Sequence record: MK327936.1 | Reading direction: 5' to 3' (one strand) | Source of the DNA: Escherichia phage vB_EcoM_G2540 | DNA: 64,000 nt | The notes under the pieces: model-generated | The model's input: only the letters and a program-made list of their open reading frames with translations | Database searches by the model: none | Told to the model about the DNA's origin: nothing | Part shown: positions 1 to 64,000 of the stretch, in pieces | Numbering within the stretch: the stretch's first letter is position 1 | Layout of the letters: the number at the start of each line of letters is the position of its first letter | Program-made: the position numbers and the translations under genes

Positions 1-511
<511 letters not shown>

Positions 512-967
512 TTAAAAGAGGCTGTTCATTATTCGGTAAAGTGAAGGACCCATCACATATTGCCACTGAGTACGAGGAATAAGAGCAAAAGCATCCATCT
601 CTGGAATCATAATACCATCTTTATTTTCAAAATAAGACTCGCAATGGCAATTTCTAAACATCTCATGCTCTACTGGAATCGTATAATAAAACAGCTGTAA
701 GTCTTTATTACTAGAATATTTAAATACACCTAGGTCTTCTAGAAGGTCTGGATTATAATTGCTAAAACCGGTCTCTTCTAAGCATTCTCTTCGTGCTGCA
801 TCTAGTGCGCTCAAATCAGAATTTTCTACACGGCCTTTTGGAATATCCCAGCGATGTGCCATCATTCCAGGCTTACGAGAACCAGTAACCCGTCCCATGA
901 ATAAATCTTTATCTTCTGTCATAAAGATAATACCAGCTGATAATGTTTTCATTTTAATTTCCTGCAT
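512..967 (-). CDS. nudE: Nudix hydrolase NudE (e.1)
   Basis: 151 aa ORF with Nudix box-like GRVENSDLSALDAARRECLEETG; position right after e as in T4; alternative start at M6 (952) has a better SD. Confidence 0.8.
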   Translation of the reverse strand: MQEIKMKTLSAGIIFMTEDKDLFMGRVTGSRKPGMMAHRWDIPKGRVENSDLSALDAARRECLEETGFSNYNPDLLEDLGVFKYSSNKDLQLFYYTIPVEHEMFRNCHCESYFENKDGIMIPEMDAFALIPRTQWQYVMGPSLYRIMNSLF

Positions 968-1437
968 TCGGTGATAAAATTATTTAAATTTTGAGTATAT
1001 TTCTTTTCATCAAAAATCTTTTGCTGCCTACGTAAACGCCATGGCATTTCAATGAACGTGTACCATATCCCAGATAATATTGCTGCTGTAAAAATATTAA
1101 CAAGTATGGTTAAAATAATCCAATCTCCCGTTCTGTCTACTGGACTTTCTCCAAAGAAGCAAAATATAAATGATGTCACAGGAAAACTAATAATATACCA
1201 CAGAATCATAATCTTATCTGTGAACCAATCAGTGTTCGTTAATTTAGCGCGACCATTATGAATACACACGAATTTATCATCTGTTGCAGTAGATGGCTTA
1301 ACTGGTTGATATCCCATTCTAAACTCCCTAATCAGCAAATTTTTCATATCTTCGGAACAGCCATTCCAGTCAACTCTATCAACTGAAATGCCATCATCCC
1401 CATCATCTAAATCATACCAGCGAGTTTTTAAAATCAT
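949..1437 (-). CDS. Small membrane protein (positional equivalent of T4 e.2), 2 predicted TM helices
   Basis: 162 aa ORF; hydrophobic stretches ILWYIISFPVTSFIFCFF and ILTILVNIFTAAILSGIWY; C-terminal ...FITECRKLK; stop overlaps next start. Confidence 0.6.
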   Translation of the reverse strand: MILKTRWYDLDDGDDGISVDRVDWNGCSEDMKNLLIREFRMGYQPVKPSTATDDKFVCIHNGRAKLTNTDWFTDKIMILWYIISFPVTSFIFCFFGESPVDRTGDWIILTILVNIFTAAILSGIWYTFIEMPWRLRRQQKIFDEKKYTQNLNNFITECRKLK

Positions 1438-1808
1438 TTGATTTTCCTACAATCATTCACGAATTCTTTCATTGATTCATTTTCAATATAAGACATGTAG
1501 TTATTATATTCTTTTAATTGTATTTTGTAATCCTTTTTTCTTTGCCAATTTATTTTAAAATTATCATAATGAAAATATAAAATAATACCAAAGAATGAAA
1601 ATAATGAAATCGCTATAGTATAATGAAGTTCACTCCAAACTTCTATTATATCTACTATACCGCTGACATTACTGCGGATGTTTAAAATAATACAATCAAT
1701 CATTAATCCAATAAGACTACCAGCAAGAGCTGCAGCCAACGCCACAGCAAAAATTAAAAATGACTCAGGAAGCGAATATTTGACTTTATTTAGTTTTGGC
1801 TTTTGCAT
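1434..1808 (-). CDS. Small membrane protein (e.3-like), 2 predicted TM helices
   Basis: 124 aa; TM-like FLIFAVALAAALAGSLIGLMI and TIAISLFSFFGIILYF; C-terminal ...FVNDCRKIK; ATGA stop/start overlap with downstream gene. Confidence 0.6.
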   Translation of the reverse strand: MQKPKLNKVKYSLPESFLIFAVALAAALAGSLIGLMIDCIILNIRSNVSGIVDIIEVWSELHYTIAISLFSFFGIILYFHYDNFKINWQRKKDYKIQLKEYNNYMSYIENESMKEFVNDCRKIK

Positions 1809-2182
1809 CGTGATTCCTTAACAAATTTCATAATTTCATCAAATTCATACGCAGCAAGTTTAAGCTGGTGTTCCTTTTTAATCTTTTCACACTGTGCTTT
1901 CCAATCACGTACGCGTTTACGATAATGTCTTCCTTGATACCAGTATCCTACCCAATTTACAGGTACTAATAAAAGTGGAACTATTAATGGAAGAATTAGC
2001 ATTAATACAAGTATTTCGCCAGAATCAATATCAGTCATAACATCTAAAACACCTCCAATAATCAATAGAATTACAAATGATATGAGTATAACAGGACCTA
2101 TTAATACATCAGTAGAAATTATCTGACGCTTTAATTCATACTTTAAGGGTTTACTTGGAAGATACATTGATGGCTTTGACAT
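1790..2182 (-). CDS. Small membrane protein (e.4-like), 2 predicted TM helices
   Basis: 130 aa; TM-like LIGPVILISFVILLIIGGVL and ILVLMLILPLIVPLLLVPV; basic C-terminal tail ...KFVKESRCKSQN. Confidence 0.6.
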   Translation of the reverse strand: MSKPSMYLPSKPLKYELKRQIISTDVLIGPVILISFVILLIIGGVLDVMTDIDSGEILVLMLILPLIVPLLLVPVNWVGYWYQGRHYRKRVRDWKAQCEKIKKEHQLKLAAYEFDEIMKFVKESRCKSQN

Positions 2183-2756
2183 ATTCTCTGCATTCCTTCA
2201 CAAATTTTTCTAGTAATAAATCGCTTTCAAAATTGGGATTTTCCACGAATTTATCAAAAAGATCATCAACAATAGTTAAGATATTCTTTTTACTAAGAAT
2301 ACGTTTATTTTCATGCTTCGTTTCAGAATCAACTATAAGAGTAAAGAAATATTTCTTTCCCTGAAATTTTACCGTAGTATCAATATAAAATAAATTTGAC
2401 TTTTGTAAATTACGTTTAAACCATGCGTCACTTAAACTATAAACGCCAAGATAATCATAATCGTCGTTTAAATAACAAACTGTCCATTCAGGAGAAATGA
2501 AATCAGTAAATTCAACATCAAAATCACACGTCAATGAATGAATTGATTCAATGCTTTTAATGAGTATTCCAGGACGTATTAAAGACTTTTTACCTTTATA
2601 AAATCCAGAAAGACTTTCATCAGTTTCATATGAAGACCCCCAATAGTAATTACGTCCTTCTGCCATACGTTTAAGAGCATTTAGTAATTGATCTGGAACA
2701 TCAACCTGTCTTTGGAACTCTTCAAACATTGAATTGAAATCACTTTGCATTTTCAT
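2151..2756 (-). CDS. Hypothetical protein (e.5-like)
   Basis: 201 aa ORF, T4-like codon usage, C-terminal ...EKFVKECREYVKA overlapping next gene start. Confidence 0.55.
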   Translation of the reverse strand: MKMQSDFNSMFEEFQRQVDVPDQLLNALKRMAEGRNYYWGSSYETDESLSGFYKGKKSLIRPGILIKSIESIHSLTCDFDVEFTDFISPEWTVCYLNDDYDYLGVYSLSDAWFKRNLQKSNLFYIDTTVKFQGKKYFFTLIVDSETKHENKRILSKKNILTIVDDLFDKFVENPNFESDLLLEKFVKECREYVKAINVSSK

Positions 2757-2777
2757 TCCTATTTACTCCAAGTAATA

Positions 2778-2791
2778 GGGGCCGAAGCCCC
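2778..2791 (-). terminator. Intercistronic GC hairpin (GGGGCUUCGGCCCC on minus strand)
   Basis: Perfect 5-bp stem with 4-nt loop immediately after the 2798..3391 ORF; same 17-nt motif recurs at 43289-43305. Confidence 0.4.
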
Positions 2792-2797
2792 TTATCA

Positions 2798-3391
2798 TTA
2801 TTTCAGAGAATTAATGTATTCCTGAACATCGGCAGAGGTAGTTTCAACCCCAGAAATATTGCCATTAAAGGTTTCAACTCGAGCAAGAGTATCTTCAATA
2901 TCAACCTTAGTCAGTGCTGCAATTTCAACTACATCATCAGCAGTACTAATTCCGAGGGCATTCGCAGCACGAGTTTCACGGATATATTCCAATTTAACTG
3001 CAAGTTCTTGGCGAGCATCATCTAACTCAACTACTTTCTTGGCGATTTCAATTCGCATTTCAGCATAACCATCAGCTTTAGTAGTCAACTGCTCAGCTGT
3101 TCGACGATATAGTAAACCAAGTTTAGCATGCATTGTTACATCTTGACCTTCGGAAAGAAGCTTGCGAATTTCGCGCTCTTTTGATTCGGCTTGTCGATTC
3201 TTTTCGACAATAAGTTCACGAATACGTTTTTCTTCATTAATAGATTTAACGGAAGCAGTTTTTAGGTCTTTAATCTTATCAAGTAGTTTTGCTGCCGCAG
3301 CGGTATACTGCTCTTCAACAGATAGATTTTTAGCCATAGCAGAACCAAGTTTAGTGCGAATAAACTCAACAATTTTCTTCAGTGTGTTCAT
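2798..3391 (-). CDS. Coiled-coil protein, tentatively PspA/IM30-like (e.6-like)
   Basis: 197 aa, long heptad-like charged helical segments ([27 protein letters not shown]...[25 protein letters not shown]) resembling PspA architecture; family assignment unverified. Confidence 0.5.
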
Positions 3392-3434
3392 AGTATTTCC
3401 TTAGGTTAATTAAGATTTAAAATCCACGAGAGTA

Positions 3435-3611
3435 TTATACTCCGGATAGTTTGTAAACTATTTCAACATCGCCTTTTGCTGCTTTATAACCTTCAGCCCA
3501 AGATACAACCGAGTTTTTATCTGAAGATTCAAATTCTGGCATTGGGCTTTCGCCAATGTTCACGCAGTATGTTTCTTCATTTTCGTCAAACCAAATAATT
3601 AAAGTAGTCAT
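3435..3611 (-). CDS. Small hypothetical protein (58 aa; e.7-like), below ORF-track cutoff
   Basis: ATG (rc) at 3609-3611 preceded by GGAG SD; translation MTTLIIWFDENEETYCVNIGESPMPEFESSDKNSVVSWAEGYKAAKGDVEIVYKLSGV; fills gap between flanking genes. Confidence 0.4.
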   Translation of the reverse strand: MTTLIIWFDENEETYCVNIGESPMPEFESSDKNSVVSWAEGYKAAKGDVEIVYKLSGV

Positions 3612-3680
3612 TTATTTCTCCGTTTTCTGTATTTGTTTTGATAAGTCTATAATAACACCGTCCTTGGTATTTGTACACAA

Positions 3681-3956
3681 TTATTTCATATTATTGAAAT
3701 ATTCTTCTGCGATTTCATCGTTATCATGGTAAACTTTAGAAGACAGTTTAACATAACCTTCAGCAGTGAACATGTTAATCACAACCTTTACAGTATACCA
3801 CTGACCGTCTTCATTACCCATTACTGCATAAGTTTCAAACATCGGATGGTCAGGACCGATAACTTTAATATCATTCACTGTACGACCAAAATCTTCTGAA
3901 ACACATTTCATAAAGAAGTTGAACAGTTCGCCGTAATTATCCATTTCATTCTCCAA
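3681..3956 (-). CDS. Hypothetical protein (e.8-like)
   Basis: 91 aa ORF, first gene downstream of an early-promoter-like element. Confidence 0.55.
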   Translation of the reverse strand: MENEMDNYGELFNFFMKCVSEDFGRTVNDIKVIGPDHPMFETYAVMGNEDGQWYTVKVVINMFTAEGYVKLSSKVYHDNDEIAEEYFNNMK

Positions 3957-3987
3957 GTTGTTTTCTGTATCAGTAGTTGATAGTTGT

Positions 3988-4037
3988 ATAGTACCATGGA
4001 AGAACAGGGATGTAAACAGTTTTGTGAAAAAATTTTA
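3988..4037 (-). promoter_or_regulatory. T4 early-type promoter (GTTTAC -35, 18-nt spacer, TACTAT -10) with conserved upstream TTTCACAAA element
   Basis: Minus strand reads ...CACAAAACTGTTTACA-N-TACTAT; same architecture at 7893-7940 and 8261-8309. Confidence 0.5.
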
Positions 4038-4150
4038 AAAAGTTTTGGGGAATTCTAGGGCAGGGAGGGGCAATTAAAGGATAGGATAATATATTATAAA
4101 GGGTAGAAACTAAATGATGCCTAGAGAGGCCCGGAAAGGCCTAGATACCA

Positions 4151-4180
4151 AAAAGCCCCAACCTTTCGGTCGGGGCTAAG
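4151..4180 (-). terminator. Rho-independent terminator (copy 1 of a 30-bp repeat)
   Basis: Minus strand GCCCCGACC-GAAA-GGUUGGGGC followed by UUUUU; 30-bp sequence aaaagccccaacctttcggtcggggctaag identical to 4706-4735. Confidence 0.7.
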
Positions 4181-4184
4181 AATG

Positions 4185-4658
4185 TTATTTGATTTGTTTA
4201 GCAGACCAAATGCGGTCTTTAATAATTTTTTGAATGTCTTCAACATACTCTAGGTCATGAGCATGTGGATTATCTTTGAAACTATGAGCTCGCGCAAGTT
4301 TCTGGCCTTCGGTCTTAATTATCAAAAGTTCTTTAAGAATTGCTTCATACCTGGAGATAATTCCTTTAGCAATATTTTTTTCTTGTGCTGCTTTAGTGTC
4401 AGCCTTAGGAGCAGGTTTACCTGAAGCCTTTGCAAAAGCAGCTCCAGTAGCAACTAAACTTTTCCAAGCCATACTAACTGCATTCCCTGTAAATCCTTCG
4501 GCTTTCATATCACGAGCAAATTGGAATCGTGATTCATCGGAAGCATCTTTATAGGAATATTTACCCGCGGCAATGGCAGCTTTTGCGACAGCTTGAATTT
4601 CGGTGCTAGATGCTTCATTTAACACCGCTTCATTTAAAAATTGAGCATATGATTTCAT
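4185..4658 (-). CDS. Internal-protein-like protein with N-terminal capsid-targeting-like sequence (MKSYAQFLNEA)
   Basis: 157 aa ORF; N-terminus resembles the T-even IP capsid targeting sequence MKTYQEFIAEA with LxE motifs (LNE/A) typical of gp21 protease sites; late promoter TATAAATA 37 nt upstream; flanked by identical terminators. Confidence 0.6.
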   Translation of the reverse strand: MKSYAQFLNEAVLNEASSTEIQAVAKAAIAAGKYSYKDASDESRFQFARDMKAEGFTGNAVSMAWKSLVATGAAFAKASGKPAPKADTKAAQEKNIAKGIISRYEAILKELLIIKTEGQKLARAHSFKDNPHAHDLEYVEDIQKIIKDRIWSAKQIK

Positions 4659-4694
4659 CTTATTTCCTGTTTTAATTCGTGGTTTTAATATACT

Positions 4695-4702
4695 TATTTA
4701 TA
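4695..4702 (-). promoter_or_regulatory. Late promoter box TATAAATA for the IP-like gene
   Basis: Plus tatttata at 4695-4702 = TATAAATA on minus strand, between terminator copy 2 and the ATG at 4658. Confidence 0.55.
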
Positions 4703-4705
4703 CTA

Positions 4706-4735
4706 AAAAGCCCCAACCTTTCGGTCGGGGCTAAG
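4706..4735 (-). terminator. Rho-independent terminator (copy 2 of the 30-bp repeat); end of tRNA/stable RNA transcription unit
   Basis: Identical hairpin plus U-run as at 4151-4180. Confidence 0.7.
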
Positions 4736-4740
4736 CCTTG

Positions 4741-5040
4741 CGGCAACCTTGTTGGGGTTCCACCTGCTAAGGCAAGTGTTTGTACGAAACGCCGGGATTC
4801 GAACCCGGTTATTAAGTAGTTGACGCTACTCAATATTTTTAAAAGGCCATATCTCGACCATATCCGAACGTTCCGTCAAAAACGCTACTCGGCTTACGGC
4901 AAAGATATTTCCTCGAATCGATAATTCGGTGCGCCGTTTCTGCTGTGATAGTAAAGAATCAGAACACAGTAAAACTGTGGGAGAAACTATACTCCAGGGA
5001 ACATCAGTCCGACGACTTACCGGTAGCGACCCGGTTTCTT
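4741..5040 (-). ncRNA. Stable tRNA-like RNA region (candidate equivalents of T4 species 1/2 RNAs, rnaC/rnaD)
   Basis: No protein ORF; contains a canonical T-arm (CCGGG-UUCGAAU-CCCGG, plus 4792-4808) plus flanking potential acceptor pairing, directly downstream of tRNA-Arg as in T4; exact ends not determined. Confidence 0.4.
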
Positions 5041-5043
5041 GTC

Positions 5044-5119
5044 TGGTCGAGGCAGTAGGGATCGAACCTACGACCCAGGACTTAGAAGGTCCTTGCTCTT
5101 CCTTCTGAGCTATGCCCCG
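5044..5119 (-). tRNA. tRNA-Arg (anticodon UCU), CCA encoded
   Basis: Hand-folded cloverleaf: acceptor CGGGGCA/UGCCUCG, D arm GCUC..GAGC, anticodon stem AGGAC/GUCCU loop CUUCUAA, T arm GUAGG-UUCGAUC-CCUAC. Confidence 0.88.
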
Positions 5120-5122
5120 TAA

Positions 5123-5788
5123 TTAAAATTTCATTTTTCGACCTTTAAACCATCCTTCTGGAATTGGGTCAGTTTTCTTAATAAGTTTAGAAACTTTTTC
5201 ATCTAATGAATGAATCCACATCATACCAAATTGGGAATTCTTTTCGCCTTGTTGGTGTTTATTTCTGGCGTGAGATTCTTTCATTTTATTAATAGTTTCA
5301 AGAGTATGGGTCTTACCCAAGAAAGATTTAGTATTTAAAAATTTCTCTCTATACTTAGGATTATCCCAAAGCTGTTTAAACCTTTCTGAACCCATTTTAC
5401 GATATTTTTCTTTAAGGTCTGGGTCGTTCTCAAATCTGGTTTTAAAAGCGGCAGCTCCTTTTAAGGAAGCTTCTTTCTTTTTATCCAAATATTCTTTAGT
5501 GTTTAAATGGTCCCAACCACCTTCACCACCTAATTTCAAATTATAAACATCAGGGCGCTTTAAAAACTCTTCAGTCACAATATTCTTTTCTGACTCAAAC
5601 ATAGAGGTTTTATCGTCAAAGAACTCTAATATTTCTTTAGAAAAATTTTCTATACCATACTTATCTTGGGCTCTTTTTAATAATTTACCAGAACCCATAT
5701 ATCCATCATCTAAATTTTCGGTAGAATGCACACCAATATAAATTTTATTATTAATTTTATTTGTTATTTTATAAGTGTAATGGAACAT
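5123..5788 (-). CDS. segB: GIY-YIG homing endonuclease (SegB-like) embedded in the tRNA cluster
   Basis: 221 aa; N-terminal GIY-YIG module (YTYKITNKINNKIYIGVH...GYMGSG); location between tRNA genes as for T4 segB. Confidence 0.8.
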   Translation of the reverse strand: MFHYTYKITNKINNKIYIGVHSTENLDDGYMGSGKLLKRAQDKYGIENFSKEILEFFDDKTSMFESEKNIVTEEFLKRPDVYNLKLGGEGGWDHLNTKEYLDKKKEASLKGAAAFKTRFENDPDLKEKYRKMGSERFKQLWDNPKYREKFLNTKSFLGKTHTLETINKMKESHARNKHQQGEKNSQFGMMWIHSLDEKVSKLIKKTDPIPEGWFKGRKMKF

Positions 5789-5829
5789 AAATATCTCCTA
5801 TTTCTAAGAGTATTTATGTTCCCAAAATA

Positions 5830-5901
5830 TGGCCCTGGGTGGAATTGAACCACCATCTGGCGATTATGAGTCGCTTGCTTGAACCTTCCAGCTACAGGGC
5901 C
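5830..5901 (-). tRNA. tRNA with CAU anticodon (T4 tRNA-Ile reading AUA; would score as Met by anticodon alone)
   Basis: Cloverleaf: acceptor GGCCCUG/CAGGGCC, anticodon loop CUCAUAA, T arm GGUGG-UUCAAUU-CCACC. Confidence 0.8.
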
Positions 5902-5907
5902 TTGATA

Positions 5908-5980
5908 TGCTGATTGACGGAATCGAACCGCCGACATCCTCATTACAAGTGAGTTGCTCTACCTACTGAGCTAAATCAGC
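5908..5980 (-). tRNA. tRNA-Thr (UGU)
   Basis: Acceptor GCUGAUU/AAUCAGC, D arm GCUC..GAGC, anticodon loop CUUGUAA, T arm GGCGG-UUCGAUU-CCGUC. Confidence 0.85.
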
Positions 5981-5987
5981 GAAATTA

Positions 5988-6074
5988 CGGAGGCGATAGG
6001 ATTTGAACCTATGAGTCGCCGGAGCGACTGCCGGTTTTCAAGACCGGTGCATTAAACCACTCTGCCACGCCTCC
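5988..6074 (-). tRNA. tRNA-Ser (UGA), long variable arm
   Basis: Acceptor GGAGGCG/CGCCUCC, anticodon stem CCGGU/ACCGG loop CUUGAAA, long extra arm, T loop UUCAAAU. Confidence 0.85.
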
Positions 6075-6076
6075 AG

Positions 6077-6150
6077 TCTCCATACAAGGATTTGAACCTT
6101 GGACCTCCTGATCCCAAATCAGGCGCTCTACCAAACTGAGCTACACGGAG
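6077..6150 (-). tRNA. tRNA-Pro (UGG)
   Basis: Acceptor CUCCGUG/UAUGGAG (with G-U pairs), D arm GCUC..GAGC, anticodon stem CCUGA/UCAGG loop UUUGGGA. Confidence 0.85.
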
Positions 6151-6162
6151 TAAATTAAATTT

Positions 6163-6234
<72 letters not shown>

Positions 6235-6240
6235 AAACTT

Positions 6241-6327
6241 TGGTACGAGAAGTGGGACTCGAACCCACAAGGAAATCATTCCGCAGCATTTTAAGTGCTG
6301 TGCCTTTACCAATTTGACCATTCTCGC
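6241..6327 (-). tRNA. tRNA-Leu (UAA), long variable arm, CCA encoded
   Basis: Acceptor GCGAGAA/UUCUCGU, anticodon stem CAGCA/UGCUG loop CUUAAAA, T arm GUGGG-UUCGAGU-CCCAC. Confidence 0.85.
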
Positions 6328-6328
6328 G

Positions 6329-6401
6329 CTGGGAATAAAGGACTCGAACCTTTGCATCTAGCAGTCAAAGTGCTATGCCTTACCAACTTGGCTAATTCCC
6401 A
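6329..6401 (-). tRNA. tRNA-Gln (UUG)
   Basis: Acceptor UGGGAAU/AUUCCCA, D arm GCC..GGC, anticodon stem UAGCA/UGCUA loop CUUUGAC, T loop UUCGAGU. Confidence 0.85.
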
Positions 6402-6487
6402 ATTATTAACAAAGGCTCTCAAACAAGAACCCTTGATGATAGAGGGTATTAATCAGTGCGGTATGAGTTAATAATAACAAATAATTC

Positions 6488-7003
6488 TTAAAGCAAATTA
6501 AACATTTTAACAGTCGGCAAAACAATTTCTTTTTCTATATAAGAGTATTTAACACTCTCAACTACACGCAGAAAATCATAATCATAATATTCAGAAGCAC
6601 TGCCTAAAATATTAATAAGTCCTTCAAACACTTTATTACCATTCACAAAGAATAAGTCAAATACACGTTCTTCATCTTCTTCAGATTTATTACCAAGGTC
6701 AACTTCTATATCAAAGACCTTTTTAATGAATTCTGGATAAAGCTGGTCTGAGAACAGTCCTTCAACCAAGTATTCATAAATAAAAAGCGATTGCTCGCTG
6801 AACAAGCCATTACCACAATAACGTTCAACTTTTGTGCTAGAATGTCTGCTTTTAAACTTCTTTAAAAGATATTGGAATTGTAAGATTTCATGCTCTTCTA
6901 CACCAAACAGTGTTTTAGTTTTATAGTTGTCACCATCATTTTCCCAGGTAGTGACATCAATTACGTAACCCTGCGGAATTGTAGTACCTAAACAAATATT
7001 CAT
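6488..7003 (-). CDS. Hypothetical protein (tRNA-adjacent ORF)
   Basis: 171 aa ORF, compact operon arrangement with overlapping stop/start. Confidence 0.55.
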   Translation of the reverse strand: MNICLGTTIPQGYVIDVTTWENDGDNYKTKTLFGVEEHEILQFQYLLKKFKSRHSSTKVERYCGNGLFSEQSLFIYEYLVEGLFSDQLYPEFIKKVFDIEVDLGNKSEEDEERVFDLFFVNGNKVFEGLINILGSASEYYDYDFLRVVESVKYSYIEKEIVLPTVKMFNLL

Positions 7004-7293
7004 TTACTCACCATATTAATGTAAGTATATTCAATACATTCAAGACCCAAAGGATTCTTGAAAATATCATATTCAAGAGGACCTTTTTCTGTTTCAATAA
7101 AGAAATCAAAATTTACTGTATTAAATTTACGGTCTTCCTTCAATAATTTAACTTGAGAAGATGAACGGTCAACATAAACCTTTTCAACTTCAAAACATGT
7201 TAAAACGCCATAATCATCAATCAAGGCTTTAGCCGCGTCTTGATCATATTTATATCCATTTTCAATGGACGATACTTTAGCATAAAGAATCAT
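7000..7293 (-). CDS. Hypothetical protein
   Basis: 97 aa ORF; ATGA overlap with downstream gene. Confidence 0.5.
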   Translation of the reverse strand: MILYAKVSSIENGYKYDQDAAKALIDDYGVLTCFEVEKVYVDRSSSQVKLLKEDRKFNTVNFDFFIETEKGPLEYDIFKNPLGLECIEYTYINMVSK

Positions 7294-7296
7294 TAT

Positions 7297-7716
7297 TTAC
7301 CCTTCATCAACAATAGTATGAGTGTGGGCATTTACAATTTGCCACCAATCAAAGCGATTAGAACCATACATTGGGTTGTTCTCATTTTCTTTGATAATGT
7401 CACGGAGTTCATCTTCGGTAGCGGCTTTCGCGATTAAATCAGCATATCCACCGCGAGGATAATAATTATCACCTGCAAAAAGTAAAAAGTTCGGTTTAAT
7501 ATTATTGAACTCTTCAAGAGTAATAACTTTTCCTGTCGGTTGAACAATCTCTACATATTTATATCCTAATTTTTGAGCAGCATCTACTGCTTCAAGCAAA
7601 GTATCATGAGCCCATCCAATTTGACAACCTGGCTTTTCAGATGGATTAGCCTGATAATCCGCGTACACTTTATACATTCTATTCACCTTTAGAAATTTTA
7701 TCCATAACGATAGCAA
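7297..7716 (-). CDS. Hypothetical protein
   Basis: 139 aa ORF. Confidence 0.5.
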   Translation of the reverse strand: MLSLWIKFLKVNRMYKVYADYQANPSEKPGCQIGWAHDTLLEAVDAAQKLGYKYVEIVQPTGKVITLEEFNNIKPNFLLFAGDNYYPRGGYADLIAKAATEDELRDIIKENENNPMYGSNRFDWWQIVNAHTHTIVDEG

Positions 7717-7864
7717 TTAAACCAATTAAAAATGCTACTACAAGTGAAAAAACATTTTCTGCTGTAGTTAATAATCCGCATATAAATCCAACAAACATTG
7801 AAAAACTAAAAGCGGAAGCAGAAATTGCAATAGCAACATTTCGAATTAATTCACAGCGTTTCAT
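7679..7864 (-). CDS. Small hydrophobic membrane protein
   Basis: 61 aa, two hydrophobic segments; first ORF after early-promoter-like element at 7893-7940. Confidence 0.45.
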   Translation of the reverse strand: MKRCELIRNVAIAISASAFSFSMFVGFICGLLTTAENVFSLVVAFLIGLIAIVMDKISKGE

Positions 7865-7892
7865 TTTATTCTCCTCAGTAGTTGATAGGGTA

Positions 7893-7940
7893 ATAGTATC
7901 ACAACTAAAACCCTATGTAAACAACTTTGTGAAAAATTTA
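7893..7940 (-). promoter_or_regulatory. T4 early-type promoter (GTTTAC / 18 nt / TACTAT) with TTTCACAAAGTTGTTTACA upstream element
   Basis: Minus-strand motif; near-identical element at 8261-8309 and 3988-4037. Confidence 0.5.
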
Positions 7941-8225
7941 TTACAAAAGATTTTTTGCAATAATTTTAAGCTGAGCTACTGAAATATGCTTGGCTTTAAA
8001 CAAAGCAGTTTCTTCAGCAGGGGAGATAACGATTGTAGCACCATCTTTCTTAGCGGACCATCCATCACCCAGGTAAACAGTACCTTTGACTTCTTCGCCA
8101 TCAACCAGGCTAATCATCGGTTTACCTTCACGTCCTTTGTTTGCTTTAATAACTTCAGAAGTAAGGGTCGCTTCAGTCAAAGTAGAAGCGTTAGTCGTTG
8201 AAGTGAATTCTTGATAAGTTTTCAT
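7941..8225 (-). CDS. ipI: Internal protein I-like (capsid-packaged, CTS MKTYQEF...)
   Basis: 94 aa; N-terminal MKTYQEFTSTT... capsid-targeting-like leader with LTE/A and LTSE/V candidate gp21 cleavage sites; position upstream of 57B as in T4. Confidence 0.7.
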   Translation of the reverse strand: MKTYQEFTSTTNASTLTEATLTSEVIKANKGREGKPMISLVDGEEVKGTVYLGDGWSAKKDGATIVISPAEETALFKAKHISVAQLKIIAKNLL

Positions 8226-8260
8226 TTTATTTTCCTAAATTAATAAATGTGTTGATGGAG

Positions 8261-8999
<739 letters not shown>

Positions 9000-9000
<1 letters not shown>

Positions 9001-9725
9001 TATAGTACCTTTAGTGTATTTTTAATTTTAGAAAAAAGTTCTTCAAGAGAACCATCGTTTGTAATTACTAAATCGCCATCACGAATTGGCAATCCAGCTT
9101 CTGTAATATGAGTATCATTGGATTTTTGACCAGGACGAACTACATGAATTACTGTAGCACCCATCGCCCTAGCCGCATCCATTTCATGATCTTGACGAGT
9201 ATCAGGAACGATATAATAATCATAACCTGAGTTAAATTTATCAAGATAATCTAAAGCAAATAATTTTACCCAGTACATGCGGTCGAAGTTATTAACAATC
9301 AAATCCGTACCTAGGGCTTGCATCAGACGACGGACTGACCATTGATCTTCAATATTATTTATAACGTCAATAATCTTGTTAAATGCTACGGAATTAACTG
9401 ATTCTTGTCCTTCGTCATCAAAAACAAACACACCCTTAATTGGGCTTTTACCGTTAAGATAGCAAAATGCTTGTTCCATAATCGTGATTACTTCTGATTT
9501 AGTCAGATTTAAATTAGTCTCACGATCATAGTCAATTCCTTCAAACTCTTTACGAGTTAAGCAAGGATAGTCAGTGTTTGCTGCAAATACTCCCCATGCA
9601 TAAGCCAATGCATCCTTAATAGGACCAGCAAGTTGGTATTTAACTGCAGAATAATTGCTCATGATAAAATCAGCAGTAGTATCTTTTCCACTACGCTTTA
9701 CACCGCTTAAAAAGATTAGTTTCAT
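9000..9725 (-). CDS. 1: gp1 deoxynucleoside monophosphate kinase
   Basis: P-loop MKLIFLSGVKRSGKDT at the start; start set at ATG with GAGGAG SD (9723-9725 rc) rather than the upstream in-frame ATG of the track. Confidence 0.9.
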
Positions 9726-9774
9726 GTGTTTCTCCTCAAATTTAATTAAGATTATAACACACAAAACTGAAGCA

Positions 9775-10305
9775 TTAAACTTCTGCTATAATTTTGCCAT
9801 CTTTTTCTACTTGAAAATACGTATAAGGAATCGTAGCTGTACATACTAAAGCCGGGTCTGAATCTTCCGTATAGCTAAATTCTACTTCAGATAGGTCAGA
9901 AACCCAAGGCTTATAAAAATTTATTGACATCACGATTTCAGTTTTGCTATTATCTAAGATGTAAAGCGTAATGTATTCAGGACCTGTTTTTTGGGCAGTA
10001 TTTTCACCTGTAAGATAGTTGCTAGTTCCTAGCATCCATTCATACATTCCTATCCATGATTTAAGTTCTTCATCAACTATAAATCTCACAATGAGTGGAT
10101 CATACTCGAATGTAACACCTGGACGTTGTGCTCGGCCCAGTCCAAACGGCCCAGTCACGGTATCAGTAACAGGTATTCTAATTCCTGGAATAGGAACTGA
10201 CTGAGCATTTAAAGTAAAAGCAGATGTAGTATTACTATGTGGTATTGATACTACAAAGTTAGTTGTATTTGCTTGGTTAAAAATTTGTTGCAGAGCTTGC
10301 GACAT
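9775..10305 (-). CDS. 3: gp3 tail tube terminator / sheath stabilizer
   Basis: 176 aa from MSQALQQIF... with GAGGA SD; position between genes 1 and 2. Confidence 0.85.
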   Translation of the reverse strand: MSQALQQIFNQANTTNFVVSIPHSNTTSAFTLNAQSVPIPGIRIPVTDTVTGPFGLGRAQRPGVTFEYDPLIVRFIVDEELKSWIGMYEWMLGTSNYLTGENTAQKTGPEYITLYILDNSKTEIVMSINFYKPWVSDLSEVEFSYTEDSDPALVCTATIPYTYFQVEKDGKIIAEV

Positions 10306-10411
10306 ATATTCCTCATAATGCTTTATAACTGTTAGTGGTATAATGGGTCTAAGTCCCTTCCATTCAATTCCATTTAGAATAAACAACAGAAAAGAATGGA
10401 AGATAATAGAA

Positions 10412-11236
10412 TTAGATATTTGACCAGACTTTGTTTGCAGAGAAACGTTTTCCTTTTGAAACGAACTGCTGAAGTGGCATCAACACAACGTTCGCCCAGT
10501 CTTTCGGGGCGATTTCAACAAGGCTACCCATAATATTACCAGGTATATATGCCTTAATCATTTGGTCTGCACCCCTAAATCCTTTCACTTGACTCCAATC
10601 AATTTTTAATTTCGTTTTATTAGTAATAGTAGGTGTATTTGCATATTGCTTTAAAAGCTCTTCTAGAAATTGCTGACGAGCTTTAGGTGGAATATAGTGC
10701 AAGTTCAATCCGTACATTAAATTATGCTTACCTAAACCAAGGTAAATTATCAAAGGAAATTTATCCCAGTAAGGAAGAGTTTCCTTGTGTTTAGCATCAT
10801 AAGCAAAAGCATATATTCGTCCCGGTTGCGGGCGAACAACTTTATGTCCTTTTACTTGCTTAATAGTTTCAGCAAACCACTTTCTGGTTTTATTATTAAT
10901 TGCTGCACCTTCATTACGAATTTTATCACGCAATGTTTGTCTGAATGAATTTATCATAAGCAGTTGTCTTTCTTGCTTATTGAGTTTATTCATTGGTTTT
11001 GATTCAAGCTTTTGAATCTTTTCAGCCGTTTTAATTCCTGAAGCATATTTTGACATTGCTGAAGTAAACGTAGAGTATTTGATTCCTCTTTCTTCAGCAA
11101 ATTGCTTTCCTGTCATTCCTTTTGCTTTGGCCTTTTTATATTCAAGACCTATCTGAATCCATTTCTTTTCGTTTAATGATTGCTTAACCTTTGGAACTTG
11201 GGGAGTGCTTTCATTAATTATTTGAAAAATAGCCAT
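10412..11236 (-). CDS. 2: gp2 DNA end protector protein
   Basis: 274 aa ORF, size and position match T4 gp2. Confidence 0.85.
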
Positions 11237-11688
11237 TATGCCCCCTTAAAGCCAAGAGCTCGTAATCCATCTTCTGTTAGAATTCTAAATTTTATTCCAC
11301 GCTTTTCAGCTAAAGATTGTGCTGCTTTCCATTTGTCAGTGTTCACAGACCAGGTATAAATTTCATTCATAAATCTTTTCTTCGCTGCGGTTGTTAGATG
11401 TGCTGGTTTAACTGGTGGTTGTGTTTCTTTTTTAGGTTTTATTTCAATAAAAAATTCTTGCCCAGAAGAATCTTTCATCCAAATATCCATGAAGTATCTA
11501 CGTTTTTTCCCTTCTGCATTACAAAAATAAGGAATTACTGCTGTTTCACTACCCCATGCAATAATTTCTGGATTTTTATCTAACCATTCAAAAAAGAATT
11601 TTTCCCAATTTGATCTATACGTAATTTTTTTAGGGTCACCTCTATACTTTGATATATTTTTAGGAACCCATTTTCCAGAATATGCCAT
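11236..11688 (-). CDS. 4: gp4 head completion protein
   Basis: 150 aa ORF, ATGA overlap with gene 2 start region; matches T4 gp4. Confidence 0.85.
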
Positions 11689-11699
11689 TGGATTCTCCT

Positions 11700-11722
11700 T
11701 ATAAATAGATAATATATTTATA
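11700..11722. promoter_or_regulatory. Divergent late promoters: TATAAATA on plus (11700-11707, gene 53) and on minus (11715-11722, gene 4)
   Basis: Exact TATAAATA matches on both strands in the 48-bp divergent intergenic region. Confidence 0.6.
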
Positions 11723-11735
11723 AACAGGAGGGCCC

Positions 11736-12326
11736 ATGCTCTTTACATTTTTTGATCCGATTGAATATGCGGCCAAAACGGTGAATAAAAACGCGCCGAC
11801 TATTCCTATGACAGATATTTTTAGAAACTATAAAGACTATTTTAAACGCGCTCTTGCGGGATACCGCTTACGTACTTATTATATTAAAGGTTCACCACGC
11901 CCGGAAGAATTAGCAAATGCTATATATGGAAATCCGCAGTTGTATTGGGTTTTATTGATGTGTAATGATAATTATGATCCGTATTATGGATGGATTACTT
12001 CGCAAGAAGCTGCTTATCAAGCATCTATACAAAAATACAAAAATGTAGGTGGAGACCAAATAGTATATCACGTGAATGAGAACGGTGAAAAATTTTATAA
12101 TTTAATATCATACGATGATAATCCATATGTTTGGTATGATAAAGGCGATAAAGCTAGAAAATATCCTCAATATGAAGGAGCGCTTGCTGCGGTCGATACG
12201 TATGAAGCGGCTGTTCTTGAAAATGAAAAACTTCGTCAAATAAAAATAATAGCAAAATCAGACATCAATTCATTTATGAACGACCTTATACGTATAATGG
12301 AGAAATCTTATGGAAATGATAAGTAA
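11736..12326 (+). CDS. 53: gp53 baseplate wedge protein
   Basis: 196 aa ORF following late promoter; order 4/53/5 as in T4. Confidence 0.88.
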   Translation: MLFTFFDPIEYAAKTVNKNAPTIPMTDIFRNYKDYFKRALAGYRLRTYYIKGSPRPEELANAIYGNPQLYWVLLMCNDNYDPYYGWITSQEAAYQASIQKYKNVGGDQIVYHVNENGEKFYNLISYDDNPYVWYDKGDKARKYPQYEGALAAVDTYEAAVLENEKLRQIKIIAKSDINSFMNDLIRIMEKSYGNDK

Positions 12327-14037
12327 TAACCTTAATTGGTTTGTTGGTGTTGTTGAAGATAGAATGGACCCATTAAAATTAGGTCGTGTTCGTGTTCGTG
12401 TGGTTGGTCTGCATCCACCTCAAAGAGCACAAGGTGATGTAATGGGTATTCCAACTGAAAAATTACCATGGATGTCAGTTATTCAACCTATAACTTCTGC
12501 AGCAATGTCAGGAATTGGAGGTTCTGTTACTGGACCGGTAGAAGGAACTAGAGTTTATGGTCATTTTTTAGACAAATGGAAAACTAACGGAATTGTCCTT
12601 GGCACGTATGGTGGAATAGTTCGCGAAAAACCGAATAGACTTGAAGGATTTTCTGACCCAACTGGGCAATATCCTAGACGTTTAGGAAATGATACTAACG
12701 TATTAAACCAAGGCGGAGAAGTAGGATATGATTCGTCTTCTAATATTATCCAAGATAGTAATCTAGACACTGCAATAAATCCCGATGATAGACCACTATC
12801 AGAAATTCCAACTGATGATAATCCAAATATGTCAATGGCTGAAATGCTTCGCCGTGATGAAGGATTAAGACTAAAAGTTTATTGGGATACCGAAGGATAT
12901 CCGACAATTGGTATTGGTCATCTTATCATGAAGCAGCCAGTTCGTGATATGGCTCAAATTAATAAAGTTTTATCAAAACAAGTTGGTCGTGAAATTACAG
13001 GAAATCCAGGTTCTATTACAATGGAAGAAGCGACAGCTTTATTTGAGCGTGATTTGGCTGATATGCAACGTGACATTAAATCACATTCTAAAGTAGGACC
13101 AGTCTGGCAAGCTGTCAACCGTTCTCGTCAAATGGCATTAGAAAATATGGCATTTCAAATGGGTGTTGGCGGTGTAGCTAAATTTAACACTATGTTAACT
13201 GCTATGTTAGCAGGAGATTGGGAAAAAGCATATAAAGCCGGTCGTGATTCATTGTGGTATCAACAAACAAAAGGCCGTGCATCCCGTGTTACTATGATTA
13301 TTCTTACGGGGAATTTGGAATCATATGGTGTTGAAGTGAAAACCCCAGCTAGGTCTCTATCAGCAATGGCTGCTACTGTAGCTAAATCTTCTGACCCTGC
13401 TGACCCTCCTATTCCAAATGACTCGAGAATTTTATTCAAAGAACCAGTTTCTTCATATAAAGGTGAATATCCATATGTTCACACAATGGAAACTGAAAGC
13501 GGACATATTCAGGAATTTGATGATACCCCTGGGCAAGAACGATACAGATTAGTTCATCCAACTGGAACTTACGAAGAAGTATCACCGTCAGGAAGAAGAA
13601 CAAGAAAAACTGTTGATAATTTGTATGATATAACCAACGCTGATGGTAATTTTTTGGTAGCCGGTGATAAAAAGACTAACGTCGGTGGATCAGAAATTTA
13701 TTACAACATGGATAATCGTCTTCACCAGATAGATGGAAGCAATACAATATTTGTGCGTGGCGATGAAACTAAGACAGTTGAAGGTAATGGAACTATCTTA
13801 GTCAAAGGTAATGTTACTATTGTAGTTGAAGGTAATGCTGACATTACAGTTAAAGGAGATGCTACCAATTTAGTTGAAGGAAATCAAACTAACACAGTAA
13901 ATGGAAATCTTTCTTGGAAAGTTGCTGGGACAGTTGATTGGGACGTTGGTGGTGATTGGACAGAAAAAATGGCATCTATGAGTTCTATTTCATCTGGTCA
14001 ATACACAATTGATGGATCGAGGATTGACATTGGCTAA
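12310..14037 (+). CDS. 5: gp5 baseplate hub / cell-puncturing protein with lysozyme domain
   Basis: 575 aa; internal lysozyme domain (EMLRRDEGLRLKVYWDTEGYPTIGIGHL) paralogous to gene e; C-terminal VxGxxxxx beta-helix repeats (VEGNGTILVKGNVTIVVEGNADITVKGD...). Confidence 0.95.
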   Translation: MEMISNNLNWFVGVVEDRMDPLKLGRVRVRVVGLHPPQRAQGDVMGIPTEKLPWMSVIQPITSAAMSGIGGSVTGPVEGTRVYGHFLDKWKTNGIVLGTYGGIVREKPNRLEGFSDPTGQYPRRLGNDTNVLNQGGEVGYDSSSNIIQDSNLDTAINPDDRPLSEIPTDDNPNMSMAEMLRRDEGLRLKVYWDTEGYPTIGIGHLIMKQPVRDMAQINKVLSKQVGREITGNPGSITMEEATALFERDLADMQRDIKSHSKVGPVWQAVNRSRQMALENMAFQMGVGGVAKFNTMLTAMLAGDWEKAYKAGRDSLWYQQTKGRASRVTMIILTGNLESYGVEVKTPARSLSAMAATVAKSSDPADPPIPNDSRILFKEPVSSYKGEYPYVHTMETESGHIQEFDDTPGQERYRLVHPTGTYEEVSPSGRRTRKTVDNLYDITNADGNFLVAGDKKTNVGGSEIYYNMDNRLHQIDGSNTIFVRGDETKTVEGNGTILVKGNVTIVVEGNADITVKGDATNLVEGNQTNTVNGNLSWKVAGTVDWDVGGDWTEKMASMSSISSGQYTIDGSRIDIG

Positions 14038-14566
14038 TATACTTCCAATGAGCGCTGATTTAGGAGAATCCATGGAAGGTTCTTCTATCGACGTCACCTT
14101 TACCGCTCAATTAGAAACAGGTGAAACGTTAGTATCTATAAATATAACTAGTTACGAAGAAACTCCTGGGGTTTTAGTAGAAGAAAATCGCTTATATGGA
14201 ACATATGAATCTGTATTTGGTTTCGGAAATGACGCGTTGAAATATCGTTTAGGCGATGAATTTAAAACTGCTGCTTCATGGGAAGAACTTCCTACTGATT
14301 CTGATACTCAGTTGTATTTGTGGAAAGCTCCTCAAAATCTCCAGAAGACATTCACTTACGAAGTAACATTAATATATGACTACCAAGAACAAAGTGAATC
14401 TGGAGGTTCTGGCAGTAATTCTAGGTCATCTTCTGATACTACTGAACCGACGGATCCTCCTGCTCCAGTAAGAAAAACTCTCGTTAAAAATTATACTAAA
14501 ACTATAGTTGGAAATTGGAGTCGTTGGGCTAATAAACTGAGAAGCTATGTATATGAGAGGCAATAA
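14009..14566 (+). CDS. 5.1: gp5.1-like hypothetical protein
   Basis: 185 aa ORF between 5 and 5.4; true start may be an internal Met just after the gene 5 stop. Confidence 0.6.
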
Positions 14567-14860
14567 ATGTCAGGATTAAGTTATGATAAGTGTGTTACTG
14601 CTGGCCATGAAGCGTGGCCTCCAACAGTTGTGAATGCTACACAAAGTAAAGTATTCACTGGAGGAATTGCTGTTCTCGTAGCAGGCGATCCAATTACAGA
14701 ACATACAGAAATTAAAAAGCCGTATGAAACACATGGCGGAGTGACACAACCTAGAACTTCTAAGGTATATGTCACTGGAAAGAAAGCTGTTCAAATGGCT
14801 GATCCAATATCATGCGGTGATACTGTGGCTCAGGCATCATCTAAAGTATTCATTAAATAG
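14567..14860 (+). CDS. 5.4: gp5.4 PAAR-repeat spike tip protein
   Basis: 97 aa, PAAR-like fold signature ([11 protein letters not shown]...ISCGDTV), directly after gene 5 region. Confidence 0.85.
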
Positions 14861-14868
14861 GATTTAAA

Positions 14869-16851
14869 ATGGCAAATACCCCTGTAAATTATCAATTAAC
14901 AAGAACAGCAAATGCTATTCCCGAGATATTCGTCGGGGGTACGTTTGCTGAAATAAAACAAAATCTCATTGAATGGCTTAATGGCCAAAATGAATTTTTG
15001 GATTATGATTTTGAAGGCTCAAGATTAAACGTTCTGTGCGACCTTTTGGCTTATAATACGCTGTACATTCAACAGTTTGGTAATGCTGCTGTGTATGAAA
15101 GCTTTATGCGTACTGCTAACTTACGAAGTTCAGTTGTTCAAGCTGCACAAGATAACGGATATTTACCTACTTCAAAATCCGCTGCGCAGACCGAAATTAT
15201 GTTAACATGCACTGACGCATTGAATAGGAATTACATTACAATTCCTCGCGGAACTCGCTTTTTAGCATATGCAAAAGATACTTCTGTTAATCCATATAAC
15301 TTCGTTTCTACCGAAGACGTTATTGCTATTCGTGATAAAAATAACCAATATTTTCCGCGTTTAAAATTGGCCCAGGGACGTATAGTAAGAACTGAAATCA
15401 TTTATGATAAATTAACACCTATTATCATTTATGATAAAAATATTGATAGAAACCAGGTTAAATTATATGTTGATGGAGCGGAATGGATTAACTGGACAAG
15501 AAAGTCAATGGTTCATGCTGGTTCAACATCAACGATTTACTATATGCGTGAAACTATTGATGGAAACACTGAATTCTATTTTGGTGAAGGTGAAATTTCT
15601 GTTAATGCTTCTGAAGGAGCTTTGACCGCTAATTATATCGGAGGTCTTAAACCTACTCAGAACTCTACGATTGTCATTGAGTACATCAGTACTAATGGCG
15701 CTGACGCAAACGGAGCAGTCGGATTTTCATACGCAGATACATTAACAAATATAACTGTCATCAATATTAATGAAAATCCAAACGATGACCCAGATTTTGT
15801 TGGGGCAAATGGTGGCGGTGATCCAGAAGATATTGAGCGTATTCGCGAATTGGGTACTATTAAACGCGAAACCCAGCAACGATGCGTAACTGCGACTGAC
15901 TACGATACATTCGTTTCAGAGAGATTCGGTTCTATTATTCAGGCAGTTCAAACTTTCACTGATTCTACTAAACCTGGGTATGCATTTATTGCTGCTAAAC
16001 CTAAATCAGGTCTGTATTTAACTACTGTACAACGTGAAGATATTAAAAATTATCTCAAAGACTATAATTTAGCTCCTATTACGCCATCAATTATTTCTCC
16101 TAATTATCTTTTTATTAAGACTAATTTAAAAGTCACATATGCTTTAAATAAACTGCAAGAATCCGAGCAGTGGCTTGAAGGTCAAATAATTGATAAAATT
16201 GATCGCTATTATACCGAAGATGTAGAAATTTTTAACTCGTCTTTCGCTAAATCTAAGATGTTAACTTATGTAGATGATGCAGATCATTCTGTCATTGGTT
16301 CATCAGCGACTATTCAAATGGTTCGTGAAGTACAAAACTTCTATAAAACACCTGAAGCAGGTATTAAATACAATAATCAAATAAAAGATCGTTCTATGGA
16401 ATCTAATACGTTTTCATTTAATTCTGGACGAAAGGTTGTAAATCCTGATACTGGTTTAGAAGAAGATGTATTATATGACGTTCGTATAGTATCAACAGAC
16501 CGAGATTCTAAAGGAATTGGTAAAGTTATTATTGGTCCATTTGCTTCTGGCGATGTTACAGAAAATGAAAACATTCAGCCATATACAGGCAATGATTTTA
16601 ATAAATTAGCAAATTCTGATGGACGCGACAAATACTATGTTATCGGTGAAATAAATTATCCGGCTGACATGATTTATTGGAATATCGCTAAAATTAATTT
16701 AACATCTGAAAAATTTGAGGTTCAGACTATTGAATTATATTCTGACCCAACCGATGATGTTATCTTTACTCGCGATGGTTCACTGATTGTATTTGAAAAT
16801 GACTTACGTCCACAATACTTAACTATCGATTTGGAGCCTATATCACAATGA
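14869..16851 (+). CDS. 6: gp6 baseplate wedge protein
   Basis: 660 aa; size and order match T4 gp6. Confidence 0.92.
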   Translation: MANTPVNYQLTRTANAIPEIFVGGTFAEIKQNLIEWLNGQNEFLDYDFEGSRLNVLCDLLAYNTLYIQQFGNAAVYESFMRTANLRSSVVQAAQDNGYLPTSKSAAQTEIMLTCTDALNRNYITIPRGTRFLAYAKDTSVNPYNFVSTEDVIAIRDKNNQYFPRLKLAQGRIVRTEIIYDKLTPIIIYDKNIDRNQVKLYVDGAEWINWTRKSMVHAGSTSTIYYMRETIDGNTEFYFGEGEISVNASEGALTANYIGGLKPTQNSTIVIEYISTNGADANGAVGFSYADTLTNITVININENPNDDPDFVGANGGGDPEDIERIRELGTIKRETQQRCVTATDYDTFVSERFGSIIQAVQTFTDSTKPGYAFIAAKPKSGLYLTTVQREDIKNYLKDYNLAPITPSIISPNYLFIKTNLKVTYALNKLQESEQWLEGQIIDKIDRYYTEDVEIFNSSFAKSKMLTYVDDADHSVIGSSATIQMVREVQNFYKTPEAGIKYNNQIKDRSMESNTFSFNSGRKVVNPDTGLEEDVLYDVRIVSTDRDSKGIGKVIIGPFASGDVTENENIQPYTGNDFNKLANSDGRDKYYVIGEINYPADMIYWNIAKINLTSEKFEVQTIELYSDPTDDVIFTRDGSLIVFENDLRPQYLTIDLEPISQ

Positions 16852-19800
16852 CAGTAAAAGCACCTTCAGTCACTAGTCTCAGAATTTCCAAGTTATCCGC
16901 AAATCAGGTGCAAGTACGCTGGGATGACGTTGGTGCTAATTTCTACTATTTTGTAGAAATCGCTGAGACAAAAACAGACTCGGGGGAAAATCTCCCGAGT
17001 AATCAATACCGATGGATTAATTTAGGATATACAGCAAATAATAGTTTCTTTTTTGATGATGCTGATCCACTAACATCATACATCATTAGAGTAGCTACGG
17101 CGGCGCAAGATTTTGAGCAATCTGATTGGGTTTATACAGAAGAGTTTGAAACTTTTGCTACGAATGCTTATACATTTCAAAACATGATTGAAATGCAATT
17201 AGCCAATAAATTCATTCAGGAAAAATTTACTCTTAATAATTCTGATTATGTTAATTTTAATAATGATACTATAATGGCTGCATTGATGAATGAATCGTTC
17301 CAATTCAGCCCATCATATGTTGATGTTTCATCAATCAGTAATTTTATTATTGGTGAAAATGAATATCATGAAATACAAGGTTCCATTCAGCAAGTATGTA
17401 AGGATATTAACCGAGTTTATTTGATGGAATCAGAAGGGATTCTATATCTTTTTGAGCGCTATCAACCCGTAGTTAAAGTATCTAATGATAAAGGACAAAC
17501 CTGGAAAGCTGTAAAGCTCTTCAATGACCGTGTAGGATATCCTTTATCTAAGACAGTATATTACCAATCTGCAAACACGACATACGTTCTAGGATACGAC
17601 AAGATTTTCTACGGCCGCAAATCTACTGATGTTAGATGGTCAGCTGATGATGTCAGATTTAGTTCACAGGATATAACATTTGCTAAACTTGGTGACCAAT
17701 TGCATCTAGGATTTGATGTAGAAATTTTTGCCACTTATGCGACTTTACCAGCTAATGTATACCGCATTGCAGAAGCTATTACTTGCACCGATGATTACAT
17801 TTACGTTGTCGCCAGAGACAAAGTTAGATACATAAAAACGAGTAATGCACCTATAGATTCTGATCCATTATCTCCGACATATTCGGAAAGACTTTTTGAA
17901 CCTGATACAATGACTATAACTGGAAATCCTAAAGCAGTATGCTATAAAATGGATTCTATCGGTGATAAAGTTTTTGCTCTTATTATTGGAGAAGTTGAAA
18001 CATTAAATGCCAATCCGAGAACATCAAAAATAATTGATTCTGTTGATAAAGGAATATATGTTTTAAATCATGATGAAAAAACATGGAAAAGAGTTTTCGG
18101 TAATACCGAAGAAGAAAGAAGACGTATTCAACCCGGATATGCGAATATGTCAACTGACGGTAAATTAGTTTCTCTGTCTTCGAGTAATTTTAAATTTTTA
18201 AGTGATAATGTTGTTAATGACCCTGAAACTGCAGCAAAATATCAGTTAATTGGCGCTGTTAAATATGAATTTCCTCGTGAATGGTTAGCTGATAAGCATT
18301 ATCATATGATGGCATTTATAGCGGATGAAACATCTGATTGGGAGACTTTTACTCCTCAACCAATGAAATACTACGCAGAACCGTTCTTTAACTGGTCTAA
18401 AAAATCTAACACACGTTGTTGGATAAACAACTCTGATAGAGCTGTAGTAGTTTATGCTGATTTAAAATACACTAAAGTTATAGAAAATATTCCGGAAACA
18501 TCACCAGATAGATTAGTTCATGAATACTGGGATGATGGTGATTGCACTATAGTAATGCCAAATGTTAAATTCACTGGATTTAAAAAATATGCGTCTGGGA
18601 TGCTTTTCTATAAAGCCTCCGGTGAAATAATTTCTTACTATGATTTTAACTATCGTGTGAGAGATACAGTAGAAATTATTTGGAAGCCAACTGAAGTATT
18701 TTTAAAAGCATTTTTACAAAACCAAGAGCACGAGACTCCTTGGTCACCAGAAGAAGAGCGTGGATTAGCTGACCCCGATTTAAGACCATTAATTGGCACA
18801 ATGATGCCTGATTCTTATTTGTTACAGGATTCGAATTTTGAAGCATTTTGCGAAGCATATATTCAATATCTTTCTGACGGATACGGAACTCAGTATAACA
18901 ATTTACGAAATTTAATTCGTAACCAATATCCACGAGAAGAGCATGCATGGGAATATTTGTGGTCAGAGATATATAAAAGAAACATTTATTTAAATGCTGA
19001 TAAACGTGATGCTGTTGCGAGATTCTTTGAATCGCGTAGCTATGATTTTTATTCTACTAAAGGAATTGAAGCATCATACAAGTTTCTTTTTAAAGTTCTT
19101 TATAATGAAGAAGTTGAAATTGAAATTGAATCTGGGGCTGGTACTGAATATGATATAATCGTTCAATCTGATTCTTTGACTGAAGATTTAGTAGGACAAA
19201 CGATTTATACGGCAACAGGAAGATGTAATGTTACTTATATAGAAAGAAGCTATTCTAATGGTAAATTGCAATGGACCGTAACTATTCATAATCTTTTGGG
19301 ACGATTAATTGCTGGTCAAGAAGTTAAAGCAGAAAGACTCCCTAGTTTTGAAGGCGAAATTATTCGTGGCGTTAAAGGAAAGGATTTGCTTCAAAACAAT
19401 ATAGACTATATTAATAGAAGTAGATCATACTATGTAATGAAAATTAAATCCAATTTACCTTCTTCCCGTTGGAAATCTGACGTTATTCGTTTTGTTCATC
19501 CAGTAGGATTTGGATTTATAGCAATTACCCTTTTAACGATGTTTATTAATGTTGGTTTAACTCTTAAACATACAGAGACTATAATTAATAAATACAAAAA
19601 CTATAAATGGGATTCTGGATTGCCTACTGAATATGCTGATAGAGTAGCTAAATTAACTCCAACCGGTGAAATTGAACATGATTCAGTAACAGGCGAAGCA
19701 ATTTATGAGCCTGGCCCAATGGCTGGTGTAGAATATCCTCTTCCTGATGACTATAATGCTGAAAATAATAATTCAATATTTCAAGGTCAATTGCCGTCTG

Positions 19801-19946
19801 AACGACGTAAATTAATGAGTCCTTTATTTGATGCATCTGGAACAACATTTGCGCAATTTAGAGATTTAGTTAATAAACGTCTAAAAGATAATATAGGAAA
19901 TCCAAGAGACCCTGAAAATCCAACACAGGTTAAAATAGATGAATGA
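16848..19946 (+). CDS. 7: gp7 baseplate wedge protein
   Basis: 1032 aa; size and order match T4 gp7. Confidence 0.92.
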   Translation: MTVKAPSVTSLRISKLSANQVQVRWDDVGANFYYFVEIAETKTDSGENLPSNQYRWINLGYTANNSFFFDDADPLTSYIIRVATAAQDFEQSDWVYTEEFETFATNAYTFQNMIEMQLANKFIQEKFTLNNSDYVNFNNDTIMAALMNESFQFSPSYVDVSSISNFIIGENEYHEIQGSIQQVCKDINRVYLMESEGILYLFERYQPVVKVSNDKGQTWKAVKLFNDRVGYPLSKTVYYQSANTTYVLGYDKIFYGRKSTDVRWSADDVRFSSQDITFAKLGDQLHLGFDVEIFATYATLPANVYRIAEAITCTDDYIYVVARDKVRYIKTSNAPIDSDPLSPTYSERLFEPDTMTITGNPKAVCYKMDSIGDKVFALIIGEVETLNANPRTSKIIDSVDKGIYVLNHDEKTWKRVFGNTEEERRRIQPGYANMSTDGKLVSLSSSNFKFLSDNVVNDPETAAKYQLIGAVKYEFPREWLADKHYHMMAFIADETSDWETFTPQPMKYYAEPFFNWSKKSNTRCWINNSDRAVVVYADLKYTKVIENIPETSPDRLVHEYWDDGDCTIVMPNVKFTGFKKYASGMLFYKASGEIISYYDFNYRVRDTVEIIWKPTEVFLKAFLQNQEHETPWSPEEERGLADPDLRPLIGTMMPDSYLLQDSNFEAFCEAYIQYLSDGYGTQYNNLRNLIRNQYPREEHAWEYLWSEIYKRNIYLNADKRDAVARFFESRSYDFYSTKGIEASYKFLFKVLYNEEVEIEIESGAGTEYDIIVQSDSLTEDLVGQTIYTATGRCNVTYIERSYSNGKLQWTVTIHNLLGRLIAGQEVKAERLPSFEGEIIRGVKGKDLLQNNIDYINRSRSYYVMKIKSNLPSSRWKSDVIRFVHPVGFGFIAITLLTMFINVGLTLKHTETIINKYKNYKWDSGLPTEYADRVAKLTPTGEIEHDSVTGEAIYEPGPMAGVEYPLPDDYNAENNNSIFQGQLPSERRKLMSPLFDASGTTFAQFRDLVNKRLKDNIGNPRDPENPTQVKIDE

Positions 19947-20943
19947 TTCAAGTGTTATCTATCGTGCGATAGTTACTTCAAAATTTAGAACAGAAAAAAT
20001 GTTGAATTTTTATAATTCAATTGGAAGTGGTCCGGATAAAAACACTATCTTTATCACATTTGGAAGATCAGAACCGTGGTCATCAAATGAAAATGAGGTG
20101 GGCTTTGCCCCACCTTATCCAACCGATTCTGTATTAGGCGTAACTGACATGTGGACGCATATGATGGGAACAGTAAAAGTTCTTCCATCAATGCTTGATG
20201 CAGTTATTCCTCGTCGAGATTGGGGAGATACTAGATATCCGGATCCGTATACATTTAGAATTAACGATATTGTAGTGTGTAACTCAGCTCCTTACAATGC
20301 TACTGAATCAGGCGCAGGCTGGTTAGTATATCGTTGTTTAGATGTTCCTGATACTGGAATGTGTTCAATAACATCTTTAACTGATAAGGATGAATGCCTC
20401 AAATTAGGTGGAAAATGGACACCTTCTGTTAGGTCAATGACTCCTCCTGAAGGCCGAGGAGATGCTGAAGGAACAATTGAACCTGGAGACGGATATGTTT
20501 GGGAATATCTATTTGAGATTCCGCCTGATGTATCTATAAATAGATGCACAAATGAATATATCGTGGTTCCTTGGCCTGAGGAATTAAAAGAAGACCCGAC
20601 TAGATGGGGGTATGAAGATAATCTCACTTGGCAGCAAGATGATTTTGGATTGATTTACCGAGTTAAGGCAAATACTATCCGTTTTAAAGCATATTTAGAT
20701 TCAGTTTATTTTCCTGAAGCTGCATTGCCAGGAAATAAAGGATTTAGACAAATATCAATAATCACGAATCCTCTTGAAGCTAAAGTTCATCCAAATGACC
20801 CAAACGTTAAAGCTGAAAAGGATTATTATGACCCAGAAGATTTAATGAGGCATTCGGGCGAAATGATTTATATGGAAAATAGGCCACCTATTATTATGGC
20901 AATGGATCAAACAGAAGAAATCAATATTCTGTTTACATTTTAA
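19939..20943 (+). CDS. 8: gp8 baseplate wedge protein
   Basis: 334 aa; overlaps gene 7 end; matches T4 gp8. Confidence 0.92.
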   Translation: MNDSSVIYRAIVTSKFRTEKMLNFYNSIGSGPDKNTIFITFGRSEPWSSNENEVGFAPPYPTDSVLGVTDMWTHMMGTVKVLPSMLDAVIPRRDWGDTRYPDPYTFRINDIVVCNSAPYNATESGAGWLVYRCLDVPDTGMCSITSLTDKDECLKLGGKWTPSVRSMTPPEGRGDAEGTIEPGDGYVWEYLFEIPPDVSINRCTNEYIVVPWPEELKEDPTRWGYEDNLTWQQDDFGLIYRVKANTIRFKAYLDSVYFPEAALPGNKGFRQISIITNPLEAKVHPNDPNVKAEKDYYDPEDLMRHSGEMIYMENRPPIIMAMDQTEEINILFTF

Positions 20944-20948
20944 ATTAA

Positions 20949-20971
20949 GGGAGCCCATGGGCTCCCTTTTT
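20949..20971 (+). terminator. Rho-independent terminator after gene 8
   Basis: Palindrome GGGAGCCCATGGGCTCCC followed by TTTTT. Confidence 0.75.
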
Positions 20972-20974
20972 CTT

Positions 20975-20982
20975 TATAAATA
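20975..20982 (+). promoter_or_regulatory. Late promoter TATAAATA for gene 9
   Basis: Exact TATAAATA 25 nt upstream of the gene 9 ATG. Confidence 0.6.
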
Positions 20983-21006
20983 TTATAAACTCATAAGGAA
21001 ACCGCT

Positions 21007-21873
21007 ATGTTCATTCAAGAACCAAAGAAATTGATTGATACCGGCGAAATTGGTAACGCTTCTACTGGTGATATCTTATTCGACGGTGGTAATAAAATTA
21101 ATAGTGATTTTAACGCAATTTATAATGCGTTTGGCGATCAGCGTAAAATGGCAGTAGCAAATGGCACTGGAGCTGATGGTCAAATTATCCATGCTACTGG
21201 ATATTATCAAAAACACTCTATTGCTGAGTATGCAACTCCAGTAAAAGTTGGCACTAGACATGATATTGATACCTCTACTGTAGGTGTTAAAGTTATCATT
21301 GAAAGAGGAGAACTTGGCGATTGTGTTGAATTCATTAACTCTAATGGATCAATATCAGTTACTAATCCTTTAACGATTCAGGCTATTGATTCAATTAAAG
21401 GTGTTTCAGGTAATTTGGTAGTAACTACTCCATATAGTAAAGTTACTTTACGCTGTATTTCATCTGATAATTCTACATCGGTTTGGAATTATTCTATTGA
21501 AAGCATGTTTGGTCAAAAGGAATCACCGGTTGAAGGTACGTGGAATATTTCTACATCTGGATCAGTTGACATTCCATTGTTTCATCGCACTGAATATAAC
21601 ATGGCTAAATTGTTAGTTACATGCCAGTCAGCAGATGGAAGAAAAATTAAAACAGCAGAAATAAATATTCTTGTGGATATTGTTAATTCAGAGGTCATTT
21701 CTTCTGAATATGCTGTCATGCGAGTTGGGAATGAAACCGAAGAAGACGAAATCGCTAATATTGCATTTAGTATTAAAGAAAATTATGTAACGGCGACTAT
21801 AAGTTCTTCAACTGTCGGTATGAGAGCAGCAGTTAAAGTTATCGCTACGCAGAAAATCGGGGTGGCTCAATAA
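21007..21873 (+). CDS. 9: gp9 baseplate wedge, long tail fiber connector
   Basis: 288 aa; matches T4 gp9. Confidence 0.92.
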   Translation: MFIQEPKKLIDTGEIGNASTGDILFDGGNKINSDFNAIYNAFGDQRKMAVANGTGADGQIIHATGYYQKHSIAEYATPVKVGTRHDIDTSTVGVKVIIERGELGDCVEFINSNGSISVTNPLTIQAIDSIKGVSGNLVVTTPYSKVTLRCISSDNSTSVWNYSIESMFGQKESPVEGTWNISTSGSVDIPLFHRTEYNMAKLLVTCQSADGRKIKTAEINILVDIVNSEVISSEYAVMRVGNETEEDEIANIAFSIKENYVTATISSSTVGMRAAVKVIATQKIGVAQ

Positions 21874-23678
21874 TGAAACAAAATATTAATATCGGTAATG
21901 TTGTAGATGATGGTACCGGTGACTACCTGCGTAAAGGTGGTATAAAAATAAATGAAAACTTTGATGAGCTTTATTACGAGCTTGGTGACGGTGATGTTCC
22001 ATATTCAGCTGGTGCCTGGAAAACTTATAATGCTTCATCAGGACAAACATTAACAGCAGAATGGGGAAAATCATATGCCATTAACACTTCATCTGGAAGA
22101 GTAACCCTACAACTTCCTAAAGGAACCGTTAATGATTATAATAAAGTAATTAAAGCTAGGGATGTATTTGCAACATGGAATGTTAATCCAGTTACTCTAG
22201 TAGCCGCTTCTGGTGATACTATTAAAGGATCATCGTCATCAGTTGAAATTAATGTTCAATTTAGCGATTTAGAATTAGTTTATTGTGCTCCAGGACGTTG
22301 GGAATATGTCAAAAACAAACAAATTGACAAAATTATTAGTTCAGATATTAGTAATGTAGCACGTAAAGAATTTTTAGTCGAAGTTCAAGGACAAACAGAC
22401 TTTTTAGATGTTTTCCGTGGAACTAGCTATAATGTTAATAACATCCGAGTAAAACACCGCGGTAATGAATTATATTATGGCGATGTATTTAGTGAAAACA
22501 GTGACTTTGGCTCTCCTGGGGAAAATGAAGGAGAATTGATTCCTCTTGATGGATTTAATATTAGGTTAAGACAGCCTTGTAATATTGGTGACACTGTTCA
22601 AATTGAAACATTTATGGATGGTGTATCACAATGGAGAAGTTCATATACAAGACGCCAAATAAAAGTATTAGATTCAAAATTAACGTCAAAAACTTCTTTA
22701 GAAGGAAGTATTTACGTTACTGATTTATCAACAATGAAATCAATTCCATTCTCTGCATTTGGATTAATTCCTGGAGAACCTATTAATCCTAATTCTCTTG
22801 AAGTTCGTTTTAATGGAATTTTACAACAACAAGCTGGAACAGCCGGATATCCTCTGTTTTTGTGTGAAGGTGCTAATTCAGATACGCAAGCAGGATGTAT
22901 ATCTCTTGGTGGTGAATGGAAAGAATCGAATACAGATTATTCTATAGAATATGAAGATGGAAAACCTGTCAGTCTTTTATTTGATAGAAAATTTGAATCT
23001 GGCGATATAATCGTTATAACATGGTTCAATAATGATTTAGGAACTCTTTTAGAAAAAGATGACATTATTGAATTAACTGATGACCGTTATGTTAGTAAAG
23101 GATCATCTACTGAAGTTACTGGTGATGTAGCCTTAACAGATTTTGATAAAATCGGTTGGCCAAATGTTGAAAAAGTTGATTCTTATACTAGAACGTATAA
23201 TTCAATATCATCTATTTTCGACAGCATTTATCCTGTTGGTTCAATTTATGAAAATGCTATAAATCCAAATAATCCAGTGACTTATATGGGATTTGGTTCA
23301 TGGAAATTATTTGGTAAAGGGCAGGTTTTAGTAGGATGGAATGATGATGTTACAGATCCAAACTTTGCATTAAACAATAATGATTTAGATTCTAGCGGAA
23401 ATCCTTCACATACCGCCGGTGGAACAGTTGGTACAACATCAGTAACGCTTGAAAACGCAAATCTTCCTGCGACTAAAACTGATGAAAGAGTTTTAATTGA
23501 AGACGAAAATGGATCAGTTATTATTGGAGGATGTCAATATGACCCAGACGAAACTGGTCCTATATATACAAAATATCGTGAAGACTACGCAACAACAAAC
23601 TCTTCACATACTCCTCCTACTAATATTAGTAATATTCAACCGTCTATTACTGTATACCGTTGGATAAGGATTGCATAA
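21873..23678 (+). CDS. 10: gp10 baseplate wedge / short tail fiber attachment
   Basis: 601 aa; stop overlaps the gene 11 start (TAATG). Confidence 0.92.
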
Positions 23679-24392
23679 TGAGTTTACTTAATAATAAAGC
23701 GGGAGTTATTTCCCGCTTAGCAGATTTTCTTGGTTTTAGAACTAAGAAAAATGATATTTCGGTTATGAATAATCAGCCGGTAGGCGCTGTAACAATTTCA
23801 CAAATAGCAAAAGGTTTTTATGACCCAAATGTAGAATCTGCTATCAATGATGTTAGAAATATGGCAGAGCAACAGGTTGGAGCTGTATTAATTTGCTATC
23901 AATGATGTTAGAAATATGGCAGAGCAACAGGTTGGAGCTGTATTAATTAATATAAGCGGCGTATCTCCTACTGGAGTGCAACAAACAGACTATTGGTCAT
24001 TTGAAGGAACTGTTACTGATACTTCAGCCAAACCAGGTGACCCAGTTATTGTTAACATGTTTGGTATTCCAGTTAAAGCTACTAACGGAATGACTTCAAT
24101 TGAATTTACCAGTGCCGTTAGAATAGCTCTACAGGAAATGGTTGCAAAATTTATTGCAATTGATTCATTTGAAGACCATCCTACTATAGGGAATAAAATA
24201 CAAGTTAAGTATTTAGATAACCAAGAACATATCTTAGAGCAATACTCTGATAAAGGAATTACTTTCAAACAAGAAATAATTTCTCCTTCTAAACCTGGAT
24301 ATGGAACTTGGCAATTATTAGGTGCGCAAACTGTCACGTTAGATAGTCACACACAACCTACAGTATTTTATTATTTTGAGAGAATAGCATGA
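23678..24392 (+). pseudogene. 11: Gene 11 (baseplate wedge, STF-binding) disrupted by a perfect 55-bp tandem duplication causing frameshift
   Basis: 55-bp unit tgctatcaatgatgttagaaatatggcagagcaacaggttggagctgtattaatt present twice in tandem (23839-23893, 23894-23948); splits the reading frame into ORFs 23678..23905 and 23916..24392; removing one copy restores a 219-aa gp11-length ORF. Confidence 0.85.
23839..23948 (+). repeat. Perfect 55-bp x 2 tandem direct duplication inside gene 11
   Basis: Character-by-character identical copies, no spacer. Confidence 0.95.
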
Positions 24393-25939
24393 GTAATAAT
24401 ACATATCAGCACGTATCAAATGAATCAAAATATGTTAAATTCGATCCAGTGGGATCGAATTTTCCTGACACTGTTACGACGGTGCAGTCTGCATTATCAA
24501 AAATAAGTAATATCGGCGTAAATGGTATTCCTGATGCAACTATGGAAGTTAAAGGAATAGCAATGATTGCATCAGAGCAAGAGGTTTTAGATGGAACAAA
24601 TAATTCTAAAATCGTTACACCAGCTACATTAGCAACAAGATTATTGTATCCAAATGCTACTGAAACTAAATATGGTTTAACGCGCTATTCAACAAATGAA
24701 GAAATATTAGAAGGCTCAGATAATAATTCATCAATAACACCGCAAAAACTGAAATACCATACTGATGATGTGTTCCAAAATAGATATTCGTCTGAGTCAT
24801 CAAACGGGGTTATTAAAATATCATCTACGCCTGCAGCTTTGGCTGGTGTCGATGATACTACGGCGATGACTCCGCTGAAAACCCAAAAACTTGCAATAAA
24901 ATTAATTTCACAAATAGCTCCTTCAGAAGACACTGCAACAGAATCTGTGAGAGGAGTAGTTCAATTATCTACTGTTGCACAAACTCGTCAAGGAACTCTC
25001 CGCGAAGGATATGCAATTTCCCCGTATACCTTTATGAATTCTGTTGCAACACAAGAATATAAGGGTGTTATACGTCTAGGAACACAAGCAGAAATTAATA
25101 ATAATTTGGGGGATGTTGCAGTAACAGGTGAAACACTAAATGGTCGAGGAGCTACCGGTTCTATGCGTGGGGTAGTAAAATTAACGACGCAAGCTGGTAT
25201 TGCTCCTGAAGGTGATAGCTCTGGGGCATTAGCCTGGAACGCAGATGTAATTAATACTCGTGGTGGACAAACTATTAATGGTTCTTTAAATTTAGATCAT
25301 CTCACAGCAAATGGAATTTGGTCGCGCGGCGGAATGTGGAAAAATGGCGATCAACCTGTTGCCACTGAAAGATATGCGTCCGAAAGGGTTCCGGTTGGAA
25401 CTATTATGATGTTTGCGGGTGATTCAGCACCTCCAGGTTGGATTATGTGTCATGGTGGAACTGTGTCAGGAGATCAATATCCTGATTATAGAAACACAGT
25501 TGGAACAAGATTTGGTGGGGATTGGAATAATCCAGGGATTCCTGATATGCGAGGTCTTTTCGTCAGAGGAGCGGGCACAGGTGGTCATATTTTAAATCAA
25601 CGAGGACAAGATGGTTATGGGAAGGATAGACTTGGTGTAGGATGTGATGGAATGCATGTTGGTGGTGTTCAAGCGCAACAAATGTCATACCATAAACACG
25701 CTGGTGGTTGGGGAGAATATAACAGAAGTGAAGGTCCATTTGGCGCGTCTGTTTATCAAGGATATCTTGGAACTAGAAAATATGCCGACTGGGATAACGC
25801 TTCATACTTCACCAATGATGGATTTGAATTAGGTGGACCGAGAGATGCCCTTGGTACACTTAATCGTGAAGGATTAATTGGTTATGAAACTAGACCATGG
25901 AATATATCATTAAACTATATTATTAAAATTCATTACTAA
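24389..25939 (+). CDS. 12: gp12 short tail fiber
   Basis: 516 aa; matches T4 gp12 in size and position. Confidence 0.92.
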
Positions 25940-25948
25940 GGATTACAA

Positions 25949-27406
25949 ATGATTGAATTAAAAGATTTACCTTTTGTTGATAGCGTTCCTGGCGAAGGTC
26001 AGGAACGTATTTCATGGATTAAAAATGGTGAAGAAATACTAGGAGCTAGTACTAAGTATGGAAACGATGGATCAATGAATAGACCAACTGTTTCCGTGTT
26101 TAAAAATGTCGAAGTTCTTGATGAAAATGTGGGAATTCTTAAAACTGCCGTTGAAACATCGCAGGAAGATATTAAAACAATTCAAGGCATTTTAGATGTA
26201 TCAGGAGATATAGAAGCACTATCGCAGATCAGCGTTAATAAAAATGATATATCAAATTTAAAGACACTCACAAATGAACACACTGATATATTAAATGGTA
26301 CAAATACCACAGTTGACCGCATTCTTTCTGATATAGGTCCATTTAATGAGCAAGCAAATTCAGTTTATAGAACGATTAGAAATGATTTGCTGTGGATTAA
26401 AAGGGAATTAGGGCAATATGCTGGGCAAGATATTAATGGTCTTCCTGTTGTAGGAAATAACAGCACGGGAATGAAGCACCGCATCATTAATAATACAGAT
26501 GCTATAACTTCCCAAGGAATACGTCTAAGTGATTTGGAAGAAAAATTTATTGAATCTGATGTAGGTTCGCTTACAATCGAAGTAGGAAATCTTAGACAGG
26601 AATTAGGACAAAGACCATCTTCATTTAGTGAAAGCATATATTCACGTGTGCATAATTTAGATCAAGCACAAATTGATCTAAATTCTGAAATTAAATTTAT
26701 AAAAACTTCTATTGGATATCCAGGAAATACTTCTATAATCACAGATGTCAATGTCAATAGTCAAGAAATTTCAGCTTTAAATGATGAACTAAATAAAAGC
26801 GGAGGTGTTAAACAACGATTAACTATTATCGAAACATCGATTGGTTCAGATGATATTCCTTCTAGTATTAAAGGTCGAATTAAAGATAATACTACTTCTA
26901 TTGAATCTTTAAATGGAATTGTAGGTGAAAACACCTCGTCTGGTTTAAGAGCCAATGTTTCATGGTTAAACCAAATTGTTGGAACTGATTCTAGCGGTGG
27001 ACAACCTTCTCCTCCTGGGTCTCTTTTAAATAGAATTTCAACAGTTGAAACTTCCGTTAATAGATTGAACAATGATGTTCAAAACTTACAAGTTGAAATT
27101 GGTAATAACAATTCCGGAATTAAAGGACAAGTTGTAGCATTAAATAAATTAGTAAATGGAACAAATCCAAATGGTTCAACTGTCGAAGAACGCGGATTGA
27201 CTAATTCAATAAAAGCTAATGAGACTAACATTGCTTCAATTAATCAAGAGATTCGTAGCATTAAAAGCGATGTATCTTCATTACAAAGGGATGTCCAGAC
27301 TTTACAGGAAGCCGGTTATATTCCTGAAGCTCCAAGAGATGGGCAAGCTTACGTTCGTAAAGACGGCGAATGGGTATTGCTTTCTACCTTTTTATCACCA
27401 GCATAA
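25949..27406 (+). CDS. wac: Fibritin (whisker antigen control, wac)
   Basis: 485 aa coiled-coil protein with C-terminal foldon-like [27 protein letters not shown]. Confidence 0.95.
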
Positions 27407-27409
27407 CAT

Positions 27410-27425
27410 GGGGCCGCAAGGCCCC
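27410..27425 (+). terminator. GC hairpin after wac
   Basis: GGGGCCGCAAGGCCCC palindrome immediately after the wac stop. Confidence 0.55.
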
Positions 27426-27437
27426 AAAGGATTTTAA

Positions 27438-29140
<1,703 letters not shown>

Positions 29141-29181
29141 TAAATATTATAAACTAATTAAAGCCCAGATTAGGAGAAATC

Positions 29182-32319
<3,138 letters not shown>

Positions 32320-32350
32320 ATATATTAAAGCATATTAAAGAGGATTAAAA

Positions 32351-34330
32351 ATGACTTTATTATCTCCGGGCATTGAGCTCAAAGAAACTACGGTTCAAAG
32401 CACCGTGGTTAATAACTCTACTGGTACAGCAGCTTTGGCCGGTAAATTCCAGTGGGGTCCTGCTTTTCAGATTAAACAGGTTACAAATGAAGTAGATTTA
32501 GTTAATACTTTTGGTCAACCAACCGCTGAAACTGCTGACTATTTTATGTCTGCGATGAATTTCTTGCAGTACGGAAATGACTTACGAGTAGTTCGTGCTG
32601 TTGATAGAGATACCGCTAAAAACTCATCACCAATTGCTGGTAATATTGAATACACAATTTCTACCCCAGGTAGTAACTATGCGGTTGGAGATAAAATCAC
32701 GGTCAAATATGTTTCAGATGATATTGAAACTGAAGGTAAAATTACTGAAGTAGACGCAGATGGAAAAATTAAGAAAATTAATATTCCTACTGCAAAAATT
32801 ATCGCTAAAGCTAAAGAAGTCGGTGAATATCCAGAATTAGGTTCTAACTGGACTGCGGAAATTTCTTCGTCTTCCTCTGGTTTAGCTGCAGTAATAACTC
32901 TTGGAAAAATTATTACTGATTCTGGTATTTTATTAGCTGAAATTGAAAATGCTGAAGCTGCTATGACAGCGGTTGACTTTCAAGCAAATCTCGAAAAATA
33001 CGGAATTCCAGGAGTAGTAGCTCTTTATCCAGGCGAATTAGGCGATAAAATTGAAATTGAAATCGTATCTAAAGCTGACTATGCAAAAGGAGCTTCTGCA
33101 TTACTCCCAATTTATCCGGGCGGTGGTACTCGCGCATCTACTGCTAAAGCAGTGTTTGGATATGGACCACAAACTGATTCACAGTACGCTATTATAGTTC
33201 GTCGTAATGATGCTATTGTTCAAAGCGTTGTTCTTTCGACTAAGCGTGGTGAAAAAGATATTTACGATAGTAACATCTATATCGATGACTTTTTCGCAAA
33301 AGGCGGCTCAGAATATATTTTTGCAACTGCACAAAACTGGCCAGAAGGCTTCTCTGGAATTTTAACTCTGTCTGGTGGATTATCATCAAATGCTGAAGTA
33401 ACAGCAGGAGATTTGATGGAAGCTTGGGACTTCTTTGCTGACCGTGAATCTGTTGACGTTCAACTGTTTATTGCGGGTTCTTGTGCCGGTGAATCTTTAG
33501 AAACAGCATCTACTGTCCAAAAACACGTCGTTTCAATTGGGGATGCTCGCCAAGATTGCTTAGTATTGTGCTCACCGCCGCGTGAAACTGTAGTTGGAAT
33601 TCCTGTAACTCGTGCTGTTGATAACTTAGTCAATTGGAGAACTGCAGCAGGTTCATACACTGATAATAACTTTAATATCAGTTCAACCTATGCAGCAATT
33701 GATGGTAACTATAAGTATCAGTATGACAAATATAATGATGTGAATCGTTGGGTTCCATTAGCAGCTGATATTGCTGGTTTATGCGCAAGAACTGATAACG
33801 TATCTCAGACTTGGATGTCTCCAGCTGGTTATAATCGTGGTCAGATTCTTAACGTTATTAAACTGGCTATTGAAACTCGCCAGGCTCAGCGCGACCGTTT
33901 ATACCAAGAAGCTATCAACCCAGTAACTGGTACAGGTGGTGATGGTTACGTATTGTATGGTGATAAAACAGCTACTTCTGTTCCTTCTCCATTTGATCGT
34001 ATTAACGTTCGTCGTCTGTTTAATATGTTGAAAACGAACATCGGACGTAGTTCAAAATATCGTTTGTTCGAATTAAACAACGCGTTTACTCGTTCATCAT
34101 TCCGCACAGAAACTGCCCAGTACTTACAGGGAATTAAAGCTCTCGGTGGAATTTATGAATATCGTGTAGTTTGCGATACAACAAATAACACTCCGTCAGT
34201 AATTGATAGAAATGAGTTTGTTGCAACATTCTACATTCAACCGGCTAGAAGCATTAACTACATTACCTTGAACTTCGTAGCAACTGCTACTGGTGCAGAT
34301 TTCGATGAGTTAACTGGTCTTGCTGGTTAA
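32351..34330 (+). CDS. 18: gp18 tail sheath protein
   Basis: 659 aa. Confidence 0.95.
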   Translation: MTLLSPGIELKETTVQSTVVNNSTGTAALAGKFQWGPAFQIKQVTNEVDLVNTFGQPTAETADYFMSAMNFLQYGNDLRVVRAVDRDTAKNSSPIAGNIEYTISTPGSNYAVGDKITVKYVSDDIETEGKITEVDADGKIKKINIPTAKIIAKAKEVGEYPELGSNWTAEISSSSSGLAAVITLGKIITDSGILLAEIENAEAAMTAVDFQANLEKYGIPGVVALYPGELGDKIEIEIVSKADYAKGASALLPIYPGGGTRASTAKAVFGYGPQTDSQYAIIVRRNDAIVQSVVLSTKRGEKDIYDSNIYIDDFFAKGGSEYIFATAQNWPEGFSGILTLSGGLSSNAEVTAGDLMEAWDFFADRESVDVQLFIAGSCAGESLETASTVQKHVVSIGDARQDCLVLCSPPRETVVGIPVTRAVDNLVNWRTAAGSYTDNNFNISSTYAAIDGNYKYQYDKYNDVNRWVPLAADIAGLCARTDNVSQTWMSPAGYNRGQILNVIKLAIETRQAQRDRLYQEAINPVTGTGGDGYVLYGDKTATSVPSPFDRINVRRLFNMLKTNIGRSSKYRLFELNNAFTRSSFRTETAQYLQGIKALGGIYEYRVVCDTTNNTPSVIDRNEFVATFYIQPARSINYITLNFVATATGADFDELTGLAG

Positions 34331-34346
34331 TACGGTGCATTCTAAA

Positions 34347-34432
34347 GGCCTGTTTCGGCAGGCCATATAAATACACTATATCCTTAATTCTTTAATTCTA
34401 TATGCCCTAGGTTAAACATAGGGATATAAATA
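34347..34432 (+). promoter_or_regulatory. Hairpin plus two late promoter boxes (TATAAATA at 34366-34373 and 34425-34432) upstream of gene 19
   Basis: GGCCTG-TTTCGG-CAGGCC stem-loop followed by two exact TATAAATA motifs. Confidence 0.55.
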
Positions 34433-34446
34433 CTACAGAGGCTAAT

Positions 34447-34938
34447 ATGTTTGTAGATGATGTAACACGAGCGTTTGAATCTGGTGATTTTGCTCGACCT
34501 AACTTATTCCAAGTAGAAATTTCTTATCTTGGACAAAATTTTACATTCCAATGTAAAGCCACTGCTTTACCAGCTGGTATTGTAGAAAAAATTCCAGTCG
34601 GATTTATGAACCGTAAAATTAACGTAGCAGGCGATCGTACATTCGATGACTGGACTGTTACAGTAATGAACGATGAAGCTCATGATGCTCGCCAGAAGTT
34701 TGTTGATTGGCAAAGCATTGCTGCTGGTCAAGGAAACGAAATTACTGGTGGAAAACCTGCAGAGTATAAAAAGAGCGCTATTGTTCGTCAATATGCTCGT
34801 GATGCTAAAACAGTAACAAAAGAAATTGAAATTAAAGGTCTGTGGCCTACTAACGTGGGTGAACTTCAATTAGATTGGGATTCAAACAATGAAATCCAAA
34901 CCTTTGAAGTAACTCTTGCTCTCGATTATTGGGAATAA
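34447..34938 (+). CDS. 19: gp19 tail tube protein
   Basis: 163 aa. Confidence 0.95.
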   Translation: MFVDDVTRAFESGDFARPNLFQVEISYLGQNFTFQCKATALPAGIVEKIPVGFMNRKINVAGDRTFDDWTVTVMNDEAHDARQKFVDWQSIAAGQGNEITGGKPAEYKKSAIVRQYARDAKTVTKEIEIKGLWPTNVGELQLDWDSNNEIQTFEVTLALDYWE

Positions 34939-34970
34939 AATGAATGGGGAGAAATCCCCATCCTGCTTAA

Positions 34971-36595
<1,625 letters not shown>

Positions 36596-36596
<1 letters not shown>

Positions 36597-36841
36597 TGGA
36601 AGGTTTAATTGAAGCTATTAAATCAAACGACCTCGTAGCCGCTCGTAAATTATTTGCTGAAGCCATGGCTGCAAGAACGATTGATTTAATTAAAGAAGAA
36701 AAAATCGCTATCGCTCGTAATTTCTTAATCGAAGGTGAAGAACCTGAAGACGAGGATGAAGATGAAGATGATGACGAAGATAGCGATGATAAAGACGACA
36801 AAAAAGACAAAGACTCTGACGAAGACGAGGATGATGAATAA
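36596..36841 (+). CDS. 67: gp67 prohead core protein (acidic C-terminal tail)
   Basis: 81 aa with poly-acidic tail [33 protein letters not shown]. Confidence 0.85.
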
Positions 36842-37266
36842 TGCTTCTGATCCCTGAAACTCATGAATTAGTTCTCGAGAATGTCGAAGCACTTATTCCT
36901 GAAGCACAGGGTCGCTTTGACGAATTGTCTTCTGCTTTAAATAAAGACGATATAAATACAATTGTCGAGAATATGCTTGATGATGAAACTGATTTAGCGG
37001 TTGCATTAGCTTCTATTAATGAAAATATGCCGTTAAATGAATTCATCGTTAAACATGTTTCCGCCCGTGGTGAAATTACTCGCACTAAAGACCGCAAAAC
37101 GCGTGAACGTAATGCATTTCAAACCACTGGACTGTCTAAAGCAAAACGTAGACAAATTGCTCGTAAAGCTACCAAAACGAAGATTGCCAATCCAGCAGGT
37201 CAATCTCGTGCTCAGCGTAAGCGTAAAAAAGCTCTTAAACGCCGTAAAGCATTAGGATTAAGCTAA
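36841..37266 (+). CDS. 68: gp68 prohead core protein
   Basis: 141 aa, basic C-terminus. Confidence 0.85.
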
Positions 37267-37904
37267 TGAATGAACCCCAATTACTAATTGAAACTTGGGG
37301 TCAACCTGGCGAAATTATTGATGGCGTACCAATGCTTGAATCTCATGATGGAAAAGACTTAGGTTTAAAACCGGGTTTATACATCGAAGGAATATTCATG
37401 CAAGCGGAAGTTGTCAATAGAAATAAACGTCTTTATCCAAAACGTATATTAGAAAAAGCGGTAAAAGACTATATTAATGAGCAAGTTTTAACTAAACAAG
37501 CTCTCGGAGAATTAAATCATCCTCCACGCGCTAATGTTGACCCAATGCAAGCCGCTATCATTATAGAAGATATGTGGTGGAAAGGAAATGACGTATACGG
37601 ACGAGCTCGTGTTATTGAAGGTGACCATGGTCCTGGAGATAAATTAGCAGCTAATATTCGTGCCGGATGGATTCCAGGAGTTTCTTCTCGTGGATTAGGT
37701 TCATTGACTGACACAAATAAAGGTTATCGTATCGTAAACGAAGGATTCAAATTAACTGTAGGTGTTGATGCAGTATGGGGTCCAAGTGCTCCAGATGCAT
37801 GGGTAACTCCTAAGGAAATTACCGAATCACAGACGGCGGAAGCCGATACAAGTGCCGATGACGCCTATATGGCTCTCGCAGAGGCCATGAAAAAAGCGTT
37901 ATAA
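37266..37904 (+). CDS. 21: gp21 prohead core protease
   Basis: 212 aa. Confidence 0.93.
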   Translation: MNEPQLLIETWGQPGEIIDGVPMLESHDGKDLGLKPGLYIEGIFMQAEVVNRNKRLYPKRILEKAVKDYINEQVLTKQALGELNHPPRANVDPMQAAIIIEDMWWKGNDVYGRARVIEGDHGPGDKLAANIRAGWIPGVSSRGLGSLTDTNKGYRIVNEGFKLTVGVDAVWGPSAPDAWVTPKEITESQTAEADTSADDAYMALAEAMKKAL

Positions 37905-37934
37905 ATATTATTATCTAAACAACAGGACTACAAA

Positions 37935-38744
37935 ATGCTTAAAGAACAACTGATTGCCGAAGCGCAGAAAATTGATGCTTCCGTTGCTCTTGATAGTATT
38001 TTCGAATCAGTTAATATTTCTCCGGAAGCAAAAGAAACTTTCGGCACTGTATTCGAAGCTACCGTCAAGCAGCACGCCGTTAAATTAGCTGAATCTCATA
38101 TCGCTAAAATTGCTGAAAAAGCAGAAGAAGAAGTAGAAAAAAATAAAGAAGAAGCCGAAGAAAAAGCTGAGAAGAAAATCGCTGAGCAAGCTTCTAAATT
38201 CATTGACCATCTTGCAAAAGAATGGCTCGCTGAAAATAAATTAGCAGTTGATAAAGGCATCAAAGCCGAACTGTTTGAATCCATGCTTGGTGGATTAAAA
38301 GAGCTCTTTGTTGAACACAACGTTGTTGTTCCAGAAGAATCAGTTGATGTTGTAGCTGAAATGGAAGAAGAGCTGCAAGAACATAAAGAAGAATCAGCTC
38401 GTCTGTTCGAAGAACTCAATAAGCGTGACGCATATATCAATTATGTGCAGCGTGAAGTGGCATTGAGCGAAAGTACTAAAGATCTGACTGAGTCTCAAAA
38501 AGAAAAAGTCTCTGCTCTGGTCGAAGGTATGGATTATTCAGATGCATTCTCAAGTAAATTGAGTGCAATCGTAGAAATGGTGAAGAAATCTAATAAAGAT
38601 GAAAGCACTATTACTGAGAGTATAAATACTCCTGATACTGAAGCAGCCGGACTGAATTTCGTCACTGAAGCTGTAGAAGATAAAGCTGCACAAGGTGCAG
38701 AAGATATTGTAAGTGTATATGCGAAAGTCGCATCTCGTTTCTAA
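37935..38744 (+). CDS. 22: gp22 prohead scaffolding core protein
   Basis: 269 aa acidic coiled-coil protein. Confidence 0.93.
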   Translation: MLKEQLIAEAQKIDASVALDSIFESVNISPEAKETFGTVFEATVKQHAVKLAESHIAKIAEKAEEEVEKNKEEAEEKAEKKIAEQASKFIDHLAKEWLAENKLAVDKGIKAELFESMLGGLKELFVEHNVVVPEESVDVVAEMEEELQEHKEESARLFEELNKRDAYINYVQREVALSESTKDLTESQKEKVSALVEGMDYSDAFSSKLSAIVEMVKKSNKDESTITESINTPDTEAAGLNFVTEAVEDKAAQGAEDIVSVYAKVASRF

Positions 38745-38762
38745 TTTTAAAGGTTAACACAA

Positions 38763-40328
38763 ATGACTATCAAAACTAAAGCTGAACTTTTGAACAAATG
38801 GAAGCCATTACTGGAAGGTGAAGGTTTACCGGAAATTGCTAATAGCAAACAAGCGATTATCGCTAAAATCTTTGAAAACCAGGAAAAAGATTTCCAGACA
38901 GCTCCGGAATATAAAGACGAAAAAATTGCTCAGGCATTTGGTTCTTTCTTAACAGAAGCTGAAATCGGCGGTGACCATGGTTACAATGCTACTAACATCG
39001 CTGCAGGTCAGACTTCTGGCGCAGTAACTCAGATTGGCCCAGCTGTTATGGGTATGGTACGTCGTGCTATTCCTAACCTGATTGCTTTCGATATTTGTGG
39101 TGTTCAGCCGATGAACAGCCCGACTGGCCAGGTATTCGCATTGCGTGCAGTATATGGTAAAGACCCAGTGGCTGCCGGTGCTAAAGAAGCATTCCACCCA
39201 ATGTATGGTCCAGATGCAATGTTCTCTGGTCAGGGTGCTGCTAAGAAATTCCCAGCTCTGGCTGCTAGCACACAAACCGTTGTAGGTGATATCTATACTC
39301 ACTTCTTCCAGGAAACTGGTACTGTGTATCTGCAAGCTTCCGCTGTAGTAACAATCGATGCTGGTGCGACTGATGCTGCTAAATTAGATGCTGAAATTAA
39401 GAAACAAATGGAAGCTGGTGCACTGGTAGAAATCGCTGAAGGTATGGCTACTTCTATCGCTGAACTCCAGGAAGGTTTCAACGGTTCTACCGATAACCCA
39501 TGGAATGAAATGGGCTTCCGTATCGATAAACAAGTTATCGAAGCTAAATCTCGTCAGCTGAAAGCTGCTTACTCTATCGAATTAGCACAAGACCTCCGCG
39601 CTGTTCACGGTATGGATGCTGATGCTGAACTGTCTGGTATTCTGGCTACAGAAATTATGCTGGAAATCAACCGTGAAGTTGTTGATTGGATTAACTACTC
39701 AGCACAGGTTGGTAAATCTGGTATGACCCTGACTCCGGGTTCTAAAGCTGGTGTATTTGACTTCCAGGACCCAATCGATATTCGTGGTGCTCGCTGGGCA
39801 GGTGAATCCTTTAAAGCTCTGTTGTTCCAGATTGACAAAGAAGCAGTTGAAATTGCTCGTCAGACTGGTCGCGGCGAAGGTAACTTCATTATCGCTTCCC
39901 GTAACGTAGTTAACGTTTTGGCTTCAGTTGATACCGGCATTTCTTATGCTGCACAGGGTCTGGCTACCGGCTTCAACACTGATACTACCAAGTCAGTATT
40001 TGCTGGTGTTCTGGGTGGTAAATACCGTGTATATATCGACCAGTATGCTAAGCAGGATTATTTCACTGTAGGTTATAAAGGTCCGAACGAAATGGATGCT
40101 GGTATTTACTATGCTCCATATGTAGCTCTGACTCCGCTGCGTGGTTCCGATCCGAAGAACTTCCAACCGGTAATGGGATTCAAAACTCGTTACGGTATCG
40201 GTATCAACCCATTTGCAGAATCCGCTGCTCAGGCTCCGGCTTCTCGCATCCAGAGCGGTATGCCTTCTATTCTGAATAGCCTTGGTAAAAACGCTTACTT
40301 CCGCCGTGTATATGTTAAAGGTATCTAA
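38763..40328 (+). CDS. 23: gp23 major capsid protein
   Basis: 521 aa, highly expressed-type codon usage. Confidence 0.97.
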   Translation: MTIKTKAELLNKWKPLLEGEGLPEIANSKQAIIAKIFENQEKDFQTAPEYKDEKIAQAFGSFLTEAEIGGDHGYNATNIAAGQTSGAVTQIGPAVMGMVRRAIPNLIAFDICGVQPMNSPTGQVFALRAVYGKDPVAAGAKEAFHPMYGPDAMFSGQGAAKKFPALAASTQTVVGDIYTHFFQETGTVYLQASAVVTIDAGATDAAKLDAEIKKQMEAGALVEIAEGMATSIAELQEGFNGSTDNPWNEMGFRIDKQVIEAKSRQLKAAYSIELAQDLRAVHGMDADAELSGILATEIMLEINREVVDWINYSAQVGKSGMTLTPGSKAGVFDFQDPIDIRGARWAGESFKALLFQIDKEAVEIARQTGRGEGNFIIASRNVVNVLASVDTGISYAAQGLATGFNTDTTKSVFAGVLGGKYRVYIDQYAKQDYFTVGYKGPNEMDAGIYYAPYVALTPLRGSDPKNFQPVMGFKTRYGIGINPFAESAAQAPASRIQSGMPSILNSLGKNAYFRRVYVKGI

Positions 40329-40343
40329 TCTTTGACGATTTAA

Positions 40344-40384
40344 GGGACCTTCGGGTCCCTTTAGTTGTTTTTATGGTATAAATA
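40344..40384 (+). promoter_or_regulatory. Terminator hairpin after gene 23 (GGGACCTTCGGGTCCC + T-run) followed by late promoter TATAAATA (40377-40384) for gene 24
   Basis: Perfect 6-bp GC stem with TTCG loop then T-rich tract; exact TATAAATA 27 nt upstream of the gene 24 ATG. Confidence 0.7.
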
Positions 40385-40411
40385 AATCATATAAACCAAA
40401 AGGAAAGCGCA

Positions 40412-41695
40412 ATGGCTAAAATCAACGAACTTCTGCGCGAATCAACCACAACGAATAGCAACTCAATCGGTCGCCCAAATCTCGTTGCTTTGACTCGCGC
40501 TACCACTAAATTAATATATTCTGACATTGTAGCAACGCAAAGAACTAATCAACCTGTTGCTGCTTTTTATGGTATCAAATACCTTAACCCAGACAACGAA
40601 TTTACATTTAAAACTGGTGCTACTTACGCTGGCGAAGCTGGATATGTAGACCGAGAACAAATCACAGAATTAACAGAAGAGTCTAAATTAACTCTCAATA
40701 AAGGCGATTTATTCAAATATAATAACATCGTTTATAAAGTATTAGAAGATACTCCATTCGCTGATATTGAAGAAAGCGACTTAGAGTTAGCTCTTCAGAT
40801 TGCAATTGTTCTTTTAAAGGTTCGTCTATTTTCTGACGCAGCGTCAACAAGCAAATTTGAAAGCTCTGATAGCGAAATTGCGGATGCTAGATTTCAGATT
40901 AATAAATGGCAAACCGCGGTTAAATCTCGTAAACTTAAAACTGGTATCACAGTTGAATTAGCGCAAGATTTAGAAGCAAATGGATTCGATGCTCCTAATT
41001 TCTTGGAAGATTTGCTTGCAACTGAAATGGCAGATGAAATCAATAAAGACATTCTGCAGTCTTTGATTACAGTGTCAAAACGCTATAAAGTTACAGGAAT
41101 TACTGATAGTGGATTCATCGATTTGAGTTATGCATCTGCTCCTGAAGCTGGTCGTTCATTATACCGAATGGTATGTGAAATGGTTTCGCATATCCAAAAA
41201 GAATCAACTTATACAGCAACGTTCTGTGTTGCTTCAGCTCGTGCCGCTGCGATTCTTGCTGCATCAGGTTGGTTAAAACATAAACCAGAAGATGATAAAT
41301 ATCTTTCACAAAATGCCTATGGGTTCTTAGCTAATGGTTTACCGCTTTATTGCGATACTAACAGCCCATTAGATTATGTAATCGTTGGCGTAGTAGAAAA
41401 TATCGGTGAAAAAGAAATTGTTGGATCAATTTTCTATGCTCCGTATACAGAAGGTCTCGACTTAGATGACCCTGAACATGTAGGTGCATTTAAAGTTGTG
41501 GTTGATCCAGAAAGCTTACAACCGTCTATCGGTTTATTAGTTAGATATGCTTTATCTGCAAATCCTTACACCGTAGCAAAAGATGAAAAAGAAGCAAGAA
41601 TAATTGACGGTGGAGACATGGATAAAATGGCGGGTCGTTCAGATTTGTCTGTTTTATTAGGTGTTAAATTACCAAAAATTATTATTGATGAATAA
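40412..41695 (+). CDS. 24: gp24 capsid vertex protein
   Basis: 427 aa paralog of gp23. Confidence 0.95.
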   Translation: MAKINELLRESTTTNSNSIGRPNLVALTRATTKLIYSDIVATQRTNQPVAAFYGIKYLNPDNEFTFKTGATYAGEAGYVDREQITELTEESKLTLNKGDLFKYNNIVYKVLEDTPFADIEESDLELALQIAIVLLKVRLFSDAASTSKFESSDSEIADARFQINKWQTAVKSRKLKTGITVELAQDLEANGFDAPNFLEDLLATEMADEINKDILQSLITVSKRYKVTGITDSGFIDLSYASAPEAGRSLYRMVCEMVSHIQKESTYTATFCVASARAAAILAASGWLKHKPEDDKYLSQNAYGFLANGLPLYCDTNSPLDYVIVGVVENIGEKEIVGSIFYAPYTEGLDLDDPEHVGAFKVVVDPESLQPSIGLLVRYALSANPYTVAKDEKEARIIDGGDMDKMAGRSDLSVLLGVKLPKIIIDE

Positions 41696-41700
41696 AGCAA

Positions 41701-41723
41701 AGGGACCGAAAGGTCCCTTTTTA
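41701..41723. terminator. Bidirectional terminator between gene 24 (+) and rnlB (-)
   Basis: AGGGACCGAAAGGTCCCT palindrome flanked by A-run and T-run. Confidence 0.75.
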
Positions 41724-41724
41724 T

Positions 41725-42729
41725 TTAGCTCACCAACTCAATCCAAGCTGGACGAAGTACATCTTGTACCATTTTAACTAATTCCTTTTTAATCAAAGAA
41801 GGATTATCTGCTTGAGTTAGAGTAATACCTTCACGAGAAGTTTCTTCCAAAATATCTTGAACAGTTAGCCCCATCACCTTTCCAAAATCTTTAGGACCAA
41901 TTTCGCCAATTTTAGAAATAACGTTATTTACTCGGTTCAGTGTAACGTAACAAGCTAAAATTCCCACCAATTTGTTATCAGCTTCTGATAGCTCAACTTT
42001 AGCTTTAATAGGCTTATCAGACTTTTTCTTTTCACTAAATTTGGAATTCTTGCATTTAATTGCTACACGATTTCCATTACGAAGCCAAGAAGGATAACAA
42101 GGTTTCAATACATATCCTTCAGCGGTAAATACTTCGCCTTTTGCTTCGGCATTCCAAACGCATTTATTTGCATCAACTAATCCAGCATGGTCTACTGTAA
42201 AATTATAATCTTGGACGACAGAATCTAAATCATTTGGCAATTTAATAAGCTCTTCAAATTTACCGCGACCTAAAAGTTGAGCCATTTTAAATTTAAATGT
42301 ATTGCAGAATGATTCCATCATATAATCGTCGACATAAGTCACATCACCACTTTCTGTAGTGACAATAATGTCAAATACATAAAAATCTTTATCGCCATAA
42401 TCGACATTCTTCTGAATGCCAGGTCCAGCGAATTCGCCAAAGACTTGATAAGATACAACCGCTGAAGTTTCCATAATATCTTGCACTGCTTTAATGGAAT
42501 CAGCGTAATTCTTTAGAATAATTTCATACCCAAAGAAATCTTCAGCAGGAAGAATAGGACCAGTACGTTTAGCGCAAGTCACTTTATCACGCTCAATAAT
42601 CAACGAGAAATTTGTGCCGTGAATCTTTTCACGAGCTACCCATTCGCCGCCAGTCAATCCCAAGCTGTAAAGTTTTTCAATAAATTTAGAGTTGTAATGA
42701 TTTTCAAGACTGCTATACTTTTTAAACAT
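41725..42729 (-). CDS. rnlB: RNA ligase 2 (Rnl2)
   Basis: 334 aa; nucleotidyltransferase motif I KIHGTNFS near the N-terminus. Confidence 0.9.
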
Positions 42730-42738
42730 AATTAATCC

Positions 42739-43017
42739 TCAAAATGTAATTTCTAACCAATCACCATCACGCTGATCACTATTGACTTTAAAGCTAAATC
42801 CTTCTTTTCTAAGCCAATCACCAATTTCTTCAGTAATCAATTTATCGCGAGCAGTACAATAATAACTAAAATGTGTTTTACCTTGTTCAGCTGCTTTATT
42901 AGCAAGTTCCGAAAAATCTTTAATAAAACACTCTAGCTTAAACTGTTTACTTTTAAGTGCTTTTTCGCGTAATTGATTAGCAAAAGATTCATTTTCATAA
43001 AGATCATACTGTTCCAT
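42739..43017 (-). CDS. Hypothetical protein (24.2-like)
   Basis: 92 aa ORF. Confidence 0.55.
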   Translation of the reverse strand: MEQYDLYENESFANQLREKALKSKQFKLECFIKDFSELANKAAEQGKTHFSYYCTARDKLITEEIGDWLRKEGFSFKVNSDQRDGDWLEITF

Positions 43018-43219
43018 TTTTCACCTTTTTATTGATATGTCTTTTTCTATAGACAACTTTTTCTCGAGTTTCAAACTTATTCTTAGCAGTCATAGCTCGA
43101 GCCCATAATACAGCTACTTCTTTCGCCTGTAAGTTTAATTCACGAGCAATTTCAATGAATGACTTTCCAGACTCATGAAGAGTAAACACCACAACCTCAG
43201 TTCTCATAATCAATCTCAT
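43004..43219 (-). CDS. Hypothetical small protein, possible HTH (24.3-like)
   Basis: 71 aa; helix-turn-helix-like GKSFIEIARELNLQAKEVAVLW. Confidence 0.5.
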   Translation of the reverse strand: MRLIMRTEVVVFTLHESGKSFIEIARELNLQAKEVAVLWARAMTAKNKFETREKVVYRKRHINKKVKNGTV

Positions 43220-43288
43220 GTTATCGAGTTGGTGCCATTATATACATCATTTTCTGAGTGTGTTTTGTGTGCTTTCAAAATGAAGAAA

Positions 43289-43305
43289 GGGGGCCGAAGC
43301 CCCTT
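43289..43305 (-). terminator. Terminator hairpin after hoc (GGGGCUUCGGCCCC + U-rich)
   Basis: Same 17-nt motif ggggccgaagcccctta as at 2778-2794. Confidence 0.55.
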
Positions 43306-43309
43306 ATGA

Positions 43310-44728
43310 TTATGGATAGGTATAGATAATACCAGTTTCTAAAGCAGTTTTATGAATGATGTATCCATTACGTGATTCTTGGACATCAACTTCTGGATAG
43401 TCTTTCATCATCTTCTGAAGAGTGTAACGATGCAGGTAGTATTTACTATCTGGATCTTCAGTTTTCCAATCTTTACCTTCTTCAGTCATTTTTTGGATTT
43501 CATCCATGACCCACCAACCGCACCAGATGTAAGCTGAGCTACGGTGTGGAAGAGGATGAACATAAGGTAATTCACCTTCTGGTTCTGGAGCAACTTTATC
43601 AGTCACTTGAACTTGACCTTCTGCCGTAATAGTTTTGCTATCATAATCAGCAGCAGTAACAGTCGCAGTAACTTCAATAGTTTGACTTCCAATAGATGAG
43701 GTATCAACGGTATATACATTAGTTGACCCTTCTACAGGAGAAGAATCTTTCTTCCATGAATACTCAATTTGCGCTTCTTCTGGAGCATCAGTAACATTAG
43801 CAGTAAATGTAGCCGAAGCATCTTGTTGAACGTTAATAGAAGGAGGAGTCAATGTAACCTGTGGATTCATTGTCTTCTTATTAACTGTTAATGATACTTC
43901 ATTAGAAGTAACTTCCTTTTCATTGTAATTTTCAGCAGTTACTTGGGCTACGCATTTAATTCTTTTTACTCCACTTGTAGTTGGAGTATAGCTAAATGTA
44001 GAGTTAGTTTCTCCACCAACTTGTGAATCATCTACATACCACTGATACGTAGCAGATGCTCCATCAGGTTGAGAAACTAAAGTAGCGGTAAATTCAACAG
44101 CTGTTCCGATTACTCCAGCTGAAGGACTATCGGGAGTTACTGCCAAGGTAGTTGTCTGTGTCTTTTTATTAACAGTCAGTGACACTTCATTAGAAGTAAC
44201 TTCTTTTGCATCATAATCTGTCGCGGTTACTTGAGCCACACACTTAATTGTTTTAACTCCGCTTGTGGTAGGAGTGTAATTGAATGTAGCAGAAGTTGCT
44301 TCGCCCACAGGAGAACCGTCAACGTGCCATTGATACGTAGCAGATGCACCTGGTGGCTGCGAAGCTAAAGCGGCAGTAAATTCAATAGCTGTTCCGATTA
44401 CTCCAGCGTCAGGGCTATTAGGAGTTACAGCTAAGGTGGTCGTTTGTGTCTTATTTTGAACTGTGATAGTTGTAGTAGCTTCTGCTGTTTCAGCTTCAGC
44501 TTCTGGAACTGTATTTGTTGCAACTACTTTAATAGTCTTTTGACCGGCAGGTCCTTTTAATACATAACTAAAAGTTGCTTCAGCTCCATCTTGTGGAACA
44601 TCATCTACAGTCCAAGCATAGGTAATAGGTCCATCTCCAGTTTGACCACTGGGTGTAGCAGTAAACTGCTGAGTCTGATCTATAACTCCAGTAGGTGTTT
44701 TAGGAGTTATATCAACTGTAAAAGCCAT
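43310..44728 (-). CDS. hoc: Hoc, highly immunogenic outer capsid protein with four Ig-like modules plus capsid-binding C-terminal domain
   Basis: 472 aa; N-terminal MAFTVDITPKTPTGVIDQTQQFTATPSG and C-terminal GELPYVHPLPHRSSAYIWCGWWVMDEIQ; two adjacent about 95-aa modules starting KTQTTTLAVTP. Confidence 0.9.
   Translation of the reverse strand: MAFTVDITPKTPTGVIDQTQQFTATPSGQTGDGPITYAWTVDDVPQDGAEATFSYVLKGPAGQKTIKVVATNTVPEAEAETAEATTTITVQNKTQTTTLAVTPNSPDAGVIGTAIEFTAALASQPPGASATYQWHVDGSPVGEATSATFNYTPTTSGVKTIKCVAQVTATDYDAKEVTSNEVSLTVNKKTQTTTLAVTPDSPSAGVIGTAVEFTATLVSQPDGASATYQWYVDDSQVGGETNSTFSYTPTTSGVKRIKCVAQVTAENYNEKEVTSNEVSLTVNKKTMNPQVTLTPPSINVQQDASATFTANVTDAPEEAQIEYSWKKDSSPVEGSTNVYTVDTSSIGSQTIEVTATVTAADYDSKTITAEGQVQVTDKVAPEPEGELPYVHPLPHRSSAYIWCGWWVMDEIQKMTEEGKDWKTEDPDSKYYLHRYTLQKMMKDYPEVDVQESRNGYIIHKTALETGIIYTYP
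43867..44455 (-). repeat. Diverged tandem duplication (about 290 bp x 2) encoding two similar Ig-like modules of Hoc
   Basis: Protein repeats KTQTTTLAVTP...VSLTVNKKT occur twice in tandem; unit boundaries approximate. Confidence 0.7.
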
Positions 44729-44737
44729 AAGTTATCC

Positions 44738-45418
44738 TTATTTTAATGTTACGAAAGAAGAATTGCGTGTTTCACGAATTAAAACTGATCCGTCGCGGTT
44801 AATGTAATAAATTAAGCTAAATAAAGTTTGGTGTGCTGACGCATGTTCAAAACTAGTTGGGTGAGATTTCCAATCCGGAGTTTCAGCAATCCATTGATAA
44901 ATCCACCAAGGAACAGTACAGAATCCTGGATTTTTTCCAATCAGCTGAAGATTCGGACTAAAGTTTTCCGGAAGAGTAAATACAGACGGCTTTTCAGATT
45001 CAACAATCTCAGCTACAGCCTGTTCGAATTTTTCTTCAACAAAAGGAGTATCTTCAATCAAAACTGAGGTATTTTCAGGAATTTTATCCGTTTCTACTAC
45101 TTCAATTTTAATGTCAGATTTAACCGGAGAATCAATCAGAAGTGCTGCTTCTGGATTGACTTCTTCATCGTCATATTTTAATCCCTCTGCGGCATCAGCA
45201 GCATCAATTAGGTCTTTAATAGATAACCCATCAGTCTCTGGCATAGGTTCACTAGCGAGCTTCTGGAGGGCTTCTTCAATATCAACAACGATATTATCAA
45301 AAGATTTATTCTTTTTGACCTTTATACCAAACTGTTCAGCATATTCAGCTAATTTAGCTTTAGCTTCTTTGTTATCATCAAGAGCCTTCAGCTCTGCAAT
45401 ATAATCTTTATCTATCAT
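44738..45418 (-). CDS. inh: Inh, inhibitor of prohead protease
   Basis: 226 aa; position between hoc and uvsW as in T4. Confidence 0.8.
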   Translation of the reverse strand: MIDKDYIAELKALDDNKEAKAKLAEYAEQFGIKVKKNKSFDNIVVDIEEALQKLASEPMPETDGLSIKDLIDAADAAEGLKYDDEEVNPEAALLIDSPVKSDIKIEVVETDKIPENTSVLIEDTPFVEEKFEQAVAEIVESEKPSVFTLPENFSPNLQLIGKNPGFCTVPWWIYQWIAETPDWKSHPTSFEHASAHQTLFSLIYYINRDGSVLIRETRNSSFVTLK

Positions 45419-45431
45419 AATATTTCCTCAG

Positions 45432-45439
45432 TATAAATA
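45432..45439 (+). promoter_or_regulatory. Late-type TATAAATA box upstream of uvsW
   Basis: cagTATAAATAtag 30 nt upstream of the uvsW ATG. Confidence 0.4.
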
Positions 45440-45468
45440 TAGATATATTTATTACATGGTATTTAGAC

Positions 45469-46980
45469 ATGACTGACATTAAAGTACATTTTTATGATTT
45501 TAGTCACGTGAGAATTGACTGTGAAGAAAGTACATTTCATGAACTCCGTGATTTCTTTAGCTTTGAAGCTGATGGGTATCGTTTTAATCCGAAATACAAA
45601 TATGGCCACTGGGATGGACGAATCCGTCTTTTAGATTATAATCGTCTTCTTCCATTCGGCTTAGTCGGGCAAATTAAAAAGTTCTGTGATAACTTTGGCT
45701 ATAAAGCCTGGATTGACCCACAAATTAACGAAAAAGAAGAATTATCAAGAAAAGATTTTGATGAATGGCTTTCTAAATTAGAAATCTATTCAGGAAATAA
45801 AAGAATTGAACCACACTGGTATCAAAAAGATGCAGTGTTCGAAGGATTAGTTAATCGTCGTAGAATTCTTAATCTTCCAACATCTGCAGGTAAATCTTTA
45901 ATTCAAGCTTTGCTTGCGCGGTATTATTTGGAAAATTATGAAGGTAAAATTCTTATCATTGTTCCAACAACTGCTCTGACAACTCAGATGGCTGATGACT
46001 TCGTCGACTATCGTTTATTCAGCCATGCAATGATAAAGAAAATTGGTGGCGGAGCATCAAAAGATGATAAATATAAAAATGATGCACCAGTCGTTGTTGG
46101 TACATGGCAAACTGTAGTTAAACAACCAAAAGAATGGTTCTCACAGTTTGGAATGATGATGAATGATGAATGCCATCTTGCTACAGGAAAAAGTATTTCA
46201 TCTATCATATCAGGTTTAAATAACTGTATGTTTAAATTTGGTCTATCTGGTTCATTACGTGATGGCAAAGCCAATATCATGCAGTATGTTGGAATGTTTG
46301 GTGAAATATTTAAGCCAGTAACGACTTCTAAGTTAATGGAAGATGGACAAGTAACTGAGCTAAAAATTAATAGTATTTTTCTTCGCTATCCCGATGAGTT
46401 CACTACTAAATTAAAGGGAAAAACTTATCAAGAAGAAATAAAAATTATTACTGGGCTTAGTAAAAGAAATAAATGGATCGCTAAATTAGCTATTAAGCTT
46501 GCGCAAAAAGATGAAAACGCTTTTGTCATGTTTAAACATGTATCACATGGTAAAGCTATTTTCGATTTAATTAAAAATGAATACGATAAAGTTTATTACG
46601 TATCAGGGGAAGTTGATACCGAAACCCGCAATATAATGAAAACCTTAGCTGAAAATGGTAAAGGAATAATTATAGTAGCTAGTTATGGTGTATTTTCTAC
46701 TGGTATTTCAGTTAAAAATCTGCATCATGTTGTTTTAGCGCACGGTGTTAAATCAAAAATCATTGTATTACAAACAATCGGTCGTGTATTACGTAAGCAT
46801 GGTTCTAAGACAATAGCAACCGTCTGGGACCTCATAGATGATTGTGGCGTTAAGCCAAAATCTGCTAATACGAAAAAGAAATATGTTCATTTGAACTATC
46901 TTTTAAAACACGGCATTGATCGTATTCAGCGCTACGCAGATGAAAAATTTAATTACGTAATGAAAACAGTTAATTTATAA
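45469..46980 (+). CDS. uvsW: UvsW DNA/RNA helicase (SF2)
   Basis: 503 aa; Walker A PTSAGKS, DExH-like MMNDECH, helicase C-terminal motifs. Confidence 0.93.
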   Translation: MTDIKVHFYDFSHVRIDCEESTFHELRDFFSFEADGYRFNPKYKYGHWDGRIRLLDYNRLLPFGLVGQIKKFCDNFGYKAWIDPQINEKEELSRKDFDEWLSKLEIYSGNKRIEPHWYQKDAVFEGLVNRRRILNLPTSAGKSLIQALLARYYLENYEGKILIIVPTTALTTQMADDFVDYRLFSHAMIKKIGGGASKDDKYKNDAPVVVGTWQTVVKQPKEWFSQFGMMMNDECHLATGKSISSIISGLNNCMFKFGLSGSLRDGKANIMQYVGMFGEIFKPVTTSKLMEDGQVTELKINSIFLRYPDEFTTKLKGKTYQEEIKIITGLSKRNKWIAKLAIKLAQKDENAFVMFKHVSHGKAIFDLIKNEYDKVYYVSGEVDTETRNIMKTLAENGKGIIIVASYGVFSTGISVKNLHHVVLAHGVKSKIIVLQTIGRVLRKHGSKTIATVWDLIDDCGVKPKSANTKKKYVHLNYLLKHGIDRIQRYADEKFNYVMKTVNL

Positions 46981-46993
46981 GGGCTTCGGCCCT

Positions 46994-47236
46994 TTGGAGA
47001 AAAAGATGTTACTAGAATTTAAACAATTTCTTTATGAAGCTTCTATTGATGAATTTATGGGTAAAATTGCCTCTTGTCAAACATTAGAAGGTTTAGAAGA
47101 ACTTGAAGCTTATTATAAGAAAAGAGTTAAAGAAACTGAATTAAAAGATACTGATGACATCTCTGTGAGAGATGCTTTGGCAGGAAAAAGAGCTGAATTA
47201 GAAGATTCAGATGATGAAGTAGAAGAAAGCTTTTAA
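46994..47236 (+). CDS. uvsW.1: UvsW.1 small acidic protein
   Basis: 80 aa ORF directly after uvsW (likely start at the internal Met MLLEFKQ...). Confidence 0.7.
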   Translation: MEKKMLLEFKQFLYEASIDEFMGKIASCQTLEGLEELEAYYKKRVKETELKDTDDISVRDALAGKRAELEDSDDEVEESF

Positions 47237-47291
47237 ATTAAAAAAGGCCCAACCAAAAAGGAAGGGCCAAAACTATAGACTAAAGGTCACA

Positions 47292-47459
47292 CTATAGCAA
47301 AAGTTGTGTTTCATTTAATTGTTCTTCCGAACTTTCTGAAACTGGTAGTTCTTTAATGTAATTATAGCAAGGCCCAGGATGTACAGGACCTTTGTCTGTT
47401 TCAACAACCAATGCAGAATCGATTGGAGTTTTACAGACAACACAAATCTTATCTGACAT
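47292..47459 (-). CDS. Small CxxC protein (55 aa; uvsY.-2-like), below ORF-track cutoff
   Basis: Translation MSDKICVVCKTPIDSALVVETDKGPVHPGPCYNYIKEL...; CxxC...PC motif; fills gap upstream of the uvsY operon. Confidence 0.45.
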   Translation of the reverse strand: MSDKICVVCKTPIDSALVVETDKGPVHPGPCYNYIKELPVSESSEEQLNETQLLL

Positions 47460-47487
47460 GATTGTCTCCTCTGAATTATATATCTAT

Positions 47488-47712
47488 TTATACAACTCTC
47501 ATATGCATATCAATGCCCATATCTTTAGAATAAAAATATTCATCAAGATATCCGGCAAATTTTCCTTTAATATAAAGGACATCTTCACCACACGGGTGGT
47601 CGGCCAGGATACGAATATCCTGACGCTTAAGATTATGCTTTTTCATTAAGAATTGAATTTCCGTTTCAAATTCTTCTTCATAATTAAAAGCATCATCAAT
47701 GCTATATCTCAT
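47488..47712 (-). CDS. Hypothetical protein (uvsY.-1-like)
   Basis: 74 aa ORF, ATGA overlap with uvsY. Confidence 0.55.
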   Translation of the reverse strand: MRYSIDDAFNYEEEFETEIQFLMKKHNLKRQDIRILADHPCGEDVLYIKGKFAGYLDEYFYSKDMGIDMHMRVV

Positions 47713-48125
47713 TATTTTCCAGCCTCAAAAGCCCGCATGTCTTGAATATGCTTAATAGCAAATCCGCGTGATTTGATAGCATCAAGAGCTCCGCTACAGA
47801 AATCTAATAAAATTCCCCAATATTGTAATGAAGTATCAACCTTTAAAACATCCTTATCAGCTGATAGAACTGTCTTCATTTCTGATTTCTCGTAACGATC
47901 CATACTAAATTCATCACCATCTCCTCGTCCCGAGTAGTAGTCTAATTTAGCTTTAAGAGCAACTTTCTTTTGCGCGTCAATTCTAAGCATTTCCTTTTTA
48001 ATACTTGAATGCTTATTAAGCCATTTACTATATAACATCACATTATTAGCTGCTTCATACTGTAATTTAGTCGAATCTATAAACACATCTTTCTTCAATT
48101 CTTCTTGAAGATCTTCTAATCTCAT
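47712..48125 (-). CDS. uvsY: UvsY recombination mediator protein
   Basis: 137 aa; size and position match T4 UvsY. Confidence 0.88.
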   Translation of the reverse strand: MRLEDLQEELKKDVFIDSTKLQYEAANNVMLYSKWLNKHSSIKKEMLRIDAQKKVALKAKLDYYSGRGDGDEFSMDRYEKSEMKTVLSADKDVLKVDTSLQYWGILLDFCSGALDAIKSRGFAIKHIQDMRAFEAGK

Positions 48126-48191
48126 ATTGTTCTCTATTCAATTGTTATTGGATGGACTTAGATTCATTATACCACGTTTTAACGTGAAGCA

Positions 48192-48590
48192 TTATACTCT
48201 ATTACTAGAAGCCAGTTGCAGTTTTATCTGCTCAATATCATCAGGGTTATCGATGACCGAAAAACGTATTTCTACTATCAGAGTATAATCATCATAAACG
48301 GGTATCACATTAACTGCTAATTTATCAATACGTGGCTCATAGTTTCTTACTGCGCTTTCGATATTACGCTCAACTGTGTCAGCAGTAAGAGGAGTCATAT
48401 TTTCAAAAAGCTGGTCTGATAAATCACATCCAAATTCAGGGTCAAACGGTCTTGAACCTTTTCTTGTTGTAATAATTCCCAAAAGACTGTTTTTAATTGA
48501 CCTTAATCCAAGTGATCTGGAAACGTCTTTGTTCCAATCCATTTTCATTTCCGGGTCAATGTCAGAATAAAGCTTATTAATATTTGACAT
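48192..48590 (-). CDS. 25: gp25 baseplate wedge protein (lysozyme-like fold)
   Basis: 132 aa. Confidence 0.9.
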   Translation of the reverse strand: MSNINKLYSDIDPEMKMDWNKDVSRSLGLRSIKNSLLGIITTRKGSRPFDPEFGCDLSDQLFENMTPLTADTVERNIESAVRNYEPRIDKLAVNVIPVYDDYTLIVEIRFSVIDNPDDIEQIKLQLASSNRV

Positions 48591-49216
48591 TATAGTAACT
48601 CAAAGAACTCTTTGAGGCCTCTTATTACGTGAGCATGGGTTTTTCCACACTCTGGACACTTAATTGGAACAGCCAAATAAACAGTAGGCTTTAAAAGCAT
48701 ATCTTTTATAGCTACAATATCTGACTCTGTGATGATAGAATATAAATCTTCCAGTTCTTTTTCATTTAAGTCTTCAACTGGAATGCTTTCCCCGTTAGCA
48801 TGAATCGTTTCTATACATGATACTATCATGTGGGCTATATTTTTATCATCAAAAATTTTAGGGTATCGGAATTTAATTTTAATGTCACCCAGTGTATACC
48901 AGAGGTCTTCTGGTGCATCTATTTGTGTATGTAATAGATTTATATGGGTTGGTATTTCAGTTCCACAGGTGCACTTCCAGGAGTTTTCGTGATTAACTTC
49001 ACCGAGAGAATGTGCCCATAAATGAATCAACAATAGTTCTGATTCTTGGCGGTTTAAATCTTTTGCATTTGTGCAGTCTTTGATTAGCTTTTTAACAATT
49101 ACTTCTACGGAACCATTATTTTTGGCAGTAATAAGTTCTAGATATTCTTTAAGCGTGAATGCGCGACAATTGATTATTTTAGAACCAACTCTCACATCAA
49201 ATTTGTATTCATACAT
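48590..49216 (-). CDS. 26: gp26 baseplate hub protein
   Basis: 208 aa. Confidence 0.88.
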
Positions 49217-49266
49217 ATTTAGCTCCTTTATTTATCATATTTATAAATAGAATAAAAGGAGCATCT

Positions 49267-50016
49267 ATGGCAAACATTATTCGTTGTAAATTACCAGATG
49301 GTGTTCATCGTTTTAAACCATTTACGGTAGAAGATTATCGAGATTTTTTGTTAGTTCGAAACGATATAGAACATCGGTCACCGCAAGAACAAAAAGAAAT
49401 AATTACTGATTTAATTGATGATTATTTTGGAGACTATCCGAAGACTTGGCAACCATTTATATTTTTGCAGGTATTTGTAGGGTCAATAGGTAAAACAAAA
49501 GTACCGGTCACATTTGTATGTCCAAAATGTAAAAAAGAAAAGACAGTTCCATTTGAAATATATCAAAAAGAATTAAAGGAACCTGTTTTTGATGTAGCTA
49601 ATGTTAAAATTAAATTAAAGTTTCCTTCTGAGTTTTATGAAAATAAAGCAAAGATGATTACTGAAAATATTCATTCTGTTCAAGTAGATGAAATATGGTA
49701 TGATTGGAAGGAAATTAGTGAATCCAGTCAAATAGAACTTGTTGATGCCATCGAGATAGAAACATTAGAAAAAATTCTCGATGCAATGAATCCTATTAAT
49801 TTAACTCTACATATGTCATGCTGTAATAAGTACATTAAAAAATACACTGATATAGTAGACGTGTTTAAGCTATTAGTTAACCCAGATGAGATATTTACTT
49901 TTTATCAAATTAATCACACACTCGTAAAAAGTAATTATAGCTTAAATTCAATAATGAAAATGATTCCTGCTGAGCGCGGATTCGTATTAAAACTGATTGA
50001 GAAGGATAAACAATAA
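49267..50016 (+). CDS. 51: gp51 baseplate hub assembly catalyst
   Basis: 249 aa with CPKCKK zinc-ribbon-like motif. Confidence 0.88.
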
Positions 50017-51191
50017 TGAGTATGTTGCAACGCCCCGGATATCCAAATCTCAGCGTTAAATTATTTGATAGCTACGACGCTTGGAGTAATAATAGATTTG
50101 TTGAATTAGCTGCTACTATTACCACATTAACTATGCGGGATTCTCTTTATGGACGAAATGAAGGAATGCTGCAGTTTTATGATTCTAAAAACATCCATAC
50201 AAAAATGGATGGAAATGAAATAATTCAGATTTCTGTAGCTAATGCAAACGATATTAATAATGTTAAAACACGAATTTATGGATGTAAGCATTTTTCCGTG
50301 TCAGTAGATTCAAAAGGTGATAACATCATTGCTATTGAATTGGGAACTATTCATTCTATAGAAAATCTTAAATTTGGCCGACCATTTTTCCCTGATGCAG
50401 GTGAATCTATAAAAGAAATGCTTGGCGTCATTTATCAAGACCGCACATTATTAACTCCAGCAATAAATGCTATAAATGCTTATGTTCCTGATATTCCATG
50501 GACTAGTACATTTGAAAATTATTTGTCATATGTAAGAGAAGTTGCTCTAGCTGTAGGAAGCGACAAATTTGTATTTGTATGGCAAGACATCATGGGAGTT
50601 AACATGATGGACTATGATATGATGATAAATCAAGAACCATATCCAATGATTGTCGGTGAGCCATCTTTAATAGGTCAATTTGTCCAAGAATTAAAATATC
50701 CATTAGCATATGATTTTGTTTGGTTGACTAAATCGAATCCTCACAAACGTGACCCAATGAAAAATGCTACTATCTATGCGCATTCATTTTTAGATTCTTC
50801 ACTGCCAATGATTACTACAGGAAAGGGCGAAAACTCTATTGTAGTGTCAAGATCAGGTGCTTATTCTGAAATGACTTATAGGAATGGATATGAAGAAGCT
50901 ATTCGTCTTCAAACTATGGCACAATATGACGGCTATGCTAAATGTTCTACTGTCGGTAATTTTAACTTGACTCCTGGCGTTAAAATTATTTTTAATGATA
51001 GTAAAAACCAATTTAAAACAGAATTTTACGTTGATGAAGTTATCCATGAATTATCAAATAATAATTCAGTAACTCATCTATATATGTTCACTAATGCAAC
51101 GAAACTGGAAACAATAGACCCAGTTAAGGTTAAAAATGAATTTAAATCTGATACTACCACTGAAGAAAGTAGTTCTTCCAATAAGCAATAA
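50016..51191 (+). CDS. 27: gp27 baseplate hub protein
   Basis: 391 aa. Confidence 0.92.
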
Positions 51192-51669
51192 AGAAGTTTC
51201 TATTCCTAAAATGGGTCTTAAACATTATAACATTTTAAAAGATGTTAAAGGTCCTGATGAAAATTTAAAACTTCTTATTGATTCTATTTGTCCGAATTTA
51301 TCACCGGCAGAAGTTGATTTCGTTTCTATTCATTTATTGGAATTTAATAGAAAGATTAAATCTCGTAAAGAAATAGATGGCTATACTTATGACATTAATG
51401 ATGTTTATGTGTGCCAAAGATTAGAATTTCAATACCAAGGAAATACATTTTATTTTAGACCTCCTGGAAAATTTGAACAATTTTTAACGGTGAGCGATAT
51501 GTTGTCTAAATGCTTGCTTAGGGTCAACGATGAAGTTAAAGAAATTAATTTTCTTGAGATGCCAGCATTCGTTTTAAAATGGGCAAATGATATTTTTACA
51601 ACTTTAGCAATTCCTGGCCCTAATGGTCCAATAACTGGAATTGGCAATATTATTGGATTATTTGAATGA
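51136..51669 (+). CDS. 28: gp28 baseplate hub distal subunit
   Basis: 177 aa overlapping the gene 27 end. Confidence 0.88.
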
Positions 51670-53438
51670 AAAAGCCACAAGAAATGCAAACGATGCGTAG
51701 AAAAGTTATTTCAGATAATAAACCAACACAAGAAGCGGCTAAATCCGCTTCTAACACTTTATCTGGACTTAATGATATATCTACGAAATTGGATGATGCT
51801 CAAGCTGCTTCTGAATTAATAGCTCAAACTGTCGAAGAAAAATCGAATGAAATAGTTGGAGCAATTGGTAACGTAGAAAGCGCAGTGAGTGATACTACTG
51901 CCGGTTCTGAGTTAATTGCTGAAACTGTCGAAATTGGCAACAATATTAATAAAGAAATCGGTGAATCACTCGGAAGCAAATTAGATAAATTAACAAGTTT
52001 ACTAGAGCAAAAAATCCAGACAGCTGGAATTCAACAGACTGGAACTAGTTTAGCCACTGTTGAAAGCGCTATTCCTGTTAAAGTCGTTGAGGATGATACT
52101 GCCGAATCTGTGGGTCCTTTATTACCAGCTCCCGAAGCAGTTAATAATGATCCTGACGCTGATTTTTTCCCTACCCCTCAGCCAGTTGAACCCAAACAAG
52201 AATCGCCAGAAGAAAAACAGAAAAAAGAAGCATTTAACTTAAAATTATCTCAAGCTTTAGATAAATTAACGAAGACTGTTGATTTCGGATTTAAAAAATC
52301 CATTTCAATTACTGATAAAATATCAAGCATGTTATTTAAGTACACCATCAGTGCTGCTATTGAAGCTGCTAAAATGACTGCAATGATATTGGCTGTTGTT
52401 GTTGGAATAGACCTGTTGATGGTTCATTTTAAATACTGGTCAGATAAATTTTCAAAAGCCTGGGATTTATTTAATACTGACTTTACTAAATTCTCTAGCG
52501 AAACCGGAACATGGGGTCCTTTATTACAGAGCATCTTTGATTCTATTGATAAAATTAAACAACTTTGGGAAGCGGGAGATTGGGGTGGATTGACAGCAGC
52601 TATTGTTGAAGGACTCGGAAGTGTTCTTTTTAATTTAGGTGAACTTATTCAATTAGGTATGGCTAAATTATCTGCAGCAATTCTTCGAGTCATTCCTGGT
52701 ATGAAGGATACTGCTGATGAAGTAGAAGGAAGAGCATTAGAAAATTTCCAAAATTCTACTGGAGCATCTCTCAATAAAGAAGACCAGGAAAAAGTTGCAA
52801 ATTATCAAGATAAACGAATGAACGGAGACCTTGGTCCGATAGCAAAAGGATTAGATAAAATTGCTAATTGGAAAACTCGTGCATCTAATTGGATTCGTGG
52901 GGTTGATAATAAAGAAGCACTAACGACTGATGAAGAGAGAGCAGAGGAAGAAGAAAAATTAAAGCAACTTTCACCTGAAGAAAGAAAAAATGCTTTAATG
53001 AAGGCTAATGAAGCCCGTGCCGCAATGATTCGCTTTGAAAAATATGCTGATTCAGCTGATATGAGTAAAGACTCAACAGTTAAATCAGTTGAATCTGCCT
53101 ATGAAGACCTTAAAAAACGGATGGATGACCCGGATTTAAATAATTCACCGGCAGTTAAAAAAGAACTTGCTGCTAGATTTTCTAAAATTGATGCTACTTA
53201 TCAAGAGCTCAAGAAAAATCAGCCTAATGCCAAACCTGAAACTTCTGCTAAATCGCCAGAAGCAAAACAAGTCCAGGTAATAGAAAAGAACAAAGCACAG
53301 CAAGCTCCTGTTCAACAAGCATCTCCTTCAATCAACAATACTAATAATGTTATTAAGAAAAATACTGTCGTTCATAATATGACACCTGTCACAAGCACAA
53401 CTGCTCCTGGTGTATTTGATGCGACTGGAGTTAATTAA
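51666..53438 (+). CDS. 29: gp29 baseplate hub / tail length determinator (tape measure)
   Basis: 590 aa. Confidence 0.92.
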   Translation: MKKPQEMQTMRRKVISDNKPTQEAAKSASNTLSGLNDISTKLDDAQAASELIAQTVEEKSNEIVGAIGNVESAVSDTTAGSELIAETVEIGNNINKEIGESLGSKLDKLTSLLEQKIQTAGIQQTGTSLATVESAIPVKVVEDDTAESVGPLLPAPEAVNNDPDADFFPTPQPVEPKQESPEEKQKKEAFNLKLSQALDKLTKTVDFGFKKSISITDKISSMLFKYTISAAIEAAKMTAMILAVVVGIDLLMVHFKYWSDKFSKAWDLFNTDFTKFSSETGTWGPLLQSIFDSIDKIKQLWEAGDWGGLTAAIVEGLGSVLFNLGELIQLGMAKLSAAILRVIPGMKDTADEVEGRALENFQNSTGASLNKEDQEKVANYQDKRMNGDLGPIAKGLDKIANWKTRASNWIRGVDNKEALTTDEERAEEEEKLKQLSPEERKNALMKANEARAAMIRFEKYADSADMSKDSTVKSVESAYEDLKKRMDDPDLNNSPAVKKELAARFSKIDATYQELKKNQPNAKPETSAKSPEAKQVQVIEKNKAQQAPVQQASPSINNTNNVIKKNTVVHNMTPVTSTTAPGVFDATGVN

Positions 53439-53446
53439 GGAATAAT

Positions 53447-54541
53447 ATGGCAATTGTTAAAGAAATAACTGCTGATTTAATTAAAAAGTCCGGTGAGAAA
53501 ATTTCAGCCGGACAGAGTACTAAATCAGAAGTAGGAACTAAAACATACACAGCCCAGTTTCCAACTGGGCGTGCTAGTGGTAATGACACTACAGGGGACT
53601 TCCAGGTAACAGATCTGTATAAGAATGGATTATTATTTACTGCATACAATATGTCATCTAGGGATTCTGGAAGTCTTAGATCGATGAGATCTAACTACTC
53701 TTCTTCATCTTCGAGTATTTTACGTACAGCCAGAAACACTATTAGTAGTACAGTATCAAAACTATCAAATGGATTAATATCAAATAATAATTCAGGAACA
53801 ATAAGTAAAGCTCCTATCGCAAACATTCTTTTACCGAGATCTAAATCTGATGTTGATACATCATCACATAGATTTAATGATGTTCAAGAAAGCCTTATCA
53901 GTAGAGGCGGAGGTACTGCTACTGGAGTGCTAAGTAATATTGCTTCAACCGCAGTATTTGGGGCACTGGAAAGTATAACACAAGGTATAATGGCTGATAA
54001 TAATGAACAGATTTATACGACAGCCAGAAGTATGTATGGTGGTGCTGAAAATAGAACTAAAGTGTTTACATGGGATTTGACTCCACGTTCAACAGAAGAT
54101 TTAATGGCTATTATTAATATCTATCAATATTTTAACTATTTTTCTTACGGTGAAACGGGTAAATCTCAATATGCTGCTGAAATAAAGGGGTATTTAGATG
54201 ATTGGTATCGTTCTACGTTAATTGAACCTTTATCTCCGGAAGATGCAGCTAAAAATAAAACACTATTTGAGAAAATGACATCGAGTTTAACTAACGTTCT
54301 AGTAGTTTCAAACCCGACAATTTGGATGGTGAAAAACTTTGGTGCAACATCTAAGTTTGATGGAAAAACGGAAATATTTGGTCCATGTCAAATCCAGAGT
54401 ATCAGATTTGATAAAACACCTAATGGTAACTTTAACGGATTAGCTATTGCTCCAAACCTCCCTAGTACATTTACTCTCGAGATTACTATGAGAGAAATTA
54501 TCACGTTAAACCGTGCTTCTTTATATGCGGGGGCTTTTTAA
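53447..54541 (+). CDS. 48: gp48 baseplate tail tube cap
   Basis: 364 aa. Confidence 0.92.
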   Translation: MAIVKEITADLIKKSGEKISAGQSTKSEVGTKTYTAQFPTGRASGNDTTGDFQVTDLYKNGLLFTAYNMSSRDSGSLRSMRSNYSSSSSSILRTARNTISSTVSKLSNGLISNNNSGTISKAPIANILLPRSKSDVDTSSHRFNDVQESLISRGGGTATGVLSNIASTAVFGALESITQGIMADNNEQIYTTARSMYGGAENRTKVFTWDLTPRSTEDLMAIINIYQYFNYFSYGETGKSQYAAEIKGYLDDWYRSTLIEPLSPEDAAKNKTLFEKMTSSLTNVLVVSNPTIWMVKNFGATSKFDGKTEIFGPCQIQSIRFDKTPNGNFNGLAIAPNLPSTFTLEITMREIITLNRASLYAGAF

Positions 54542-55506
54542 TGTATTCTTTAGAGGAATTTAATAATCAAGCAATAAACGCAGATTTCCAACGTAATAAT
54601 ATGTTTAGCTGCGTTTTTGCAACAACTCCATCAACTAAAAGCTCTTCGTTGATAAGTTCAATTAGCAACTTTTCTTATAATAACTTGGGCCTAAATTCAG
54701 ATTGGCTAGGATTAACTCAAGGTGATATTAATCAGGGAATTACCACGCTAATTACAGCTGGCACACAAAAACTGATAAGAAAATCAGGGGTTAGTAAATA
54801 TCTTATTGGTGCCATGAGTCAACGTACAGTTCAAAGTTTATTAGGCTCATTTACAGTTGGTACATATTTAATTGACTTCTTTAACATGGCATATAACTCA
54901 TCTGGATTGATGATATACTCTGTAAAAATGCCAGAGAATAGATTATCCTATGAAACTGACTGGAACTACAACTCTCCTAATATTCGTATAACTGGGAGAG
55001 AATTAGACCCTTTGGTTATTTCATTTAGAATGGATTCAGAAGCTTGTAACTATCGTGCAATGCAAGACTGGGTTAACGCTGTTCAAGACCCAGTAACTGG
55101 ACTGCGTGCTTTGCCACAAGATGTCGAGGCAGATATTCAGGTTAATCTTCATTCTCGCAATGGATTACCTCATACTGCGGTAATGTTCACCGGATGCATT
55201 CCAATGTCAGTGAGCGCTCCTGAATTATCATATGATGGAGATAACCAAATAACTACATTTGATGTTACTTTTGCGTATAGAGTCATGCAGGCTGGAGCAG
55301 TTGATAGGCAAGCTGCGCTTGAATGGCTTGAATCTGCTGCTATAAATGGTATTCAAAGCGTTCTCGGAAATAGTGGAGGTGTTACTGGACTATCTAATTC
55401 GCTTTCACGACTCAGTAGATTAGGTGGAACTGCAGGAAGCATTTCAAACATTAATACTATGACAGGAATTGTCAATTCGCAAAGTAAAATATTAGGAGCA
55501 ATATAA
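54541..55506 (+). CDS. 54: gp54 baseplate tail tube initiator
   Basis: 321 aa. Confidence 0.92.
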   Translation: MYSLEEFNNQAINADFQRNNMFSCVFATTPSTKSSSLISSISNFSYNNLGLNSDWLGLTQGDINQGITTLITAGTQKLIRKSGVSKYLIGAMSQRTVQSLLGSFTVGTYLIDFFNMAYNSSGLMIYSVKMPENRLSYETDWNYNSPNIRITGRELDPLVISFRMDSEACNYRAMQDWVNAVQDPVTGLRALPQDVEADIQVNLHSRNGLPHTAVMFTGCIPMSVSAPELSYDGDNQITTFDVTFAYRVMQAGAVDRQAALEWLESAAINGIQSVLGNSGGVTGLSNSLSRLSRLGGTAGSISNINTMTGIVNSQSKILGAI

Positions 55507-55510
55507 CAAT

Positions 55511-55534
55511 GGGGACCTTTCGGTCCCCATATTT
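55511..55534. terminator. Bidirectional terminator between gene 54 (+) and the alt region (-)
   Basis: GGGGACCTTTCGGTCCCC palindrome followed by ATATTTTTATTT. Confidence 0.75.
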
Positions 55535-55825
55535 TTATTTACGGAATGAAATGAAAGCAGCAACTGAAGCAACTAAACTGTCTTCAATATAAACTTCAAT
55601 TTTTACCGGAGCTTCTGACTCAAATTTACCTGTTACTACACCCTGAAAAATACTTTCAGTCTGTTCTGGCTTTGAAAAATTTTCAGAAGGAAAAATTCCG
55701 AACTTTTTATCTGTTCCAAAAATTTTAATAAATTCATCGTAAACTGCTTCATTAAAAGCGTTATCAGCAGGAATAACGCCTTCAACTACAAGTTCTTGAC
55801 CTAAAAAGCGCAAAGAAGATTTCAT
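55535..55825 (-). CDS. Hypothetical protein (alt.-3-like)
   Basis: 96 aa ORF. Confidence 0.55.
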   Translation of the reverse strand: MKSSLRFLGQELVVEGVIPADNAFNEAVYDEFIKIFGTDKKFGIFPSENFSKPEQTESIFQGVVTGKFESEAPVKIEVYIEDSLVASVAAFISFRK

Positions 55826-55885
55826 TTTGTGTTCCTCATGTTATGTCAGTAAGACTACTATAACACAACATAAGGAACTTGTAAA

Positions 55886-57943
55886 CTACATTTTGAACTT
55901 TTTAGACATTCCGTTGATGTTAACCAAAGAAGCTAATATTTGAGAAACTTCGTTTTCCTCTTCTTTTGATTCTTCTACAAGGAATTGATTAAATCCAGCC
56001 ATTGGACGAACTTCACCAGTTTCCATTAAATGGTCGCCATCATATACTGATTCTTCTAATTGTTCAGAAGGAGGAACGATTGTACCTTCGATTAGATACT
56101 TGTTATAAGCAGTTTCTTTCATAAAGTACGTACTTACTTTATTAATCTTTAGTAAAATTCCGCGCGGTAGAATAACTTCAGCTTCTGATGGAAATCCTGA
56201 TAAATGACCTGGAACGATAACTTTGATTCGCTCAGCTCCTTTAATTACCATACCCACGCTAGTTTCAGCATCTTCATTAGCATATGTAGAATGACTACCC
56301 ATATGCATCAAATCTTCTGCATCAACGGAATCTTCTCCTTCACCAGAAAATACTGCGCCGGAATCATCTAGAGCCATATAGTTTTTACCATGCTCACCGA
56401 AGATATTTGGTTTAAGCGATGTGGATACGAAGTTCTTGAAATAAAACATTTTATTTTCAATGTTATGACGCAAAGTTTTAAAGGTAACTTCTTGTCCACG
56501 GTAAAGCGTAGTTCCTGGAGGAAGAACTGAACCTTTAGCGAATGCAGAATCCAACGTCTCGATGTGCTTAATAGCACGTTCCATATATTCTTCACGGGTA
56601 GAATCTGGTTTACCCAAAAGGAACGAGTTCATTTCAACATATGAATCAGCACAATAATCTTCAATTACGTCAGATTCAGCCTGAGTTAATCCTTTTGGAG
56701 TTACTTCGGTGCTTGCGTATTCATACGCCTGGGCGGCAGATTCATTAATCAATTTATAAATGCCATTCATGACGAATTGAATAATAGCTGTCTTTTCATC
56801 TGGCGTGGCTTTAGAACCTTTAACTAAATCATTAATAATTTTCTTAATAACATCAAAGCTATTAGAAATATTAATGTCAGCAAGATCGCTTAAAATTTTA
56901 TCAGTTTTATAATCAAAGAATTCTTTATTCTTTAAATATTCTTGAGAACCTTGATATGTTATATCGCTCTGCAGCTTGATAGATGGATCACGTAAACGCG
57001 CATGGGCCAATGCGATATGATTTCGGAAGTTTTCTAGTTCATAATCGCTAGATTTAAAACGAGAAGCACTCCTCATACCACCAATAGCTCCTTTGCTGAA
57101 GTTTGAACCAATCTGAATAACGCCAGAGTTCATTGGTCCTTCTGCTTTATACACCGGAACTTTAAATTCAAACTCTTGATATTTCTTAGCAGCGAAGCTA
57201 TCACCCTGAAGTGAAGCATCGACAGTAGAATATTGAGCTTGTGCTGCTAATCGACGACTGATTTTAGTTTTCTGAATAACAGCTTGGTCCGTGCGTTTAT
57301 CATTTTCTAAAGCAATAGAAGCAGCAACAGCGACAGCTTTAGGAACAGCATTTCCTGTTTTAACGTCTACATAAACATCACCGACCTTTGATTCAACTTT
57401 TGTGAATAACTCAGTTGAAATAGGAGGTACACCTGGAATGTCTTCTAAATTGGCATTTTTACGGTAAACCATAATATATGCGTACTTTTTATCGTAATCC
57501 CAGATTTCCTTTAAAAGAACATATCGACCTGCTCCTTTAGTACGTACTAAACGGTCAGCAATAACTTGCATTTGACGAGCAGCGCCATTTGTTTTACTCT
57601 TTAGTACGCGAAATAAGCATGCATCAATTTTATACTGTTTCATTGTTTGAAGAGCAGTATCAAAAACAGCATTAATGACGCCAATTGGATTTCCACCCAA
57701 GTTTTTAAGCTTAACTAACGATAATTTCTCGTTGACACCTATCATTACGATATGCATCATTTTATCGCCTGGCTTAACGTTTTTATTCGTATCACCGCCA
57801 GAGGTGTATGTACAAAATCTAAATCCAGGAAGCACGCTTTCTTCACCGGCTTGAATAGCAAAAATTTGTGGTATTTTATGCTTAGGATTTAAGTTAACAA
57901 CCGGCGCCGAAGCGCCGTCAAATAATTCTGTAATAAGTTCCAT
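55886..57943 (-). CDS. Alt-like ADP-ribosyltransferase paralog (second copy, downstream of alt)
   Basis: 685 aa; N-terminal 230 aa closely similar to the adjacent Alt ORF (MELITELFD...CTYTSGGDTN...); C-terminal ART-type R-S-E signature (LYRGQ, FVSTSL, EAEVILPRG). Confidence 0.85.
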   Translation of the reverse strand: MELITELFDGASAPVVNLNPKHKIPQIFAIQAGEESVLPGFRFCTYTSGGDTNKNVKPGDKMMHIVMIGVNEKLSLVKLKNLGGNPIGVINAVFDTALQTMKQYKIDACLFRVLKSKTNGAARQMQVIADRLVRTKGAGRYVLLKEIWDYDKKYAYIMVYRKNANLEDIPGVPPISTELFTKVESKVGDVYVDVKTGNAVPKAVAVAASIALENDKRTDQAVIQKTKISRRLAAQAQYSTVDASLQGDSFAAKKYQEFEFKVPVYKAEGPMNSGVIQIGSNFSKGAIGGMRSASRFKSSDYELENFRNHIALAHARLRDPSIKLQSDITYQGSQEYLKNKEFFDYKTDKILSDLADINISNSFDVIKKIINDLVKGSKATPDEKTAIIQFVMNGIYKLINESAAQAYEYASTEVTPKGLTQAESDVIEDYCADSYVEMNSFLLGKPDSTREEYMERAIKHIETLDSAFAKGSVLPPGTTLYRGQEVTFKTLRHNIENKMFYFKNFVSTSLKPNIFGEHGKNYMALDDSGAVFSGEGEDSVDAEDLMHMGSHSTYANEDAETSVGMVIKGAERIKVIVPGHLSGFPSEAEVILPRGILLKINKVSTYFMKETAYNKYLIEGTIVPPSEQLEESVYDGDHLMETGEVRPMAGFNQFLVEESKEEENEVSQILASLVNINGMSKKFKM

Positions 57944-57946
57944 GAT

Positions 57947-60043
57947 TTATCCTTGAACGAACTTGTAAGGCATGTTTGTAATATCTATGCAAGACGCAAT
58001 AATTCCAAGAGATGATTCTACTTTCTGTTTAACGTTTGATGAAACAAATGATGCAAAGTCAACTCTGTCTTCTATTTCAATATCACCTGTCATTGCAACC
58101 AATTCACCAGTTTCCATTAAATGGTCTCCATCATAGATTACCGATTCGGTGAGCTCTTCCGTGGTCATAACTTCAGCTTGAATGAGTTTTGTATTATTAG
58201 ATGTTGTTCCGTCATTATTAGAAGCATCAGTTATTTTATTAACTTTGACCATCAATCCACGCGGTAGAATAACTTCAGCTTCTGTTGCTATTCCGAGACT
58301 TCCTGGATATACAACATTAACTTTATGAGCTCCATCAATTGCCCATCCTATTTGAACTTTAACGTATTCAGGATTTTCTTTATACGCTCTTATTTCGTTT
58401 GGATTAATAGTTATTCCTTCTTCATTTTTATCAACTGTTAATTCATTGCGAGCTTCTGGTTCTAAAAGACCAATACCAGCATGTGTAATTCCAAAACGTC
58501 CAAAAATGATAGGAGTTAAAGAAGTAGATACAAAATTTCTGAAGTAGAACACTTTATTTTTAACTAACGCTTCATATATAGGAGCAGTCATACTTTGAGC
58601 ACGATAAACTGTAATGCCTTCTGGTATACGGTCACCATTTTCAAAAGCTGAATCTAAGTTATTTATAGCAGATTCAATTTCTTTTTCACTCATTACATCA
58701 TATCGTTCTGGATTGTAACGACCTAAAAGAAGATTATTGATGTCAGTATATCCTGAACCGCAATATTCTCTAATGCCACGCTTTTGTGATGGAGTATATT
58801 TAGAACCATCGCGGGCAATAGTAATATCAATCATTGGACCAGCACCAATTCCAGAAAAACTGTAAATCATTCGTTTGAGGAATTTAGTTTTTGCTGCGTT
58901 CCAGGAATTTTTAGTTATTTCTTCCCAGACTTCATCTGGTTGTCCTTTACGATTTTTATTATGATTAGCAAGCCATTTATCTTTATAATCTTCAAAGAAT
59001 TGATTTACAGCTGCTGCGTATTTCTCTAAACATTTTATTGAAGTAGTTGGTTCATTTTTAATTGCATTAAAAATTACTTCTTTAATTTTTTCTGAAACTT
59101 CACCGACTTGACTCATTGGAAAGAATTTATAATCATAGTGAAGTTCATCTGCCGTTCCTTCAGCAATAATTTTTGCTGCCTTTGTTTTAGAAGCTAATGA
59201 ATTAATTCCAATTTTCATTTCTTCTGCTTCGGGAATTAAAGGTGCAGTAGCTGGTTTATTAAAATTAGCTGCTGTAGATTCATACTTCTGGAATAATTCA
59301 CTTTCAAATCTAGAAGATTCCAATGACTGACTTTGTGCAATTGCTCTACGGGAAATTTTAACTTTAACGATTACGGCTTGGTCAGAACGTTTATCATTTT
59401 CTTGTGCAATTGATGCTGCAATTGCCTCATTTTTAGTTACTTGGGCTCCAGTATCTTTATTGATATAAACATCACCAACCTTCGATTCAACCTTAGTAAA
59501 GAGTTCAGTACTAATTTCTGGAACTCCTGGAATGTCTTCTAGTGATACGTTTTTACGATGTATAAGAATATATGCATACTTTTTATCGTAATCCCAGAGT
59601 TCCTTAAGAAGGACGTATCTGCCACCTGAACGACTACGGATAAGTCTATCAGCAATAAGTTGAATTTGTCGAGCTTGACCGGCGGTTTTAGACTTAAGAA
59701 TGCGTAGCATACATGCATCAATTTTATACTGTTTCATTGTTTGCATTGCTACGGTAAATACTGAATTGATGTAATTAATAGGACTCGGTCCAAGACCCTT
59801 TAATTTAGCAATTGACCCCTTTGCAGTTAATGTAAAAGGAACGATATGCATCATTTTATCGCCCATTTTTAAATCGCGATTAGTATCACCTCCAGATGTA
59901 TAGGTACATAAACGAAAGCCTGGTTGTTCAATTGCATCATCAACATGAACTGAAAAAATTTGTGGTATTTTCTTCTTTGGATTTAAGTTTGTAATCGGAA
60001 GAGTAGTATCTTCGTCAAATAATTCTGTAATGAGTTCCATCAT
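57947..60043 (-). CDS. alt: Alt, capsid-packaged ADP-ribosyltransferase
   Basis: 698 aa; begins MELITELFDEDTTLPITNL; ART R-S-E signature (VYRAQ, FVSTSL, EAEVILPRG). Confidence 0.9.
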   Translation of the reverse strand: MMELITELFDEDTTLPITNLNPKKKIPQIFSVHVDDAIEQPGFRLCTYTSGGDTNRDLKMGDKMMHIVPFTLTAKGSIAKLKGLGPSPINYINSVFTVAMQTMKQYKIDACMLRILKSKTAGQARQIQLIADRLIRSRSGGRYVLLKELWDYDKKYAYILIHRKNVSLEDIPGVPEISTELFTKVESKVGDVYINKDTGAQVTKNEAIAASIAQENDKRSDQAVIVKVKISRRAIAQSQSLESSRFESELFQKYESTAANFNKPATAPLIPEAEEMKIGINSLASKTKAAKIIAEGTADELHYDYKFFPMSQVGEVSEKIKEVIFNAIKNEPTTSIKCLEKYAAAVNQFFEDYKDKWLANHNKNRKGQPDEVWEEITKNSWNAAKTKFLKRMIYSFSGIGAGPMIDITIARDGSKYTPSQKRGIREYCGSGYTDINNLLLGRYNPERYDVMSEKEIESAINNLDSAFENGDRIPEGITVYRAQSMTAPIYEALVKNKVFYFRNFVSTSLTPIIFGRFGITHAGIGLLEPEARNELTVDKNEEGITINPNEIRAYKENPEYVKVQIGWAIDGAHKVNVVYPGSLGIATEAEVILPRGLMVKVNKITDASNNDGTTSNNTKLIQAEVMTTEELTESVIYDGDHLMETGELVAMTGDIEIEDRVDFASFVSSNVKQKVESSLGIIASCIDITNMPYKFVQG

Positions 60044-60063
60044 ATCCTCTCTAGTGTTTATTC

Positions 60064-60095
60064 TATTTATAAAATTAAAGGCCCGAAGGCCTTTA
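60064..60095 (-). promoter_or_regulatory. Terminator hairpin (GGCCCGAAGGCC) followed by late promoter TATAAATA (plus 60064-60071 rc) upstream of alt
   Basis: Palindrome aaaggcccgaaggccttt overlapping stop of upstream ORF; TATAAATA on minus strand about 20 nt upstream of the alt ATG. Confidence 0.55.
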
Positions 60096-60281
60096 ATAAT
60101 CTATTGGTAAGAGAGTACGATATATTTCAAACTTTGGACCTTTTTCATAGGCATCAAATGTTTCTGTGAATTTATTATAAGCATATGCATCTATAAATTC
60201 AATCATGATTTGTGATACAGAAGTAGAAACATCTCCACCTTCTTTTTGAGCCACGACAATTGTTTCTAAGTAAGCTTTCAT
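60093..60281 (-). CDS. Hypothetical small protein
   Basis: 62 aa ORF, ATGA overlap with gene 30 stop. Confidence 0.5.
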   Translation of the reverse strand: MKAYLETIVVAQKEGGDVSTSVSQIMIEFIDAYAYNKFTETFDAYEKGPKFEIYRTLLPIDY

Positions 60282-61741
60282 AAACCAGTTACCTCATGAA
60301 AATCACCAAATACATCCTCGAATGTATTAGCTTTAGTTTTATCTTCACGTAAACGAATCGCAATCGGAAGAAATAATTTAACGTAATCAGTGCGGCCATC
60401 AGATTTTAACCAACCGTTGCATTCGCACTCTAGAATTTTTCCAATATAATAATTTTGATTTTCCATAATGCGAGTACGATCAAGTTCATGCGATTTTACA
60501 CCGGCTTTATCTTTTAAGCCTGAACCAGCATTTACTTTAATTTTTCCACACTCTGATTCAAGAATGAAACCACCTGCTTTAGTAGGGTCTTTACGGTGAG
60601 GATAAATTCCTACAATTTTTAAATCAACATCAATTACTTCTTTAAATTTATAAAGATTTTTTGAACGAGCATTTTCCCATAATCCATCGATATTTTTGAG
60701 AATAATACCTTCAAGACCTTGGTCAATATACTTTTTGTAAATTACCTTAGCTTCATCTAGGTTATTTACTACTTGGTTTTCAATTAAAATTACTTTATCA
60801 TAGCCTGATGTCATTTGTTCTAGTTTAGAAAAACGTACATCATATTTTAAACGAAATGCTGGAAGACCATATATTTCTACTAATGGAACATAATCCCAGA
60901 CCTGAAACTTCATGCATTGTGCTTCTTTTTCAGAAATGGTTCCCTTTAAAGATTTATTGGCGATGCCATTAGATGCAGTACGTGATTCAGCTACTTCGGC
61001 GAATTCTTTAGCTTTACTAATTTCAGGATAAGCATCAAAAAGAAAATCTAGGCCTTCTGGTTCCTTTTCAACTTGCTCATGGTATACCAATTCGCCATCA
61101 ATTAACACACCTTCTGGATGAATCTGGCGGGCTTCAGCAGTCATTTTGATTAACTCTTCCTTAAGAAGATCTAATCCTAGATATTCATTGCCAGCTCGTG
61201 ATAAAAGACGAACATCATCTAATTCATCACCTCTGACTTCGGCAAAGCACCGAGCTCCATCAGCTTTTAACTGGGCAAAGGCTGGAAATTTGATATTCTT
61301 ATTAATGCCTTTTTCATCATAAGAACTTGCAAGCATTTGAGGTTGTTCAGGAATTAAACCTGGCCAAACTTTGTTCGCAATAGATACTGAAGCGCCACAT
61401 TCAAGGTCTCGCATCATCACTCGACGCAAAACTTCAACATCATCTTTTTTACCATCGGTGATGTATCCAATTAATTCCTCAATCGCCGCATTTCCAGTCA
61501 ATTTCCGAGTAGCTAACGTGAATTCAATGAAGTCAAGCATATCGGTAAGAGTCAACATTCCAAAACTCTGGGTAGCAATACCAGGTTTAGGCCATTTCTT
61601 GATATAATACTGTAACCCACGAGAATAAGTCAGACGATATACTCGTTTAAGCAATTCATTATCTTTATTCTTTTCAAGAATTGCTTGCTTCTGCTTAGTT
61701 GAACCAATAGATGCTATTTCGTTCAGAATTTTAAGAATCAT
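60278..61741 (-). CDS. 30: gp30 ATP-dependent DNA ligase
   Basis: 487 aa; adenylation motif KADGAR (motif I), T4 DNA ligase-like sequence throughout. Confidence 0.95.
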   Translation of the reverse strand: MILKILNEIASIGSTKQKQAILEKNKDNELLKRVYRLTYSRGLQYYIKKWPKPGIATQSFGMLTLTDMLDFIEFTLATRKLTGNAAIEELIGYITDGKKDDVEVLRRVMMRDLECGASVSIANKVWPGLIPEQPQMLASSYDEKGINKNIKFPAFAQLKADGARCFAEVRGDELDDVRLLSRAGNEYLGLDLLKEELIKMTAEARQIHPEGVLIDGELVYHEQVEKEPEGLDFLFDAYPEISKAKEFAEVAESRTASNGIANKSLKGTISEKEAQCMKFQVWDYVPLVEIYGLPAFRLKYDVRFSKLEQMTSGYDKVILIENQVVNNLDEAKVIYKKYIDQGLEGIILKNIDGLWENARSKNLYKFKEVIDVDLKIVGIYPHRKDPTKAGGFILESECGKIKVNAGSGLKDKAGVKSHELDRTRIMENQNYYIGKILECECNGWLKSDGRTDYVKLFLPIAIRLREDKTKANTFEDVFGDFHEVTGL

Positions 61742-62007
61742 TGTTCATCCTTTAGAGTTTGGTTTACAGCTCTATTATAAATCAATTCATCATTAAGCTC
61801 AGTCAAAGACCTGTGGTACGTTGTTCTAACTTTATTTCCTTGCATCCAGTGCTTGACGTAAATGAAACCTTGCTCTACACATTTTTTAAAAATTCGTTCG
61901 TCTTTTTGAGCTCGGAATTCTGGATTGCATCTAAAAAATTGATTTACGTGACCGTAATCACGTGTAGTATTACCTTCATTTTCATAAATAGTGTGAACGA
62001 CAAACAT
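61738..62007 (-). CDS. Hypothetical protein (30.1-like)
   Basis: 89 aa ORF. Confidence 0.55.
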   Translation of the reverse strand: MFVVHTIYENEGNTTRDYGHVNQFFRCNPEFRAQKDERIFKKCVEQGFIYVKHWMQGNKVRTTYHRSLTELNDELIYNRAVNQTLKDEQ

Positions 62008-62861
62008 TAGAATGCTCCTTGGAAAATATTATCACCACTACCACTAGTAAGTCTATTAAAATACCCTGCATCGCCAGGCTTAATATAACTCCACGTATGG
62101 AATGGATGCATCTGGTGTGAGTGCGTATAATATGGATGATATGGATTATAAGGATTAAATCCAGGAGTTCTCCAGGTAGTGTTCCAAGGAAAAGAATCGT
62201 TTTTGATCATCTTCTCGATTGCATCTTTTATAGCTTTTTCACTATCAAAACTTTCTTTATTTTCCTTCGGTGAAAAAAGCTTATTCTCTACATCATTCCA
62301 TGTATAAACTCGCTGAGCAGTTTTTGGAATACTGTCACGCTCCCCTCGAGCCATCCAATAAACAGGAACACTTAATATTTCACTCGCATGATCGCAGTGG
62401 TGAGCGAGATCGTCGATATAACAAATTACGTTATATTTCTCTTTTGCCTTTTTGAACAACTCTTCTTTTGAAGAATCATGACCACACATCAATACTTCTG
62501 AGAAGGCACCAGGAAAAAGAGCATTCAAATTAAATTGACGATTCAACAAAGCATCAATAGAATCACCCAATGCTGTAACAGCTACAAAATTATAATCTTC
62601 TTTTAATTTGTTAATTACACACAGGGCATCTTTATATGGAGACAAATAGCGAATAAAATCTGAACGATTATACTTTTCGATTAATTTAACACCGAGTTCT
62701 TCATCGCAATTAAAGAGCTTACCAGGAGAAATAAATTTTTCGTCCTGAATCATTTTTAAAATATGTTCTAATGGAAGATTATATTTTTGGGCAAAATAAG
62801 GAAGACCTGATTGCCAGCTTAAACATACTCCATCAATATCAGTTAAAATAGTAGGCTTCAT
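62007..62861 (-). CDS. HAD-superfamily hydrolase-like protein with aromatic/Pro/His-rich C-terminal tail (30.2-like)
   Basis: 284 aa; N-terminal motif I ILTDIDGV and later YIDD; C-terminal PGFNPYNPYHPYYTHSHQMHPFH low-complexity region. Confidence 0.6.
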   Translation of the reverse strand: MKPTILTDIDGVCLSWQSGLPYFAQKYNLPLEHILKMIQDEKFISPGKLFNCDEELGVKLIEKYNRSDFIRYLSPYKDALCVINKLKEDYNFVAVTALGDSIDALLNRQFNLNALFPGAFSEVLMCGHDSSKEELFKKAKEKYNVICYIDDLAHHCDHASEILSVPVYWMARGERDSIPKTAQRVYTWNDVENKLFSPKENKESFDSEKAIKDAIEKMIKNDSFPWNTTWRTPGFNPYNPYHPYYTHSHQMHPFHTWSYIKPGDAGYFNRLTSGSGDNIFQGAF

Positions 62862-63322
62862 AGAGAGTCTCTTAATAGGTTTAACACATCAATAAATTCA
62901 GCTTCGGTTAGTATTGTATCATCTTTTGTTAGACCACTAGCCATGCTGTGCTTCAAAACTTTTCCTTTCGAGGCTTGTAATGCATCGCGAAAGCCCCTAT
63001 TTTGGATCGCTGCTTCAAAATATGCATTTGTGTATAATTCTTTCCACGCTGGGGAGTATCTTGAAAATGGAACTCCAAGCCAGAAGAGGGTCCCACGGTC
63101 CTGAGCTCTAGCATAAGACCTTCCAGCTTGTTGGGCGGCAAGCCCAGATAACCCAAATATACGACGTTGTTGTTCAACGTTTTTCACCTTGCATCCTTGG
63201 AGGAATCCTTCAAGACCTCCAAATTGAATACCATCCATAACGAAAGGCCAATGGGCGAAATTACTTAATGCGCATGATGGCCACCTAAAATTGCTTCTAA
63301 TCTCTAACTCAGACATTTTCAA
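62858..63322 (-). CDS. YbiA/NADAR (DUF1768)-like protein (30.3-like)
   Basis: 154 aa; signature LSNFAHWPFVMDGIQFGGLEGFLQGCK resembling the YbiA SNFAxWP...DG...E.YFQAxK core. Confidence 0.6.
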   Translation of the reverse strand: MKMSELEIRSNFRWPSCALSNFAHWPFVMDGIQFGGLEGFLQGCKVKNVEQQRRIFGLSGLAAQQAGRSYARAQDRGTLFWLGVPFSRYSPAWKELYTNAYFEAAIQNRGFRDALQASKGKVLKHSMASGLTKDDTILTEAEFIDVLNLLRDSL

Positions 63323-63498
63323 TGCTTATAATTTCAACATCAGCCCAATGACCATAGCAAGGAAGACGAAATTCAACTGGCCATCTAATATAATAGACTC
63401 AACTTGTGGTTCTTCGTGTTCATCAGTATACGGATTTTTATCTGTTACTTTATATGTGACCTTAATGTACTGAATTCCAAAAATCTTATTAATTATAT

Positions 63499-63696
63499 TC
63501 ATACTAATTCCTTTAATCCGTAGATAGGAGATAATTCATCGCCCATATGAAGGTCTTCATTTCCATCTACCCAAGAAACAATATAAGCCTCTTTTACTTG
63601 AACGTCTCCCAATTTAAATGCGGGTAAAACCTTAGAAATTAATCCAGGTATACCAACTCCCTTTAATTCAACAGTTTGACCTAAAAAGAATTTCAT
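63499..63696 (-). CDS. Hypothetical protein
   Basis: 65 aa ORF. Confidence 0.45.
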   Translation of the reverse strand: MKFFLGQTVELKGVGIPGLISKVLPAFKLGDVQVKEAYIVSWVDGNEDLHMGDELSPIYGLKELV

Positions 63697-63983
63697 TAAA
63701 ACCTCATCTGAAAACCGTGCGATTTAACATTACCGCCATTAATATCAGAACTATTAATTTCACGTGCAATTGAGGGATCAATGTCAATTTCGCGATTGAG
63801 TTTAGTGATAGCTAAAGTATCGCGCCCATTTACAGTACGGAACTCTAAAGGGCAGACTACATTAACGTAGTTTTTAATCGATTCACTGGTAGGTTGCAAA
63901 TGTGCAGGAAGGTCTTTAGGCGCCTTTGAGAAAACTACTTCGCAGAAGTTTTTACGGGTATCAAAATAAGTAGTCATAAACAT
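63696..63983 (-). CDS. Hypothetical protein
   Basis: 95 aa ORF with GAGGAA SD upstream. Confidence 0.5.
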   Translation of the reverse strand: MFMTTYFDTRKNFCEVVFSKAPKDLPAHLQPTSESIKNYVNVVCPLEFRTVNGRDTLAITKLNREIDIDPSIAREINSSDINGGNVKSHGFQMRF

Positions 63984-64000
63984 AACATTTCCTCAGTAAG

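Follow-up and report, generated by a model that had tools for sequence, protein, structure and literature searches.

The 64,000-nt stretch of Escherichia phage vB_EcoM_G2540 DNA analysed here (sequence record MK327936.1; hereafter the window) contains a 157-aa gene placed between two copies of the same transcription terminator, which raises the question of what this gene encodes and how it came to be bracketed in this way. An earlier note on the sequence had proposed a modular gene for an internal protein (Ip) of the T-even type. The checks suggested in that note came out in its favour where they were applied, and we arrived at a similar answer, which we regard as likely: the 157-aa gene would encode an unrecognised T-even internal protein that is expressed late, targeted by its leader and a candidate for an injected anti-defence protein, and recombination between the terminators would make the alleles of the site.

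The window is part of a Tequatrovirus (T4-like) genome, in which the genes of the cassette part are on the minus strand. The closest database matches for the 1.2-kb region were Tequatroviruses at 95-96.5% identity, not T4. On one side, nudE (512-967) is followed by the e.2-e.8 series, whose last member before the 157-aa ORF is e.8 (3681-3956; both on the minus strand). Within this series, a 58-aa ORF (3435-3611; phrog_5461, RB14ncORF134c type) occupies the position of T4 e.7 (111 aa), another replacement polymorphism in the e.x series. On the other side, upstream of the cassette, lies rnaC (species 1 stable RNA; 4783..4921, minus strand), the final gene of the tRNA transcription unit, which is 99.3% identical to T4 rnaC. 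Beyond it, rnaD (4928-5039, minus strand) is only 78% identical to T4 rnaD, although it adjoins an rnaC at 99%. Rfam held no family for rnaC or rnaD and matched nothing inside the cassette. The minus strand continues beyond rnaD with tRNA-Arg, a segB-like gene and seven further tRNAs. This segB-like homing endonuclease gene (5123-5788) is 84.5% identical to T4 segB; the tRNA regions of slur03 and PinkRuby have no segB-like gene, carry extra tRNAs (His, Asn, Tyr) and have a 116-aa ORF as an insert that separates tRNA-Arg from rnaD. Small ORFs overlapping the terminator, the late promoter and rnaC/rnaD (4672-4833 on the minus strand of the window; 2275-2576 in L001) are entered as "hypothetical proteins" in several GenBank records and are probably spurious calls. 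Farther along the minus strand are ipI (7941-8225; Pfam IPI_T4, about 1e-51 [1.3e-51]) and then 57B, 57A, 1 and 3. The gene of the gp21 prohead protease (37266..37904, plus strand; Pfam Peptidase_S77, 1.5e-111) is followed by that of the gp22 scaffold (37935-38744; T4_CASP, 1.7e-89).

The 157-aa gene has its own expression signals. A Shine-Dalgarno sequence, AGGAAA (4663..4668, minus strand), was read 4 nt upstream of the ATG, and ipI and Ip7 have an AGGAAA-TAA-ATG context resembling that of the 157-aa gene. The T4 late-promoter motif TATAAATA, which the earlier note had assigned to this gene, was found at 4695..4702 on the minus strand, 36 nt upstream of the ATG, where it abuts the T-run of the upstream terminator. 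A promoter scan detected no early-type promoter between the upstream terminator and the ATG. At the motif level, this arrangement points to late expression, which is compatible with prohead-core assembly. In WG01 (Dhakavirus) and KpV477 (Jiaodavirus), the homologue is likewise preceded by a terminator joined to TATAAATA, and metagenomic relatives have 7/8 variants of the motif.

The two terminator copies, which had been described as identical over 30 bp, proved to be exact over 31 nt (4150-4180 and 4705-4735), with the 30-nt coordinates inside, and the longer direct repeat of 4145-4180 versus 4700-4735 matched at 35/36 bases. The upstream copy (4705..4735, minus strand) is the intrinsic terminator that closes the tRNA/rnaD/rnaC transcription unit and is the sole copy in T4; the downstream copy (4150..4180, minus strand) closes the 157-aa gene. 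Each forms a GC-rich stem of 10 bp that is capped by a GAAA loop and has a T-run after it (-20.3 kcal/mol; folding z = -4.9 and -3.5 for the two copies), and a terminator scan called both on the minus strand. With 3 mismatches allowed, the 64-kb window still contained exactly two occurrences of the 30-mer, compared with 0 in 100 shuffles. Recombination between the copies would remove exactly 555 bp. A separate early-promoter module (TTTCACAAAGTTGTTTACA...) is present in three copies that are 67-82% identical (3988-4029, 7893-7934 and 8261-8302). The latter two bracket ipI, as reported for classical IP loci. The remaining copy (3988..4029, minus strand), identified by repeat comparison, the promoter scan and the SA20RB promoter annotation, is the promoter of e.8 and lies immediately downstream of the 157-aa cassette, so that the new site has one classical IP-locus repeat.

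In T4, just a 284-bp intergenic segment separates e.8 from rnaC, with no ORF in this interval and a single terminator copy downstream of rnaC. Positions 1-236 of this segment map to 3945-4179 of the window and positions 202-284 to 4700-4782. The two pieces overlap by precisely the 35-nt repeat, a mapping that in the alignment marks a 555-bp indel with a direct repeat at its borders. An evenly spaced sample was drawn from 682 records matching the T4 junction, and examples were fetched to resolve the alleles. Three classes emerged from the sample: sites that are contiguous and empty (T4, T2, RB10 and others), a large number that are ~555 bp longer, and sites with larger inserts. The empty allele (T4, T2, RB10) has terminator A only, and the allele of the window, SA20RB and slur03 reads terminator A, late promoter, 157-aa gene, terminator A. 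RB14 has a different gene of 187 aa, in the order A, 187, B, and JB75 and PinkRuby have both genes, in the order A, 157, A, 187, B. The hairpin of terminator B differs from that of terminator A, yet the same GGTATC sequence follows both. The junctions in RB14, JB75 and PinkRuby were within terminator A or the T-run of terminator B, and most presence/absence breakpoints were inside the terminator repeats. The gene-content polymorphism that the earlier note had suggested looking for among T-even genomes thus exists, as empty, 157, 187 and double alleles.

The 187-aa gene (RB14 [L008], 2824-3387; JB75 [L009], 2814-3377; PinkRuby [L003], 1786-2349) begins with the leader MKTYAEFLTEA and was found in 165 phage records; in RB69 it is split by a frameshift into ORF148c/149c. 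By BLASTP, its product is similar to the 157-aa protein in the leader alone, and phrog_2280, the family of the 157-aa protein, also contains the RB14ORF136c-type 187-aa protein, again alike only in the leader.

The terminator copies co-vary within genomes. PinkRuby has the GCCCCAGCC variant in both copies of terminator A, and in WG01 two copies of a diverged terminator, CCCTTCCGAAAGGTTGGGC, spaced 1132 bp apart, enclose the homologue. Because such genome-specific variants are common to both copies, they indicate that exchange between the copies is continuing. The terminator-bracketed interval of WG01 also has a 184-aa ORF (L006, 3010-3564) with a hydrophobic N-terminus and no leader, so the bracketed unit is not limited to leader-bearing genes. 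The family was found downstream of the tRNA cluster also in WG01, in the Klebsiella Jiaodavirus KpV477 and in metagenomic T4-like contigs; in the contigs, the gene lies between a hairpin with a late-promoter-like motif and, on the other side, a hairpin with an early promoter. A simple recent insertion was rejected, because the same position is held in Dhakavirus, Jiaodavirus and the metagenomic T4-like contigs. The 157-aa gene is thus an old resident of the site, and the empty T4/T2 allele more likely a deletion between the repeats than the ancestral state. The proposal of modular, exchangeable cargo therefore stands in that an allelic series is seen, but it has to be adjusted in that the gene is old at the site and the empty T4 site more likely a deletion.

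Translation confirmed the 157-aa ORF (4185..4658, minus strand; phrog_2280 = RB32ORF133c), annotated here as a predicted internal protein that would be packaged in the head and injected. Its N-terminus is MKSYAQFLNEAVLNEA, and it opens MKSYAQFLNEA as previously noted. Codons 1-15 (4614..4658, minus strand) encode a capsid-targeting-sequence-like leader, MKSYAQFLNE/AVLNE/A, where slashes follow two L-x-E sites of the type that gp21 cleaves. The corresponding leaders are MKTYQEFIAEA in IpII and IpIII, MKSYQEFINEA in WG01 Ip7 and MKTFKEFTSTT...ITE/A in T4 IpI. Compared with the IpII/IpIII leader, MKSYAQFLNEA is identical at 6/11 and similar at 9/11 positions. The leader pattern was matched by just two of the window's 702 ATG-started ORFs, ipI and the 157-aa ORF. 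The BLOSUM62 score of the first 11 residues against MKTYQEFIAEA was 34, compared with a mean of -2.1 (sd 7.1) in the ORF background (z ~5). Judged by these comparisons, the leader resemblance is not due to chance.

Packaging of IpIII needs only its first 10 residues, among which positions 4 and 7 are critical for targeting and 8 and 10 for processing, and gp21 cleaves after L/I-x-E (review of Black's work, PMC9026906). The 157-aa leader retains all of Y4, F7, L8 and E10, and the resemblance to MKTYQEFIAEA held in alignment with the IpI, IpII, IpIII and Ip7 leaders. The 157-aa leader has Q at position 6 instead of the E found in most leaders. The L-x-E motifs pointed out in the earlier note lie at residues 8-10 (L8-N9-E10/A11) and 13-15 (L13-N14-E15/A16), with a third at 108-110. 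A putative gp21 processing motif is thus present at the end of the leader, and the third site could in principle be cut as well. The pattern M-x-x-[FY]-x-[ED]-F-[LV]-x-E is kept in homologues that are <40% identical and have differing C-terminal domains. The homologues that keep it include those of Yersinia phage fHe-Yen9-01 and Klebsiella phage KP01, and metagenomic proteins whose N-termini read MLKFNEFLAEG, MINFSDFLNEG, MKSFSSFLNEG and MISFNEFV...ITES. The codons of the conserved leader residues differ synonymously between genes, indicating that selection acts on the peptide.

Searches with the whole protein placed it in phrog_2280 (PHROGs v4; full-length match at 1.2e-58), a family with no assigned function. 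Orthologs occur in 511 phage records, with 94-99% identity across most Tequatroviruses. Their dN/dS of 0.06-0.10 indicates that the gene is real, constrained and under purifying selection. Both the 157-aa and the 187-aa genes are annotated "hypothetical protein" in every record among the matches listed, and the WG01 record names Ip7 and Ip9 in the ipI locus and leaves the homologue of the 157-aa gene unnamed. The predicted mature protein has a mass of ~15.5-16 kDa and a pI of 9.4-9.6, compared with 9.0-9.65 for IPI*, IPII* and IPIII* and 9.5 for the 187-aa neighbour. The AlphaFold model (mean pLDDT 76) is all-alpha, with a low-confidence/disordered leader; in the body, a disordered linker rich in lysine and proline joins a three-helix N-domain to a helical hairpin. 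Beyond its own orthologs, the mature part had no counterpart in the Pfam, PDB and fold searches: Pfam gave sub-threshold noise only, and its IPI_T4 family (PF11634) matched just ipI of the window and not the 157-aa protein; Ip2 and Ip3 belong to other PHROGs. A profile search of PDB sequences had a best E-value of 2, and Foldseek with the AlphaFold model gave no match to PDB at E <= 0.001 and only its own orthologs in BFVD. The same searches (Pfam, PDB profile, Foldseek against PDB and BFVD) yielded no fold or sequence likeness to known anti-defence proteins. The body therefore appears, in the model, to be an orphan all-alpha fold, and an orphan mature part is a described trait of Ips (PMC3012670, PMC12373910).

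The family combines a conserved N-domain (AGKYSYKD...AWKS) with either of two C-terminal domains, ending ...DRIWSAKQIK or ...VGDVGRHYKKL (P0010, P0011, P0015, P0017-P0019), which suggests domain swapping. Truncated or frameshifted 157-aa alleles were found in P0006 (SfPhi01), P0008, P0009 and KpV477 (L007, 2495-2731), consistent with frequent functional loss of a dispensable gene.

Published mass spectrometry bears on the question of packaging, for which the earlier note had suggested analysis of virions. In the Yersinia phage fD1 (phiD1), g140 was detected by LC-MS/MS in a virion preparation at the strict threshold and was scored PPAP (PMC8309999 Table S3); it has 157 aa and is 94.9% identical to the protein of the window. 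In that preparation MotA, Ndd, topoisomerase, DenV and thymidine kinase likewise counted as particle-associated, alongside 672 host proteins (PMC8309999). Because non-structural and host proteins were scored there too, the detection is unspecific. A 95%-identical ortholog has thus been found by virion proteomics (PMC8309999 Table S3), but in a contaminated preparation, and the result is weak support for packaging; it reflects expression and co-purification, not specific packaging.

When these observations are combined, the 157-aa gene would be transcribed late from its own TATAAATA promoter, and the first ~10 residues of its product would act as a capsid targeting sequence, docking the protein onto the prohead's scaffolding core of gp22. 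Cleavage by gp21 would follow, after E10 and/or E15 (L-N-E/A), which predicts the neo-N-terminal peptides ASSTEIQAVAK or AVLNEASSTEIQAVAK and would leave a basic, all-alpha protein of ~15.5 kDa in the head. The mature protein would be ejected into the host together with the DNA. Ip1, Ip2 and Ip3 suggest, by analogy, that it would most likely counteract one of the host's first-response defences there, with a modification-dependent (GmrSD-type) nuclease as the most plausible target. Homologous recombination of the terminator copies would delete or reshuffle gene units, giving empty, single and double alleles. We infer packaging, cleavage, injection and an anti-defence target from the T4 paradigm. 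The inhibition of a host defence is the weakest of these steps; it draws on the 3/3 characterised T4 Ips, against which the negative results with ip4-10 have to be weighed.

Repoila et al. reportedly found about 10 Ips by their leader in 1994, at two polymorphic loci flanked by promoter/stem-loop repeats, and the 2007 work of Comeau et al. is cited for ">30 IP variants". The 157-aa gene probably represents a new Ip family at a third IP locus; the kind of protein is known, the member and the site are apparently unrecognised, and Comeau et al. 2007 may list the family. A 2010 paper by the same laboratory states that T-even genomes have no IP genes elsewhere and describes the repeats of the IP loci as an early-promoter/AT-rich stem-loop element (Arbiol et al. 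2010, PMC2839356). T4 Ip1, Ip2 and Ip3 each inhibit a distinct GmrSD (Type IV restriction) nuclease, as reported in a study that speaks of "the two Ip loci" and tested ip1-10 only; ip4-ip10 gave no reproducible GmrSD inhibition, and several GmrSD variants active against T-even phages are still without a known inhibitor (Silas et al. 2025, PMC12373910). The family motif AGKYSYKD was not found in the text supplementary files of that study. Internal proteins are not discussed in Petrov 2010, Nolan 2006 or the BrxU/Durham collection paper, and the fPS-2/65/90 paper has no proteome in it. Literature searches on Ip7/Ip9/Ip10 returned unrelated papers only, and a search on MKTYQEF returned vaccine-engineering papers only.

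The assignment as an internal protein is favoured by the leader, the basic mature part with its orphan fold, the low dN/dS, the polymorphism of the site and the virion detection of g140. In addition, the window encodes both gp21 and gp22; the unrelated 187-aa gene, at this same site, has the same kind of leader; the terminator-fused late promoter is conserved across genera; and the three T4 Ips that inhibit GmrSD provide, by analogy, a precedent. Against it, the virion detection is unspecific, the site is outside the two canonical IP loci and its flanking repeat is a GC-rich intrinsic terminator, the leader departs from most others at position 6 and a third L-x-E is present, the strong conservation (94-99%) is unlike a fast arms-race gene at the sequence level, the searches gave no likeness to a known anti-defence protein, and the ip4-ip10 negatives mean that "Ip = GmrSD inhibitor" is no general rule. 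We hold more tentatively, as a possibility that may well fail, that this is a third IP locus with its own recombination module, consisting of an intrinsic terminator that is duplicated and fused to a late promoter, and at least two unrelated leader-bearing occupants, whose injected proteins would disarm defences beyond the reach of Ip1-3.

Conservation and charge are also what the best-surviving alternative explains. In this alternative, which we consider unlikely, the protein is packaged via its leader but has no anti-defence role, being either a basic DNA-condensing or DNA-organising head protein or a dispensable, largely degraded core component. A pI of 9.5, the lysine- and alanine-rich linker (KASGKPAPKADTKAAQEK), high conservation with low dN/dS and the lack of reproducible inhibition of the tested GmrSD systems by ip4-10 would all suit such a protein. 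However, the gene is absent from T4, T2 and RB10 and is often frameshifted, and is therefore dispensable, with no general structural role, and all three functionally characterised T4 Ips are defence inhibitors.

Less probable still is an ordinary late cytoplasmic accessory protein that is not packaged and whose leader likeness reflects shared translation-initiation ancestry or chance. The SD-ATG-AAA context is indeed alike among these genes at the DNA level, and all records among the matches listed call the product hypothetical. Nevertheless, the amino-acid motif is kept despite synonymous changes and across very divergent homologues, the four experimentally critical leader positions are retained, an unrelated second gene at the site has the same kind of leader, expression is late-only at the motif level and an ortholog was detected in a virion preparation. 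Equivalence to a tRNA-linked T4 gene (cef or similar), placed by the tRNA cluster for that reason, can practically be set aside despite the proximity of rnaC, rnaD and tRNA genes in several genera, as the 157-aa gene has its own late promoter, is set apart from the tRNA operon by a terminator and is not similar to RNA-processing families (Pfam); cef itself, suggested earlier as a positional equivalent, is rejected, because it lies ~64 kb away in T4 (71 aa, 216 nt including the stop, at 6267-6482), whose interval at this site contains no ORF.

If the 157-aa protein is an injected internal protein, the defences that it disarms might include GmrSD variants that act on T-even phages and lack a known inhibitor. 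A third locus would also help to explain host-range differences between the laboratory phages T4 and T2, with their empty site, and most Tequatroviruses from the wild. No phage protein enters the host cytoplasm earlier than the internal proteins. A leader-bearing family that T4 and T2 lack and that occurs in 511 phage records is a ready-made candidate, and together with the 187-aa gene alongside it offers a third locus for screening. The terminator-bounded 555-bp unit is also a clean natural case of short regulatory repeats adding and removing accessory genes in T4-like genomes.

Two known systems are close to this cassette. The T-even Ips (IpI-III and Ip4-Ip10; Repoila 1994, Mullaney & Black 1996, Silas 2025) share with the 157-aa protein a 10-residue leader with an aromatic residue at position 4, F7 and L/I-x-E at 8-10. 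Small size, basic charge, dispensability and a mature part with no relation to other Ips are further common traits, and the gene likewise has a late promoter, presence/absence polymorphism among close relatives and bracketing by repeated regulatory DNA. The protein differs in having no similarity to any named Ip beyond the leader, and its packaging, processing, injection and target are predicted from sequence and analogy. The gene lies between rnaC and e.8, whereas the described IP loci adjoin 57B or lie between denV and e; it is flanked by the duplicated, GC-rich rnaC terminator in place of the ~70-bp early-promoter/stem-loop repeats of those loci. This non-canonical locus is a matter of location, not of mechanism.

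The second system is the PeSL cassettes of RB49 and phi1 (Arbiol et al. 2010, PMC2839356). PeSLs, which are numerous throughout hyperplastic regions, combine a sigma-70-like early promoter with a GC-rich stem-loop terminator, whereas the hairpin described here is coupled to a late promoter and has two copies only in 64 kb. In both systems, short repeats with a strong terminator hairpin bracket non-essential ORFs, and indel breakpoints are inside the repeats. Recombination of neighbouring copies explains insertion, deletion and replacement in both, with a small circle as by-product, which is predicted to be 555 bp at this site.

Follow-up and report, generated by a model that had tools for sequence, protein, structure and literature searches.

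The stretch of DNA that was analysed, hereafter the window, comprises 64,000 nucleotides of the record of Escherichia phage vB_EcoM_G2540 (G2540; MK327936, 168,886 bp in full). It includes part of the baseplate module of a T4-like phage, in which gene 11 lies between genes 10 and 12. Both of these neighbours are intact open reading frames on the forward strand, gene 10 (21873-23678) encoding the baseplate wedge and tail pin protein of 601 amino acids and gene 12 (24389-25939) the short tail fibre of 516 amino acids. Gene 11, on the same strand, is deposited in two parts, namely an N-terminal fragment of 75 amino acids at 23678-23905 (QBO63396.1), which aligns with positions 1-84 of the Pfam profile PF08677, and a C-terminal fragment of 158 amino acids at 23916-24392 (QBO63397.1), which aligns with positions 78-252 of the same profile. 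Eight large proteins of the window have exact counterparts in the G2540 record; gp6 is QBO63391.1, whose sequence is found in no other record, gp7 is QBO63392.1 and gp12 is QBO63398.1. A first-pass annotation of this DNA is corrected in one respect: gene 11 begins at the ATG at 23678, which overlaps the stop codon of gene 10 as ATGA, and neither at 23679 nor at the upstream TTG from which the mechanically called ORF begins.

Within gene 11 there is a perfect direct tandem repeat of 55 nt with the unit TGCTATCAATGATGTTAGAAATATGGCAGAGCAACAGGTTGGAGCTGTATTAATT, of which copy 1 occupies 23839-23893 and spans codons 54-72 of gp11, and copy 2, 100% identical to it and likewise on the forward strand, occupies 23894-23948. 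A repeat scan of the window agrees with the earlier report of an identical 55-bp tandem at 23839-23948, and it finds this pair to be both the sole exact tandem duplication of at least 20 nt and the sole exact close repeat of at least 30 nt anywhere in the 64 kb. An origin of the exact 55-nt repeat by chance is out of the question. Where the copies adjoin, at 23893/23894, the sequence reads ...GGAGCTGTATTAATT followed by TGCTATCAATGATGTT..., the bases that meet there being ...GTATTAATT and TGCTATCAA.... The borders of the duplication share 0 nt of microhomology on either side, in that the base before copy 1 is C and the final base of the unit is T, while the unit begins with T and the base after copy 2 is A.

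The effect of the repeat on the reading frame is as first described. The N-terminal fragment consists of gp11 residues 1-72 and an out-of-frame CYQ, after which it stops at the TGA at 23903-23905, giving the terminus AVLICYQ; the next ORF runs from the internal ATG at 23916 to 24392 and its 158 amino acids are gp11 residues 62-219. In other words, the fragments overlap by 11 residues (62-72), and jointly they contain every residue of gp11 and the whole of the Pfam GP11 profile. The expectation that deletion of one copy would give a contiguous gp11 of 219 amino acids was borne out when the join was computed, 23678-23893 joined to 23949-24392 being an ORF of 660 nt and 219 codons for amino acids. 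The repaired protein matches PF08677 (GP11) end to end over residues 1-219 (254.9 bits, E=1e-75) and, over the same residues, chain A of PDB entry 1EL6, which is gp11 of T4 (E=1.4e-98). With one copy removed, therefore, G2540 gp11 is like its T4 counterpart in its length of 219 amino acids, in its full-length match and in its position between genes 10 and 12; no biological difference from T4 is seen in G2540, and the split is confined to the deposited record.

Gene 11 in related genomes and assemblies

A search of related genomes for the same duplication had been proposed as a check, and the duplication was found in none of the collections searched. With the region as query, Megablast returns hundreds of full-length matches from 50,697 phage records, and each of them is 55 nt shorter than the query (1046 bases of the record aligned, in two pieces, to 1101 of the query); a 50-nt query centred on the 23893/23894 junction has no contiguous match in these 50,697 records. 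Moreover, the 31-mer that spans the junction is absent from IMG/VR, from the GTDB genomes and from the JGI metagenomes.

Independent assemblies were located through the identical gene 10 product, and no assembly from G2540's own reads is among them. Ten contigs have a gp10 identical to that of the window, and in each of the ten gp11 is 219 amino acids long. One of these contigs, L008, differs from the window at 13 of ~21,800 positions (99.94% identity over 21.8 kb) and carries a single copy of the 55-mer, and in the multiple alignment of the region (A1) the extra 55 nt are present in the window alone. The repaired gene 11 is identical at 660 of 660 nt to the genes of FL08, e112 and L008. As to the provenance of L008, it is a human-gut metagenome contig (k127_6987, ENA ERZ920786, 165,514 bp), whereas the source of G2540 is German pig manure; the near-identity of the two indicates that near-identical Tequatrovirus genomes circulate widely.

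Compared with FL08, which is the closest record, the 55 bp are the sole net indel across window positions 8266-34264, and gene 11 is the sole large gene that is broken. A generally poor assembly with further frameshifts was considered and rejected, the other gaps relative to FL08 being self-compensating alignment noise in divergent patches. Two further differences from FL08 were observed elsewhere in the window. At 1790-2756 on the reverse strand, which is the one other place in the window where an ORF looks split, overlapping ORFs of 130 and 201 amino acids correspond to what in FL08 is a single CDS of 322 amino acids (60119-61087). Since the phages G2540-3 and G4507 likewise have two ORFs here, the arrangement is natural and no second error of assembly; it is FL08 that deviates at this locus, through a fusion or an indel. 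Secondly, gene 23, for the major capsid protein, and gene 24 are separated in FL08 by a homing-endonuclease gene (L004 40821-41522), which the window lacks at the corresponding place (40339-40397). This difference is the typical variation in presence and absence of mobile elements among T4-like phages.

At the protein level, gp11 falls into a cluster of 143 members, in which both fragments (QBO63396.1 and QBO63397.1) occur on the G2540 contig only; among the members listed, all are of 219 amino acids save these two fragments and one partial entry of 225 amino acids. An exact-product look-up of the 158- and 75-residue fragments in the gene-position index gave no match. These data bear on the suggestion of the first-pass annotation that the locus may be a tolerated split gene with translational restart. 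On such a reading the duplication would be real and its length of 55 nt a coincidence; translation would stop at 23905 and begin anew at the ATG at 23916, and the two gp11 chains so produced (residues 1-72 with CYQ appended, and residues 62-219) would together form a working baseplate pin. The arrangement is not physically absurd, given the 11-residue overlap of the fragments and their joint coverage of the GP11 profile; the first stop and the restart ATG are a mere 10 nt apart, and the phage is viable. However, no Shine-Dalgarno motif precedes the ATG at 23916 (ATCAATGATGTTAGAAATATG), whereas the neighbouring genes have GGAG, AAGGA or GAGAG, and no relative among the cluster members listed has a split gene 11. 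Necessarily, moreover, two-chain gp11 requires a real duplication, contrary to the evidence for an artefact that is given below, and it is unnecessary as an explanation. We regard it as extremely improbable.

Assembly of G2540 and its sibling records

The genomes of the source study that were sequenced on the Illumina platform were prepared as PCR-amplified Nextera libraries and assembled with "SPAdes (3.12.0) ... (55kmer)", and the contigs of T4-like phages were afterwards re-arranged to match published phages (Methods 2.10; Korf et al. 2019, PMC6563267). PacBio and Illumina sequencing were mixed in that study, with the platform not stated per phage, and the coverage of G2540 (MK327936) is given as 536.6x (Table S4 of PMC6563267). 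The length of the repeat in gene 11, at 55 nt, is exactly the k of the assembler. In addition, sibling records from the study start exactly at rIIA and the window is in T4 orientation, as fits a circular assembly that was rotated later.

In this light the 55-bp duplication in MK327936 is almost certainly a finishing artefact, an untrimmed overlap of contig ends from SPAdes at k=55, and no biological feature. The genomes of T4-like phages, being circularly permuted, assemble as a circle, and a circular de Bruijn path is written by SPAdes as a linear contig in which the first k bases (k=55) are repeated as the last k. The original G2540 contig would then have begun with TGCTATCAATGATG... and finished with the identical 55-mer, such that copy 2 would be its 5' start and copy 1 its 3' end. 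On rotation of the contig to the gene order of published phages, an overlap left untrimmed would place the old ends head to tail inside the genome, and 23893/23894 would be the point at which they were concatenated, by chance within gene 11. The actual phage would have one copy of the segment and an ordinary, intact gp11 of 219 amino acids. Rotation without trimming accounts for the exact length of the repeat and the identity of its copies, and also for borders that lack microhomology in a sequence that is clean elsewhere. That trimming was skipped for G2540 in particular is what we infer from these features.

A useful comparison in this regard is the T4-like phage 132, whose overlapping contig end was trimmed before the genome was re-opened (PMC8483715). 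Phage 132 has in common with G2540 the use of SPAdes 3.12.0 at k=55, a circularly permuted T4-like genome and re-opening to the T4 gene order. The difference is that one overlapping end was trimmed for phage 132 and evidently not for G2540, where the overlap appears to survive as an internal tandem duplication.

If trimming was skipped in the pipeline, then 55-nt repeats are predicted at other places in sibling genomes from the same study, and such repeats were found in two of them, G2540-3 and G4507. The genome of G2540-3 (MK327944), which comes from the same sample and starts at rIIA, has one perfect 55-bp tandem duplication in its whole 168.6 kb, at positions 22024-22133 of the L017 locus (about 121623-121732 of MK327944), and this is its only close exact repeat of such size. 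It splits the gene for the Alt ADP-ribosyltransferase into two CDS, G25403_00202 and G25403_00203; with one copy removed, an ORF of 683 amino acids is restored, which aligns over its full length with the Alt protein of the window. Gene 11 of G2540-3 is intact at 660 nt. Each of the two genomes was searched for the other's 55-mer (allowing up to 3 mismatches), with 0 matches, the divergence between G2540 and G2540-3 at these loci being too great. With respect to the Alt proteins themselves, the window contains two adjacent, diverged Alt-like ADP-ribosyltransferase genes on the reverse strand (55886-57943 and 57947-60043, of 685 and 698 amino acids). The single Alt of G2540-3 is 71% identical to the second of these and 41% identical to the first, in place of which G2540-3 has small ORFs.

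In G4507 (MK327946), of which the first 99.8 kb were scanned, gene 5 contains two segments, 177 bp apart, whose identity extends over exactly 55 nt (L022 26784-27015; about 76583-76814 of MK327946). The annotation divides this gene into two CDS with a span of 1905 nt in place of 1728 nt. The window holds the same 55-mer once, together with an intact gp5 of 575 amino acids. The 122 nt between the G4507 copies consist of a poly-T tract and then CAAGCAGAAGACGGCATACGAGAT, CAGCCTCG and GTCTCGTGGGCTCGGAGATGTGTATAAGAGACAG, in that order. Of these, CAAGCAGAAGACGGCATACGAGAT is the Illumina P7 sequence, CAGCCTCG an 8-nt i7 index and GTCTCGTGGGCTCGGAGATGTGTATAAGAGACAG the Nextera Read-2 transposase adapter. 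The presence of an adapter in gene 5 of G4507 agrees with the Nextera libraries of the source paper. In both siblings, as in G2540, an internal exact repeat of 55 nt divides a normally intact gene into two CDS; the genes that are hit are other ones (alt and gene 5), and the copies in G4507 are 122 nt apart rather than in direct tandem as in G2540.

Beyond these records, the T4-like loci that served as controls (L001-L014, ~290 kb in all, from other studies) have neither a close exact repeat of at least 30 nt nor an adapter. PTXU06, a small Dhillonvirus from the same study, has no 55-nt duplication, only natural, imperfect in-frame repeats, which implies that the artefact is not universal in the study. 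The length of PTXU06 is 42,321 bp in Table S4 of PMC6563267 and 45,904 bp in GenBank (MK373789), and some of the genome sizes in that table appear to be shifted between rows.

Several points stand on the other side from an artefact: the join in G2540 is clean, with no adapter sequence to mark a contig end; G2540 itself may have been sequenced by either PacBio or Illumina; PTXU06 lacks the signature; and MiSeq reads of 300 nt would in principle be long enough for the correct assembly of a genuine 55-bp tandem duplication. The principal alternative is a real and recent tandem duplication, produced by replication slippage or illegitimate recombination, that was dominant or had gone to fixation in the G2540 stock, with gene 11 inactivated; this corresponds to the slipped-strand mutation of the first-pass annotation. 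Tandem duplications do arise in T4, and the repeat is part of a deposited sequence with the coverage noted above. Natural tandem duplications in T-even phages are head-to-tail repeats of a short segment, usually with microhomology at the junction. G2540 is like them in having a short segment repeated head to tail, but in a natural duplication there would be no ground for a length identical to the assembler's k, nor for the return of precisely that length at unrelated positions in two siblings, in one of which an adapter lies inside. Furthermore, the borders of the G2540 repeat have no microhomology, and its junction is in no other assembly searched. Gene 11 is essential in T4, and a stock with gene 11 frameshifted should not form plaques on many hosts; G2540 plaques on >25 strains (PMC6563267). 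Taken with the weight of these observations, a real duplication is very unlikely.

Another possibility is an artefact at the level of the reads or the library, such that a PCR or transposase chimera, rather than a contig-end overlap, entered the consensus. The libraries were amplified by PCR, and G4507 indicates that untrimmed adapter reads did enter the assemblies. With 536x coverage, however, a chimera would make up a minor share of the reads, and nothing would set its length at exactly 55 nt; the overlap of k-mers accounts for a perfect repeat of this length and for its appearance in siblings too. Such an origin has a vanishingly small probability. The contig-end overlap is accordingly the reading that we retain. 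Of the three options that the first-pass annotation left side by side, the artefact is upheld by the identity of repeat length and k, by the signature in the siblings and by a junction that is unique to this record, while neither the slipped-strand mutation nor the tolerated split gene finds support.

Meaning for public data

Overlaps of contig ends that were left untrimmed have evidently produced spurious split genes or pseudogenes in at least three GenBank records from one study. Those affected are MK327936, in which gene 11 is split, MK327944, in which alt is split, and MK327946, in which gene 5 is split and has an Illumina adapter inside it. Truncated proteins that derive from such splits, for example QBO63396.1 and QBO63397.1, are now in the protein databases. 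A simple screen of re-opened phage genomes for exact direct repeats of the same size as a common assembler k (21, 33, 55, 77, 99 or 127) would prevent features of this kind from being misread as frameshifts, pseudogenes or recoding sites. For the biology of the phage itself the significance is slight, in that gene 11 of G2540 is an ordinary gene 11, and the value of the finding is as a flag of data quality.

Follow-up and report, generated by a model that had tools for sequence, protein, structure and literature searches.

The 472-codon open reading frame examined here is very probably a two-copy length allele of the Tequatrovirus hoc gene. On this reading, the unit encoding Ig-like domain 2 belongs to an ordered array of one to three copies, which would go back to an old duplication, turn over by recombination and lengthen the Hoc fibre on the capsid. 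Hoc is present in 155 copies per T4 head and is dispensable for infectivity. The gene lies in a 64-kb stretch (hereafter, the window) of Escherichia phage vB_EcoM_G2540 (MK327936.1), and it is a real but ordinary length variant: the protein is known, and the allele class to which the gene belongs is common.

The source genome is T4-like (Tequatrovirus), and the 16 kb around hoc are ~98% identical to many genomes of this genus, e.g. VEc74, KK4, Sf22, and teqskov. When the list of open reading frames was set against the NC_000866 annotation, the order 24, rnlB, 24.2, 24.3, hoc, inh, and uvsW proved to be that of T4; the same list contains no opposite-strand frame of at least 60 amino acids inside hoc. 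The genes (neighbours placed by T4 gene order) and putative signals of the locus are as follows:

38763-40328, plus strand: gp23
40412-41695, plus strand: gp24
41725-42729, minus strand: rnlB
between rnlB and hoc, minus strand: 24.2 and 24.3
43280..43305, minus strand: terminator-like hairpin (GGGGC-TTCG-GCCCC) with a T-rich tail, 4-6 nt past the hoc stop codon
43310..44728, minus strand: hoc coding sequence from the list of open reading frames, ATG start, 472 aa, stop codon at 43310-43312
44735..44739, minus strand: Shine-Dalgarno-like AAGGA, read from the sequence, 6 nt 5' of the hoc ATG and overlapping the inh stop codon
44738..45418, minus strand: inh (prohead protease inhibitor), the upstream neighbour of hoc (PHROG 1051, E 2.5e-102; 98.2% nt identity to T4 inh)
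45469-46980, plus strand: uvsW

Homology bears out the name given to the frame in the preliminary description. Against PHROG 1149 ('Hoc-like head decoration'), the protein gives an E value of 2e-140, and against the PDB chains of T4 Hoc (5vf3_Z, 8t1x, 8t9r, and others) an E value of 5e-226, the latter aligning in two stretches that skip the module we call A below. Together with the conserved gene order, these matches identify 43310..44728 as Hoc, the T4-type head outer capsid decoration protein.

Several features of the neighbourhood were recorded alongside. The T4 late-promoter motif TATAAATA occurs 25 times in the window, with 10 occurrences expected, and is found on the plus strand at 45432-45439 and 40377-40384, just 5' of uvsW and gene 24, respectively. 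Upstream of inh-hoc, the minus strand carries no such motif between 45418 and 47485, and a scan for sigma-70 promoters returned scores no better than those of shuffled sequences. The homing-endonuclease genes segE and segD, which flank the region in T4, are both absent here: the inh-uvsW gap (45419-45468) measures 50 nt as opposed to 669 nt with segE in T4, and the gp23-gp24 gap (40329-40411), where T4 has segD, measures 83 nt. The uvsW gene itself is a frame of 503 aa and is followed by a separate 80-aa frame with a TTG start (46994-47236), while the T4 RefSeq record annotates a single uvsW of 1764 nt with a note on sequence discrepancies at this place. The homologue of gp24.3 (43004-43219, minus strand) has 71 aa (216 nt) compared to 56 aa (171 nt) in T4; the common part is 98.8% identical at the nucleotide level, and the difference in length probably reflects a different choice of start codon.

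Along its length, the Hoc protein divides into five units:

44453..44728, minus strand: Ig-like domain 1 (D1), aa 1-92; 89.5% nt identity to T4 domain 1, all-beta, pLDDT ~83-93
44165..44452, minus strand: tandem module A, aa 93-188, domain-2-type, Ig/PKD-like; 77.8% nt identity to T4 domain 2, pLDDT ~90
43877..44164, minus strand: tandem module B, aa 189-284, domain-2-type, Ig/PKD-like; 88.9% nt identity to T4 domain 2, pLDDT ~93
43589..43876, minus strand: Ig-like domain 3 in T4 numbering (D3; the fourth Ig-like module here), aa 285-380; 86.5% nt identity to T4 domain 3, all-beta
43313..43588, minus strand: C-terminal capsid-binding domain, aa 381-472; 97.1% nt identity to T4, PHROGs 1149 and 21694

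Modules A and B form a tandem domain duplication, with head-to-tail, in-frame units of equal length. Tandem Repeats Finder places the repeat at 43871-44452 with a period of 288, 2.0 copies, 78% matches, and a score of 705, and a second repeat search likewise returned two in-register copies of 288 nt at 77% identity. The modules share 77 of 96 amino acids (80%) and 221 of 288 nucleotides, far above chance, in agreement with the clear but not recent similarity that had been proposed for two adjacent modules of about 95 aa. Both open with KTQTTTLAVTP, and VSLTVNKKT is present in each, lying across the module end. Short linkers of similar sequence mark the unit boundaries; they read AAT AAG ACA at the D1/A junction and AAT AA(A/G) AAG ACA at the A/B and B/D3 junctions and encode N-K-(K)-T. 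More distant relationships connect the repeat to its flanks: in BLASTP comparisons, identities of 28-38% were obtained for D1 and D3, both with the repeat modules and between the two (E 1e-9 to 1e-14), D1 reaching 37-38% with modules A and B, compared to the 80% between A and B. All four Ig-like modules are thus mutually homologous, with A and B by far the closest pair, and the gene therefore bears the record of an ancient triplication, followed by a later duplication of the middle unit.

Structure prediction agrees with this partition. An AlphaFold2 model built from 43 homologues (mean pLDDT 84) contains four all-beta domains at residues 1-91, 93-187, 189-283, and 287-376, each with a pLDDT of ~90, and in the PDB, Foldseek matched it best to four-Ig-domain strings, namely Dscam1 Ig1-4, ICAM-5 D1-D4, and Sidekick Ig1-4 (E ~1e-13). 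In profile searches, Pfam PKD scores above its curated cut-off (31.8 vs 23.5 bits) in two stretches, the best at aa 195-267, while the matches of Ig_3 and I-set to aa 289-373 stay below their cut-offs. Taken together, model, Foldseek, and Pfam support an N-terminal linear string of Ig-like domains, as in Hoc, and the two flanking Ig-like modules anticipated in the preliminary description are present. The C-terminal segment is poorly modelled (pLDDT 41-69), and the case for capsid binding therefore rests on its sequence identity to T4: aa 381-472 are homologous to T4 Hoc residues ~281-376, the capsid-binding domain, with 91 of 92 residues unchanged, and this segment alone matches the Hoc-like head decoration families PHROG 1149 (E 6.5e-54) and PHROG 21694 (E 6.5e-43).

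T4 Hoc (NC_000866, NP_049793.1) has 376 aa and consists of three Ig-like domains and the capsid-binding domain, just as the preliminary description has it, so that neither its length nor its module count equals that of the G2540 protein. In a global alignment, the two proteins are separated by one clean gap of 96 aa. The single domain 2 of T4 is 88.9% identical to module B and 77.8% identical to module A at the nucleotide level, and a short stretch close to its end resembles A. Module A is the 'extra' copy relative to T4 and is without a close counterpart there. As to divergence, modules A and B are separated by a dS of 1.19 and a dN of 0.12 (dN/dS 0.10). D1, module B, and D3 differ from their T4 counterparts by a dS of 0.27-0.33 and a dN of 0.07-0.10 (dN/dS 0.25-0.30), and for the capsid-binding domain these values fall to a dS of 0.145 and a dN of 0.004 (dN/dS 0.03). 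The synonymous distances indicate that the A/B duplication is several times as old as the divergence of the G2540 allele from that of T4, and the low dN/dS indicates that both modules have been kept as working domains under purifying selection. The Ig-coding part of hoc (43589-44728) also stands out as a sharp local hot spot of divergence, with 86-90% nt identity to T4, while its flanks (40412-43219 and 44738-45418, covering gp24, rnlB, 24.2, and inh) and the capsid-binding domain remain at 97-98%. This pattern agrees with the published view that the anchor is conserved and the Ig-like domains vary (PMC10385173).

The preliminary description implied that a Hoc with four Ig-like modules is unusual, and this part did not hold. 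The hoc gene matches 655 phage records, 594 of which cover at least 80% of the query. Coverage does not separate the length classes, because the one module of shorter genes (e.g. FL08 and T4) matches both query copies as two pieces and thereby reaches 100%; record spans were therefore scored for 60 rows sampled at even intervals. A two-module span (1419-1425 bp, or one piece across both modules) was found in 22 rows and a one-module span (~1131 bp, T4 included) in 32; one row was ambiguous (G29, 1474 bp in two pieces) and five were partial. The two-module form thus accounts for 22 of 55 scorable records (~40%). RB27 and AR1, both classical isolates, carry it, and so do slur02, teqskov, PhiZZ30, and several BASEL phages. 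In many cases the gene is already annotated, be it under the name Hoc, head outer capsid protein, PKD domain protein, or capsid whiskers protein. The closest gene is that of Escherichia phage EC128 (97.8% nt identity), and the best-matching protein cluster representative, P0009, is 95% identical at the amino acid level. Among the best 120 protein clusters, 81 have lengths of 376-378 aa, 30 of 468-472 aa, and nine of 567-570 aa; the lengths 376, 472, and 568 aa follow each other in exact steps of 96 aa. Escherichia phages UGKSEcP1 and UGKSEcP2 and some metagenomic contigs have the 568-aa, three-module form. In T2, the hoc region (AP018813.1, 105464-106580) is 1117 bp long instead of 1131, and its annotation is split into at least two separate head outer capsid protein features, which suggests that the T2 gene is disrupted.

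Clustering of 169 modules of the domain-2 type yields three types, A, B, and C, with soft boundaries (~89% identity within types and 77-82% between them). Type A comes first in nearly every multi-module protein, B is usually second, and C is usually third. Proteins of 376 aa were found with a single A, B, or C module, those of 472 aa with A-B, A-C, or B-C, and those of 568 aa with A-B-C or A-B-B; the order A, B, C is nearly always kept, and none of these arrangements is reversed. G2540 Hoc is typed A-B and T4 Hoc is typed B. Differences between the types cluster at module positions 12-24, 46-58, 64-69, and 78-82. Mosaic modules are frequent, including that of T4 with its B-type centre and A-type tail, and the ordered array is a simplification of what is a network shaped by recombination. 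Beyond these types, another domain-2-type module, with a consensus like KAQTTTLAVTPASPAAVEIGTATTFTANVSNQP, was seen in P0039 (472 aa) and P0041 (567 aa); this module is much more divergent and falls outside A, B, and C, and the repertoire is therefore wider than three types.

Comparisons between phages, made on proteins only, suggest that whole units have repeatedly been gained, lost, and shuffled through homologous recombination between repeats. The nearest neighbour in D1, D3, and anchor shares the copy number in 79 of 120 cases, with 53% expected by chance; by this measure, copy number tracks the rest of the protein weakly, and some identical backbones differ in copy number. P0016 equals P0007 minus the third module, the second modules being identical at 96 of 96 positions, and P0033 (A-C) and P0067 (C only) have an identical C module on backbones that are 0.7% apart. 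Module 1 of P0034 consists of the first 15 residues of P0007 module 1 and the remainder of P0007 module 2, a chimera of the kind expected as the product of an out-of-register crossover.

Mis-assembly can affect tandem repeats, and the repeat in G2540 might on this ground be an artefact of assembly or sequencing, or else include one copy that is a decaying, non-functional duplicate. We give this reading next to no chance. The copies differ at 67 of 288 nucleotides and therefore do not represent a collapsed or duplicated read; both modules are also modelled at a high pLDDT (~90). The divergence of 23%, the intact reading frame, a dN/dS of 0.10, and the recurrence of the same 1419-bp architecture in many independently sequenced genomes effectively rule out both variants. 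A second alternative concerns the direction of change. The long form could be ancestral and the 376-aa Hoc of T4 a deletion derivative, in which case G2540 would display the default state and no 'extra' module at all; we place the probability of this a little short of even. It is favoured by the divergence of A and B, which much exceeds that between the G2540 and T4 alleles (dS 1.19 vs ~0.3), by the existence of single-module alleles of all three types, as deletions from an A-B-C array would produce them, and by the many single modules that are mosaics of types. However, an equal pattern is possible if A, B, and C were single-copy alleles that were joined later: arrays could have formed by out-of-register recombination between single-copy alleles during co-infection, instead of single-copy forms arising by deletion. 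Typing the head, centre, and tail of one-copy modules in search of an excess of A-type heads with B-type tails gave mosaics of all kinds, and this segment typing carries no directional conclusion because the tail holds four informative positions and mosaics are common. Whichever direction applies, the ancestral-long-form alternative concerns the history of the gene only, with its identity and action unchanged.

A third alternative concerns action rather than history: the additional module might work by a new binding specificity or a higher avidity, for another glycan or bacterial surface ligand, and not by the length of the fibre. The Ig domain that binds MUC2/fucose varies by phage, since PNJ-6 uses domain 1 and PNJ-9 uses domain 2 (PMC11150434, PMC11853027), and the concentration of the A/B/C differences in a few stretches would suit such a role. 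The whole-module dN/dS is nevertheless well below 1, so that positive selection is not evident at this resolution, and we regard this alternative as unlikely on balance. We also considered a bolder account, in which the domain-2 region would act as a rapidly switching array of ordered cassettes (A, B, and C, in one to three copies) and would resemble a contingency locus of the capsid. Unequal recombination would change its copy number over short evolutionary time, and selection would maintain the variation since fibre length or Ig valency would tune adherence, dispersal, or antibody evasion in different environments. The recurrent turnover of whole units that this account presupposes is supported by the protein comparisons; the account as a whole we hold to be speculative and rather improbable.

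The reading that we prefer, i.e. an old two-copy allele of a recombining array, can be spelled out as a sequence of steps. An early in-frame tandem duplication of the domain-2 unit would have given rise to modules A and B. In the population, this unit is present once, twice, or three times, as an ordered series of types A, B, and C; out-of-register homologous recombination among these repeats would most likely account for the gain, loss, and shuffling of copies, and the 376-aa form of T4 would be the one-copy state with a mostly B-type module. T4 Hoc forms a fibre of 180 Angstrom with four domains, the C-terminal one of which binds the centre of the gp23 hexamer (PMC10385173). By homology, the C-terminal domain of G2540 Hoc would anchor one molecule at each hexamer centre and the Ig string would project outward from the capsid as a fibre. 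Binding at gp23 hexamer centres has very likely been retained, and since the capsid-binding domain and gp23/gp24 are nearly identical to those of T4, we infer that each gp23 hexamer of the mature capsid carries one Hoc molecule. The additional module would then add ~45 Angstrom to the 180 Angstrom of the T4 fibre, along with one more potential glycan- or surface-binding unit. A longer fibre is what we infer for two-module Hoc by analogy with T4, and altered adherence to mucin or the host is plausible on the same ground.

The G2540 gene itself matters little, being a normal, common allele that public annotations already call Hoc. Of wider relevance is that T4 is unrepresentative of its genus for Hoc length, and the assumption of a 376-aa protein with three Ig-like domains is therefore wrong for about two in five relatives. 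Work on Hoc-based display, mucus adherence, and phage pharmacokinetics is affected by this assumption. At the same time, the one-, two-, and three-copy series on near-identical backbones offers a ready-made set for relating fibre length or Ig valency to mucin binding, aggregation, and immunogenicity.

Variation in the number of Hoc Ig domains is already published (PMC10385173, PMC11150434, PMC11853027, PMC13435897). Hoc proteins have been described as variable Ig-like domains on a conserved anchor, with 650 homologues carrying Ig-like strings from one domain (PG7) to ten (Serratia phage Muldoon) (PMC10385173); T4-like phages vary in the number and arrangement of their Hoc domains (PMC11150434), and PNJ-9 has a three-domain variant without domain 3 (PMC11853027). 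Mucin or fucose binding has been assigned to Hoc Ig domains (PMC11150434, PMC11853027, PMC13435897), and a role in virion dispersion has also been reported (PMC10385173). Experimental evidence for binding of mucin glycans (e.g. fucose on MUC2; BAM model) is limited to T4, PNJ-6, PNJ-9, and PMBT63 (PMC11150434, PMC11853027, PMC13435897). Our literature searches returned general remarks that domain number varies and a single example with four Ig domains, from a Klebsiella phage, and found no paper describing the 472-aa duplication of Tequatrovirus, the one-, two-, and three-copy series, or the A-B-C order. The copy series and the module order add modestly to the description of Hoc and do not amount to a new kind of system.

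Set beside its relatives, G2540 Hoc is closest to the 472-aa alleles of other Tequatrovirus phages (EC128, VEc74, RB27, AR1, slur02, teqskov, PhiZZ30, and the BASEL phages AdolfPortmann and WilhelmHis), which have an identical architecture and length and are ~90-98% identical at the nucleotide level; the differences are allelic only, the span in AR1 being 1425 bp. The 568-aa Hoc proteins of UGKSEcP1 and UGKSEcP2 have D1, D3, the capsid-binding backbone, and the A-then-B start of the array in common with it, but contain a third module, usually of type C, and hence five Ig-like modules. T4 Hoc occupies the same locus between inh and 24.3 and is collinear in D1, D2 (B-type), D3, and the capsid-binding domain, whereas the G2540 protein is 96 aa longer through module A and has four Ig-like modules instead of three. 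The Hoc-like protein of Klebsiella phage PMBT63, which belongs to a different genus and is set side by side here from its published description, has 468 aa, four Ig-like domains, and ~46% identity to T4 Hoc (PMC13435897). Finally, the homologues of Muldoon, PG7, PNJ-9, and RB49 (crystal structure) follow the common design of a conserved capsid-binding domain and a variable Ig-like string (PMC10385173, PMC11853027), but they represent other module numbers or lineages and are not described as a tandem array of one to three copies within one genus, which is the form that the domain-2 unit takes in Tequatrovirus.

Follow-up and report, generated by a model that had tools for sequence, protein, structure and literature searches.

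Two tandem Alt-like ADP-ribosyltransferase genes at the alt locus of Escherichia phage vB_EcoM_G2540

The textbook case of a phage enzyme carried in the head and acting on host proteins upon DNA entry is T4 Alt, which ADP-ribosylates Arg265 of the RNA polymerase alpha subunit. The window analysed in this study (a stretch of 64,000 nucleotides of Escherichia phage vB_EcoM_G2540, sequence record MK327936.1) carries a head-to-tail pair of large minus-strand ORFs related to alt, at positions 57947-60043 (698 aa when read as the longest ORF) and 55886-57943 (685 aa). This raises the question of whether the second gene specifies another active enzyme of this type, which enters the host together with Alt and acts on targets of its own.

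The arrangement itself is real, common, and already annotated and described. Both genes are named Alt-like in RefSeq, duplications of alt were described by Nolan 2006, and a 2026 paper made the same inference concerning a second Alt-type enzyme. A literature search on the function of the paralog (including the terms “alt.-2”, virion proteomics, biochemistry and T-even paralogs) retrieved descriptive mentions only; in a Klebsiella T4-like phage of a different genus, one ADP-ribosyltransferase (ART) is present in virions. Our analysis is useful in that it suggests a simple experiment, and does not amount to a discovery.

Organization and transcription of the locus

The window is best explained as a Tequatrovirus (T4-like) genome with the ancestral two-gene alt locus, in which alt is followed by a full-length paralog. 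As at other Alt-family loci, the pair follows a late promoter and is flanked by DNA ligase / alt.1 on one side and alt.-3 / gp54 on the other. The start codon of alt is most likely the second ATG, at position 60040, since T2, RB14 and RB5 are annotated in this way and the removal of six N-terminal residues from T4 Alt is counted from that methionine. Read from this codon, the gene (57947-60040, minus strand) encodes 697 aa opening with MELITE, to which the longest ORF adds one methionine. It represents the T2/RB14-type and not the T4-type allele (identity of its product to T4 Alt: 99% for the N-terminal module, 33% for the middle region and 69% for the C-terminal part). The paralog (55886-57943, minus strand), which encodes 685 aa, is separated from the alt stop codon by a spacer of 3 nt (57944-57946). 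Its orthologs include the gene that the RB14 and RB5 annotations name alt.-2, and what is given as the second Alt-like RNA polymerase ADP-ribosyltransferase in T2 and in hundreds of Tequatrovirus records. These are 685 aa long, occupy the same position and show 95-100% identity per protein segment; the gene of the window does not differ from them substantially and is one more annotated member.

Both products match PF03496 (ADPrib_exo_Tox; 9.6e-38 for alt and 5.6e-20, i.e. 72 bits with a cut-off of 23.4, for the paralog) and the Alt-like family phrog_802 (2.8e-273 for alt and 2.2e-256, across residues 1-685, for the paralog), while no NCBIfam model matches either of them. The ORFs, BLASTP and PF03496 bear out the starting point of an earlier note on this DNA, namely the presence of two adjacent Alt-like ART genes. 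Its statement that both proteins begin with MELITELFD is correct once alt is started at 60040, and incorrect for the 698-aa ORF.

Both proteins share a plan of three parts. A conserved N-terminal module of ~240 residues, preceded by a hexapeptide with a prohead-protease site at its end, is followed by a divergent helical middle with an R-S-E (C3/VIP2-type) ART domain containing an E-x-E motif, and then by an acidic C-terminal propeptide located after a second protease site. In the paralog, the module comprises residues 1-238 (57230-57943), including the hexapeptide MELITE with its terminal gp21 cleavage motif; the ART catalytic core, defined by profile, fold and alignment, spans approximately residues 416-631 (56051-56696); and the predicted propeptide (pI 4.6) is formed by residues 632-685 (55886-56050 with the stop codon).

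A late promoter core of the T4 type, TATAAATA, is located upstream of alt (60064-60071, minus strand) and is preceded by a GC hairpin (AAAGGCC-TTCG-GGCCTTT). All eight comparison loci share this core, which was found in the same place in T4, RB14, T2, 11B, W143, SF2-1 and RB5. No terminator-like hairpin was detected on the minus strand between alt and the paralog, and a Shine-Dalgarno-like AAGGA lies inside the final alt codons. Considering the 3-nt spacer, the lack of an intergenic terminator and the conserved promoter, both genes are probably carried on one late message starting upstream of alt, which agrees with the co-transcription proposed previously. The accompanying claim that the downstream copy has no promoter of its own is likely, but not strictly true, since a second TATAAATA is present within alt (58660-58667, minus strand), 717 nt upstream of the paralog ATG. 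As a dedicated promoter of the paralog it was rejected because it is not conserved among close relatives: it occurs in four of the six comparison loci with the same type of alt allele (RB14, T2, 11B and NiC89) and in neither of the T4-type loci, the loci lacking it being SF2-1, RB5, W143 and T4. It is retained as a caveat, since late transcription of the paralog might also start there, apart from alt, in this phage. The final gene of the block, alt.-3 (55535-55825, minus strand; 96 aa, DUF5498), lies behind a sigma-70-like promoter of its own (TTTACA-N17-TATAGT, 55857-55885), and a bidirectional terminator (55509-55530) closes the block.

Divergence of the two copies and their catalytic domains

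The products of alt and the paralog are 41% identical (BLASTP, E 5e-158), with 68% identity in residues 1-238, 21% in the middle (239-415), 35% in the ART core (416-631) and 43% in the C-terminal tail. At the DNA level, a direct repeat with a period of ~2094 nt is present, and the propeptide region contains an island of 84% identity between the copies. The picture drawn in the earlier note, of a highly similar stretch of about 230 residues followed by diverged C-terminal halves, is therefore accurate. The N-terminal module is a recognised Pfam family (PF26846, Tevenvirinae_ADPRT), and both PF26846 and PF03496 were found on the cluster representative of the paralog (99% identity; precomputed). 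An N-terminal module of this kind with an ART domain behind it, in proteins of about 600-710 aa, characterizes the Tevenvirinae Alt family, to which the paralog belongs.

Between the two N-terminal modules, dN is 0.28 and dS is saturated (~1.8). Their similarity therefore reflects long-term constraint, and recent gene conversion as its source was ruled out in this window. Gene conversion does happen at the alt locus in some other phages. Natural chimeras (P0003, P0005 and P0006) contain an Alt-type N-terminal tract up to residue 43, 174 or 218 and a paralog-type remainder, and in these, judging by their sequences, the modules of Alt and the paralog are interchangeable. We also considered the module as a general delivery system with varied cargo, in the style of polymorphic toxins. 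This idea was rejected: an exhaustive search placed the module in 69 clusters only, always at the N-terminus of Alt-sized proteins, and the same ART family was present in eight of ten distant proteins sampled. Since the module is tied to ARTs, only the weaker reading of exchangeable ART versions was kept.

The R-S-E signature noted previously is present in both ORFs, as LYRGQ (paralog) and VYRAQ (Alt), FVSTSL in both, and SEAEVILPRG and TEAEVILPRG, respectively. The catalytic residues correspond to R482, S507-T-S509 and E587-A-E589 in the paralog, and R480, S505-T-S507 and E587-A-E589 in Alt. In 19 diverse homologs, R482, S507, S509, E587 and E589 of the paralog are invariant. In a profile alignment, its E-x-E coincides with the Q-x-E / E-x-E motifs that C3cer and BECa have, and E-x-E predicts arginine specificity for both phage enzymes, in contrast to the C3 enzymes, which have Q-x-E and modify asparagine.

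The AF2 model of the paralog is of moderate quality (pLDDT 72.7, with 54-73 across the insert after S-T-S and low values in the C-terminal propeptide). When it was compared with the PDB using Foldseek, the best 50 matches were all ART toxins, Certhrax among them (E down to 2e-6, probability 1.0), and the best structural matches of the catalytic domain were Vis, the C3 exoenzymes (C3bot), and the VIP2, iota and CDTa toxins. These bacterial proteins differ from the paralog in being secreted and delivered in other ways, and are only 12-20% identical in sequence; phmmer found nothing among PDB sequences, and a family profile was needed. T4 ModA and ModB share the R-S-E clade and the E-x-E motif with the paralog (Iyer et al.), but are proteins of ~200 aa without the N-terminal module, middle region and propeptides, which are early, non-packaged and encoded at a distant locus. 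A MAFFT alignment including ModA and ModB aligned the E-x-E and misplaced the Arg and S-T-S regions, and was excluded from residue-level claims.

These data bear directly on the possibility that the paralog is an inactive pseudo-enzyme or a decaying duplicate. Decay is what happened in T4 and 90 other records, where only a frameshifted and deleted remnant is left. For the gene of the window this reading is strongly disfavoured, to the point of being highly improbable: the ORF is intact, with a constant length of 685 aa, in all eight phages compared, its dN/dS is 0.024-0.064 (dS up to 0.27; 0.013-0.046 in the ART part), R, S-T-S and E-x-E are both intact and invariant, and the ART fold is recovered by Foldseek. 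The earlier note had named a missing fold or lost catalytic residues as the outcomes that would contradict it, and the opposite was found in each case. Profile and fold support the assignment of both products to the R-S-E-type ARTs, with predicted enzymatic activity.

Prohead-protease sites and possible targets

In T4 Alt, gp21 cleaves after ITE-6 and LTE-619, the second cut removing a 63-residue C-terminal propeptide, and a protein of 68.2 kDa results (Ali et al. 2017, PMC5694885); we reproduced this mass by calculation from the T4 sequence. The paralog contains both motifs ([L/I]-x-E), as MELITE/L (ITE-6, identical to that of T4 Alt) and QLEE/S (LEE-631, in the homologous position), the window's alt has ITE-6 and LTE-632, and all 19 family members keep the two sites. 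The propeptide of the paralog, which is homologous to that of T4 Alt, opens with SVYDGDHLMETGE, conserved family-wide, and its residues Y634, D635, G636, D637, E641, G643, E644, K682 and F683 are invariant in the 19 homologs. The window also encodes a gp21-type prohead core protease (37266-37904, plus strand; PF03420 Peptidase_S77, 1.5e-111), whose gene adjoins those of the scaffold (PF25623) and portal (PF07230) and whose product would be expected to carry out the processing of both Alt-type proteins.

A common packaging or processing region, as suggested in the earlier note, gains support from the conservation of motifs mapped in T4 Alt, and the two kept gp21 sites support, short of proof, packaging of the paralog in the head, as for the gp21-processed internal proteins of T4 (Alt, IPI-III), and its injection. 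The paralog shares with T4 Alt (gpAlt, NP_049811) the three-part plan, an N-terminal module of ~68% identity, an R-S-E ART with E-x-E, the ITE-6 site, a C-terminal L-x-E site followed by YDGDHLMETGE, the late promoter, and the locus between gene 30 / alt.1 and alt.-3 / gene 54. They differ in the middle region (12% identity) and the ART core (36%), and the window's own alt is a separate allele from that of T4.

The mechanism we propose would begin with late transcription of alt and the paralog from the upstream TATAAATA, probably as one message. Both proteins would then enter the prohead core, where gp21 would trim both their ends; the trimmed forms would stay in the head once it is filled, reaching the next host along with the DNA, and each enzyme would move ADP-ribose from NAD+ onto arginines of host proteins. 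Alternatively, the paralog might not be injected, acting late in the producing cell or serving a structural or regulatory function in the head core, with ART activity being secondary. Its expression from a late promoter alongside head and tail genes fits such a role, as does the unexplained propeptide, which is enigmatic even in T4 Alt. Against this, the paralog retains both gp21 motifs and the N-terminal hexapeptide just as they occur in T4 Alt, which is packaged, the N-terminal modules are exchanged in natural chimeras, and the catalytic residues are under strong constraint; we consider a non-injected role quite improbable.

Assuming injection, the choice is between shared and separate targets. 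The ARTT loop of the paralog, S-G-F-P-S-E-A-E (582-589), has the usual aromatic residue (F584) at position -5 from the catalytic Glu, where Alt has Ile (window) or Pro (T4). An aromatic residue at this position also occurs in C3cer and BECa, which share the pattern aromatic-x-x-[Q/E]-x-E in a profile alignment. The acidic insert after S-T-S (516-560) is divergent, and unrelated to that of either Alt. These differences argue against a substrate specificity identical with that of T4 Alt. Since the ARTT loop, the insert and the helical region all differ from Alt, the set of targets is most likely partly different.

It is also conceivable that the paralog, although active and packaged, is redundant with Alt and shares its targets, above all the RNA polymerase alpha subunit, providing extra dosage or a back-up against host variation or inhibitors. 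The domain plan, E-x-E and processing sites are common to both proteins, the gene was lost in 91 records with no compensation seen, and T4 Alt is promiscuous, modifying many host proteins (Depping 2005, as cited in later work), so overlapping or redundant targets are possible. This alternative is nevertheless unlikely in our view: only 35% of the ART core and 21% of the middle are identical between the copies, the ARTT loop and insert are unrelated, and the duplication is ancient (dS saturated), yet both copies are strongly constrained, which suggests divided or new functions over redundancy.

As a whole, the likely and best explanation is that the paralog is an active, packaged and injected Alt-type ART with targets partly different from those of Alt. 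Of this, we infer that the paralog is packaged, processed and injected, that it is enzymatically active and that its targets are distinct; gene structure, homology, fold, catalytic residues, selection, motifs, distribution and the T4 deletion are observed.

Distribution of the second gene and its significance

The earlier note was uncertain whether T4 carries an equivalent gene. T4 has no full-length paralog; its remnant ORFs alt.-1/alt.-2 (NP_049810, NP_049809), annotated in GenBank as duplicating the beginning of alt, are near-identical at the DNA level to the first ~120 codons of the paralog, which is intact in the window. The ORF is split by the loss of 1 bp from an A-run near nt 163, and a deletion of ~1.69 kb between CTAAA(G/A)AGT repeats has removed the gene from approximately codon 116 almost to the stop codon. 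In the phage collection searched, the full-length paralog is present in ~401 records (94-98% DNA identity) and the T4-like deletion in 91, including T4 (~4:1). Comparison across T-even genomes, as the note had advised, therefore identifies the full-length paralog as common and the T4 reference as the unusual case. Its loss in 91 records indicates that the gene is dispensable on some hosts at least. A lineage further removed (L011), whose paralog is 74% identical, has the same gene order, and Dhakavirus shows it as a three-gene array.

A broader proposal, to which we attach even chances, is that the majority of T-even phages found in nature inject a pair of Alt-type enzymes, the second being gp21-processed, arginine-specific and equipped with its own targets, possibly a host defence or a step of the takeover handled differently by T4. 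The alt locus would then behave as a small cassette system, in which one conserved delivery module carries ART versions that can be exchanged for one another, at least three in number (the Alt of T4, the Alt of T2 type and the paralog). The second enzyme is missing from laboratory T4, and has consequently been absent from decades of T4 work. Should it be injected and act on targets of its own, the account of early host takeover derived from T4 would lack a part in most T-even phages, among them many that are under development for therapy.

Layout and transcription of the two genes

The pair of Alt-type genes in the window is real, and its reading in an earlier note as a tandem of ADP-ribosyltransferases (ARTs) is sound. 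The window retains T4 gene order across 53.4-62.9 kb, with gp48 and gp54 on the plus strand. On the minus strand lie a homolog of alt.-3 (55535-55825; 96 aa, Pfam DUF5498), the second Alt-type gene, hereafter the paralog (55886-57943; 685 aa), alt itself (57947-60040 or 60043; 697 or 698 aa), a 62-aa homolog of alt.1 between ligase and alt (60093-60281), and DNA ligase gene 30 (60278-61741). The likely start of alt is the second ATG (60040), as annotated in T2, RB14 and RB5. Both proteins then begin MELITELFD; the identical start proposed earlier therefore holds for this ORF, but not for the longest one of 698 aa. The alt.1 homolog has a match to Pfam PF24647 “Phage blade protein” (7.5e-29); past its stop codon come a GC hairpin and the late promoter of alt, in this order.

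The core of this T4-type late promoter, TATAAATA, is located at 60064-60071 (minus strand), directly past the hairpin and 16 nt ahead of the alt Shine-Dalgarno region, and it is kept in all comparison loci. Co-transcription of alt and the paralog is the simplest reading of the sequence, because the two genes are separated by 3 bases, AAGGA precedes the paralog ATG, and no terminator-like hairpin was seen between them on the minus strand. The next terminator, which is bidirectional with a 9-bp stem, is placed past alt.-3 (55509-55530), between this gene and the converging gp54. The earlier proposal that the downstream copy depends on the late promoter of alt is thus upheld as regards co-transcription, but its claim that this copy has no promoter of its own has to be qualified, since a second TATAAATA occurs within alt (58660-58667) and is a possible promoter for the paralog. 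This internal site is present in four relatives and missing from SF2-1 and RB5, which share the alt allele of the window, and it is probably fortuitous. In the whole window TATAAATA was found 25 times, against 10.3 expected from shuffled sequences (0 of 100 shuffles reached 25). These sites are concentrated on the plus strand at 32-46 kb, with the portal, protease and scaffold genes, and such clustering near head genes is expected for T4 late promoters. Within the 60 nt that separate the paralog stop from alt.-3 is a strong sigma-70-like promoter (TTTACA-N17-TATAGT, preceded by TG; 55857-55885, minus strand), so that early expression of alt.-3 is possible in addition to late read-through.

As the earlier note had proposed, the tandem ORFs share an N-terminal part and diverge in the remainder. 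The proteins are 41% identical overall (BLASTP, E 5e-158), and a direct DNA repeat with a period of about 2094 nt is apparent. Identity amounts to 68% for residues 1-238, 21% for 239-415, 35% for the ART core (416-631) and 43% for the tail. The helical region preceding the core (21%) and an insert of about 45 residues after the S-T-S motif (12%) are essentially unrelated. Synonymous sites are saturated between the two copies (N-module dS about 1.8) while dN is only 0.28, which indicates that the duplication is old. The same saturation rules out recent conversion as the source of the N-terminal similarity, which is the result of constraint.

Catalytic domain and substrate loop

Full-length matches to phrog_802 (“Alt-like RNA polymerase ADP-ribosyltransferase”) were obtained for both proteins, as were matches to Pfam PF03496 ADPrib_exo_Tox (9.6e-38 for alt, 5.6e-20 for the paralog). 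For the paralog, the best PDB matches of an AlphaFold2 model (pLDDT 72.7) are ART toxins without exception, namely Vis, C3bot, CDTa, VIP2, iota and Certhrax (probability 1.0, E down to 2e-6), so that profile and structure searches alike recover the ART fold in the second ORF. All of the motifs quoted in the earlier note were recovered. The catalytic residues of the paralog are R482, S507-T-S509 and E587-A-E589, and those of Alt are R480, S505-T-S507 and E587-A-E589. None of them varies among 19 aligned homologs, whose identities go down to 42%; the R-S-E signature is thus kept in the second copy. Judged from sequence and model, both are ADP-ribosyltransferases with intact predicted active sites. 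In this ART clade the E-x-E motif accompanies arginine specificity.

The two enzymes differ in the ARTT (substrate-recognition) loop, which in C3 and iota-type toxins helps to determine substrate choice. In the paralog this loop reads S-G-F-P-S-E-A-E, with an aromatic residue five positions ahead of the catalytic Glu. Profile alignment places an aromatic residue at the same position in C3cer (A-Y-P-G-Q-Y-E) and BECa (G-Y-K-N-E-Y-E), and relatives of the JS10/KM16 type carry Tyr there, whereas Alt proper has Ile (window allele) or Pro (T4). Since the loop contributes to substrate selection, it is reasonable to infer that the target range of the paralog would differ from that of Alt.

Predicted processing, probable packaging and the N-terminal module

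Mass spectrometry has shown that the prohead protease gp21 cleaves T4 Alt at two sites, ITE-6 and LTE-619, which yields a mature protein of 68.2 kDa (Ali et al. 2017, PMC5694885). The mass that we computed for T4 residues 7-619 equals the published value, which confirms the placement of the sites. The paralog begins MELITE, identically to T4 Alt, and at the position homologous to LTE-619 has QLEE/S (slash, cleavage point) followed by the conserved SVYDGDHLMETGE. Its predicted mature form comprises residues 7-631 (69.3 kDa), leaving an acidic C-terminal propeptide of 54 residues. The N-terminal motif, [L/I]-x-E at residues 4-6, and the C-terminal one, [L/I/M]-x-E/[S/A] ahead of YDGD, each occur in 19/19 aligned family members. 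The window also encodes gp21 (37266-37904; Peptidase_S77, 1.5e-111), as well as scaffold and portal genes. These data indirectly support packaging and gp21 processing of the paralog, which is probably an injected enzyme; virion proteomics covering it was not found in the literature.

The two paralogs resemble each other more in their C-terminal propeptide regions (55886-56050 and 57947-58144) than in the enzyme domain. All 19 homologs keep SVYDGDHLMETGE and the terminal K-F, a DNA island in the tails is 84% identical between the copies, and a second L-M-E motif occurs 10 residues past the mapped cleavage site. These features suggest that the propeptide may do more than provide a cleavage site, e.g. 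act in targeting, tethering or auto-inhibition.

Searched exhaustively with HMMER, a set of 1.84 billion representative proteins yielded the N-module in only 69 clusters, always N-terminally and in proteins some 600-710 aa long. PF03496 is present in eight of the ten distant members that were sampled. The N-module is thus tied to ARTs, and the idea of a general cargo carrier was rejected on the basis of these two results. Among distant members, P0184 (541 aa) has a C-terminal part without a Pfam match or a recognisable R, S-T-S or E-x-E, and in P0183 (485 aa) Lys replaces the catalytic Arg (LYKN) and S-C-S replaces S-T-S; their cargo may be non-ART or degenerate.

Three database proteins from metagenome and ENA assemblies (P0003, P0005 and P0006) are candidate natural chimeras, Alt-type up to residue 43, 174 and 218, respectively, and paralog-type thereafter. 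From these proteins, whose breakpoints all fall within the N-module, the modules of the two types appear interchangeable. The chimeras look like products of gene conversion or unequal recombination between tandem copies, although they may include assembly artefacts. The chimeras, the conserved gp21 motifs and the gp21 gene of the window all indirectly favour the earlier suggestion that the shared N-terminal region would serve packaging or processing.

Distribution, the T4 remnant and alleles of alt

The length of 685 aa is common to the paralog orthologs of RB14, T2, RB5, W143, NiC89, SF2-1 and vB_EcoM_11B. Pairwise dN/dS among these and the window gene is 0.024-0.064 (dS up to 0.27), and 0.013-0.046 for the ART part alone, values which identify the paralog as a working gene under strong purifying selection. 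The same pair, in the same order, occurs on a metagenomic contig of a more distant lineage (L011), whose paralog is only 74% identical. Escherichia phage PSD2002, a Dhakavirus, carries a tandem array of three Alt-like genes (L010, 1244-7356; 631, 693 and 707 aa). Each is annotated as a hypothetical protein, and an alt.-3 homolog and gp54 come next; the gene adjoining alt.-3 is closest to the window paralog (about 51% identity).

The earlier note was unsure whether T4 carries an equivalent full-length paralog; only a remnant was found. In T4, alt is followed by alt.-1 and alt.-2, which the GenBank record attributes to an old duplication of the initial part of alt. Our alignment assigns them (L001, 5000-5460) to the first ~120 codons of the window paralog. 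The remnant is disrupted by the loss of 1 bp from an A-run near nt 163 (AATAAAAACG to AATAAAACG) and lacks ~1.69 kb between imperfect CTAAA(G/A)AGT repeats, from about codon 116 to just short of the paralog stop. Past the junction the ORF runs out of frame over this stop into the spacer before alt.-3. In the phage collection, the full catalytic half of the paralog is present in 401 records (94-98% identity, T2 included) and the T4-type junction in 91, natural isolates included. Together with the remnant, these counts indicate that the T4 state is derived and in the minority.

The alt gene itself comes in two allele types within Tequatrovirus. Comparison of the window (57947-60040), T4 (L001, 5455-7503) and W143 (L006) revealed N-modules about 99% identical, a middle region only 33% and a C-terminal part 69% identical. 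T4 and W143 have the T4 type, and the window, T2, RB14, RB5, 11B and SF2-1 the other; by their middle regions, 175 and 325 phage records belong to the respective types. As W143 has both the T4 type of alt and a full-length paralog, allele type and paralog presence are not strictly linked.

The tandem arrangement is already known from annotation and the literature. Many RefSeq records name both genes “Alt-like RNA polymerase ADP-ribosyltransferase”, and in RB14 and RB5 the second is labelled alt.-2. Among the duplications of alt listed by Nolan et al. 2006 (PMC1524935) are the T4 remnants and a full-length duplicate in phage 44RR. [quoted passage not shown] We found no experimental work on the paralog in the literature. 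To this our analysis adds the retention of both mapped gp21 sites in the paralog, strong purifying selection, differing ARTT loops, the definition of the T4 deletion, candidate natural N-module chimeras and two alleles of alt itself.

What the first reader, a model, noticed from the sequence alone, without database searches (positions are those of the whole stretch)
61738..63322. YbiA/NADAR-like and HAD-like genes next to DNA ligase and the Alt ADP-ribosyltransferases
The 154-aa ORF (62858..63322) has the YbiA/DUF1768 core signature (LSNFAHWPF..DG...E.FLQ..K). This family (NADAR) includes enzymes acting on ADP-ribose-linked substrates, including reversal of nucleic-acid ADP-ribosylation. The neighbouring 284-aa ORF has HAD phosphatase motifs (LTDIDGV, YIDD) plus an unusual Tyr/Pro/His-rich tail. 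Together with two injected ARTs and DNA ligase within 8 kb, this looks like a locus concentrating ADP-ribosylation writers and possible erasers, which could counter host ADP-ribosylating defence toxins or tune the phage's own ARTs. The functional link is inferred from family membership and proximity only.
Basis: inference. Interest (0 to 1): 0.55.

Follow-up and report, generated by a model that had tools for sequence, protein, structure and literature searches.

The report
Phage AdfN eraser and HAD phosphatase
The NADAR-like gene is the T4 anti-defence enzyme AdfN, already shown to strip ADP-ribose from phage DNA; its HAD-like neighbour is an uncharacterised nucleotidase-type phosphatase that travels with DNA ligase, not with AdfN, so the region is ordinary.

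Summary
The window comes from a T4-like coliphage, closest to vB_EcoM_G2133. The flagged ORFs are the orthologues of T4 genes 30.3, 30.2 and 30.1.

- **gp30.3:** 149/152 residues are identical to T4 AdfN. AdfN is a NADAR-superfamily DNA ADP-ribosylglycohydrolase, shown by genetics and biochemistry in 2023-2025 to remove DarT1-made ADP-ribose from guanine and to defeat DarTG1. The catalytic E36 and K43, the phage-clade H123 and the C-terminal helix are all intact.
- **gp30.1 (DUF3045):** no recognisable fold.

The proposed writer/eraser locus is not supported. Of 79 gp30.2 loci, 71 have DNA ligase just downstream, but only 22 have AdfN adjacent. Only 19 of 80 AdfN-family loci have gp30.2 nearby. 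In published T4 transposon sequencing under DarTG1, only 30.3 is strongly depleted (log2FC -7.25); 30.4 upstream is mildly depleted (-1.79). Genes 30.2, 30.1 and alt show no effect.

Verdict: known biology, low novelty.

The parts
62858..63316 (-). adfN (T4 gene 30.3 orthologue), 152 aa: a NADAR-superfamily DNA ADP-ribosylglycohydrolase. Codons: E36 at 63209-63211, K43 at 63188-63190, H123 at 62948-62950.
   Evidence: PF08010, E = 1.7e-69. 149/152 identical to T4 gp30.3. E36, K43 and H123 are present. The family profile hits the YbiA structure 2b3w at E = 0.003, and 5 of 40 family members hit Pfam NADAR. Function was shown for T4 AdfN in PMC11825919 and PMC11125620.
62262..62861 (-). gp30.2 residues 1-200: HAD phosphatase core with a C1 helical cap. 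Motif I is D8/D10, motif II T96, motif III K132, motif IV D150/D151.
62010..62189 (-). gp30.2 residues 225-284: a disordered tail rich in Pro, Tyr, His, Trp and Phe.
   Evidence: pLDDT is below 50 for residues 244-284. 43% of residues are P/Y/H/W/F. It differs from T4 by in-frame indels. About half of the family has such a tail, and many lineages carry a G-I-E-Y-L-x-x-Q-P-T motif that is degraded in this phage.
61738..62007 (-). gp30.1 orthologue, 89 aa, DUF3045; function unknown.
60278..61741 (-). Gene 30, ATP-dependent DNA ligase: the conserved downstream neighbour of gp30.2. Its start overlaps the 30.1 stop (ATGA).
   Evidence: Ligase lies downstream on the same strand in 71 of 79 gp30.2 loci.
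57947..60043 (-). Alt ADP-ribosyltransferase (698 aa). Context only, not functionally tied to the finding.
   Evidence: 71% identical to T4 Alt. The termini are nearly identical and the middle has diverged.
55886..57943 (-). Second, full-length Alt paralogue (685 aa). Context only.
   Evidence: 41% identical to T4 Alt. At this position T4 keeps only the remnants alt.-1 and alt.-2.
63326..63502 (-). Gene 30.4, directly upstream of adfN. In this window it is frameshifted by a 13-bp deletion.
   Evidence: Alignment with G2133 and T4.

Best explanation
The region is the promoter-distal end of the T4-type early gene string 30.4-30.3-30.2-30.1-30. The genes are packed with overlapping stops and starts: ATGA at 62858-62861, TAATG at 62007, ATGA at 61738-61741.

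1. **Gene 30.3 is adfN.** It encodes a stand-alone NADAR enzyme that hydrolyses the N-glycosidic bond between ADP-ribose and guanine in DNA. This undoes the modification written by the host DarT1 toxin, so the phage can replicate in DarTG1-carrying cells. The activity is shown for T4 and inferred here from 98% identity with all catalytic residues kept. Confidence about 0.95.
2. **Gene 30.2 is a Mg2+-dependent HAD phosphatase of the NT5C-like branch.** A roughly 70-residue helical cap closes over the active site. This points to a small-molecule substrate, most likely a (deoxy)nucleoside monophosphate, rather than a DNA end. Its disordered tail probably docks it to a partner protein. The fold and motifs are shown; the substrate and the role of the tail are inferred. 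Confidence about 0.55 for a nucleotide substrate.
3. **Gene 30.1 is a small protein of unknown fold.**
4. **The three genes are neighbours by T4 synteny, not one pathway.** gp30.2's conserved partner is DNA ligase, AdfN moves independently, and only adfN matters for DarTG1 resistance. Confidence about 0.8.
For: **AdfN identity**
-. One search shows E36, G37, F38, Q40 and H123 invariant and K43 nearly invariant. add the profile and residue checks.
- Published function: T4 delta-adfN becomes DarTG1-sensitive. E36A and K43A impair rescue. Purified AdfN removes ADP-ribose from DarT1-modified DNA. The RB69 allele, truncated by 15 residues, is defective.
- T4 gp30.3 removes ADP-ribose from guanosine in vitro, and a His replaces the catalytic Glu in the phage clade.
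- in T4 Tn-seq under DarTG1, 30.3 has log2FC -7.25, padj 0.

**gp30.2**
- The motif residues are conserved.
- The AF2 core is confident, with helices 16-86 forming a cap between motifs I and II.
- The family profile hits cdN 2jao at E = 0.047, with invariant W16 aligned to the Phe that follows motif I in cdN.
- The family has 1428 cluster representatives. Of 55 distant members, 33 hit Pfam NT5C, best E = 4e-10. Their profile hits 3bwv at 2.4e-6 and mdN at 1.4e-3. hhalign between the two profiles gives probability 100%, E = 3e-53.
- Precedent: phage PBS1 dTMP phosphatase belongs to PF06941 (PMC12697855).

**Independence of the genes**
- AdfN is located elsewhere in the same genomes.
- Tn-seq neutrality of 30.2, 30.1 and alt under DarTG1. 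Gene 30.2 is also neutral in LB, M9 and RnlAB conditions.
Against: - No substrate has been tested for any gp30.2 family member, and no paper in the library mentions gp30.2.
- The near-universal linkage to DNA ligase could reflect a DNA-end function rather than a nucleotide-pool function.
- The loci counted are related phages, not independent samples. AdfN is still adjacent to or near gp30.2 in several genera (37 of 79 within 1.3 kb), so an ancestral association cannot be excluded.
- Tn-seq neutrality of 30.2 was measured in T4 on K-12 with one DarTG1 allele. AdfN does need an unidentified T-even factor for full activity outside infection.
Confidence: 0.8

Rival explanations
1. gp30.2 is the missing T-even helper of AdfN. 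It would either process the released ADP-ribose or its breakdown products, or stabilise or localise AdfN. On this view 30.3 and 30.2 form a two-gene anti-DarT module.
For: - The stop of adfN overlaps the start of 30.2 (ATGA), and the pair is adjacent in 22 of 79 loci across several genera.
- AdfN works fully only during T-even infection, and its authors propose an unidentified phage factor.
- gp30.2 has a tail that looks like a docking peptide.
Against: - T4 Tn-seq under DarTG1: 30.2 has log2FC -0.12 (p = 0.61), against -7.25 for 30.3.
- gp30.2 occurs without a nearby AdfN in about half of its loci, and 61 of 80 AdfN loci lack gp30.2.
- In several genomes the two genes are 55-60 kb apart.
Confidence: 0.05
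2. gp30.2 is a polynucleotide 3'-phosphatase, an end-healing enzyme like the HAD domain of T4 Pnkp or eukaryotic PNKP. It would prepare nicks for the DNA ligase encoded just downstream.
For: - Ligase lies directly downstream on the same strand in 71 of 79 loci, 60 of them within 300 bp.
- There is a weak PHROG hit to a polynucleotide kinase family (E = 0.0038).
Against: - gp30.2 has a large C1 helical cap (residues about 16-86). Established knowledge of the HAD superfamily is that capped members act on small molecules, while Pnkp-type members that act on polymers are capless.
- The phage already encodes Pnkp.
- Distant family members occur in T4-like genomes with no adjacent ligase.
- Gene order within one virus family is weak evidence for function.
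Confidence: 0.12
3. The three genes plus the two Alt enzymes form a locus dedicated to ADP-ribosylation. In it AdfN also erases or tunes modifications written by the phage's own transferases.
For: - The genes lie within 8 kb of one another.
- NADARs of T4-like phages are co-expressed early with the transferases (PMC9503650).
Against: - Alt, ModA and ModB are known from established T4 literature to modify arginine in proteins. The demonstrated AdfN substrate is N-glycosidically linked ADP-ribosyl-guanine in DNA, and it does not act on thymidine-linked ADP-ribose.
- alt insertions are neutral under DarTG1.
- The AdfN position relative to this region is not conserved.
- The intervening genes are a ligase and a nucleotidase-like phosphatase, with no ADP-ribose-related signature.
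Confidence: 0.04

Closest known systems
T4 AdfN (gp30.3), anti-DarT factor NADAR (Johannesman et al. 2025, PMC11825919; in vitro activity in PMC11125620)
   Same: 149/152 residues are identical. The length, E36, K43, H123 and C-terminal helix are the same, as is the position between 30.4 and 30.2.
   Different: There are three substitutions (Q22H, K107R, I124M), none at a reported catalytic residue. The upstream gene 30.4 is frameshifted in this window, so its stop no longer overlaps the adfN start.
DarG1 NADAR antitoxin of DarTG1 (BC4488 family) and E. coli YbiA (2b3w)
   Same: They share the NADAR core signature SNF...DG...E.F.Q..K. The family profile matches YbiA over this core at E = 0.003.
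   Different: The phage clade lacks the DarG1 N-terminal extension. It has His where YbiA has Glu and DarG1 has Asp in the last strand. It cannot replace DarG1 in uninfected cells. YbiA is a housekeeping riboflavin-intermediate N-glycosidase.
5'(3')-deoxyribonucleotidases: human and mouse cdN and mdN, S. epidermidis 3bwv (Pfam NT5C, PF06941)
   Different: Identity is only 15-21%. The window protein itself is below the Pfam threshold. The cap carries its own invariant WQSGLPYF and YN.SDFIRYL signatures. A 60-90-residue disordered tail is added. The substrate is untested.
Bacillus phage PBS1 dTMP phosphatase Dtm (PF06941; PMC12697855)
   Same: It is a phage-encoded NT5C-family HAD enzyme that edits the nucleotide pool.
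   Different: PBS1 uses it to exclude thymine from dU-DNA. T4-type phages have no known need for this, and no sequence comparison with Dtm was made here.
T4 polynucleotide kinase/phosphatase (Pnkp), HAD 3'-phosphatase domain
   Different: Pnkp's phosphatase is capless and acts on polynucleotide ends. gp30.2 has a large cap.

Membership tests
Phage gp30.3/AdfN clade of the NADAR superfamily | Significant match to the Pfam Phage_30_3 model (PF08010) | tested here: met
   E = 1.7e-69, 232 bits against a cut-off of 36, over the full model length.
Phage gp30.3/AdfN clade of the NADAR superfamily | Homology to the wider NADAR/YbiA family (PF08719) | tested here: met
   The profile of 40 family members hits the YbiA structure 2b3w at E = 0.003 across the SNF...DG...E.F.Q..K core. 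Five of 40 members hit Pfam NADAR on their own, best E = 1.5e-7. The window protein alone does not.
Phage gp30.3/AdfN clade of the NADAR superfamily | Catalytic Glu and Lys (E36 and K43 in T4 AdfN) contacting ADP-ribose | tested here: met
   Both are present at the same positions. E36 is invariant and K43 is at least 90% conserved in 40 homologues.
Phage gp30.3/AdfN clade of the NADAR superfamily | Histidine in the last strand in place of the Glu (YbiA) or Asp (DarG1) (PMC11125620) | tested here: met
   H123 is present and invariant in the alignment.
Phage gp30.3/AdfN clade of the NADAR superfamily | Intact C-terminal helix (the RB69 allele lacking 15 residues is defective) | tested here: met
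   Full length of 152 aa, with the C terminus identical to T4.
Phage gp30.3/AdfN clade of the NADAR superfamily | NADAR three-dimensional fold | not tested
Phage gp30.3/AdfN clade of the NADAR superfamily | Hydrolysis of ADP-ribosyl-guanine in DNA, and DarTG1 counter-defence | not testable with these tools
   Shown for T4 AdfN and inferred here from identity.
HAD (haloacid dehalogenase-like) phosphatase superfamily | Motif I DxDx(T/V) with the nucleophile Asp | tested here: met
   D8-I-D10-G-V. D8, D10 and G11 are invariant in 45 homologues.
HAD (haloacid dehalogenase-like) phosphatase superfamily | Motif II Ser/Thr, motif III Lys, and motif IV acidic pair | tested here: met
   T96 is at least 90% conserved, K132 is invariant, and D150/D151 are at least 90% conserved.
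HAD (haloacid dehalogenase-like) phosphatase superfamily | Rossmann-like HAD fold | tested here: met
5'(3')-deoxyribonucleotidase family (Pfam NT5C, PF06941) | Match to the family model above its threshold | tested here: not met
   The window protein gives no Pfam hit at E <= 0.1. It is linked only transitively: 33 of 55 distant relatives hit PF06941, and hhalign between the two profiles gives 100% probability.
5'(3')-deoxyribonucleotidase family (Pfam NT5C, PF06941) | C1 helical cap with an aromatic residue after motif I that stacks on the base (recalled from cdN/mdN structures) | tested here: inconclusive
   The cap is present (helices 16-86). Invariant W16 aligns with the Phe of DGVLADF in cdN 2jao. 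The other specificity residues were not mapped and no ligand modelling was done.
5'(3')-deoxyribonucleotidase family (Pfam NT5C, PF06941) | dNMP phosphatase activity | not testable with these tools
   No biochemical data exist for any gp30.2 homologue.
Pnkp-type polynucleotide 3'-phosphatase | Capless (C0) HAD core giving access to polymer ends | tested here: not met
   About 70 residues forming five helices are inserted between motifs I and II.

The most novel reading that the evidence does not exclude
gp30.2 defines a large, unstudied, phage-centred branch of NT5C-like HAD nucleotidases, with about 1400 cluster representatives. The branch is anciently coupled to the T4-type DNA ligase. On this reading its variable aromatic/proline tail, with the recurrent G-I-E-Y-L-x-x-Q-P-T peptide, tethers it to a replication or repair partner. 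There it would remove a specific nucleotide, for example a ligation by-product, a non-canonical dNMP, or a nucleotide used by a host defence. That would be a new accessory activity of the T4 replisome.
Probability: 0.12. Interest if true: 0.45.

Novelty: already known. Interest (0 to 1): 0.17.

Why it matters
That idea is correct and important, but it was published for exactly this gene (T4 30.3, AdfN) in 2023-2025, so nothing new follows from this window.

What remains open is modest. gp30.2 is a conserved, ligase-linked, nucleotidase-like HAD enzyme with no known substrate and no phenotype in the T4 transposon screens so far. gp30.1 has no recognisable fold. The T-even factor that AdfN needs for full activity is still unidentified, and the evidence here argues that it is not gp30.2.

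Tried and rejected
- **gp30.2 as the AdfN helper.** Rejected on synteny and on T4 Tn-seq under DarTG1.
- **Direct family assignment of gp30.2.** Pfam and NCBIfam gave nothing. PHROGs gave only an unnamed family (phrog_420) and a weak polynucleotide-kinase hit.
- **Single-sequence search of AdfN against PDB.** It found only a chance hit. The link to YbiA needed a family profile.
- **Fusion partners of distant gp30.2 relatives.** P0265, P0329, P0216 and P0254 were scanned for clues, but the extra regions have no Pfam match.
- **Literature on gp30.2.** No paper contains 'gp30.2'. Broader searches returned only numeric coincidences. The Petrov 2010 T4 core-genome review does not mention 30.1-30.3.
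- **Promoter and terminator scan of 59900-64000.** It found no more sites than shuffled sequence gives.
- **gp30.2 tail difference from T4.** A frameshift was considered, but the difference is in-frame indels of 15, 3 and 6 nt plus substitutions.
Full report
**Identity of the region.**
The 1585 bases are 100% identical to Escherichia phage vB_EcoM_G2133 (Tequatrovirus) and 90-97% identical to hundreds of T4-like genomes. The gene order matches T4: 54, alt.-3, alt, alt.1, 30 (DNA ligase), 30.1, 30.2, 30.3, 30.4 and onward, all on the minus strand of the window. The three ORFs in the finding are the orthologues of T4 gp30.3 (149/152 identical), gp30.2 (93%) and gp30.1 (88/89). Their stops and starts overlap, at ATGA, TAATG and ATGA. 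A consensus scan found no more promoter-like or terminator-like sites than shuffled sequence gives. They therefore appear to be one tightly packed gene string running into the ligase gene.

**The NADAR-like gene.**
- The ORF matches Pfam Phage_30_3 at E = 1.7e-69. The annotated ATG at 63316 gives 152 aa and the published residue numbering.
Five members hit Pfam NADAR on their own.
- T4 gp30.3 has been characterised. It removes ADP-ribose from guanosine in DNA in vitro. It belongs to a phage clade in which a His replaces the catalytic Glu or Asp of other NADARs (PMC11125620).
- It has been named AdfN. Deleting it makes T4 sensitive to DarTG1. Expressing it rescues RB69, whose own allele is truncated by 15 residues. 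E36A and K43A impair rescue, and the purified enzyme removes ADP-ribose from DarT1-modified DNA (PMC11825919).
- An independent T4 transposon screen found 30.3 insertions lost under DarTG1, with log2FC -7.25 (bioRxiv 10.1101/2025.11.20.689424).
- The window protein keeps E36, K43, H123 and the full C terminus. I therefore take it to be a functional AdfN.

**The HAD-like gene.**
- In 45 homologues the four HAD motifs are invariant or nearly so: D8/D10, T96, K132 and D150/D151.
- An AlphaFold model built on this alignment is confident for residues 1 to about 200 and disordered from about 228 onward.
- By sequence, the family profile touches cdN 2jao only marginally (E = 0.047). In that alignment the invariant W16 sits at the position of the Phe that follows motif I.
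- An exhaustive profile search found 1428 cluster representatives. Of 55 distant ones, 33 match Pfam NT5C. Their profile hits 3bwv at 2.4e-6 and mdN at 1.4e-3, and it aligns to the gp30.2 profile at 100% probability.
- I conclude that gp30.2 is an active HAD phosphatase on the NT5C-like branch. It is not a demonstrated member of PF06941.
- The five-helix cap between motifs I and II argues for a small-molecule substrate, from established knowledge of the HAD superfamily. A (deoxy)nucleoside monophosphate is the best guess. Phage PBS1 has an NT5C-family dTMP phosphatase as precedent.

**The tail.**
- The last 60 residues are 43% P/Y/H/W/F. They differ from T4 by in-frame indels.
- About half of the family has such a tail. 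Many lineages share a short G-I-E-Y-L-x-x-Q-P-T peptide near the end, which is degraded in this phage. A docking function is plausible but untested.

**Is this a functional locus?**
- I fetched 79 loci around gp30.2 homologues and 80 around AdfN homologues from viral contigs and searched them with family profiles.
- DNA ligase lies downstream on the same strand in 71 of 79 gp30.2 loci, 60 of them within 300 bp.
- AdfN is adjacent in 22 of the 79 gp30.2 loci and within 1.3 kb in 37. gp30.1 is found in 24.
- Conversely, only 19 of 80 AdfN loci contain gp30.2.
- Several T4-like genomes carry AdfN 55-60 kb from gp30.2. AdfN relatives also occur in contigs of 250-420 kb with no gp30.2 within 6 kb on either side.
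- These loci are not phylogenetically independent, but the pattern is clear. gp30.2 travels with ligase, and AdfN moves on its own.
- In the T4 Tn-seq data, 30.1, 30.2 and 30.3 are all non-essential on K-12.
- Under DarTG1, 30.2 (-0.12), 30.1 (-0.01), alt (-0.01) and 61.2 (-0.34) are neutral. Gene 30.3 is lost, and 30.4 just upstream is mildly depleted (-1.79, padj 0.014). The 30.4 effect is most simply a polar or coupling effect on adfN.
- Gene 30.2 is also neutral in M9 versus LB and with RnlAB.
- So gp30.2 is not the unidentified T-even factor that AdfN needs, and Alt plays no part in DarTG1 resistance.

**gp30.1.**

**Verdict.**
The NADAR and HAD assignments are correct. The idea of an integrated writer/eraser locus is not supported. 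The only open item is the substrate and role of the ligase-linked gp30.2 phosphatase.

Noticed in passing
window 63326-63502 (-); deletion between 63384 and 63383: Relative to both the G2133 record and T4, the window lacks 13 bp inside gene 30.4. This frameshifts its 3' end, giving 58 aa instead of 68 aa. The stop now lies 10 nt before the adfN ATG instead of overlapping it (ATGTCTGA). In T4 Tn-seq, 30.4 insertions are mildly depleted under DarTG1 (log2FC -1.79), so 30.4 translation may influence adfN expression. The window phage is therefore a close relative of G2133, not the same sequence.
   Followed up: partly
window 55886-57943 and 57947-60043 (-): There are two full-length Alt-type ADP-ribosyltransferases in tandem. 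One is 71% identical to T4 Alt, with nearly identical N and C termini but a diverged central and catalytic part. The other is 41% identical. T4 keeps only the remnants alt.-1 and alt.-2 of the second copy.
   Followed up: partly
window 62953-63177 (-): A 74-aa ORF in another frame lies inside adfN. It corresponds to the ORF that the T4 record annotates as 30.3' (internal translation in a different frame). Whether it is expressed was not examined.
   Followed up: no
window 62010-62189 (-); homologues P0001-P0100 and loci L003-L081: The disordered tail of gp30.2 is highly variable between lineages. At least three recurrent C-terminal peptides appear: GIEYL..QPT(A/S), DY.LLNKVTANDS and SYRN.KP.DLRAYYG. 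T4 has GGIEYLYNRPT, while the window has GDAGYFNRLTSG.
   Followed up: partly
P0014 (302 aa): One gp30.2 homologue carries a DUF3045 (gp30.1) domain at its C terminus. This suggests a 30.2-30.1 fusion or read-through in some phage. The contig is short (1.4 kb) and it was not checked for assembly error.
   Followed up: no
P0104-P0107, P0113, P0117, P0120; L014 5636-6004: Many AdfN homologues in public data are shortened or split (83-126 aa). This suggests that AdfN has been inactivated repeatedly, as reported for RB69. Phage UGJNEcP4 has a 91-aa AdfN fragment next to a tail-less 212-aa gp30.2.
   Followed up: no
L100 5908-7756; L097, L107, L115, L119, L154, L157: AdfN-family genes occur in very large viral contigs (250-420 kb) with no gp30.2 within 6 kb on either side. 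In L100 an AdfN homologue sits directly upstream of a 435-aa ligase-like ORF with no HAD gene between them.
   Followed up: no
L076 2539-8662: A distant gp30.2 homologue (36% identity) in a T4-like metagenomic contig sits among PhoH, a PD-(D/E)XK nuclease, a patatin-like phospholipase, gp33 and gp59, with no ligase nearby.
   Followed up: partly
P0265 (591 aa), P0329 (660 aa), P0216 (430 aa), P0254 (365 aa): Some gp30.2-family proteins are fused to long N- or C-terminal regions that have no Pfam match.
   Followed up: partly
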